Position numbers and translations under genes: made by a program. From NCBI RefSeq assembly GCF_036971445.1, contig NC_091473.1, forward strand, positions 206,956,001-207,018,565: a stretch of DNA of 62,565 bases, in the 5' to 3' direction. Numbering within the stretch: position 1 is the first letter of the stretch; each line of letters opens with the position of its first letter. Under the pieces are notes generated by a model. It was given only the letters and a program-made list of their open reading frames with translations, was not told where the DNA came from and made no database searches. Shown here piece after piece: positions 1 to 62,565 of the stretch. This DNA is from Narcine bancroftii (taxonomy: Eukaryota).

Positions 1-1366
1 ATCAACATTCATAAGGATAATGGTAAAATTACTTGAGATCATTTGGAGAGAAGCAATATATTTCCAAAATTTTACTCTTGACTTTATACTTCTGCAGGTA
101 CAAACTATAATAGATTGATGATGAATTAGCTTGAACGGCTAAATATTCCCATGATCTCCTTGGATAATTCAATAAATTAGATGTGCCTGAATCATGTAAG
201 GAAATAATCTTGATGCTATTTCCTCATTAAAATTTAGAAAGTCTCAGGGACCCAATGGGCTTCCAGTGGGGGTTTTCAAATAATTTTATCATTCTTTCTC
301 ATCTAACTTAGTTGCGGTGTTATCATATTCTTTACAGCAGGGTGGCTTCCAGAATAATTTAATGAAGCCTCTGTATGTGTGTTTTAGGAAAGAATGGTTA
401 AGATACAACCGAATGTTCCTCCTATATATTCATTTATTTAATGCATGCCGATGTTAAAATTCGAGCTACGGTTTTTGCCACTAGAATGGAGAATATTTTA
501 CCAGTAATTATTTCTGAAACAGACCACTTTATGACAAATCGTGATCCATCTTTTAATGTACATCGCTTATTGAATATTCTTCATTTTTCCTCTGCTGAGG
601 CTCCTGAATTAGTCTTTCTCTAGATGCAGAAAGATGTTTGATCGGGTAGAATGGTTCTATTTTTTCATGATCTATAAAAGAAATTGGTCCTGGTTTAATT
701 ATATGGAATAAATTATTGTATTCATGCAGACCAGCGTCAGTTCTTACCAACGTACAACTGCCACAACCTTTTGATCTTCAATGTGGCACTCGACAAAGAT
801 GCCCTTTAAGTCCATTACTTTTTGATTTGGCTATTGAGTTACTCGCGATTACATTTAGAGAGGGTAAGGATATTTCAGGGATATGGAGAAAAGGAATTGA
901 ATATAAAGTTTCTCTTTACGAAGATAAACTTTATTTTGCATTTCATGCCCTGATGCCTCTTTACCCTTTTTATTGTCATTACCTTCAAAATGTTGTCAGT
1001 TTTCAAATTATAAATGAACATAAAAGTGAACTTTTTTCCTTTGAACTCACCTTCATCAATATATGCTAGTTTTCCTTTTAAGATTGTTAGAAATATATTT
1101 AGAAATATATTTCCTTACGTTGGTATTAAAATGACAAAGAATTATAAGCATCGTTTTGAGGAAAAATTATTAACTATGTTAAAGCAATTGAAATAGTCTT
1201 TAACACAATGATCGCCTATATATTTATTTGATCGTATTAATTCCATTAAAATAAATATTTTAACCAACTTGTATATATCTTTTTCAATCAATAAATACCA
1301 ATATCTATCTCTAAATCTTTTTTAACCGCTTGGTTCGGCTGTATTGTCTTATTTATGGGAGTGTAG
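1..1366 (+). mobile_element. Decayed L1/Tx1-clade LINE ORF2 (RT region), left part; interrupted by an ERV
   Basis: Frameshifted RT motifs, e.g. CGTRQRCPLSPLLFDLAIE (ORF 716-1069) and a DAERCL(IG)-like DAEKAFD remnant near 622. Coding similarity resumes after 4522. Confidence 0.85.
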
Positions 1367-1725
1367 TGTTAGGTCTGCTTTGTTCGAGAATGAATGAGTC
1401 AGACACCAGACTGAGTCGAAATCAAGGTTCTTTATTTCCGGATTGTAACATTTGCAACTAACAGTGTTAGTTGAAGAAGGCGCATTCTCCCGATATCAGC
1501 AAGTGGTGTTTTTTTTATACCTCAGGACATGCACTTAGTAAATTATCATACCATTACATTGTCCAATGAATAAGCTGTTGCTACCCTTCTCTGTTAGTCT
1601 GCTGCTCATCAGCTTGTTATTGCCAAACTTATCTTGAGCGTACAAGGTCACACCTGCATTCCTGTTACTCCTTAGTACTGGGTGACTCTTTCTCCGGTCC
1701 AAACTCATGATGTTTTTACCTTACA
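1367..1725 (-). repeat. 3' LTR of the ERV
   Basis: Preceded on the - strand by the purine tract AAAGAGGACAAAGGAGGGAT (1726-1745). Contains - strand TATAAAA (about 1512-1518) and AATAAA (1431-1436). Confidence 0.93.
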
Positions 1726-2165
1726 ATCCCTCCTTTGTCCTCTTTAGATTATCTCCTGTCGTGTAGCACCGCTTTTCATCCATTCCTCTTTCTCACTTGG
1801 GCTAGCTTTTTCCTGTATTTCTATCAGGTGTTCAATATTTGGTGGGGGTCCCTCTCCCTCCTTCTCCTTTTAGTCACTCAACTTACTCCTATTTTCTCTT
1901 CTCTCTAATTACTCTTTTTTGCCATGGGACCTCAGAATCATCCCCTGTATAGGTTCTTGATATCCAGTAACCTGTTTGGCTGCTCTGTCAGCCGCCGTAT
2001 TTCCTTTCCCTTCCTTTGTGTTTTGTAGGGAATGGCCTGCCACCTTAATTAGGCTTAGAGCCCTGGGGAGCATGACTGCCCTGACAAGTCTCCGTAAAAT
2101 CAGATCATGTCAGAGAGACTTATTGTCAGAGTACATACATGACATCTCATACATCCAGAGACTGT

Positions 2166-2175
2166 GAGAGAGAGC

Positions 2176-2256
<81 letters not shown>

Positions 2257-2335
2257 CCTAGCGAGAGAAAGAGAGCATAGCGAGAAAAAGAGATAGAGAG
2301 GCAGATACACAGAGCACGAGAGATGGAGAGAGAAA
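2166..2335. repeat. (AG)n microsatellite and degenerate AG-rich tract
   Basis: Direct reading; lies inside the ERV interior. Confidence 0.95.
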
Positions 2336-2506
2336 ATGCCTTGCACTGGCCCCAGTGGGAGAAAAGTCTTCAGATTAACACTTCCGTTTCGTGGTTACAC
2401 TTTTAAAAGGTTCTCATCCTGTGATCACTGGTCTGGATCAGATTGGGTCTCCCAGCACTGGGAACCACCACTCCTTCCTTCCCTCCCACCTCGAGTGACC
2501 TACACG

Positions 2507-3076
2507 TCAGCCCACAACGTCTGCCCTGATCCCACAATGGTGGGGGTGCGGGAAAGAGGGAGGGAGAGAGGATAAAACAGGATCCCATTTGATGCAGAGC
2601 TGGAATTGTGGGCACAAAATTAAAACCAAATTGTATTTCTCTGCCCTGCCAAACCTGGGGATTTCAGGGCAGCACCGCCACAGATTGGGATTGGGAAGGG
2701 GAGTGGGTGAGAGAGGAGGGGGGGGAGAAGAGAGAGAGGGGAGAGAAGAGAGAGGGGAGGGCGAAAGGAGGGAGGGAGAGAGCAAACCCGGACACTTCTT
2801 GGCTGGAAACCGGAAACAGGCACTTTTCCTTTCCCTTCTGTGTTTTGTTTCTTCCAACTTATCTAAGACCCTACACTTTAGAATTTTGTTTCCCTCACCT
2901 GCCAGGAACATCTCGGCGCTCCCGAGTAACCACCCCAACTTCCTCCAGCGATCTACACATTTTCGGAGAATTCTTTGTTTCTCCAATGCCTCTTTACTGG
3001 TATTTCGCTTCTCTAATTCCTGATTAATTTCCCTAATAACTTGGTCAAAGGTCTTAGCAGGAAACTGTGCAGCCAT
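2507..3076 (-). CDS. Putative gag-derived ORF of the ERV (189 aa; charged helical part followed by a Pro/Ser-rich part)
   Basis: ATG-initiated, sense to the element, about 1 kb downstream of the PBS. No capsid or zinc-knuckle motif recognised. Confidence 0.4.
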   Translation of the reverse strand: MAAQFPAKTFDQVIREINQELEKRNTSKEALEKQRILRKCVDRWRKLGWLLGSAEMFLAGEGNKILKCRVLDKLEETKHRRERKSACFRFPAKKCPGLLSPSLLSPSPLSSLPSLSSPPPPLSPTPLPNPNLWRCCPEIPRFGRAEKYNLVLILCPQFQLCIKWDPVLSSLPPSFPHPHHCGIRADVVG

Positions 3077-4138
3077 TGCTGTGGGGTCGCTTCCTAATGC
3101 CTCTCTTAATTTAGGTTTTGTCCGTTTAGAGGATCTATGTTAACAAAAATCACCTTTAAAAATGTCTCCTTGCAGGCCGGATGACAAAAGTTTTTTTAGT
3201 GAAACAGTCTCCAAGTCTGGTCCTCCCGTGGACCTCAGACTGTCCTGTATACTCTGATTGCTCGTCTTCCACTCTCTGTTTTCCCAAAGAGGTCTGAAAG
3301 TTAGGTTACAACTAGGAAACCAAGTTTTAGGGCTATATTTTTGTCCAGTTTCCCTGTACCAATCTATGAATTTATGTAACTTTATACTCCTTGGTGATGC
3401 TGGGAATACCTTCATTTAACTTGTCAAAAATATTTCAAGTAAACCGTGTGTCTCTTAAGATTCTGTCAACTTTTTCATTGATATCTCCTACCTGATCTGG
3501 ACACAGCTTTTGCAGTCTTTGGTCGTCGCCCTTGTTCACCAGGCAGGCATCTCTGAGTACTCTTTGTCGTCTCAAGGTCTCTAATGTCTGCTGTGGTATT
3601 CCTCCACGGCGAATTTGGGAAATAAATTCTTAAGTTTTCAAGTGTACGGACATTATCATACCTACCGGACATTTATAAGCGAGTCTTATACAATTGAGAC
3701 CAATAAGCCTGAACCTTCGTTTTCTTTCAAAGCCCAACCTTCATGTGGGAGATTTCTCCTCTTAATAACTGGTTTAGGGCAGAAAACTCAGGTCCCCAAT
3801 TGTTCTTAGACCACCTTCTCACTCTATCTGACTTTGTAACGTCACAATAAAGACTTTTTAAACTCTAGTAGTTTGTCGGCGAAGCACTTATCAAATGTCA
3901 CTAAAACACCTTAAGGACTTTTATAGTTTTGCCTGTAAACACTTACGTGTTACAATCCTGGCAGGTGACGACCTTCAATTATGATCGTCTAATTTGTCCG
4001 ATCTCCAGTTCTTACTGACAATCATAAAGATTTTAAGAGAGAGAATTTTGTTAAAACAGGCTTCTCTGGACCTTTTTGTCAGCCGGCTGAGATGATTGTC
4101 AAGAAAAACAGAAACCGTCGTCTAGTGTCCACTCACCC

Positions 4139-4156
4139 ATCATGTCAGGGTCACCA
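4139..4156 (-). promoter_or_regulatory. Primer-binding site complementary to tRNA-Trp
   Basis: - strand TGGTGACCCTGACATGAT, 3 nt from the 5' LTR. Matches the canonical tRNA-Trp PBS TGGTGACCCCGACGTGAT at 16/18, and both differences are CpG-type transitions. Confidence 0.9.
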
Positions 4157-4159
4157 AAT

Positions 4160-4518
4160 TGTTAGGTCTGCTTTGTTCGAGAATGAGTGAGTCAGATACC
4201 AGACTGAGTCGAAATCAAGGTTCTTTATTACCGGATTGTAACACTTGCAACTAACAGTGTTAGTTGGAGAAGGTGCATTCTCCTGATATCAGCAAGTGGT
4301 GTTTTTTTTATACATCAGGAAACGCACTTAGTAAATTATCATACCATTACATTGTCCAATGAATAAGCTGTTGCTACCCTTCTCTGTTAGTCTGCTGCTC
4401 ATCAGCTTGTTATTGCCAAACTTATCTTGAGCGTACAAGGTCACACCTGCATTCCTGTTACTCCTTAGTACTGGGTGACTCTTTCTCCGGTCCCAACTCA
4501 TGATGTTTTTACCTAACA
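4160..4518 (-). repeat. 5' LTR of the ERV
   Basis: Copy of 1367-1725, directly adjacent to the PBS. Confidence 0.93.
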
Positions 4519-4522
4519 GTAG

Positions 4523-5190
4523 GCACCGTTGCTTAATTAAAGTACGTCTGCAAAATATAAAACAAATGGAGGTATGGCGCTACCTAATGTCAGGATTATT
4601 TCATGGGCAATCAATATACGTTTGCTTATGTTTTTGCCACATTTTTATAATCATGACAACCGTGCAATATTTTCAATTTTGCACCTCTTGGATTTTCATT
4701 TCCAGTTCCTTCAATTCAGTGAATTTACTATCGTATTGTTAGTCCTTCTATCGGAATTCCTGTACAGTTTAGAAAACACCATGGCTCCTCAATTTTTATT
4801 TTTCAAATCCTATATTATTTAACCAATTTTTAAATCTTCTTTACATTACATTGTCTTTCGGGAATGGCACAGAGTAGGTATTCAATCTTATAATGATGTT
4901 TTCGTGGATACCAGATTTGAATCATGCAAACAACTGTCTGAAATTTTTAATTTACCCAGTATTCAATTCTTTAGATATTTGAAAATTAGTCATTTTATTC
5001 AATCTCAGATTTCTCGTTCATGTGAAGCTGCCAATGCGAATATTGTGAATGAGTGATTTGGTTTTTATCCTTCTTGTAACAGTTTTATATATTTTTTTTA
5101 TTTAAGGCAATACCCACTATTTAAAATTACAATGCTGGGAAATGGATTTAAACTTCTCAATATCGGATGAAGTTTGGGATTTTAATGGAG
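4523..5190 (+). mobile_element. Continuation of the L1/Tx1 ORF2 interrupted by the ERV
   Basis: GGMALPN..SWA motif (about 4567-4610), typical of the L1 ORF2 region after RT. Confidence 0.8.
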
Positions 5191-5250
5191 AATTTAAACC
5201 ATGCTTTTGCTTATGCAAGGCTGAGTATTAGTAACCTACTTTGAGAATAA

Positions 5251-5898
5251 TGTAAGAATCAACGGACATATTCAGCTAAATTCCACCATGGGGCCAAGAG
5301 ATGCAGTTATCTGACAAAAAGAAATCTGGTACCAAAAACATTTAATCTTCCTGCTTGTTAGCCAGTTGCTGTTTGAGATTGATGGGATTTTGTTGGTCAC
5401 AGACTGTGAAACGAGACCTCGCAGCTAAGTAGATCATTGTATTCAAAGTGATAAGCTATAAAGTTGTCTTGCAGCTAAGTAAATCATTGCATTCAAAGTG
5501 ATAATCTAGAAAATTGTGGTATTTGATAGAAGCCAAGGCTGTTCGGTTATCTTTTTTTTGTGCTGGGAATAGATGCTTAGGTAAGTGGTTTTTGGGTAAT
5601 ATAAGCCATGGTCCCGCTGCTAAAGTTTCAGTCTACCTGAGGGTTGGCAACATCTCTCAGCAAGAAGGAGAACTTCTAGAGTCCAACCAACATCGGGGAA
5701 GGTGGAGAAGCATTGCCTCGCTTCTGCAGTTGGGACCTGTCCAGGCGTTGATAAGTATAATTGGGAAGGGCTTACATATTGTAGTTTGAAATCAGCTTTA
5801 GATTTTGTAATAAAGATTTGTATAAACTGAAGTGCTCTCGGCGTGTGTGTCTGTTTTCTTTCGGTAGCTCAAACACTGTTACCAATCTAAAACTAACA
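5251..5898 (+). mobile_element. Probable solo LTR
   Basis: TGTAAG...CTAACA termini, an internal 50-bp-period tandem repeat (5421 and 5471), a TATAA near 5756 and AATAAA near 5808. No matching TSD seen. Confidence 0.5.
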
Positions 5899-5899
5899 A

Positions 5900-7755
5900 A
5901 GTGAGAATTAGAAGTTTAATTTTATTAAATTGCTCGTGATAATTTTTTAAATTTCATTTTCAATTCTGTGTCAGAAATATTTCCAGATAAAAGAATATTT
6001 GGATCTTCTGGAAACTTAACTTTTGTAACTCTTCAAAAATAAACAAAATTCTATCCAAAAGTGTCTTAATCTTGAACATTCCTGCATAGAATGTAAATAA
6101 GGGTAACTATTTCTTCCTTACATCTAAAACATTTATCTGTAAAAGTAGAACTGAATCCATTTAACTTCTGTGGAGTAAGATATAGTTGATGTAAAAATGT
6201 TATATTGTACCATTCTCTACCGAACATTAATTGTATTAGTCATACTATCCTGACAAAATTCTAACCAAGCTTCCTCTTAAACATCTACTTTTAAATCATT
6301 CTCCCATCTTTGTCTTGATTTATGAACTCCTCGTTTATACATTACTTTTTTACAAAATTGCATATATAATTGAAATAAACGTTTTTAAATATTTATATCT
6401 ATGATTAATTTTTCCAAATGACTTTGTTCAGGTAATATCAAATCTGGGCCCAAATTCTCTCTTACATAAGCTTTAACTTGTAATGAGAAAATATTGTATT
6501 ACTTTTCATTTAGTATTTAATTTCATTTGTTCAAATTTCATTAACGTTGTACCCTGAAATCAACATTTTATTTTCTTTATTGCTTTATTAAACCAAATAT
6601 TTTTAAATGATTATTTATTGTAAAAGGAATAACTTGATTCTGATTCTGAAAAATTCTTTATTCCCATTTCCAAATGTGTTTTATTTCATATTTTAAAAAT
6701 ATGTTTTAGCTAAGGTTATCTCTATCTCCAAAAATAAACACCTTTTCACTTCATTTAAATTAAAATCCTCTGACTCATCTTATCCTATTTTATTAATTTA
6801 TATCTGATTCCATGTTGGCTTCTGTCACTCTTGACAGGAAAGTAGAAATAAATCACAATTGTGCTTCTCTACAATAATTTTAAGATGTAGTCCTCCAACT
6901 TCAAATTTCCATGTTATTTTTTTTCTAATGAAGCTCCTGTCATTACTCCTTTCCAAATAAATTTCCGTACATACTTACTTAGATCTTGAAAAATAAAATT
7001 GATGGTATAAATGTAGGTAACGTTTCCAGTAAGTACTGTACTATAGGAAATATATACATTTTTATACAGTTAACCTTTACTTTTAATGTTATAGGTAACA
7101 AAATCCATCCATTTCTGAAAATCTTCTTCTATTTTCTTAAGCAATGGCGTAAAATTCAATTTAAATAAATTCGATTTTAATACCTAGATATTTAATTACA
7201 TCTCTCTGCCATTTAAACTGACCTTCTCTTTTATGTAGCTCATAATCTGCCTAGATATTTAATTACATCTCTCTGCCTTTTAAACTGACTTTCTCTTTTA
7301 TGTAGCTCATAATCTGCTTTTACTATAGGCATTATTTCACTTTTATCACAATTTATTTTGCAGCCAGATACGACAGCATATTCCTTTAATCGGAAATACA
7401 ATTTACTTAATGACCTTTCTTGTTAATTCAAATATATTATAACATCATCTTCAAATAAACGAATCTATGCCCCTTCCTGTCGACTTTAAAACTGTTGTTA
7501 TTATTATTATTAATAATAATTTCAAGTTTAATTGATTATGCAAAAGGATCTATGCAAATATTAAATAATGAAGGTAACAATGAACAACTTTGTCTACTTG
7601 ATCGAGTCAATAACAATATTCTGGCATTTGTCCATTTGTTATCATTTTCACTTTAGGTTTATTATATAGAGCTCCCACAAAATTTATATATACGGGTGCT
7701 ATCCCACATTTTCCTAGCACTTTCAATGAAAAGTCCAATTCAAGTCTATAAAACG
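5900..7755 (-). mobile_element. Old L1/Tx1 LINE ORF2, 3' portion
   Basis: - strand TWKFEVGGL (about 6885-6915) and RSSRQSC (about 7580-7605). The reading continues past 13615. Confidence 0.8.
7183..7316. repeat. Local tandem duplication, 67-bp period, 2 copies
   Basis: CCTAGATATTTAATTACATCTCTCTGCC...GTAGCTCATAATCTG at 7183 and 7250. Confidence 0.9.
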
Positions 7756-7893
7756 GGTGGCATGGCAAGATGGCGTAGAGTCTAGACGTGCAATCTCGAC
7801 CTCTCTGGCCAGATTACTAAATACCCATTTTTTAACCTTTTCTTTTCAAGTTTAAACTTTTTAACTTTTAGTTTAAAGTATTAAGAAATTATT

Positions 7894-9378
7894 ATGGCCA
7901 CTAATGGTAAAATGACTAAACCTCAAGTTCATAAGAAGTTATATTTTCGAAGTGCTGAAGATCTGGGGCCAAGACGACCTGACACAGCCCCAGGCTCAAT
8001 TTATTCATTGCCTAAACCCCAAAGATCGCCTGTGGGGGCTGAATAAAAATACCTATTGCTCACCAAATGAAGGATGCCGCTGGAATTACCCATTCTCTGG
8101 AAGAAGGTGCGAGTTCCTAAGAAGTGGACCCCGATTTGGAAAGCCTTCCGATTTCAATGGAGGGAGCATGCAGGAAGACGACTCCATTTTTGGAAATGCA
8201 TCAGGTGGCATGTCAATCTAAAGAAATCGTTTTTCTTCGCGAATTGATAAGAAAACAACAACATACGGGGAGAGACCATTGGCGACTCCCTGAGGAAGTC
8301 GGGGTGCCGTCGCTGGGAGGCCAGATCGGCAGTAAAACTTCTAAAATGCCCTTCTGTTGAGTTGCAGCAGGAGCTGCAGTTACCTTGTTCTGCCACTATG
8401 TCATAGAGAGCAGAGCTGAGATTGACTGATTCACAGTGTATGCAATTGAATGCAATTATTCAAGCTGTTATAAAACCTGGAATGGATTTGTTGTCATTTC
8501 AAATGAATGAGATGGTTCAAATGAATGCTGGTATGTGTTCAGAATTAAATAGGGTTAAGACACATGTGGATGTATCTTATGAAGAATTGAAAAAATTTCA
8601 GACTGCTTTTTTGAACTCTAAGCAACAAGTGACTTCTAACACATAAAAAGTGTTGAAGGTGAAAAAATCAATCATAGAATTGGGAGATCGTGAGAAAGAG
8701 CTATAAAGAAAAATAGATTATTTGGAAAATCAAAGCAGAAGGAATAATGTGAAAATTGTTTGTTTGCCACAAGGATTAGCAGGACAAGATCCTCTTCATT
8801 TTTTTAAAGACTGGACTCCGCATATATTAGGCCAAGAATTTTTATCTGCGTGATTGGCACTGGGAAGAGCACATGGAGCTTGAAGAAGAATACCCTCAGC
8901 TGGTCAACCCCTGAGACTGGTAATAATTCGATATCTGAGTTATTTGGATAGAGAAGCAATACTTCAACTTGCATTACAAAATGTGAGACAATGACAAACC
9001 ACATTATTGATTCAGAATAGCAGAATCTTTTTTTATCCTGATCTGAGTCAGGATTTCATTCAACATCAATATCGATTCAATCCAGTTAAAGATGTTTTGT
9101 GGTGTAAAGGTTATAAGTCTACTTTTCGTTACGCTGCAGTGCTGAAGGTCTTTTATGGAGACTATCAATTTCGGTTTTTTGAAACTGATTGTGAAGCAAT
9201 GATTTTTGTTGATTTATTGCCAGATATAAGAGGACAAAGACATAGTCCACCATTATCTCCTAAAGAAATATTTGGTAGCTCTGGAAATGGAAGAAATGGC
9301 AGAAATGGGAAAAACGGGAATGTAAAGAGTCTACCTCCTTCTGAAATGGGATTTTCGAGATGGGAATCTTTTGGATGA
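7894..9378 (+). pseudogene. L1 ORF1 remnant (coiled coil plus RRM/CTD)
   Basis: LENQSRRNNVKIV near 8720-8760 and IFFYPDLS (ORF 9007-9378). Confidence 0.75.
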
Positions 9379-9707
9379 AAAGAAGAATTTTCTTATTCTA
9401 TTTTTTTCTTTTGTTATTTTAATATTTTGATGTTACTGACTGTTTGACTGGGGAGGGAGAGATTTGCAATAAGTTCTTTAATAGTCATCAGCCACTGGTG
9501 GGTGACTCACACCCAATTTTTCTTTAGGGGATTACTACCTTTTCATAGTTTTTTGGGGGGGATTTTCTTTTTTTCCCATTTTCTATGTTTTTTTATTGTA
9601 AAATATTTTTAGTTTTTAATTCATGATTTTTTTAATTGGAGGGCCTATACATGTTGATTTCAGTTTTTATATAAACTTATTATTGGTATTTAGTAATAAT
9701 AGTAGAT

Positions 9708-12700
9708 ATGTCAAAGTTGAGGTTTGCTACTTTTAATGTTCGAGGATTAAATAGTAAGATTAAACATAAGCAAGTCTTGGTGTATATTAAGAAAATGAAA
9801 ATTGATATTGCCTTTTTACAAGAAACACATTTGAATGTGAAGGAAAGTGTGAAATTAAAAAAGGGATTGGGTTGGGCATGTATATTCTTCTTTGTTTAAT
9901 TCTAGAGCTAAAGGTGTAGTAATTTTGATACATAAAATTTTATCTTTTGAATTACAATCAATGGAGGAAAAGGCAGGATGTATTCTTAAATTGAATTGTA
10001 AGATTTTTAGTTAATTTTGGACTTTAGTCAATATTTATGTTCCAAAAACAGATGATGAAGTTTTTATTTCGGATGCTTTTTCATGTTTGAGTCAAGCTAA
10101 TGATAATATATTAGTTGGTGGTGATTTTAATTGTGTTTTGCAACCTTTACTAGATACATCTCCGAAGAAAGTTTAAAAAATCCAAGATGGAAATCTGGGT
10201 CCAACCATTGATGAATAGATACTTGGAGACGTCTTAATCCGACAGAGAAAGGTTTTACTTTTTATTCATCTAGACATGAATCGTTTTCAAGGATTGACTT
10301 CTTCTTAGTATTGGCACATTTACAAGAGAAAATACAAAAAGCCGAATATAAATGTAGGGTGATTTACACATGAAACTTCTGAAAAAATTCAAATAACATC
10401 GTTGGAGATTTAATACAATGTTCTTAAAAAATATGGAATTTATTGATTTTTTGAAAAAACAAATCAATTTTTTTTAAAGAAAATTCTAATTCTGTTCAAA
10501 GTAAGTTTGTATTATGGGATGCTATGAAAGCCTATTTGAGAGGACAAATAATTAGGTATACTAAAATTAAAAAGAATCAATTAAATCAGAGTTTTGAATT
10601 AGAGAAACAGATTAATGAGTTAGAAAAGGATTTTCAGAGAGACTCTACAGAAGATCAGAAAATAGAATAGTCTATGTTGAAACTGGAATATAATACTTTG
10701 CAATCTTATCAATTTGAGTGCATGATTAACAGGGCTAAACAACGATATTATGAATGGGGAGAGAAAGCACATAAGGTATTGGCGTGGCAATGAAAGAAAG
10801 AACAGATATCGAGGACTATTAATGCTGTTAGACGGAATTCTCTTATTACTTATAAACCTCGTGAGATTAATGATGAAATTTATTCATTTTATAAAAGGTT
10901 ATATATATCTGAAGAAAACAGGAAACTGGATCGATTGATCCTTTTTTATCACAGTTCAATTTACCAATATTAGAGGAATGAGATATACAGGAGTTTGAAG
11001 AACCATTTATTGATTCGGAAATTAAAATGGCTATGCTGGAAATGCTGAACGGTAAATCACCTGGTGATGATGTATTTTCGGTTGATTTTAGAAAGTTTTT
11101 TATGATGATTTATCTACAGTGTTTGGGGATATATTATGTCAAGTTGGAGAACATTATCATTTACCTGTGTCTTGTTCTGGTGCTTTAATTACAGTAATTC
11201 CTAAAAGAGATAGAGATCCTTTGAAGGTATCTTCATATAGACCAACTTCGTTGTTAAATGTAGATTATAAAATAATAGCTAAAATATTAGCGAATAGTTT
11301 GGCTAATTTTTTACCAAAGTTGATTCTTATTGATCAAACAGGTTTTATAAAGAATAGATATGCTTCAGATAACATTGTGTGCATGATTAATTTGATTAAT
11401 AGATTTCTACAATCTTTAGATCATCTGATGTTGATATCCTTAGATGCAGAAAAAGCATTTGATAGAGTTGAAAGGAATTTTTAAAGTTTGGGGGTAATTT
11501 AAGTTTGGTCCTTCTTTTATTGGTTGGATTAGGGCTTTATATAGTAAACCGGTGGCTAGAGTATTGACAAATGGTTTGATTTTGGAATCTTTTAAGTTAA
11601 CTCGATCAACTCGTCAAGGTTGTCCTTTATCACCAGCTTTGTTTGCGTTAGTGATTGAACCTTTAGCACAGTTGATAAGAAAAAATGCACAGATACAAGG
11701 TATGAAAGTTTTAGATGAGGAGTATAAATTAATTTATTTGCTGATGACGTATTTAATAAACCCAGTTCAGTCACTTTTGCATTTGAAGGAATGTTTAATA
11801 CAATAAGGATGTCTTTCTGGATACAAAGTTAATTGCAGAAAAAAAGTGAAATATTACCGGTAAGTGAAGGAGATTATTCAGTTTATAAGAATATTATTAA
11901 TTTGAAGTGGAGTGACCAAAGTAAATATCTGGGTATAATTTTGAATGTTAATTATCAATCTTTATATAAATTAAATTATGCTCCGTTAATGAAAAAAATC
12001 AAAACCGATTTGATTAAATGGAAAGATTTACCTATTAATTTAATGGGAAGGATAAATACAATTAAAATGAATATATTTCCGCAAATACAATATTTGTTTC
12101 AATCTATTTACTTGATAAAATTATTTTTCGAGATTTAAATAAAATGGTTGGGGAGTTTTTATGAAGGGGTAAATTTTCGAGAGTAGATTTGAATAAATTA
12201 ACTTGGAAATATGAGTTAGGGGGATTACATTTACCACATTTTCAAAATTATTATGAGGCAGCCCAATTTAAATTTATTAGTTCATTGATGGATGTGGTAC
12301 AGCCTCCTAGTTGGCTAAAATTGAGATGGTTAGTATTTCTGAATTTGAAATCCATCAATTTTTGTTTAGGTGGAATATAAATTTGTTACAACAATATAAT
12401 GTGCCAATACTAAAACATTTAATGAAGTTATGGATAAAGAAATATAAAATATGTTCTAGGGTTAAATTATTAGCTTTGACCCCGTTATATAATAATCAAC
12501 TTATTTCTTTTTCAATACATAATCAAAGTTTATCGCATTGGAGATTAAAAGGTGTGAAAAATTTGGGAGATTGTTTTAAAGAGGGTACGTTTTTATCTTT
12601 TAATCAGATGAGGGAAATTTTGGTATTGATAAGAATTCTTCATTTCTTTTTAATCAAATTCGATCTTTGGTAAAAATGTATGTTGGGTACAGATATGATT

Positions 12701-13330
12701 TTAGTTAAAATTACTTAATTTGAGAATTCTCTTATGAAGGTACCAGAGAAGGGTTATATTTCATTTATGTATCAAATATTACTGGATGGTATGGATAAAA
12801 AGGTTTGGGATAGATCTAAAATTAAATGGAAAGTGGATATCGGTTTTACTCTTTCTGAAGAGGATTGGTTTGATATCTGTTATGATAGTGTAACTAGATT
12901 GATAAATGCACGTTATGCAATTATTAATAACAATTTTTTACATCAATTATATTTGACTCCTGACAAATTAAGAAAATATGGTTTTAATGAATCAGATTTG
13001 TGTTTTAGATGTGGTGATACGGTTGGAACTTTTTTTCATGCTATTTGGTCATGTATACAAATACAATAATTTTGGAAGAAAATTCAATCGCTTTTAGAAT
13101 ATCTCTATAAGATTAAAATAGTTTTAGATCCAACAGTATTTTGATTGGGTAGTTTGCAACCTCTGAAAAGCTTGGGATTAGATAAGTTTCAGCTTGCATT
13201 TGTATATTTAGCTTTATCCATAGCGAAAAAATGTATTGCTAGTATGTGAAAAGAAACAAATATTATTGATATTAATAGATGACATAATGAGTTGAAATAT
13301 TGTTTCATAATGGAAAAAATACATATGTTT
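9708..13330 (+). pseudogene. L1 ORF2 remnant (EN-RT-CCHC)
   Basis: Colinear fragments in ORFs 9708, 11119, 11552, 11833, 12189, 12311 and 12734. Confidence 0.9.
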
Positions 13331-13615
13331 CGTGTGATAATTATAATGTTTTATGTTATATGTTATATTCGGAATATTTACATTTCAATTTATATTAATT
13401 TGATTTTAATATGTTTATTTAACTTTTTAAATATTTTTTTCCTTTTACTTTTTTTACGGCTCTCCTTAGGAGAGTTGGCTGAATGGGGGAATCTTTTCTT
13501 TTCATTTTTTCTAAATATATATAAAAAATTCATATTCATGTTTAATTACTGTATATGTCATATATCATTTGTTTTTTGAACGAATACATAAAGTTTTTTT
13601 TAATTATATAAAACG

Positions 13616-14390
13616 AATTTTTGAGAGTCTAAAGTAAATATTACACTCTCTTAGCTCTATGTATTATTCTTATTACCTTTGTTAAATTATCTGTTTGTTT
13701 TCTCTTTTAACAAATCCAGTTAGGCCCATATTTATTTATTAATTTAGTTCAATATTTCGCTATACTATTTGCTAACATTTTAAATTCTATTTTATAATCT
13801 GCATTTAACAATGAAATGGGATATATGATGATGGATTCAAAGGGTCATTCCTTTTCAGAACCACTGTTGTTATTGGTTCTGGCAAATCGTTCTTCTCTCC
13901 CATCTGTTGTAATACTTCCATAAATGGAGAGGTTAATCAATCTTAAAATGTTTTATAAAATTCAGGGGAAAAACTATCTTCATCCAGAGACTTATTATTT
14001 TGTAATGAGTTCAATGGTTCTTTAACATCCTTTTGAGTAAATGGGTTGACCAATATTCTTTGATTTTCTGCATTTAATTTTGGTAAATTTACTTGGGACA
14101 CAATTTCTTCTATTTTATTTTCATCTGTAAACGATTCAGACTGATATAATCTTTTATAAACTTCGTTAAAGATTTCATTTTCTTGAGATTTATAAGTAAT
14201 GTGTTTTCATTTCTTTTAGTTGCTATAATTCTTCTAGATATTTGTTGTATTTTAATTGCATGCATGAACCTTGTGTGTCCTCTCTCTAATTCATAGTATA
14301 TTTGCTTAGTTCTCATTATATCTCTTTATACTTTATAAGTTTCCAAAATAATTTACTTTAATTTCTTATTTATCAACATTTTTTTTTTCA
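13616..14390 (-). mobile_element. Old L1/Tx1 LINE ORF2, 5' portion (host of the full-length L1)
   Basis: - strand remnants resembling YRPISLLNADYKI (about 13785-13825) and K.PG.DGF..EFYK (about 13955-13995). Confidence 0.75.
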
Positions 14391-15449
14391 TTTGATTGTA
14401 AATGTACTTTTGTGAGCCCTTCTTCAAGGAAAGAACGGCTCATGCCCAAAATGTCGGCAATTTAACTTTTTTTCTTTTTTGGATGCTGAAATGACCAGCA
14501 TTTTTCGTATTAAATCCGTCAGCATTTCGGTGATTTTACTACAATCACAACTTCTGCAGCCTTTTGTGTTTCACTAAGGTCGTAATTTTATTTATTTCCA
14601 CTGAAACGCATTTCATCTACCCACTACATTCTGAATAAAATAATTTATCTCATTGATATTCTTATAATAATTCCTTTCTCACCTTAAATCTACCTCCTCT
14701 AGTTTTCGGCTTCCCTGTCCTGAGCGGAAATAAAATATGAAATTCCCGTCGAATCTAGACTGCTCACGATTGTAAAAATTTCTGTGTGGTGATACTTCAG
14801 CCTCCCACTCTCCAACGAATACTAACCCAGAATACCGATCCTCTCGTTTTAACTCAATTACTCCATTCCCAGTAATATTCAACTGTACCTTTATTCATGT
14901 CGACTATTTTGCAATGAGCTACCTTTGCCTGTTTTGTCTCTGGATTCGATTTTCAAAATACACTTACGCTTGATCGCCCAACTTCAAATCATTCTTAATA
15001 CTAAAATAGAATTAATGCACACGCAATTCGAATTTCACTTGTTTGTGACGTCGCCCCTCTACTCCAGATATTGCCAAACCGGTGTCATAAAATTATTACA
15101 CTACACATACCCTATTCCTATGGCTTCCCCCTCCATATTTTTATAAATTCACTATAACTTGCAATGATTTTATACTCTATCCATTGGGACCTGTGGTGTG
15201 CTAAGTTTGAATTTGCTGCATGTTGAAAATACTACTTTACATCAGGATGAAAGAAATTCAGTAAGCATCTCTCGCACCGCCACAGGTTTTCCTCCATTGA
15301 CGAAATCTTACTTTTTCCACCTTAGTCTCAAACTGCTGGAAAGAAAAGAGAAAAATAAACAAATTTGCAGAAAGACAGGTGGGAAAGCATAACAATAAAT
15401 AAATCAGTAACACTAGTCTCGCTCCGTTCTCCACGTTGTTCGTTTAACA

Positions 15450-15809
15450 CAGTGGTTTCCAAACTGCTTCCCCGAACTCACATTCCACGTTAAGAAATCC
15501 TTATGCAATAAGTACTCTGTGATTAGTAACGGATTACTTAAGGTGGTATGTGAGTGTAAAGAAAAATGTTTGAAAACCACCGTTTTAATCGTACCTAATT
15601 GATTCGTTATGTGCACGCGTTTATACTCCAAAGGAAATGGGTCAATGATTTTTTTCTGAGCAAAAATGTTGCAGTAACAATTGGGTCTAGATCAGTTGTT
15701 CTCAATCTTCCTTTCCCTCACACATACCACCTAAAGTAATCCCTTAGTAATCACTTAGGAATTGGTTATGGTGGAAGATATGTTTAGTGGGAAAGTTTGA
15801 AAACCACTG
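15450..15809. mobile_element. Composite hAT-type MITE (two TIR-bounded subunits) with 8-bp TSD
   Basis: Outer TIRs CAGTGGTTTCCAAACT / AGTTTGAAAACCACTG. Identical flanks GTTTAACA at 15442-15449 and 15810-15817. Internal TIR-like ends at 15582 and 15693. Confidence 0.8.
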
Positions 15810-17345
15810 GTTTAACATCTCTCGGATTAAGCTATCACGGCAGAATTTACCAGCAGCAAATTAATCGATCAAACCTTTGGCACTTTGGAGGAACCCTGAT
15901 CACCCAATGCAACATGCAAAGTAGCGGAGGAAACAGAAAATTGGATATAATAAAAGCACTGGAGGTTAGGTTCTGACCAGAGATGGTGCTTCTATGAAGC
16001 AGAAGTTCCATTTGCTGAATCATTCTTCCAAACAAGAAAATTTAGTTTCAAGAAATGTGATCGTTGGAACACCGGAGTGTTGCACCACCGATATAAACCA
16101 CTTGGCCATTCGTATACATGCTGGGTTTGTGTAAGCACAGGACAGCCAATCCTCCTGTTACATCCATTGTACCTAAGGCAAATGAATGATGATAATTTCA
16201 GTTCTCAAGCGAGTATCTCCTGAATCTGTGCTTTAAGAATCTCTGTAGGAGTAAGGATGAAACACCTTCAGATCTGAATATAATAAATACAAATAGGACA
16301 TGCTCTTGCCAGTTTAGACCGTATTTGTAGGTAAAGAAACAGAGTTAATGTTCCAGTTTGAATACCTGTCGTAAAAAAATTGGAAGGAGAGAAAGGCGGC
16401 TTATTGAGATACAGATATGATTGGGAATAATTGTCGCCAAATGGGAAAACCCGTGGTGATCAGGGTAGTAATCGGTAAATAAGTTTATCTGGTCAGTTTG
16501 TGGATTGGGGTGCGAGGTGGAGAATGACTGCATGAATGAAATGTGGATAAAATAATGCCAGACTTCTGAATAGCAGAGGAAGATGGCATGTCTCTCAAAA
16601 CAGACCAACAGGTTGGTTCTACCTGATAAAATAAGGAAAGCCAAATCAAAAAACTCCATCAATGAGAGAAAATTGTTGACAAAGGATGAAGTAATCTTGG
16701 AATGACGGCAACATATTTTCGTTCAACAGCGATTAATGTGATTCTGAATTTTGTTATTTTGAATATTGGAGAGTAGTAGATATGGTAGGCGATTAGCAGA
16801 AGTCTTTAATAAAGTCATTCGTTGTCTAGTTATTGCTGGTTAAAGCTATGTATTTTCTCTGATGCACTCGGTACGCTGAGAGGGATTATTGTTGAGCATC
16901 TGCTTCCTTCGGCTGGATAATGTAGAAAAATTGTTTCTTCATTAATACATTGGGTCAGAAATTCAGGTGTGAAATCAGAAGTGAATAACGTTCTGGGAGA
17001 TTTACTAATTTGGGAACTTCTACACTGCGAATTGATTGCAGATATTGATGCTGTATATATTTAAGGCTGGAATATATTGACATTTGGACACGCAAAAGGT
17101 TGAATAATTGTGTATATTGGGGAACGAAATGAGCTATAACATTGCATACGGCTTCATGAATACTAGGGCAAATTTGAGATATTGTACAACTTGCATTTTT
17201 TCGTTTTATCGAATCGGAAAGTCGACTTTATTCAGTGCCCTCAGGTGGCTTTTGGGTCCGTCATTTATTTATGAAGGCGTTCGGTATCGTTCATGTGAAC
17301 TTGGTTCTGACGTCTTCACTGTCTTAAATACATTGCTCTTATTGT

Positions 17346-17351
17346 CATGTG
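17346..17351. promoter_or_regulatory. USF-type E-box (GTCATGTGAC) upstream of D1
   Basis: Near-palindromic E-box ending 25 bp before the D1 5' nonamer; a CRE-like TGACGTC lies near 17308. Confidence 0.5.
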
Positions 17352-17376
17352 ACTCCGTGGTAAGATGTAATTGAAA

Positions 17377-17453
17377 CCTTTTTGTATTGACATGTTTCAC
17401 TGTGGGGATGGGGTCACGGTGATTGAAACGCCACCAGCTGCCGTACAATATCT
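17377..17453 (+). other. TRDD: TCR delta D segment 1 (coding 17405-17414, GGGATGGGGT) with 12-RSS and 23-RSS
   Basis: CCTTTTTGT - 12 nt - CACTGTG | GGGATGGGGT | CACGGTG - 23 nt - ACAATATCT. Open in all three frames (GMG, GWG, DG). Confidence 0.93.
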
Positions 17454-18846
17454 TCCCAGCTGCAATACCTTGTTACCCACACGACTTGGATTAAAACGTC
17501 ATTTACATGCCTTGGGTTCTTTTTATCTTCTACTTGATCTGTACTTTTCGAAGATAGCCTGAATATTTATGATTTTTTTAATACTATAAATTCACAGGAT
17601 AGTAGTTTAATTGCGGTTCAGAATGTTGTGAAAAATGTGACTCGATTAACCAGGTTCAGAGCAGAGATAATAATGGATTTTAATGTCTTGAAATGCAACA
17701 TTTAGAAAGGAAGTGGTCATAAAACTAAACAGTAAATCTTCAACACGAACTCTTAAGTATACTTAGGTTTTATTTAATTGTATTTTTGATGGAATTTTGT
17801 GAAACAAATCTATGCCGATGATTAATGGGAACTTTCAATAAAGTAAAGCATAATCTGCAGGAGAAAACTAGCACGTCGCATAGCATGTATGAGTAAAAAT
17901 GAGATGTCTACGTTTCAAGTCCAAATCATTCCTAAAGACTGACTGTGAAGAGAGGAGACATTCAATCTCAGGAGAAATTCAGGAATTGCGATTGTGGACA
18001 GGTCGTGTGTTTGGGCAATCATGTTAATAATCTGTTTTAATCTTTTTTTCTCATTTCATGGGGTTCAGAAAATATTATGAAAGTACGCAGTTGTACAGCC
18101 TCTTGCATGAATCCGTGTGTCTATTGTCGACCGATATATCACAAACAAGTGGAAATAACAATGTAGTGTGATTGTGCAGTTCATGGATCATTCATGTGCC
18201 ATGAGTTTTTCAAGCTCCATCCTCGTCAATGTAACTTTCAATATCTATATAAGTCCTTCCTTTGTCCTTTCTTTGTTCTATACGTTCTGGTTTACACTGT
18301 AAAAAAAAATCTTTGGGTAATGCAAACCAACTGCGTGTTCATCATTAACAAAAAGTATCACTATCTTGAGGATTTCTGCCTCAGTAAAGGAAATGCACGT
18401 GTGTCTACAGTTATCAATTCGTTATCACTAGCGTTGAAGGTTTATTGGTATATTTAAATAATGTGTTCAAGGAGACTGTTCGGGGTCATTGAGATTACAT
18501 CGGATTCTAGATCATTTCCGACAATCCACCATTTATTTTGTCTGCAATATTTTCTCTGCCAGTATCGTGCTCGTTATCCTGCTGGATTTTCCGGGTGGAT
18601 GCAACTTAGTGTGGTCAATCAGTCTATCAATTGGCCAACCCTTGGGGCTCTATATCTGACACAGATCAACTGGCGTGATCGCTGCCTTAAGAGTGCATAA
18701 AGCATTGATTGTGCTTGAGTCTCGAGGCAGCCGGAGCCCTATCCTTTCTCGTGCAGCCTGGCGTCTGATTGTGATCGGTGTGGGTCGTATGAAATGCTGT
18801 GAGTTGTTTCTCTCCGTTGCATGTGCTGTGCAGTAACGTGTAATCT

Positions 18847-18852
18847 CACGTG
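18847..18852. promoter_or_regulatory. USF-type E-box CACGTG upstream of D2
   Basis: Ends 25 bp before the D2 5' nonamer, the same spacing as at D1. Confidence 0.5.
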
Positions 18853-18877
18853 GCTCTGCGGGCAGCAACGAGTTGAG

Positions 18878-18955
18878 AGTTTTTGTATTGCCTTGTAGCA
18901 CTGTGTTTGGGATACGCACAGTAGTTGAAGAACCATCAGCAGCAATACATTAACC
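18878..18955 (+). other. TRDD: TCR delta D segment 2 (coding 18906-18916, TTTGGGATACG) with 12-RSS and 23-RSS
   Basis: AGTTTTTGT - 12 nt - CACTGTG | TTTGGGATACG | CACAGTA - 23 nt - ACATTAACC. The GGGATACG core is shared with human TRDD3 and mouse Trdd2. Open in all frames (FGI, LGY, WDT). Confidence 0.96.
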
Positions 18956-19157
18956 TTTCAGCTTCAGAACCTTGTCGACTAGTCAGTAGCTTTGTTAATC
19001 CTCCCTATTATTAACAATTGGAGATTTGCCATTGCATTTAGTATTTATTCTGCTTTAATTAATACGTCGCTGGATATTCAAGGATCCGTCTAAGATCGCC
19101 AGCTGGTTGAAGGAATCTTGGTTCCCTGACTGATGTTACGATGGGAAAGAAAACGCT

Positions 19158-19272
19158 GGTTTCCATGAGATTCGGAGAGAATGTGGAAAAAATCATTTTA
19201 TATGTTTTAACGTGTGGGGCGTTCAATTCATATTTGTGAACGGAATCATGCCGTATGTTTATCCCAGTGAGT
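19158..19272 (+). other. TRDJ: Atypical TCR delta J-like segment (coding 19186-19266, KNHFICFNVWGVQFIFVNGIMPYVYP); ORF or pseudogene
   Basis: Candidate 12-RSS GGTTTCCAT - 12 nt - GAATGTG (19158-19185). Open frame ending VYP + A, then a phase-1 donor GTGAGT at 19267. FGxG is altered to FVNG. Confidence 0.65.
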
Positions 19273-20439
19273 ACCTCGTCCTTAACCTGCTTTTCTACTG
19301 TTTATTTTTAATTTACTATTTGAAAAACCTACGAAGCTGAATGGTCGCCAATGTCGTTTGTATTCAAATCGGCGTCTCTGAGAAACAAATGAAACCTGGG
19401 ACTTGTTATTGGTGGGCAGCCGAGTAGGACTATCCTATTTCCTGTTTCTCCAGCTTCTCAAGTCAAAGTGCTTCATGGAATGAAATTGAATATTGACGGC
19501 ACCAGATCTAATTCAAACTCATGCGTTCACTTGCAATATTTAATTGAACGGTAAGTCAAACCATGCTGTGCAATATAAAACAAAATTATGGGAGCAAAGC
19601 GTATGTGGTCATTTTCGCTTTGCTTAATCCCTTTTCGGGTGGTATAATTCATTCATAGGTTTGATGTTTGCTTTCTCCGCGATTTGGGTACGTTTGAAAA
19701 ATATAAATTAGAGCTGACATAGTTCATGTGCCCTGTCCGCAGTGAAACTAATACACAAAAATAAATTCGGAATGTTGTTTTGCCAGATAAAGACCAGTAT
19801 GATATGTTGATGGTTGACTAATAATTGTTCCTATCCATTGAATCACAAAAAAAAATAGAATGTAAGAGAACATAAAACAAATCAGTTATATGAAGCAGAT
19901 GTGATTAAGAATTCGATTTTACAACCCTGCGTATTTTTTAAGTTTGATTTCTTGTTTGGTGAGTTCCTGAGTTTAAAAAATGGTTGAGGGTTAATTTTGA
20001 TACGGAGACCAGTTTACAACGACGATAAAAACATAATATTAGCAACTATAGCGATCTTACCTCGGATCCAGATTTATAAGGTTGGTCAAGACTATTTCTG
20101 ATTCCTTTTGCGTGCAGGATTTATGTCAGACTGTGGTATGCCATTGTGGAAAAGGGTAACTGCAAAAGTCGTCCATTTAGGTTTTAGTTGTCCCTCTGAT
20201 TCTTATTTAAGTGAGGATGACGTGTTTAAGAGAGAAGTATCTATCTTAAGGATTTACTAACTGCTATTGAGGTTTAATACATGTAAGGATTTGGCACTTG
20301 GTGGATGATACTGCTTCTAACTTAGCCTGGAGTTTTCAGGGTTCTTGTGTGGAATAGATGTACTTTGACATACATTTTGTGGCTCGGGTTTAAGTTAGGG
20401 AGACAGGAGATATTTGTAATAAGCACAGGATTTTGATAG

Positions 20440-22300
20440 AGGGTGATTATAATTTTCCAAAAATAGATCGTAAAACCCATTGCATGAAAGGACTGGATGG
20501 ATTGGAATTTGCTAAATGTATTCAGGATTGTTGTATGCAGCAATACGAAGAGGACTAGTGAAGGGGCAGTGTTGGATCCACTATTGGGGAATGAGATAGG
20601 TCAGGTGAAGGAAGTATGTGTTTGGGAGAATTTTGGGTCCAGTGATCATAGTGCCATTAGCTTCAGTGTATTTATGGAAAGGGATAAGTCAGGACCTAAG
20701 CTTGAGGTTTGCGAGTGCAGAAAAGTTAGATTTGAGGAGATGAGAAGGGATTTTTGAATGCTGGCCTTTGTAAATCATAGCATAAAACGATTTGTTTTAT
20801 GATATGGATGTAGCAGGGAAATTAAGGTCTTTTAAAAGTGAGATTTTGAGGGTCCAAAATCATTATGCTGTAGATAGGGTAAAAGACAGAGTCCAATATT
20901 TGAGAGAATCGTGGATTTCAAGGGATTGGAAATTTAGTTCGAAGAAAGAGGGAAACCCACAATAAATATATGAAACAAGGAATAAAGGAGATGCATTTAA
21001 TGTAAAACACATTTAATATAAAAAGAATCTTAAGAAAGAAATTAGAAAAACTAAAAGAAGGTACGAGGTGGTTATAGCAGACAGGGTGAAAATAAATCCA
21101 AAATATTTCTATAAATATGTTAATAGCAAAAAGAGAGTGAGCAATAAAACATGTCCCTGAGAGAATCAAAAAGGACAACTGTACGTGTAGCCATATGAAA
21201 TGGGGGAGATTTTGAACAATTTCTTTTCTTTGGTATTGACTAAGAAGGATATTGAATTGTTCAGGGTAAAGGAAGCAAAGAGGGTAATTATAGAAAATGT
21301 ATTGATTATGAAAGAGGAAGTACTGGAGCTATTGAAGCATATAAAGGTGGATAAGTCTCCGGGTGCCGATGAGATGTTCTGCAGAACATTAAGAGAAGTC
21401 AATGAGGAAAGGGTAGCGGCTCTGGCAGGGATTTTGCAAATGTCAGTAGAGATGGGTATAGTGCCGATGGATTGCCCTATTGCTAAGGTGACTCGTTTGC
21501 TTAAAAATGGTTCGAGGAGAAAGCCTAACAAGTATCGGCCTGGAGGATTGATGTCTGTGGTAGGTATGTTAATCAAAAGCGTTCTTAGAGATAATATGTA
21601 TAAGTATCTGGAGAAACAAGGTCTGATCAGGAACACCCAACATACATTTGTGCGTGGAAGGTCATATTTGACCAATCTTGTTGAATTGTTTGAGGAAATT
21701 ATGAGGCCCACTCTTCTAAGAAGTCCAAATCCTTTTGCAATCTTTGAAAACCTTCTTCATCATCCACAATTCCATCTAATTTAGAATCACTCGTATATTT
21801 AGTAATCCAATTTACCACACCATCATCCAGATCATTAATGTAAATGACAAACAGAAAAAGGCCAAATACAGATCCCTAAGGCACACCACAACAGTTACCC
21901 ACTAAGACTCTCTGGCATATCCCTTCAAGCCACTGCTAAATCAATTTGACTATCTCAAAAATAATGTTTAGCGCCTCAACCTTCCTAACTAAGCTTTCAT
22001 GAGGAACCGTATCAAACACCTTACTCAAGTCCATATTGACAACATCCACTGATTTCCCATCATTAACATTCTGAAAGATGACAGATGGAATTTAAAGCTG
22101 ATATGTGTGGTGTGTCATTCTGGAAGAAATAACCAAAACAAGACATACATAGTATATGGGAGGGCAAAAAGAAAAAGGAGTAACGGTTCATCATTTCCTG
22201 AAAGTAGAATCTCATGTGGATAGGGTGGAGAAGAAGGCTTTTAGTATACTGGCCTTTATAACTCAAAGCATAGAATACAGGAAGAGCCCAGAGGACCCCA
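20440..22300 (+). mobile_element. Decayed CR1 LINE ORF2 with an internally inverted RT core
   Basis: GSSDH endonuclease end (about 20635) and ORF 21200-21784 (KSPGAD, KYRP, FVRGRSYLTNL). Segment about 21706-22071 reads as CR1 RT on the - strand. + strand resumes with QMEFK. Confidence 0.88.
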
Positions 22301-22690
22301 AAACCGAGGACCAATAGATATTCACCTCGACAAAAGTTGCCAATCATTATCTTTGAACTAGAAAATAGAATCAAAATTGAACTTACCTCCACTAACTTAC
22401 TTAACCTACTTGACCTCCTTCTAAATCTAAGTACATATCTCCTCCTTTGACCAGGAGATCTTTCAAACCTTGCCAGCTTGTATCCCTGAAACTGATGTCT
22501 GTCCCACTNNNNNNNNNNNNNNNNNNNNNNNNNNNNNNNNNNNNNNNNNNNNNNNNNNNNNNNNNNNNNNNNNNNNNNNNNNNNNNNNNNNNNNNNNNNN
22601 NNNNNNNNNNNNNNNNNNNNNNNNNNNNNNNNNNNNNNNNNNNNNNNNNNNNNNNNNNNNNNNNNNNNNNNNNNNNNNNNNNNNNNNNNN

Positions 22691-23740
22691 AGAGCAAAGC
22701 CTGTTTTTTCTCCTCTCTGCCTGAAAAGATCACATGACATTCCAGACTATAAATGCTCCTTTATGGACAAACCTGTGTTACAGAGTTCTCTGTTGTGCAC
22801 CTTGACCTATGTGTTCTGTGGTTTTATGTGAAAAGTGACAGTTTATCTTAGAGAGCCAAGGTGAAGGTGGATGCTGAGAGAATGGTAGACGGACTGAGAA
22901 TGTGCAGAAAATGATCTATAAATTTCTGGACTTGGAAGGTAAACTACCACTGGGGGTGCTGTGGAAGGGAAGAAGGCCCAAAATATGAGTCATTGTCTGT
23001 AAGACAGTTTGGAATGTTGGGATTTCAAAAAGGCTTGAACATTCCGAAGGCAGCCAGAAGGATATGGACCAAGCAATTGTTGTTCTCTCTGCAAGTAACA
23101 TAAGANNNNNNNNNNNNNNNNNNNNNNNNNNNNNNNNNNNNNNNNNNNNNNNNNNNNNNNNNNNNNNNNNNNNNNNNNNNNNNNNNNNNNNNNNNNNNNN
23201 NNNNNNNNNNNNNNNNNNNNNNNNNNNNNNNNNNNNNNNNNNNNNNNNNNNNNNNNNNNNNNNNNNNNNNNNNNNNNNNNNNACAAACAGAATTTTGTTT
23301 ATGATTTTTGCTGCAGATGAGATTGAAGTTTCGTGAGTCTTGTTGTTTTGTGTCCAAGTTTTTTCTGTGGGCTGGCTGGAAAAATAACTTAGACTTTAAT
23401 TGCATATGTTATATTTAGGATGGGGAATTTATTAGTTTTACACTGTTATACAAATTTGCATAATAACCAGTGCGCATTGATATAAAAGCGGGAATTAAAA
23501 TTTGATTATTTTTGTTAATAAAATGATTGTTTATCTTTACCCCTGTGTGACATGCCTTTTTTGTGGTTGCTGGCTTGATCTTGTAATACCTGCTAATGCC
23601 TGTTGTTATATTTCTTGCCTTTTGAAAATAGACTCTGCAAAAGCTCTTGCAAATATTCTGTGCTTAAAAGTGTTTGTGTGTGACATGCTCTAACAAACCT
23701 TTCCAAATTTATCTCCCAAACACCTCTATATACTCTGTCA
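22691..23740 (-). repeat. LTR-like sequence related to 30240-30458, apparently interrupted by another insert and by assembly gaps
   Basis: Blocks GCAAAGCCTG..TTTCTCCTCTCTGCCTG and CTCTAACAAACCTTTCC.AATTTATCTCCCAAACACCTCTATA occur at both places. Confidence 0.55.
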
Positions 23741-23817
23741 ATTTTAACTCTTCAGTTAAAATTCAGTTACAATAAACTGTCTTATAACCACAAAAGAAAT
23801 AACAATACACAATATAT

Positions 23818-26800
23818 CTTCTTCTTTGGCTTGGCTTCGCAGACGAAGATTAATGGAGGAGTAATGTCCACGTCAGCTGCAGGCTCGTTTGTGGCTGAAA
23901 AGTCCGATGTGGGACAGGCAGACACGGTTGCAGCGGTTGCAAGGGAAAATTGGTTGGTTGGGGTTGGGTGTTGGGTTTTTCCTCCTTTGTCTTTTATCAG
24001 TGAGGTGGGCTCTGCGGTCTTCTTCAAAGGAGGTTGCTGCCCGCCGGACTGTGGGGTGCCAAGATGCATGGTTTGAGGCAATATCAGACCACTGGTGGTG
24101 GTCAATGAGGCAGCCACCAAGAGATTTCTTTAGGCAATCCTTGTACCTCTTCTTTGGTGCACCTCTGTCTCGGTGGCCAGTGGAGAGCTCGCCATATAAC
24201 ACGATCTTGGGAAGGCGATGGTCCTCCATTCTGGAGACGTGACCCACCCAGCGCAGCTGGATCTTCAGCAGCATGGACTCGATGCTGTCGGCCTCTGCCA
24301 TCTCGAGTACTTCGATGTTGGAGATGAAGTCACTCCAATGAATGTTGAGGATGAAGCAGAGACAATGCTGGTGGAAGCGTTCTAGGAGCTGTAGATGATG
24401 CTGGTAGAGGACCCATGATTCGGAGCCGAGCAGGAGTGTGGGTATGACAATGGCTATGTATACGCTAATCTTTGTGAGGTTTTTCAGTTGTTTGTTTTTC
24501 CAGACTCTTTTGTGTAGTCTTCCAAAGTCGCTATTTGCCTTGGCGAGTCTGTTGTCTATCTCGTTGTCCATCCTTGCATTCGATGACATGGTGCAGCCGA
24601 AATAAGTAGACTGGTTGACCGTTTTGAGTTTTGTGAGCCCGATGGAAATGTGGGGGTGGCTAGTAGTCATGGTGGGGAGCTGGCTGATGTATGACCTCAG
24701 TTTTCTTCAGGCTGACTTCCAGCCCAAACATTTTGGAAGTTTCTGCAAAACAGGATGTCATGCACTGGAGAGCTGGCTCTGAATGGGCAACTAAACCAGC
24801 ATCATCTGCAAAGAGTCGTTCACAGACAATTTGCTCTTGTGTCTTGGTGTGAGCTTGCAGGCACCTCAGATTGAAGAGACTGCCATCCATGCGGTACCAG
24901 ATGTAAACAGCGTCTTCATTGTTGAGGTCTTTCATGGCTTGTTTCAGCATCATACCGAAGAAGATTGAAAAGAGGGTTGATGCGAGAACGCAGCCTTGTT
25001 TCACGCCATTATTAATGGAGAAGGGTTCAGAGAGCTCATTGCTGTATCTGACCTGACCTTGTTGGTTTTCGTGCAGTTGAGTAACCATGTTGAGGAACTT
25101 TGGGGGGCGTCCGAGGTGCTCTAGTATTTGCCAAAGCCCTTTCCTACTCACGGTGTCGAAGGTTTTTATGAGGTCAACCATGGTGATGTAGAGTCCTTTA
25201 TTTTTTTCTCTGCATTTTTCTTGGAGCTGTCTGAGGGCAAAAAGAATGTGAGTAGTTCCTCTGTTTGCGCGAAATCCACACTGTAATTCTGGGAGAACAT
25301 TTTTGGCAACACTAGGTATTATTCTATTTAGGAGAATCCTAGCGAAGATTTTGCCTGCAATGGAGAGCAGCGAGATTCCCCTGTAGTTTCAGCAGTCTGA
25401 TTTCTCGCCTTTGTTTTTGTACAGGGTGATGATGATGGCATCACGAAGGTCCTGAGGCAGCTTTCCTTGGTCCCAGCAGAGCTTGAAAAACTCATGCAGT
25501 TTGGCATTCAGAGTTTTGCCGCCAGCCTTCCAGACCTCTGGGGGAATTCCATCCATACCTGCTGCTTTGCCACTTTTCAGTTGTTCATTTGCCTTCTATG
25601 TCTCTTTCCGGGTGTGGACCTCATCCAGCTCTAACCTTAAGGGCTGTTGAGGGAGCTGGAGCAGGGCGGATTCTTGGACTGAGCGGTTGGCACTGAAAAG
25701 AGATTGGAAGTGTTCTGACCATCGGTTGGAAATGGAAATCTTGTCACTGAGGAGGACTTTGCCGTCTGAACTGCGCAGCAGGCTTTGGACTTGGGGTGAG
25801 GGGGCGTACATAGCCTTTAGAGCCTCATAAAAACCCCTGAAGTCACCAATGTGCGCGCTGAGCTGGGTTCATTTGGCGAGGCTAGTCCACCACTCATTTT
25901 GGATCTCCCAGAGTTTGCGCTGAAGATGGCTGCATGCGCGATGGTAGGTTCGTTTCTTCTCTGGCCAGGACAGCTTTGCAAAGTGAGCCTGGTGGGCAGC
26001 TCGCTTCTTTGCCAGCAGCTCCAGGATTTCCTGGTTGTTTTCGTCGAACCAGTCCTTGTTTTTCCTGGAGGATAAGCCCAGTACCTCTTCAGTGGATTGC
26101 AGTATGGCAGTCTTCAGCTGATCCCAGAGGGTTTCAGGGGACGAGTGTGTCAGGCGGATTGCATCCTCGAGCTTTGCTTTGAGGTTTGCCTGGAAGTTTC
26201 CTCTCACTTCGTCAGACTGCAAGTTTCCAACATTGAACCTCTTTCTGAGGGCTTTAATGTTCTTGGACTTTGGCTTGAAGTGAAGGTTGAGCTTGCAGCG
26301 AACAAGCCAGTGGTCAGTGTGGCATTCCACGCTGGGCATGCCCTGGTGTGGAGGACATCTCGTTTGTCTCTTTCTCGCACCAGGACGTAGTTCAGGAGGT
26401 GCCAGTGTTTGGATTGGAGATGCATCCAGGTAGTCATCAGGCTGTCCCTCTGCTGAAAAAGAGTGTATGTAATGACAAGCCACTATTCTGCGCAGAGCTC
26501 CAACAGATGGCACCCATTGTCGTTGCACTTGCCGACACCATGCTTGCCCAGGATTCCTGGCCAGATTTCTGAGTCTTTGCTGACACGAGCGTTGAAGTCG
26601 CCAAGGATGACAACCTTGTTGGCTGTAGGGGTGCGTTGAATGAGGTCACGCAGATCAGTGTAGAACTTGTCCTTTTCTGCTGGTTCTGCCTGGAGGGTTG
26701 GAGCATAGAGGGTGATGCGACGCTTGTTTTGAAGGGGGAGTCGCATGGACATGATCTGGTCCGAGTGGGCTGTTGGGAGGTTTTCGAGTTTGGAGGCAAT

Positions 26801-27565
26801 GGAGTTCTTGACCATGAAGCCTACACCAGATAGGTTCATCCATAGGCTTGCCAGACCAGTAGAATGTGTAGCCCGCGCCGCATTCTTGGAGGCTGCCTAC
26901 ATCTGCAAGGTGGACTTTACTGAGAGCGGCTATGTTGATGTCAAGTCTGAGGAGTTCATATGCGTTGAGGGCAGACCGACATTCAGGTCGGTGGCTGTCA
27001 GCCTTGTCTAGCATGGTTCTGATGTTCCAGCATGCTAGCTTGAGTTTGTGAGCATCTTTTGAGGGGGAGGACGTGGAGGGGGAGGATGTAGACATGTCCT
27101 CGGGCCTGCACAAAAGAGCTTTTAGGTGGAGAGCAGTGTGCGCAGTACTGGCCCCACCATTTAGACCCATGCTTTGTGTGCCATGGCCAAGCAAGCTGGG
27201 ATGTGGCAGCGAGGTCCTTGGGTCGTAGGTTTTATATCAGAGTGGCCTTTTCCTATTCAGGTTTCTTACCCGGGCTGGAGGGGCCTGCCTCCCCTCCTAG
27301 GTCGTACCATACCTGGTCGCAATCCAACCTGTTGGCCTCCGCCTGCCATTTCCTATATTTATATGTTCGGAGTATGTTATGAGGCCCCGGTCCGGGCAGA
27401 AGCGAGGGGGAGGCGGTGGCCCCGGCCTCGGCAGAGCAAAGCAGGCGGAGGCCCCGGTCCGGGCAGAAAGAAGGAGGTGGCGGCCCTGATCTGGGCAGAG
27501 GGAAGGCAGCGGCGGCCCCGGCCCCAGTCCGAGCAGGAGGTAGACAGCGGCGGCCCCGATCTGGC
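23818..27565 (-). mobile_element. Full-length RTE-clade LINE (single EN-RT ORF, inactivated)
   Basis: TSD ACACAATATAT at 23807-23817 and 27566-27576. EN motifs (LACWNIRTM, LGDFNAR, TDH), RT motifs (GVKQGCVLA, LFADD), QLRWVGHVSRM and C-terminal CNRC..H. The 3' end is AAGCCAAAGAAGAAG. Confidence 0.93.
27381..27565 (-). repeat. GC-rich degenerate tandem units (GGCCCCGG(T/C)CCGGGCAGA-like) at the RTE 5' end
   Basis: About six related units, CpG-rich, lying inside the RTE TSD. Confidence 0.75.
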
Positions 27566-28239
27566 ACACAATATATAACATGTTATAATACAACAACCCA
27601 ATTTTGGAAGCACTTTTATGCACGATCAATTTTAACATCTTGACAAAAAAATCTGCCATCACATTATTTATACCTCTGATATGATTAATTTGCAGATTAT
27701 ATTCTTATAATATTAACATCCAGTTTAACAATTTTATGTTTTTTCTTCATTTTATTCAAAACCACCAGAGGATTGTGGTCAGTGAATATCACAATTGGTT
27801 CATGAGAGGTACAAGGATACAGTTCAGACTTTTGCAGAGAATATATGATAGATAACAGTTATTTTTCAATAGTGCAATAGTCCCTTTGATGAGCATAGAA
27901 TGGTTTTGAAAACTAGGCAACTGAATGGTTAATGTCATTGTTTTTGCAATAAAGCTGTACCTGCTGCTCCCTCACTGGCATCCACTACTAAACAAAATGA
28001 TTTGTCAAAATCAGGAGATTTTAACACATGGCAATGGCATAGGATCTCCTTAAAATTTCCCAAAGCTACTTACCAACTTTTAGTCCACACAACTTTCTCC
28101 CCTTTCTTTAAAATGTTGGTTAAAGGAAAAGCAACCTCAGAAAAATTTCTGCAAAATTTCCTACAATATCCTGCCTTTTCTAAAAACATTCTCACTGCTT
28201 TCTTTCCATTGGCAATAGAAAATTCAGAAATTGCATTCA

Positions 28240-30054
28240 CCTTAACTTGAATAGGTGCAACTTTGCCATAGCCAACTACAATGTGTTACCGTGTAATTAG
28301 CAAATTGACTATTTGCTAAATTAACTATTATGTTTGCTTTGGATAATCTTGAAAACAATTTGTCCAATTCCTTCAGATGTTCTTCTCATGCGTCACTTTT
28401 TCTGACCAAGTCATCAATATAAGCAACTCTATGTGTTAACCCTTGTATTTCCGAATTAATAATCCTTTGGAATGTGGCAGGGGCATTTTTCATAGTAAAA
28501 GGTAACACATTATACTCGTATAAACTGGATGGAGTTACAAAATACGAAATATCTTTCCCCTCTTAGTTAAAGGCACACACCCGTAACCAACCAATCCAAC
28601 GTAGTAAGAAATTTTACTTTGTCAATTTTATCAATACAGTTATCTATCAATACAGTTATCTCTTTTAGTTACTGAATTAACATTCCTGTAAACTGTACAG
28701 AACGTAACATTTCCATCTGATTTCGGTACCAAAATACAAGGAGAACACCAATCTGAATTGGAAGGTCTAATAACATAATTTCTCAACATATATTCCACCT
28801 TCTGACTCTTTATTTTACTCTTCTGAATGTTTATTCTATATAGGTGCTGTTTTATGGGATTTGCTTCTCCTGCATCTACATCATGATAAATCGCTGACAT
28901 CATTCTTGGAACATCAGGGAATAAATTTGTGTATTTAAAAAGTAATTATTTAAACTGCATCAGCTCTTGTGACTTAAGATGGCCTAACATTTCTTCCATA
29001 TTTTCTAAAATTGCTGAGTTAAACAGGCACACAGGATCCATGGTACATACAGTTCAGAAAATCTAGCTTTCGAAGGATTGTCATGTATTGAAAACAAAAT
29101 CAAAACTTTCCTTCCTGTCTTAAAGTTCCTCACGTTAGCTTTCCTGTCACATAAAGGCTTCATTTTACCCTGAGCCATTTTTAAATTCTCTTGAGCCTAA
29201 GTCCACACTTTTTGTAACCTATCCTTACATGTAAAAACGTAATCCAGCAAATTCAACTGCACATCCTCATTAACACACTGTTCTTTTATCAACATTAAAG
29301 GGCATCTAACCTGATGCGCAAACACAACCAAAATCTTTCCAGAGCCTTTACCACCATTTTGGCTATAATATTTCTCATTGGTATAGCCTCCAGAAATTTC
29401 GACGCTGTATACATAATTGTTAATAAGTACTGATTCCCAGACGTAATTTTCAGCGGGGTACCTACACGATCTACAATAACCATAATGAAAGGTTCCCCAA
29501 CAACAGGAATAGGTCGTAATTGAGATATCTGTGCTTTTCCCTTCATTGCACCTTGAAGCATTAGAGACCACGTCTGTTTTGGGCATTTTGAGCTCCCAAA
29601 AGCCTTTGTAAAAGCTGGAAATATGTATATATATCTCCCTCATAAAAAAGGAGTAACTGGCTTTACATCTCTACTAGCCAAAAATCGCAGGGGTCACAGC
29701 CTCAATCATCTTACTTCTCTCCATCTCAATTGAAACTGTCTGTCCTTTTCAATTTCAACTACCCCTAACTTATATTTCCTCCGAATTAAACTTCCTCTGC
29801 CTCATATATCCCTTCTTTCTCAGCCTCTAACGCCCTTCGTTTCTCTCTTTCTTCTTTCACCTTCGGGAATTTCTCTTTGTTCTTCCACCCTCAATTTATC
29901 CAATTCCAATTGCAATTCAAACGATCTATTCTCTGGAAAATGTTCTAAGTCTTTCTCAACAGATTTTCCCTCACTTGCATAATATTTCACTATAATCCTC
30001 GGTATTGGTAATTTCCTCATCCAATGCTTAACTTCGGTCAGTTTTAATGCCTTA
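28240..30054 (-). mobile_element. Decayed Gypsy-type LTR retrotransposon interior with Gmr1-like domain order (integrase before RT)
   Basis: On the - strand: gag-like coiled coil (30020-29820), integrase (LRPIPVVGEPF..VDRVG..SGNQYLLTIM..EAIP, 29561-29295), then RT (PIKQHLYR, WCSPCILVPKSDG, KNAPATFQR, YIDD at 28421-28410). Confidence 0.85.
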
Positions 30055-30239
30055 NNNNNNNNNNNNNNNNNNNNNNNNNNNNNNNNNNNNNNNNNNNNNN
30101 NNNNNNNNNNNNNNNNNNNNNNNNNNNNNNNNNNNNNNNNNNNNNNNNNNNNNNNNNNNNNNNNNNNNNNNNNNNNNNNNNNNNNNNNNNNNNNNNNNNN
30201 NNNNNNNNNNNNNNNNNNNNNNNNNNNNNNNNNNNNNNN

Positions 30240-30458
30240 GCAAAGCCTGCTTTTCTCCTCTCTGCCTGTCCTTCAGGACAGTATATGCTCTTTTCCAGAC
30301 AAAGCTGCTACTGCCTGTTGTAACATTTGCTGCCTTTTGCAAATAACACTCTGCAAACGTTCTTGCAAAAATTCTGTGTTTTAAAGTGTTTGTGTTTGAC
30401 CTGCTCTAACAAACCTTTCCCAATTTATCTCCCAAACACCTCTATACATTCTGTCTCG
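30240..30458 (-). repeat. LTR-like end, candidate 5' LTR of the Gypsy remnant
   Basis: Similar to 22691-23740. Separated from the gag-like region only by an N gap. Confidence 0.5.
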
Positions 30459-30539
30459 ATGGCCCCTAACCTAAAGCGATGCATTAAATCACCAAAAGGG
30501 TAACAGTAACAGTACGTTGGTGAATTGACTTATATGTAA

Positions 30540-31930
30540 ATAAGTAAATTCAGAGAAATTATTAACTTTGTATGTTACATACAAAATAGTAAACCATTGT
30601 ATTATTCATTAAACATTAAAACATTCCATCAAAGTGTGGCACATTTTATCAAACCTAAATTCAGTTTTCGAAGCATTACATCTAATCTTCTCAAGTTTCA
30701 AGTATGATAAGGTATGGGTAATTCATTCTGCATACCTGGGAGGGATATAGCCCTTCCATCTTGACAAACTTGATCTTCTGGCCATTAAAGTGCCAAAAGC
30801 TATCACAAGGCATTGCAACACTGAAAATAAACTGTTCTTTATCACCAGAGCAAATAAAACTGTAATGGGATGAAGTTGAATAGTAACCGAGAAAATATGG
30901 GAACATGCATTACAATATTTATCTAATGTTTAACAGGACCAAAACATGAAATAAGAAAGAAATTCCATTACAACATCTGTCACATAAAGGGTTGATAGTA
31001 GGAAAAGTCTTTGCTAATTTACCTTCGATTAAAAGTGTTCTATGTAATATCTTGAATTGAATAAGTGAAGGACGTGCACAAATGGAAGACGAATTGAACA
31101 ATTTTACAGACTTGGTTCATATATCCGTGGAACGAATAGTTTGTAAGTCGCTCCCCCAAACACTCTTAATGTTATCCTTAGAAAAGCGACGTATTTTAGA
31201 AATTAATCCATAAATGAATCCTATTAACCATTTTTCACAAGGATTTAACCACACCAATAAGCCAATACAATTATTATCAAGAGGGAATGGAAAAGTATTA
31301 ACTTGGTTTCTCAAAATACCTCTAATTTGTAAATATCTTTTAAAATGGAAATTAGGGAGATTAAATGTACGTGAAAATACTCTAAAGTCATAAAACCGCT
31401 ATCTACAAATAAGTCAAAAAATGAAGTGATACCCTTTCCCCTCCATTTATGAAAAATACGATCAAGGCAAGATGGAGGGAAAAATGTCATTAATAATCTG
31501 AGCAAATAAAGAAAAAGCAATTTAATTCAAATCAGCATCTGAATTGAAACGAGCTTTGTAACAATTCTTTGACTACCTACTGCTTATTAATTTATTCACC
31601 TTTACTGAAGAAAGTTGGAAGAGAAGCACCAATTAGTGTAGCCAGAGCAAATTCGTTAAAAAGTTTAACTCCATTCTTGGCAGTCCAATTTATCTATGCC
31701 ATGAATCCAGAAAATAATATATTGATGTCCATTCTTGGCAGTCCAATTTATCTATGCCATGAATCCAGAAAATAATATATTTAATATTAGTAGCCCAATA
31801 ATAACGTCACAGGTTAGTCAACGCAACGCCCACATCTATTTTTGCTTTTTGTTAATGAGATTTATTCAACCTTGGACTCTTGTTGTTCCAAACATATGAA
31901 GAGATAGTTGATTTAACCGAGTCAAAAGAA
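30540..31930 (-). mobile_element. 3' fragment of an L1/Tx1 LINE ORF2
   Basis: SLIQFKILHR and INPLCDRC (ORF 30919-31101), WRGKGITSF (ORF 31311-31520). Confidence 0.8.
31670..31781. repeat. Local tandem duplication, 58-bp period, 2 copies
   Basis: TCCATTCTTGGCAGTCCAATTTATCTATGCCATGAATCCAGAAAATAATATATT at 31670 and 31728. Confidence 0.9.
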
Positions 31931-31949
31931 TTATAAGAATACAGTCTCA

Positions 31950-32870
31950 AAGCCGGAGGCAAAGCGCTTGGAAACAGATTTACTGTATGTGGTTAGGATA
32001 ATAGCTTCAATATGCTACATACAGACGCCTGTATCTTTCCGAAAATAGTTCAAGGCCTACCTATGGAAAATCAAATACTTTGTTCTACAGTGGTTCATTT
32101 CATTGTGCTGCCATCAGAGACCCGGTACAATTCGGGGTCAACCCCTTCCGAACATACTGTCTATGCGGAGGCAATATTTTCATTATATTGCTCCCAGATC
32201 CGGTCCACCATTTCCACAAGTGATTCTGTCCCCTCTCCCAACCACAAAGGTACGTTGTCTGCTCTTAACTGAGTTGCAAAATATTGGTCATGCATTTTGG
32301 ACATGTGCGTGAGCTCATGGAGATAACAGAGAAAGCTACGTGTTCTCTGAGAACCGGCATCGATCCGATCGGTCGAGTAAGTTTTTTCAATGGTCTATGG
32401 CACAAAACAAAAATCTGTAACTCAAGATAAACCATGCAAAGAATACAGACAAATTAAATGTGGACATCACGAGGATGATGGACTCGCACATTCCATTATA
32501 CATCAATGCTTCTGTCGTGTTGAGAGTGCACAGCACATCTTTCCGAGGTTTGACTATAAAGGACTGACAGCATCATTTCATTAGTCATGAAATTGCAGCA
32601 TAGCTTATATTTTCAAAAGGGGTTGTGAAGAGCAATATTACCCGCCCCCATCTTGATGTTTTCAGTCGGACAATTGGGAATATCCTGACTGGCTTCATAG
32701 CACTTCGTATGATATTTGCAACATATTGGACAGGAAATCGTAAGAGATAATCAATTATCCAAAAGGCCGAGAAATTAATGGGGCCTTCCTTTCCTTCATT
32801 GATAACATTTGTCCCTCAAAGAATTATAGAGGGCCATTTCCATCTAGCAGAGAGTATCTTAAACACACAG
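31950..32870 (+). mobile_element. Highly decayed Rex/Babar-like LINE RT and 3' fragment
   Basis: Remnants resembling AHQRLYFLR and TIESILTGCI near 32520-32700. Confidence 0.45.
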
Positions 32871-32899
32871 CAGGATAATGGTTACTTTGATCACTGGTT

Positions 32900-35140
32900 C
32901 TGAGTCTAGGCCGATGTGCATTCAAATTATTTATAGCAATCTTGTTTGATTCTCCGCCATCATCCTTTGCTTTCTTCCATGAAGCCGATTTTCAATCAAT
33001 TCTCCAATCGCACCTTGGATCCCATATGATCGCAACTTCCACAGCAGACTGTCATACCGAGGCAAGCTGACACTGTACAGCATCCCTGTTCTCGTAAACC
33101 TCCTGGTCACATCTTCAAAATCAGTTTCGATAAGTATGGCCTTCCACTTACAAAGCTGTGCTGTCTATCCTGAATTAACCGTTGCCCATTCAAGAGCTTG
33201 CATACCTTCTCCTTTAGTGTGCAGTCCAACAAATTACCAAATTCCGATGTGAGGCTCTCTGGCCTGTAGTTTCCAGCCTTTGTCCTGAATATGAGCATAA
33301 CATTTACCAAAGTTCTTCTGGCACATTATCTCTCCTAAACGACAACTTCAAATTCTCAATAAAACCACTTGTAATTTCCACCATGACCTTACTTCAGTAT
33401 CGTTGGATATATCGTATCAGTATCAGGAGATCTCTGTACCTTCAGAAGTATCAGGACATTCAGCACCTTCTCCACTGCAGTAACAATTGTTCTGAAATAA
33501 CTGCCTTTCACTGCCGACGATTGCTCATTCTTATATCTTTCTGAGCAGTAAAAACAGAGAATTGCTCATTCAGCTCTTTACCCAACTCCTGTGTCTCCAC
33601 ACAAATTTTCCTGAGTGGGGTGTGGAGGATTTACTCTAATTACCATATTTTTCCTTTATTGTACTTAAAATCTCTTAGAATTGTCCTCAATATTGTCAGC
33701 CAGTACTAACTTTTGTCCTCTTTTGCCCTCCTGATTCCTTTTTTATTTTGGCCCTCAGTTCTTGAAACTCCTTCGAGTATACACTTACACCCAACGGCCT
33801 ATATATTTGCCTCCGTCTTGTTCATGAAAGGAACCTGAATGTCCCTTGTCATTCAAGCATACGTGGGCTTGCCACTTCACGCTAATATGATCATAAATGC
33901 CCTAGATTATTGTTAACACACATTTTAAAACTTAACATTTTCCTTACAATCATTTCCCTTCAAACAGCTCTTTTAATTTGTTTGCGGCCGTACTTGTCTT
34001 CTATCTTCAACACTGGCCTTGCACCAATTCCGAATTGTACCTCATGGTCTTGCCCTGTCTCTTTCCATAAGTATTTTCAAAATAACATACATATAGTAGC
34101 AATTCTCCAAAGGCTCATACACTTTGTCTTTCCCAATTTCTCAAGACTCGGTCAAGCGTTTCCCTCTCCATTATGACTCGCTCTTCATATACCACGATTT
34201 TTTTTTTCCTGAAGACATTTTCCATATTCCATCCTGATCACACGTTTCGCATATGACTTTCCCCGTCAATATTCTGGATAAGCATCTTATTTAACAAACT
34301 GTTGTCGGGAATCTTCAGGCATATTTTCTCCTCGTTTCCCTCCATATTAATTGAGTGACTGTTTTACACTCTTATCAATGTGACAGCGCCTTTTATATTC
34401 CTCTAATCCACCCATAGATTCACTGCCCGACCAGTCTATAATGTAACCTCTGACCATGGCAAAGGCATGCTCAAAAACTCTTCTATTTTAGCCCCAACTC
34501 TGTCTTTCCTGAAGTATCTGTACCATGGCCTGTTGAGCTCCCAGTCTTGTCCCTCACTTCACCACGTTTCCCAACTAGTCCCCACATCCCAGTCACAAGA
34601 GTTTATCTATCCGCTAACTTCATCTGTGGACAACATGGTGAAAGGCAATGATCTTGCGAATTTCCGGAGGCTTTTTTCCCAAGACTTAAATAGCTGACAC
34701 TAGGTGCGTAGGAGTTTTTGGAGTAAGTACAGGATGGATGTAAGCGGTATGTTTTTCACATAGAGAGTGTTGAGTGCATCCAATGCTCTGCCCGAAACGG
34801 TGGTTGAGACATGAACTATGGAGCTTTTAAGAAATTGTTGCATATGTGCATGAAAGTGAAAAAAATGGGGGTAATGCAGTTGGGAATTTCTAGACAGTGG
34901 TTGGAGGAGGTCGGCACAACCTATTGTCATCTTACAGACAAACTTCTACCATTACATTAACCGCAATCTAAACCAATAAACTTTCCTTTCTTCTGGCATT
35001 GCTCCTGCCCACTAAACGTTTTCTCATCATCCTCATTCGCAATTACAAGCTTTGAGCTTCCTCTGTCCCGCATAGGATCTCAACTCCTTATTAATCCAGT
35101 TTAAATCCACCGGTGAACCACAGGAGAACTTGCCTGCAGA
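32900..35140 (-). mobile_element. Decayed CR1 LINE
   Basis: KAGNYRPESLTS...QHSFVSGR (ORF 33107-33310), with upstream EN/ORF1-like remnants. Confidence 0.7.
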
Positions 35141-36030
35141 AGAGGTCTCAATAAACCAAAATTTTGTATGGCAAGCACATAACACGGAGAACACAAGGGG
35201 TCACAGACATGTAGCGCCTGCTACATGGAGATGCAGAGGATGAGTTTGAACCTGAATCTTGTTTCTGAAATTGAAGCAGATAGAATATCAAAAATTGTCC
35301 AAAGCGCAAAGGAGGTCGGTGTGTCAACGTTATCACCTAAAGTTGATGGGTATTTTCCTCTGGCAAGAAATAGTATTGGAACACCAATTACCTAAGTACT
35401 TATGCCACGCTTATCATTAGATAGTGGCATAAACTAATGCTGGAATCTGCCTAATCAATCCAGTTCCATCCAGGAACACGGTGACTTCATTTTCAAGTGC
35501 ATAAGTAAGCTGCCTCTGAGCTAAAGCATTTTTTTAAAGAGTAAAAGGTTTTAAGGGGTTGGAATGAGTAGTTACTGCATATACAATGAGATTTGAAAAC
35601 TTGGGAATCAGAGTTGTTTTTATGTATCATGCAATATGAAAAGACTTTATTCGGCCCATCTTCCTAATGACAGTTCTAAATAAGGATTATCCATCTATAC
35701 CCCATTCGCTGCTCTTTAGTTGTCCATTGTTATCGATTTGGGTGTGGCTTGCATTGATGGGAAATATAGCACCATGCAATTAATACCATAATAAGCATAA
35801 CATTAACATGCCGAATAAAAATAACTCCAGCAGGCGGCTTCACATAAAACTTGTCCTTCATTCATCAAAAATATTTATGAATAAGGAAAATCTATCTGTC
35901 AGAGAAAAGACCATTGCGATTAACCTAATTACTCTGAGTTGTCCGACTGACTATAAGCATATAAAAACATTCTGCCGCAGATCCTTTCATTTAATAGCTG
36001 AAATCTTGGCCTGAGCCGTTTTCCAATGTA

Positions 36031-36077
36031 CTATGAACTAACATTTGGAGGCAGGTCCCAGAAGACAGTATAACAAA
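36031..36077 (+). pseudogene. TRDJ: TCR delta J pseudogene (YELTFGGRSQKTV*Q)
   Basis: LTFGG motif with the correct distance to a phase-1 donor GTAATT (36078). In-frame TAA, heptamer decayed to CAATGTA (36024-36030), poor nonamer. Confidence 0.7.
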
Positions 36078-36289
36078 GTAATTGCGTGGTTCCTCTCCTG
36101 GTGATTGACGCTTTGTTTGTACACTGTTAACTGGTCAATGTTTTCACTCGCTTAAAACGAGAAGGCATGGCTTCAAAGTGGGCGCTGATGAAATAGGGAA
36201 ATGATGGCACTTTTGAACAAAATGTAAGAGGAAATGGGAGAGGCACGGATAAATCTGCAAACTTTAAAAGACATTCTGGCAAGAACATC

Positions 36290-36750
36290 TATAGTAAAAT
36301 ATATCGTCAACACCAAGAATGAGGTGAACCAAATTGAAAGACTTCAGAAGGGATTTATATGGACGTTACCGGGAATTGAAGATTATGATAGGAAAATGTA
36401 GATTATTGAGGAGAATTTCGATGGAGGCATTAAACGTGCAATGGATATGGATAAAGTATATTCAAGCAGACTTTTTTTTCCACTAAGGTTAAGTAAGATG
36501 GAAGCTAGAGGACGTGCATTAAGAATGAAAGGGGAATGGTTGAATATTGGAGAGGGGATCTTCGTGCAGAGAGTCCAGGGAATTTGGAAGGAACTGTCAG
36601 CTGAATTTTGACAATTAAGATTAGACCAGTTACATGGATGTGGTATGGACTGATGTGTTCATGAGTAACTCAGTAGGAATAGGCAGAATAAATAGTTCGG
36701 CACAAACTAAATGGACGAAGGGTCTTTTTCTGTGCTGTAGTGTTTTACGT
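36290..36750 (+). mobile_element. Decayed CR1 3' end
   Basis: Remnants resembling TRGH.L and F.QRV..IW, followed by a CR1-like 3' UTR. Confidence 0.55.
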
Positions 36751-37762
36751 TTGTGTAATTATATCAGAACCACTACCTGTTATAGTTCTAAGAAGTTCTG
36801 GAGAAGGCATAAATTCACAAATTCAAATAAAAGCTAATTGATTTAATCAAAATGGAGAAGGCGTGGCTGACCATATTCAAACAAACAGAGACAGTGCAAG
36901 ATCAAACTAGATTCAAATCAGGGACACTGATGCAAATATGAAACACAGAATCGAGACGTAGAGTTCAAAAGTATAGACACAGGACTGTCTCAGCAACTTT
37001 ACAATGCTAAGTTATCTATCTCAGCGCGTCCTATTTATCTGAATTTTCCTCGTAACACTCCAAAGATTGCCCGTCATGTACCTATCTTTTAAAGGCATGG
37101 TAACGCCATGAGCGACACAGGTTGACGCAGATAGCTTGGAACAGACCATGTGGCTCAAGGTGGCATTCTGGGCTCGTCTCATTTGTTTGCATCAGGTCTG
37201 TATTATTTTAAACCCTTCCATTCCATTCCTGTGTATTTTGACCGTCGATATTCACCGGCTGTTTGAGCTTCCTTTGGCAGTTTGTTGAAGATACTCGATG
37301 AATGAAAAGGTTGTTCCTCAGTTCCTTCCCAAACATTTCACTTCTCAACTTATATCTATGCTGTCCTGTTCTGTAATCATCTACTATGAGAGATAGACTG
37401 TGAGCATTAATTCTATCAATGTCCCTTGCCCTGGAAATTGTCGGAACATTTGCCCTGTCCCACCTCACATTATCTACCATGCCTCCTCCCGAATATTCAT
37501 TGCATTCCTTTGATATAGTGGAGTAGAGAAAACAGTCGATTACCTTTCTGAAGGAACGCGGGTTATGTGGGACCATGGAAAATGACTGTTAGAGGGATGT
37601 TCGTTTTGCGTTCATAACAAGTTCACTCAAAATTTAATTTAGACATAGACATACAGCATGGTTCCAGGGTAATAGTGTTGAGTCAAATGCTACACTAACC
37701 ATGTCATGCATGTCAACGACTTTCTAAGCAAACACTGACAGATCTCTTAATGTGGTAAGTGC

Positions 37763-37846
37763 TGTATTTGCTGCACCTGATACCACCGTGTTATGAAAAG
37801 CTTATTTTTGGAAGCGGCACTAAACTCATCGTGGAGCCAAGTAAGT
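37763..37846 (+). CDS. TRDJ: Functional-looking TCR delta J segment (coding 37791-37840, YEKLIFGSGTKLIVEP)
   Basis: 12-RSS TGTATTTGC - 12 nt - CACCGTG (37763-37790), FGxG motif, phase-1 donor GTAAGT at 37841 in frame with C exon 1. Resembles human TRDJ1 (DKLIFGKGTRVTVEP). Confidence 0.96.
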
Positions 37847-38361
37847 CATCTTTCGTTGATTTTCATATGCTTATAGAAATAGCAATCGTTATTTGCTCTG
37901 AAATTGTTAATTATTTATGTGATATGCTATCGTGTTTGTGAACGTGAGTTCATGTATAGGGGTGGAAATGGGGTGAGGTCGAGGGTAACGATGTAGTTTG
38001 TCAGCGGAGCATTGTATTAATATGTTTACATTCACTTGAGAAACCAATGTTGTCCTCGGAAATCTGACACACCATCGGGTGGATAACGGTCCAATTCTTA
38101 GACTGATTTTCCCTCCTCCACTCTCACTTAATTGGTTGTCATCAGTTTATTCCAAGTGCACCTTAGCTCCATTCCGTTAAAAATTCCACGAAATGTGGCA
38201 TTCCTACTAAAGGCATCATCAAATGTATCTTAGGTAAATATTTTGCATCACTCACAAATTGGTTGTTGCTTTGTTTCGGATGAACATTCACTGGGTAATT
38301 GAATTAGCCACACGATGACCAAAACATTCTGCAGCGCAGAAGGCTGTCCGAATTAGTAGGA

Positions 38362-38456
38362 GATTTATGTCTGGGATGTTGTTAGAGTAAGATATTTCAG
38401 AACTGAGAGACTGACATTCGGCAGCGGGACCCAGTTGAGAGTTGTGCCAAGTAAGC
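38362..38456 (+). CDS. TRDJ: TCR delta J segment with intact frame (38390-38450, RYFRTERLTFGSGTQLRVVP) and non-canonical heptamer
   Basis: Nonamer GATTTATGT - 12 nt - TAGAGTA, FGSG motif, phase-1 donor GTAAGC at 38451. Confidence 0.88.
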
Positions 38457-38777
38457 GTGAGCTTCCTCTTCTGATTAATATTGCTTTTTTGCCAGACATT
38501 TCAGGTGTCGATTGAAACGAATTCAAATGTGTTTTGTGCAAATAGAAACTCAATAGAGGCAGCCACACGACCCATTTAGTCATTGTATAAAGCCACCAAT
38601 AAAAAATGCCTGCGGAACTCATTTTGTCAGACAACATCTAGGGAAGGAAATGGATACTTAATGTTAATTTTCCATTTCCCTCTGTAGATATAGCCTGACC
38701 CTCAATTCCTCCTGTCATTTTCTATTTGCTCTACGTTCCTGAATCTTTACTGTAATGTGCCTGGCACTTCATTGGCT

Positions 38778-38960
38778 CTCAGTACAGTTGCACAACTGGT
38801 AGAGATGCTGCCTCGTATGTCCAGTGACTCAGGTTAAATCCAGGGCTCAGAAGATATTTGTTTTGAGTTCTCAGAATTCCCTCGTGAGATTCAGGAAAGG
38901 CCTCCAAAGAGGTAAAGATTAGCTGGTTAAATAAAATGGACCTAGTGTAATAATCTGTGG
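38778..38960 (+). mobile_element. Decayed tRNA-derived SINE
   Basis: A-box-like TTGCACAACTGG and B-box-like GGTTAAATCC, followed by a V-SINE-like body. Confidence 0.5.
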
Positions 38961-41024
38961 ATAATCGATTGAAATAAAGGGAATACCATGCAGTAAGGGA
39001 GGAATAGTGTAAATGACATTTTTGGTCGGCAGGAACTAGTTCAGATCCTTAATGCTATGAATGGATAACAAAAGTCAGAATAAATACATCGTCCCTCCTC
39101 TCATATATTTTCAATTAGTTCTTTGAATTTTGCAACATGGTAACATGCCCTTCGCCCTAATTTGTTCACACCGACTGATGTTCCTGTCTGAACTAGTCCC
39201 ATTTCTTTCCGGACCAAGTAGCCATCTAAATATAAGTTCAACCTTAGAATTGTCACTGCTTCCCACAATTCCTATGACAACTTGTTCGATAAAACCACCA
39301 CCATATGGTTGAAGAGATTTGCCTTACAACTCTTTCAAAGATTTCCCTTCTTCTCTCTGGTATATTCTCCTTTCCTGGGATATCGTTCTTAATCCTCGTC
39401 CTACTCTAATTTTATATCCTTTAAAAATATCTCCAATTATCCAACCCCAGTCATACCCTACTTCGGGAAAGTTATTATTCATTTGCGTTGGATTAGAGCC
39501 ATTCGTCATTTTATTCAAGAAAATGGCATGAGGTACATTTAAGGATTACCCTTAAGTATGTTTTATTACCCGCCAGATTCCATAAATTAATACGACATCT
39601 AATGAATTTACAAGATTTTAAAGCGAGGTCAAAAAGGTTGCAATACATTTAAATTATTTAGAAACACGCAATATGTTAGAAATATTTATTTCAAAGCATT
39701 GTGAAAAGTCAAGCATTCCAGCAGCAGTTCTGGAAAGAGAAACTTTATGGGAAATAATTTACATCATTAATTCTTAAGTATTCACGAACTGGAATAGGTC
39801 AATTGTTAGCAACTTAATACTCTTAATACATTGAACTATTTTCCATTCCGAAAATACACAACGTGGTTTTTTTTAATAAAAGGCTAAAACATTAGAGAAC
39901 AGGTTAGTGTTTAGTTGTAAATTCAGAGTTTTAATGCATTAAACAGGTCCTTCGGCTCCATTGGTCCATTACAACCATGTGCCCTCTGTTTGGCACATAC
40001 TTCTTCCAACTTTTCCGTTCCAAGTGTCTGTCCAAGTGACACAACTGTTGCGGCAAACTTCTTTGGCAGCCTCTTATATATATCCTGAGCATCTGTGGTC
40101 ATAATCTGCCCCACATGTTTCCTTTGAATATATTAATGTTCCTACTTGTAACCTGTGCCTTCCAGTTTTGTATTTCCATGCAGTGGGAAAAGTTCTGTGG
40201 CCATTCATCTATACATCTATTTACCTTATGATTTTTCTATACCTTTTAAGGTCAGCAATCTGCCTTCTCAGCTCCCTGGAGAAAGCTCCAGGCCTATCAA
40301 ACTTTCCGTAAAGCGCAGCCCTCCAGTCACTGTTGCATTAAGGAAAATATTTTCTGCACTTTTATTAACTTAATAATATCCTTTCTATATCTGCCTGACC
40401 AAAATTTCACGTAATGCTCCAAATGTGGCCTGCCAACATCTTTTACAGTTGGAATATGATTTTGCAACTCTTACTATCAGAGATCTCACGATTGAAGGCA
40501 ACTGTCCAAATAACTTACAAACATCCTTGTCTAGGCTTATTTCCATTTCCAGATCTCAATGTTCGACATCACGCTCCATGATTCTACTATCTACTGCCAA
40601 GGTGCTGAGCAAAAATTGTACACCTCACAGTTATCTGAGTTAAATGTGATCTGCCTTTTTGTACCCATTACCCCAGATGATTCTAATCAGGTAGCCTTTC
40701 TCGCTGTCCGCTATACCACTAATTCTGCTGTCAGCACAAAAACTATTAACAATTTCAAAAACATTGACCTCCATATTGTTTAATGCGGGATTATAGTTCT
40801 CAGGATTTGGCTGTTTTGTTTACCCTCTTAAAATCATAATAGATCCCCGCAATGATTGTTCGAAAAAAGTGACGTAACATCCCCATTTAAATATTAAAAT
40901 TTGACCAGAAATGCAGGGATCAACTGATGTTTAGCTTTATATAGGTGTCTGACAAATCTGTGTGAGTCTCCCATTGTTACAATTGTGTTCAGAGACTTTA
41001 AATGCAAATTAGACATACAGCAAG

Positions 41025-41385
41025 GGAGAAGGCCATTTCGACATAAGAGTCCGTACAGTCCAATTTATGCCCCATTAACCTACACGTCTGGTACGTTTTA
41101 AAAGATGGAAGGACACTCGAGACCCCGGAGAAATCCCGCTCAGACATGGAGAGAAAGTATAAACTCCTTTCAGACAACGTGAGATTCGAACCTTCGTCCG
41201 GTCTCGATCGTTGGTTCTGTAAATGCATTGCATTAACCAGAAGGAGTTGGCACACTCTTCTGTGACTCTGTGGCTTTTCTCCGGAGTCTCTGGTTTCTGC
41301 CCAACGTTTGAAAAGTACCGGGGGTTGAAGGTTAATTAGGTGTAATTGGTCGGTGTGGAGTCGAGGGCCGAAATGGCCTGTTAGA
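41025..41385. mobile_element. Two tRNA-derived V-SINE-like copies in divergent (inverted) orientation
   Basis: Copy about 41025-41225 on the - strand (GATTCGAACC B-box) and copy about 41255-41385 on the + strand. Both resemble 56205-56420. Confidence 0.7.
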
Positions 41386-41436
41386 GTGTTGTCTGCCGAG
41401 TGGAAAATAGCATATAATGTCAAGGAAATGTATTTT

Positions 41437-44400
41437 AGGAACATAGGAAGTAGGAACAGGAGTAGGCCAAAAATGGCCCATCGAGCCTGCTCCGCCATTC
41501 AATATGATCATGGCTGATCTAATTTATGACCTAACTCCACTTACCTGCCTTCTCCCCATATCCCCTAATTCCTCTATCATGTAAAAATTTATCGAACCAA
41601 ATTTTAAATATGTTTAATGAAGCAGCTTCAACCACTTCCCTGGTTAGAGAATTCCAAACATTCACTACTCTCTGGGAAAAACTATTTTTCTTCATCTCTG
41701 TCCTACATCTACTCCCCCGAATCTTGAGACTGTGCCCTCTGGTTTTAGTTTCCCCGGCAAGCTCAAAACACCTTCCTACATCTATCCTATCCATACCCTT
41801 CATAATCCTATATGTTTCTATAAGATCTCCTCTCATTCTTCTGAACTTGAGTGAATACAATCCTAGACGATTTAATCTTTCATCATAAGTCAACCCCTTC
41901 ATCCCAGGGATCAACCTAGTAAACCTCCTCTAGACCGTCTCCAAAGCCAGTATATCCTTCCTCAAATATGGAGACCAGAACTGGACACAGTACTCCAGGT
42001 GCGGCCTCACCAGTACCTTATACAGTTGCAACATTACCTCCCTACTCCTGAATTCAATTCCTCTAGCGATGAAGGCCAACATTCCATTTGCCTTCTTAAT
42101 AACCTGTTGCACCTGCAACCTAACATTTTGCGATTCATGCACAAGCACTTCCAAGTCCCTCTGCACAACAAGTTGTGTAGTTTTTCACCCTTTAAATAAT
42201 ATTCAGCTCTTTTATTTTTCTTGCCAAAGTGGATAACCTCACACTTACTAATATTGTACTCCATCTGCCAGATCTTTGCCCACTCATCCAGCTTAACTAT
42301 ATTCCTCTGCAGACTCTCCACATCCTCATTACAATTTTCTATTCCACTCAATTTGGTGTCATGCGCAAACTTGGATTATCCAAATTTTGTCCCCTCCTCC
42401 AAGTCATCAATGTAAATGATGAACAGTTGTGGGCCTAACACTGACCCCTGCGGCACCACACTTACCACTCTCTGCCAACCTGAAAAACTCCCATTTATCC
42501 CGACTCTCTGCCTCCTGTCAGACAACCAATTTTCAATCCAGGCCAATATACTTCCCCGGACTCCACTTTGCTGTAACTTACTGATAAGTCTCTTGTGCGG
42601 CACCTTATCAAACACTTTCTGGAAATCCAAATATACAATATCAACCTGTTCCCCTCTATCCAATGCACCCATTATATCCTCAAAGAATCCTAACAAGTTT
42701 GTCAAACAAGATCTTCCCTTTCTAAAACCATGCTGCGTCTCCCTGACCGAACCCTTACGTTCCAAAAGTTTCACTATTTCATCTTTAATGATGGCTTCAA
42801 GCATTTTTACAACTACAGACGTCAAGCTAATTGGCCAATAATTTCCAGTCTTCTGCCTACATCCCTTCTTAAAATGTGGCGTGACATTTGCCGTCTTCCA
42901 GTCTGCCTGGACCTGCCCAGAATCCAAGGAATTTTGGTATATGACCACCAATGCATCAACTATAACTTCTGCCATTTCCTTCAGAACCCTTGGATGCATA
43001 TCATCAGGACCAGGAGATTTGTCAGGCTTTAGTCCCATTAGTTTCTCCATCACTACTTCCTTTGTAACAACTATTTTATCAAGACCCTCCCCAACATTTG
43101 CATCCTTAACTCCACACTTTGGCATGCTGGACGTGTCTTACACCATGAAGACTGACACAAAATATTTGTTCAATGCCTCGGCCATTTCCTCATTTTTTTG
43201 TTAGCAGTTTTCCTTTCTCATCCCTTTATTTTTTCCCCTTTATTATTCTTTATCTCTACTCAAATGGACTTAACATTATGCTCTTTAGATCTTATATCAT
43301 CCCTCACTACTGCCTGGAGTTCATCTTTGATTAAGAATGCAACTCCATCTCCCTTACCATCCTGTCTATCTCTTTGCACCACCTGATATCCTTGAAAGTT
43401 TAATTCCCATTTAGGGTCACCTTGTAGCCATGTTTCCGTGATGTCTACCAAATCATAGGCATGGGTACCGATTTGCACCTCAAGTTCACTAACCTTATTT
43501 CTAATACTGCGGGCATTCTGATAAAGTTCCCTTATGCTCTTTGTCCTTTTAACATCTAGTGACTTCTGTAACCTTTTCTTTTGATTTTTCTGTCCACTAT
43601 TTTTCTTTGTGATTTTCTTAACACTATCATTGACCCGAAAACTCACTGCACCATATGATTCTTTTACTTTCTCCTCCCAAGATTACTTTTCCTATTTTAC
43701 TTTTCCTGGCCATTACTTTATCTTCTCTACCCTTTTCCCTATCACTCTGGTTCCCATACCCCTGCCAAATTAGTTTAAACCTTGCCCCACTGCTGTACCA
43801 AACATACTTGTCAAAATGTTGACACCTTTTGGATTTAGGTGCAACTCGTCCCTCTTGTAAAGATCATGTCTTCCCCAAAAGACTTACTGATAAGTCTTTG
43901 ATCCAAAAATTATCCAAGAAGCCAAATCCTTGCCTTGTACACCAGCCCCTCAGCCACACGTTCATTTTCCTTATCCTTACATTCTTTTCATCACTTGCAT
44001 TTGGAACAGGTAGTAATCCCGAGATCATCACCCTAGCGTTCCTGTCTTTCTTCTTTGGTCCCAGCTCACTGTAATCCCTTTTCATTATCTCCTCCCTTTT
44101 CTGGTCAATGTCGTTTGTACCCACATGTACCAAGATATCAAGCTGCTCTCCCTCTCCTCTGAGAATATTTTGGACCCGATTTGTGATATCTCGTACCCTT
44201 GCACCAGGGAGGCAGCACACCATGTGGGTATACTTATCTGGCTCATAGAACTTCCTGTCTGTACCCCTGACAATGGAGTCCCCAATAACTACTGCATTTC
44301 TCCTTTTCCTTTTCTTTTGTACCACTCTGCCAGGCTCATTGCCATTGACCTGGTGCCCGTGGCCATCTTCTGTCTGGTCATCTCCCTCAACAGAATCCAA

Positions 44401-44625
44401 CACAACATAACTGTTGCCGAGTGGGGTAGTGTGCTCTCCGTTTATCTCGCTTTTTTCTTCACCCCTCCCCAACCCCCCCCCCCCTTGACGGTTTCCCACT
44501 TACCTGACACGGGTTCTGGAGTATTTATCGTCCTGAAAGTTGAGTCGATTAACTCCTCACTCTCCCTTAAAAGCCGCAGGTCATCGATCTGCAACTCCAT
44601 ATCCCTAATTCGCTCCCTTCGTAAA
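41437..44625 (-). mobile_element. Relatively well-preserved CR1 LINE (part of ORF1, ORF2 with an internal deletion, 3' UTR)
   Basis: ORF1 esterase motifs (VIGDS, CLPGA, VHVGTND), EN start (YQNARSIRNK, ITETW), RT ([21 protein letters not shown]), RPHLEYCVQFWSP, TRGHSLKI, and a 3' UTR with a short-repeat tail. Confidence 0.95.
43864..44499 (-). pseudogene. CR1 ORF1 SGNH/GDSL esterase-like domain
   Basis: GDS, G and GxND blocks are present. The DxxH block is displaced by a deletion or frameshift near 43880. Confidence 0.8.
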
Positions 44626-47559
44626 CATACAACATGGGACTAACTTAATAAGTAACGGTAAAACGATTTCTGAGATGTGCCAAACAATAAAGGCATGTGT
44701 TGGACCTTCATTGACAGTGATGAGAGCATTTATAAGAGGGAACGATGTAATGACAGATCAATTCCAGTCTGACCGTGGAAGAATATTGATGAACAAAATA
44801 TCCAAGAGAATGAGGAGAACCTTTCATCCAATTTTCAATGGAATATAGAAGAAATTAATTTTAATGAGGAAATACCTGATAAACAAATAATCCTCAAAAG
44901 GATGAACATAGATGGGACACAGTCCGAAGTATATATCCTTCCAGATTTGGAATCATTGAGTGATAGGGTTTTACAGAACGGAAACAGGTTCAACATATTC
45001 ATGCCACCCAAGTTGTCTACCTGAGCTTCTCCTATTTGCCTATGTTTGCTCACACTGGCCAAGGCATATCCATGTGCCTGTCGAAATATTTATTTTTACA
45101 TATTGTATGTGAACCCAGCTGTACCACCTTTGTACCAGCTCATCCCATATATCTAAAATCCTCTCTGTGAAAACGATGTTACTCAGGACTCATCGAATTG
45201 TCCCTTTTTGATTTAAATCAAGGCACTCTGGACTGATTTGACAAAAATGTTAAGTGTATAAAGCTTACCTACGTTTTACTTTAAATATGTCATGATGGAA
45301 TATCATCTTGCAAATTTATANNNNNNNNNNNNNNNNNNNNNNNNNNNNNNNNNNNNNNNNNNNNNNNNNNNNNNNNNNNNNNNNNNNNNNNNNNNNNNNN
45401 NNNNNNNNNNNNNNNNNNNNNNNNNNNNNNNNNNNNNNNNNNNNNNNNNNNNNNNNNNNNNNNNNNNNNNNNNNNNNNNNNNNNNNNNNNNNNNNNNNNN
45501 NNNNNNNNNNNNNNNNNNNNNNNNNNAGAATGAGAGAATATATTAAATTCCTAATAGCTAACTTTACATCTGTGATTGTTCAGATGTTGGAATGAATAAC
45601 AGAACACGTGATATTAAGCTGTTTAAAAGATAAGGCTCCATTGAGCAGAGTCAATGAGCACTTCAAAATGTAATTAAAGTTTCACTAATCCGTTGTTGAG
45701 CATGTATCTCGTAGAATCATTGAATGGATAGAGTGCAGATGCAGACCGTTCAGCCCATCAGATCCATCGCAGTTGCTGAGCAGAGCAACCTGCACCCTTC
45801 TTTCGCACTTCGATATTTTTCCCACCATATATTAATTAGATTTGAATGCAAAATTTAGGCTAAAAGACCAAGTGCAAGGGGGTTTGTTAACCAAGGGTTA
45901 ATTCAAGAGTCAGCTCGCAGCAGGAAATGAACTGTGTTTGAATATGAAATCCATGTTTTAAATCTCATATGACTTCTGTTCAATGGAAGGGGAGAACATA
46001 GAATGCCCGAGAGAAGATGGACCCTTTCACATTTTGGCAACCTTCCCAGAATGGTCAGGTAGAAATCAAGTCGGTGGACGGAATGCTAATTCGTTTACTG
46101 GCCCGAGTAATACCACTTGCAGATCCCTACGCAAATTCTAAATGAATGTCTCTATTTTCAGAGATAAAGCATTCTGGAATTCTAGAAGATCTCCTGAGAG
46201 GAAACCACCTCTCCGCCTTTACCCTGTCCAGTCCCAGAATCAATTATTATTTTGTTCAATAAGATCCAAACGTATTCATTCAAACACAAGTGATATTCTG
46301 TCAGCATTGCTTAACGTCTTCTGATGAAGATTCCTCAAACTCTTTCAACCAAAGAATTTTAATTCCCTGAACAAGGGAACTGATTTGATAATACTACTCC
46401 ATATTTGGTCTCACTGGTACCTTGCACATTTGAAGTAAGATATCCCTTCTTTTATACTTGAGTATTTTGGAAGAAAGTTTAACCTTCCATTGTCCTTCCA
46501 TATGACCTCTGCACATTCATACTTGTTCTGTGTTACATACGCAAGGCCCTGCAAGACCCCTTGTGTGATCGATTACAGTTCCTGGGTTGCGATCTGCAGA
46601 TGGTGATAAAAATCCTTGTGATATCAAGAGATCAGTAATTCGCCACGAGATACCCAACCTCTTACCCATTCTTGTAGCCACGGCATGTATGTGGCTGAGT
46701 CTGCGTATAGTGACGATTATCTGATGAGAGAAAATGCAGCAATATTTCCTTGTGACTCTAACCTAGGCGGAAATATGAGTAGTCATGTAAAATAAGATTC
46801 ATTGGGAAGCCAGGAGGCAAGTCGAAGACAATGTGGAACCCGTGAACCTATTGACTTAGGTTGAACCAAAATTGGGAAGACTGTGAATTGGTTAATGGTT
46901 CAAATTGCTAATGTTCCAAAAATTCTGGATCCACTTATGTATGAGTCAATAAAGACAAAATATCTGAGCAGAAATTTGGGAATGCAAGAAAGTTCAAAAT
47001 TTTGAATGGGCTGGAAATCCAAAATAAATCAATAAATTTTAGAACTGATCAGCGGGTCTTATCAGGGGGGAGATAATCAGAATTTTTTTTTAACCTCAAA
47101 TTCCTTTTGTGAGAAACGATAAAGAGAGGATAGAACTCCATAACCTGAAGAAATCCTTGGTAGCAGGAACGTATCTTACAGAATTAATCCAGAGTGAACA
47201 TGGGGGATGATCTCCAAGCAAGGGTACTCACTCAGAGAGTAAATTGAAGTAGTTAGAGTATTGAGAGGTCACCTTTTCTCTTTCTGCAGGAGGAGTTGAA
47301 TTCAATATAAAATAAATTTGGAAAAATTAAATAGACCGTGTTAAGATGAGGCTGGAGTTACCGTGGGTAACTTCAGACTTCTTTTCTTTTTTAAAAAGCC
47401 CATGTACTTTTTTGAGGTAATCACGGTGTGGATCACTCCAATGTTTTCACTCGTGACGCTTCTGCAGTACAAAGCGAGATTTATTAGGTTATGCCTGTAT
47501 TCCTGGAATTCAGGAGAGTGAATTTTCTCTGATGCTTCGGGATTTCTTTGATGGTGGTC

Positions 47560-47750
47560 GAAGCAGGAGCACAGCTGATAGGAATGCTTCCACATAGTTT
47601 CAGCGACCCAGATTCGACCCTGATTCTGGTGTTGACTCCGTGGTGTTTTCATGTTCTCACGTGGAGCTTCTCTGGATGATTCCTTTCCTCCTACATCAAA
47701 AAGGAGTGCTAATTGATAAATTAATTCAGCAGTCTAAATTTCCCCAATTG
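47560..47750 (+). mobile_element. Decayed tRNA-derived SINE
   Basis: B-box-like GATTCGACCC (about 47611) and a V-SINE-like body. Confidence 0.5.
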
Positions 47751-48693
47751 CGAGAAATCATAAAATGAAGAATCAGTTGTAAATGAGATAGGGTGATGTG
47801 AACCGAAAGCTTGTATTCTCCTTCTTCTAAACTCCAGATTAAGTCATACAATCATTCTTTTTTTAAAAAAAATGACATAGGCCCTCTCACCATGGAATAA
47901 ATTAAAACTGTTTTTTTTTTCTTTTATTCAGAATTTAAACAGTCAAGACCTTATCCCCAACATCAAGGTATCACATGCCTTCAAGACAGGGGAAAAAGGT
48001 TTACGAGAACTATGTGGGGCAATTATTTTGCAAAGAGTGTAGTTTGAACTGATGGATACTGATACTGATACTCTGCAAGTAACAGAGTTTTAGTTCACGT
48101 TGGGTATACTGTTCTACACAGATATTTGACAGAATTGTTTATTTCTGTATAATCGTTGCAACTGCTCTTTTTTTCTCTATTTTCAATCTACCTGATTTGG
48201 TTCCGAGTCCATTAGCACTTGAATCAAACAAAAACAAATTTATAATCCTAAAAGTGACATCTTTAAATTGTAATTAAGAATTCTAGCACAAAGGATGAAT
48301 TCCTAAGGAAAGGGTTAGGCTAATTGTGGATGAAGTGAAGAAAAATGTATTCAACCAATGAAAACTGATCTTGTGGCATTTTCCCCTACAGAACACCATT
48401 GACGCCAATTCATTTGAAGTATTCATCAAGTAATTCTATATAAAACCTCTGCGTTTAAAGTCATTAGGTTATATGTGGTGGAAGAAGAAAGGGACTACTG
48501 ATTTTATGATGACCATTTACGAACGTATTAAAAAGTTAAGAAAGCAAGAAGCACTGGAAGTCGTACTTTTTTCCTAATGTTTATTTTTCTGTGTTTATGG
48601 CAGGTGTTTATGTCAATCCCGGCTTTCTCTGCTACAACCGATGTTACTGATTGATTCTAATCATATTTCCTCTTGTTTCTCTGGAATGTTTAG

Positions 48694-49011
48694 AGCCTAA
48701 AGCAAAGAATATACATCCACAACCATTAGTCTTATACCCGCCCCTCAGTCAGGGTGTGAGTACCACAAAGTCCAAAACTGCCGCGGTGTGTCTGCTGTCT
48801 GATTTTTATCCCAAAAAGATTGAGCTCTTCATGGCTATAAACGAAACAGTCAACGTCACGACTCCAAGTCGTCTGAATGATAACGGATTTTACGTAAGTT
48901 CCGGTTACCTTCAGTTCCCAGATGATCAAGACCTGGAAAACATCACGTGTACCGTAAAACATGAGAACCAAGAAAAAAATAATACTATCCAGGTGGATAA
49001 ACGTGTACCAG
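48694..49011 (+). CDS. TRDC: TCR delta constant region exon 1 (Ig C1 domain)
   Basis: Acceptor TTTAG at 48693, phase 1. (K)PKAKN...AAVCLLSDFYPKKI...ITCTVKHE...KRVP, with both Ig cysteines and the FYPK motif. Donor GTGAGC at 49012. Confidence 0.95.
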
Positions 49012-49590
49012 GTGAGCGTTGAGAATTATGGGTGAAATAATCAATCTTCCACACATTTCCTTCTATTGGGAAGGAGTTTTCCTATCAAGAAGTACTGCAT
49101 ATTTTTGTAGGTAAACACGGTTCACGTGCAAGGTATCCATGCACACATTTGTATACAATGTGATCCAAGAAACATCAAAGTGATCGTAAGTGGATCATGT
49201 TTTGGGTGAAAGATATTTTTGTAAATATTGTTAAGATTTTGGATCCCCAATTGGGTGGAAGACAGCTTGGATTTTACCTTTCAGCCAAACATCAGCATCT
49301 TTACAAGAGTAACGCTTGTAAGGTGTTGATGTCAACTGCGAAATAAAAGCTTGAGTCTCTAGTATCAGAATTCAGCATCAGCTCACCTGCCAGTGCAGGT
49401 TAAATGAGCCACAGCCACCGTAATCATCTTTGCTTGATCCCAATCATACCAGAATAAATGAAAGCGTGCCTGGCGTGTTCTTGTCATAAAGTTCACAGAC
49501 AATTGTTAGAGTAGGAATGTTGTTTTAACGTCAGTAATGGAACAAATGTCACGTAAATTGAATAATAGTGTACTTATTCCACTTTTTCAG

Positions 49591-49647
49591 AAACTGTAGA
49601 TAAGCCGAATTGCGAAATACAGAAAAGTAGCAACCAGAATGCATCAG
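49591..49647 (+). CDS. TRDC: TCR delta constant exon 2 (connecting peptide ETVDKPNCEIQKSSNQNAS, with the interchain Cys)
   Basis: Acceptor TTTTTCAG, 57-nt phase 1-1 exon, donor GTAATC. Confidence 0.88.
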
Positions 49648-50244
49648 GTAATCAGTTTATATCGAAAGAATATGAAACAAGAGATCAACGCAAAACATGG
49701 AAATTAATAGCTATGCCCAGGTGTACAAAGTAATGGATGGGTCCATTAACAGACAGATAAGTGGAGGAAAATAACAATTTTACAAGAGATATATGCGGCT
49801 ATTTGATTCTTCATTGGTATCAAAATGTATGAAAGAAACGTTGATTGCAAGACGAAATGGAGTCAGCGCTAAATGTGGCAATGCTTTAAGATCATGCAGA
49901 ACCTTAAGTTCAGTTAAGATTAAACGCACAATTTTGCAAATATGTTATGTCTCTTTGTGAGTTAATTGCCCGGGTAAAAGGTTGCCAGAGATTAGGAACT
50001 GCAAGAAATTACAGGGACAAATATTGAACTAGACATTTTCAATGGTAAAAAATGAGGTGCTCCTTTGGGTTGTTGAAATGCCTTTTGCGAGACCCATGGC
50101 CAGTGCTAAGAACCAGATTTTCCACGAAACACAGAGACAGAGAAGGGGTGTCAGAGACAAGGGTATCCAACACCTCAGTTTCAAATCAGTATTGAATTAG
50201 TGATTAATAAGTACGATATTTTCCTTCTGCTTCTAAGTGACGTT

Positions 50245-62565: not shown

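What the first reader, a model, noticed from the sequence alone, without database searches (positions are those of the whole stretch)
17344..18886. Both D segments have a USF-type E-box exactly 25 bp upstream of the 5' RSS nonamer
CATGTG (17346-17351) precedes the nonamer at 17377 and CACGTG (18847-18852) precedes the nonamer at 18878. The offset is identical although the intervening bases differ. USF1 is known to regulate the mouse D-delta2 promoter. Inference: a position-fixed E-box/RSS module that couples germline transcription or RAG access to each D, possibly conserved across jawed vertebrates.
Basis: partly seen in the sequence, partly recalled or inferred. Interest (0 to 1): 0.7.

Follow-up and report, generated by a model that had tools for sequence, protein, structure and literature searches.

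The report
Inherited E-box beside TCR-delta D segments
A short transcription-factor-like motif sits the same 25 bases before the cutting signal of both D gene pieces of a T-cell-receptor delta locus, in what is likely a cartilaginous fish, because the pieces are likely old copies of one another; it is likely a conserved switch that helps open these pieces for rearrangement, but its binding factor and any need for exact spacing are untested.

Summary
Observation confirmed. CATGTG (17346-17351) and CACGTG (18847-18852) each end 25 bp before the 5' 12-RSS nonamer of D1 and D2 of a TCR-delta D-J-C region. The equal offset is not independent: the cassettes are paralogs, and the hexamer sits in a 16-bp block that is 12/16 identical. 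A 69%-identical duplicate of the D1-D2 unit lies 38 kb upstream. Its intact-looking D1' has CAAGTG at the same place, and its decayed D2' has CAGGTG. All four cassettes keep TCANGTGRCTCYG: CANNTG in 4 of 4, the USF-type core in 2 of 4. The block is modestly more conserved than its flanks (29/32 versus 74.7%, p=0.023; 11/16 four-way invariant versus 7-9 in 9 nulls). It is absent from 3 of 3 TCR-beta and 4 of 4 IgH D segments examined. Published primers suggest human D-delta2 lacks it at this offset. No other species' locus could be aligned. Verdict: likely a locus-specific bHLH element inherited from an ancestral D-delta cassette, of a known kind (mouse D-delta2 and D-beta2 USF promoters). A spacing-critical, jawed-vertebrate-wide USF module is not supported. 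Three look-ups found no earlier scan note on this.

The parts
17345..17360 (+). Conserved 16-bp block upstream of D1 (consensus TCANGTGRCTCYG..), holding the E-box CATGTG at 17346-17351 and a Runx-like CGTGGT starting 21 bp before the nonamer
   Evidence: the Runx motif is recalled and was scanned after the fact
17377..17404 (-). D1 5' 12-RSS (nonamer 17377-17385, heptamer 17398-17404)
17405..17414 (+). D-delta1 coding segment, 10 bp
17415..17453 (+). D1 3' 23-RSS
18396..18401 (+). Further CACGTG 482 bp before the D2 nonamer; a CACGTG is also present at the matching place (2-nt shift) in the upstream duplicate
18846..18861 (+). Conserved 16-bp block upstream of D2, holding the E-box CACGTG at 18847-18852
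18878..18905 (-). D2 5' 12-RSS (nonamer 18878-18886, heptamer 18899-18905)
18906..18916 (+). D-delta2 coding segment, 11 bp
18917..18955 (+). D2 3' 23-RSS
16935..19017 (+). D1-D2 unit, duplicated at 69% identity outside the window (G000:C11:206935106-206937135)
37791..37840 (+). J-delta1 (FGSG motif), 12-RSS at 37763-37790, spliced to C in RNA-run contigs
38400..38451 (+). J-delta2 (FGSG motif; ends approximate)
48694..49008 (+). C-delta Ig C1 exon
52356..52503 (+). C-delta transmembrane exon with the Arg/Lys pair of alpha/delta chains (motif recalled; ends approximate)

Best explanation
The E-box lies in a 16-bp block that the TCR-delta D cassettes share at the same place, likely inherited from one ancestral D cassette, and it is likely kept by selection as a binding site for a bHLH-Zip factor (USF/TFE class the best candidate) that would help open and transcribe the unrearranged D so that RAG can reach its 5' RSS. 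Shown: the motif, its offset, the paralogy of the cassettes, the upstream duplicate, and the absence of the block at the TCR-beta and IgH D segments examined. Inferred: selection on the block (modest statistics), factor binding, and the role in accessibility (by analogy with the mouse D-delta2 and D-beta2 promoters). The equal 25-bp offset is read as inheritance; nothing here shows that the distance matters.
For: D1 versus D2: 12/16 identity in the block, against 5/16 in the 16 bases between block and nonamer (Fisher p=0.032, boundary chosen after the fact). Only 9 of 6343 unrelated 60-bp windows reach 12/16. No D1/D2 homology further upstream by profile HMM, and forced four-way alignments equal their nulls, so the block is an island. 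Independent test in the recent duplicate: block 29/32 against 74.7% background, p=0.023. Four-way invariant 11/16, against at most 7 upstream and 7-9 in 9 of 9 null alignments. CANNTG is kept at this place in 4 of 4 cassettes and in a heptamer-less inverted fragment, while only 2 of the 14 other CANNTG in the unit survive in register (3 of 14 with a 2-nt shift). The only spacing change (+2 bp) is in the decayed D2'. USF prefers a 5' GT flank (PMC8431614 passage); D1 and D1' have GT on both sides. An RNA-run contig bridges 18461 to beyond 19200 over the unrearranged D2, in a run that also holds spliced C-exon joints. Precedent: USF1 at the mouse D-delta2 promoter (title in reference lists only) and at the 5' D-beta2 promoter (PMC12258588 passages). 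Published mouse and human primers match the D1-type and D2-type spacer ends and the D2 3' end (by eye), which hints that the D1/D2 split is as old as jawed vertebrates.
Against: The central base of the E-box takes all four letters across the four cassettes. The USF-type core is lost in D1', whose RSSs look better than D1's (heptamer plus nonamer mismatches: 1 and 1, against 2 and 4), while the non-functional inverted fragment keeps CATGTG. In the duplicate alignment the 18/19 window over the D1 block ties with three anonymous windows, and the pairs are not significant alone (p=0.06 and 0.19). The decayed D2' keeps the block at 14/16, so selection on a working D is not needed to explain it. One of four D1-type/D2-type upstream comparisons scored above its null (2 of 300), so faint neutral homology is not fully excluded. 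The RNA-run contig reaches at least 386 nt 5' of the D2 E-box, so if it is sense RNA the E-box lies inside the transcribed span. No binding data and no cross-species alignment.
Confidence: 0.5

Rival explanations
1. Neutral relic. A short (about 130-150 bp) D cassette was duplicated or gene-converted, and the E-box-like hexamer is leftover similarity with no function.
For: Similarity runs in register through both spacers and 20 bp past the 3' nonamer. The decayed D2' and the heptamer-less inverted fragment keep the block. The core base varies freely. An indel-free 25 bp is common (P=0.60 at d=0.31). Three anonymous windows are as conserved as the D1 block.
Against: Identity drops to background (5/16) between block and nonamer while staying in register, and the block is also the better conserved part in the independent recent duplicate (p=0.023).
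Confidence: 0.3
2. First reader's strong form. A spacing-critical USF/RSS module recruits or positions RAG at each D and is conserved across jawed vertebrates.
For: The 25-bp gap holds in D1, D2, D1' and the inverted fragment, and changes only in the decayed D2'. Factors that load RAG at D-segment RSSs are known: RUNX1 at the human D-delta2 23-RSS and c-Fos at D-beta (PMC4144731 passages).
Against: The USF core is absent in D1'. The block is absent in 3 of 3 TCR-beta and 4 of 4 IgH D segments examined and before J1. Two published human D-delta2 primers, if they overlap by 4 nt, put a non-matching base where the E-box would end (inferred). The RUNX1 site overlaps the RSS and is not kept even between human and mouse.
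Confidence: 0.1
3. The conserved unit is not the E-box but its right half and neighbours (GTGRCTCYG plus a Runx-like YGYGG), bound by another factor; the CANNTG is incidental.
For: The invariant columns extend 3' of the hexamer while its third base varies. A strict Runx-like hexamer starts 21 bp before the nonamer in D1 and D1'. Runx1 is named with USF1 in the title of the mouse D-delta2 paper.
Against: The left half TCA is invariant too. D2 has only a mismatched Runx-like site and D2' none at that place. The scan was done after the fact with recalled motifs.
Confidence: 0.1

Closest known systems
Mouse D-delta2 (Trdd2) germline promoter regulated by USF1, Runx1 and c-Myb (Carabana 2005, PMID 15778374; paper not held; title seen in reference lists; Trdd2 germline transcripts in PMC9437428 passages)
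   Same: E-box of USF type close to the 5' RSS of a TCR-delta D; D2 here looks like the counterpart of mouse D-delta2/human D-delta3 (primer matches); RNA-run cover of the unrearranged D2.
   Different: Here the motif stands at the same place before every D-delta cassette, its core base varies, and no binding or promoter activity is shown. The position of the mouse USF site could not be read, so positional identity is untested.
USF site at the mouse 5' D-beta2 promoter (Stone 2012, PMC3288432; not held; seen through PMC12258588 passages)
   Same: USF at a D-segment germline promoter, tied to V(D)J recombination.
   Different: That site represses transcription and, as I recall, lies within the 12-RSS spacer; the TCR-beta D segments of this genome lack the block described here.
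RAG-loading factor sites at D-segment RSSs: RUNX1 at human D-delta2 23-RSS, c-Fos at D-beta 23-RSS (PMC4144731 passages)
   Same: A transcription-factor site at a fixed place relative to a D RSS.
   Different: Those sites are at the 3' 23-RSS (the RUNX1 site spans coding end and heptamer); this one is 25 bp outside the 5' 12-RSS, and no RAG contact is shown.

Membership tests
TCR-delta D segment | Short coding segment with 5' 12-RSS and 3' 23-RSS | tested here: met
TCR-delta D segment | Lies upstream of 12-RSS J segments and an alpha/delta-type C gene, distinct from TCR-beta | tested here: met
   J1, J2, C and a TM exon with Arg and Lys (motif recalled); splice joints; a separate beta-like locus on contig C5 with its own Ds (labels from recalled motifs); IgH clusters nearby, as described in PMC12227049. 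The PDB search gave only generic Ig C1 hits.
USF-type (class B) E-box | CAC/TGTG core | tested here: met
   Met at D1 and D2; not met at the duplicates D1' (CAAGTG) and D2' (CAGGTG)
USF-type (class B) E-box | USF-favoured flanks (5' GT) | tested here: inconclusive
   GT on both sides at D1 and D1'; only the T on one side at D2 and D2' (preference from PMC8431614 passage). TFE/MITF share such sites (recalled).
USF-type (class B) E-box | Bound by USF in vitro or in vivo | not testable with these tools
   needs EMSA or ChIP
D-associated germline promoter | Unrearranged D region is transcribed | tested here: inconclusive
   One contig of a run with spliced joints bridges the unrearranged D2; one study, strand and start not shown
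D-associated germline promoter | Transcription starts at or near the element and depends on it | not testable with these tools
   contigs cannot show starts; the contig extends at least 386 nt 5' of the E-box
Position-fixed module of all D segments | Present at the same offset in D segments of other loci | tested here: not met
   0 of 3 TCR-beta and 0 of 4 IgH D segments examined have CANNTG at -31..-26
Position-fixed module of all D segments | Conserved at orthologous D-delta segments of other jawed vertebrates | tested here: inconclusive
   No ortholog could be fetched; primer tiling hints at absence at human D-delta2

The most novel reading that the evidence does not exclude
The block TCANGTGRCTCYG is a D-delta-specific element older than the split of cartilaginous and bony fishes. 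Held 25 bp (about 2.4 helical turns) from the 5' nonamer, it docks a bHLH factor, perhaps with Runx beside it, that sets how each D-delta 12-RSS is opened. Changing the central base (CAT, CAC, CAA, CAG) would switch factor class and so tune the use of each duplicated D.
Probability: 0.15. Interest if true: 0.6.

Novelty: new member of a known kind. Interest (0 to 1): 0.33.

Why it matters
I found no description of cis-control of D segments in cartilaginous fish in nine searches of the held library; key subscription papers are not held. If the block is functional, USF-like control of D-delta accessibility, known from mouse, would reach back to the oldest living lineage with V(D)J recombination. 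The locus also offers a ready natural experiment: four cassettes with four different E-box cores, one of them decayed. If the block is neutral, it is an ordinary trace of D-segment duplication.

Tried and rejected
Cross-species test by sequencing runs: 8 runs listed, no RNA holder on record. The only other organism (run X6) gave 2 short pieces at 99%+ identity that miss both D segments. None of the 4 runs laid covered D1 (17100-18093 had no cover); a hole in contigs proves nothing and is not used. The contig ends at 18461 (X5) and 18906 (X7, the first base of D2) come from one study and are not taken as a start site or as proof of rearrangement. Metagenome scan for host-derived D cassettes: 23 of 23 loci lacked a 3' nonamer or D-like context and were rejected as chance. 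Genome pattern searches: 2 hits, both D1/D2, 14 of 16 hits chance or repeats, 5 of 7 hits repeats or chance, 4 of 4 repeats or chance, 1 of 3 not a D (not inspected further), 2 of 6 outside the locus (not inspected further), 0 hits, 5 hits judged unrelated from the matched letters. These strict patterns missed D1' and the TCR-beta Ds, which were found by fetching flanks, so other D segments may remain unseen. Homolog search with the C exon among longer proteins: none of 51 candidates scored. Long upstream homology between D1-type and D2-type flanks: one of four pairwise scores stood out, but HMM and forced-alignment tests did not support it, so it was rejected. Myb, GATA, CRE, Ets and STAT scans showed nothing shared by all four cassettes. 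Papers not held: Carabana 2005, Stone 2012, Deiss 2019. PMC2192893 and PMC2187731 returned no passages. The one supplement file of PMC6756028 held no TRDD entries. PMC13520107 gave only a reference. Figures and supplements that I could not see may give the mouse USF site position. Three look-ups of earlier scan notes gave nothing on this element.

Full report
What the region is. The window holds the D-J-C part of a T-cell receptor delta locus. There are two D segments with 5' 12-RSS and 3' 23-RSS (D1 17405-17414, D2 18906-18916), two FGSG J segments, a C1 exon and a transmembrane exon with the Arg/Lys pair that I recall as typical of alpha/delta chains. Contigs of three runs show the J1-to-C and C-exon splice joints. 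The genome is 3.3 Gb and the window lies on contig C11. IgH V-D-J-C clusters lie within about 1 Mb on the same contig, as described for elasmobranchs (PMC12227049, passages). A separate beta-like locus lies on C5. A cartilaginous fish is therefore inferred.

Observation. Both hexamers and both 25-bp gaps are exact. With 36 class-B E-boxes in the window, an independent match at the same offset has probability 5.8e-4. But the cassettes are paralogs. In register, 11 of the 25 intervening bases match (8 of the first 13), as do 8 of 12 and 15 of 23 spacer bases and 14 of 20 bases after the 3' nonamer. The shared offset is one inherited event, not two.

A natural experiment outside the window. Fetching 200 kb upstream revealed a third D with near-consensus RSSs. 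It belongs to a 2.1-kb duplicate of the whole D1-D2 unit at G000:C11:206935106-206937135, 69% identical by BLAST, 74.7% over ungapped columns, with 42 indel events. D1' has CAAGTG at the same -31..-26 place with a 25-bp gap. D2' has CAGGTG, a 2-bp insertion at the nonamer, a 5' heptamer that has lost the invariant first base, and a deletion in the 3' RSS, so it is likely a pseudo-D. An inverted, heptamer-less fragment of the D1-type flank keeps CATGTG at 25 bp. All four cassettes share TCANGTGRCTCYG. A genome-wide pattern for it gave these four and two hits elsewhere, against two control hits. CANNTG is kept in 4 of 4 cassettes, the USF-type core in 2 of 4, and the loss includes the intact-looking D1'.

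Is the block under constraint? For: D1 versus D2 is 12/16 in the block, reached by 9 of 6343 unrelated windows, and falls to 5/16 between block and nonamer (p=0.032, boundary chosen after the fact). Upstream of the block, profile HMMs find no D1/D2 homology and forced alignments equal nulls. The block's 11/16 four-way invariant columns exceed the 7-9 seen in 9 of 9 nulls. In the independent recent duplicate the block is 29/32 against 74.7% (p=0.023), and only 2 of the 14 other CANNTG in the unit survive in register. Against: neither duplicate pair is significant alone (p=0.06, 0.19); three anonymous windows match the D1 block's 18/19; non-functional copies keep it too; one of four upstream comparisons scored above null (2 of 300). 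Spacing tells little: an indel-free 25 bp has P=0.60 at the duplicate's divergence and 0.09-0.38 at assumed larger distances. The evidence for selection is real but modest, and evidence for a spacing requirement is weak.

Is it general? No. The three TCR-beta D segments found on C5 and the four IgH D segments examined (three of them near-identical copies) lack CANNTG at -31..-26 and differ from the block at 6-10 of 13 positions. J1 lacks it. No ortholog from another species could be obtained. Primers printed in PMC4144731 (passages), compared by eye, give two hints. First, the spacer end plus heptamer of D1 matches mouse D-delta1 (12 of 12), that of D2 matches mouse D-delta2 (11 of 12), and the end of D2 matches human D-delta3 (11 of 12), which suggests that the D1/D2 split is very old. 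Second, two human D-delta2 primers, if they overlap by 4 nt, tile 26 almost wholly purine bases before the nonamer and put C where the E-box needs its final G, so the motif is likely absent there at this offset. Axolotl reportedly has no D-delta at all (PMC12529555 passages).

Transcription. A 932-base contig of run X5 bridges 18461 to beyond 19200, across the E-box, both RSSs and D2 in unrearranged form. The run holds spliced joints, with exon depth near 1000 and intron depth about 15-70, so it is likely RNA. This fits germline transcription over D2. It also places the D2 E-box at least 386 nt inside the covered span. Strand and start are not shown, and it is one study.

Mechanism and comparison. 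The most likely reading is a D-delta-specific bHLH site inherited from an ancestral cassette and serving in a D-associated promoter or accessibility element. It would work like the mouse D-delta2 promoter (USF1, Runx1, c-Myb; title only) and the 5' D-beta2 USF site (PMC12258588 passages). The invariant 5' T and the GT flanks at D1 and D1' suit USF (PMC8431614 passage), though TFE/MITF read the same sites (recalled) and the variable core base argues against strict USF dependence. Direct RAG loading, as by RUNX1 or c-Fos, is less likely because the RUNX1 site overlaps the RSS and is not conserved between human and mouse. Confidence: functional inherited bHLH element 0.5, neutral relic 0.3, spacing-critical pan-vertebrate USF module 0.1, another factor on the right half 0.1.

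Verdict. Real observation, partly supported interpretation, a candidate new member of a known kind. Nine searches of the held library found no description of it, but the key papers were not held. Interest 0.33.

Noticed in passing
G000:C11:206935106-206937135 (about 38 kb upstream of D1, loci L057/L056): A 69%-identical duplicate of the D1-D2 unit: D1' with near-consensus RSSs and a different coding sequence (a likely third usable D-delta), and a decayed D2'. No J or C duplicate was found with it.
   Followed up: yes
G000:C11:206934590-206934706, minus strand: Inverted 117-bp fragment of the D1-type upstream flank with E-box and nonamer but no heptamer.
   Followed up: partly
window 18396-18401: A perfect CACGTG 482 bp before the D2 nonamer, also present in the duplicate with a 2-nt shift; it lies 60 bp before the first base of the X5 contig. 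A candidate promoter E-box, but contigs cannot show a start.
   Followed up: partly
window ~37166-37195: A contig of run X5 joins sequence from about 600 bp upstream of J1, ending at a GT donor, to the C exon: a likely sterile germline exon.
   Followed up: partly
window 17454-17473 and 18956-18975: The 20 bp after the 3' nonamers are also similar between D1 and D2 (14 of 20); D1 has CAGCTG there and in its 23-spacer, neither kept in the duplicate.
   Followed up: partly
G000:C11 ~206910310, minus strand; ~206868035, plus strand: An inverted V segment with a 23-RSS about 45 kb upstream of the window, and a V-like end with a 22-bp-spaced RSS further upstream.
   Followed up: no
G000:C5 ~139.92-140.14 Mb (loci L121-L136): Two oppositely oriented TCR-beta-like D-J-C clusters, one with two D segments in tandem; a V-like motif lies about 8 kb before the first D of the second cluster.
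   Followed up: partly
G000:C11 207.5-208.2 Mb and C1 212.7 Mb (loci L106-L118): IgH clusters in which the scan found a single D with 12/12 RSSs between V and J.
   Followed up: no
window 16900-19400: CpG observed/expected is 0.67-0.98 around both D segments against 0.53 for the window, and 0.80-1.02 at the duplicate, which may reflect low germline methylation.
   Followed up: no
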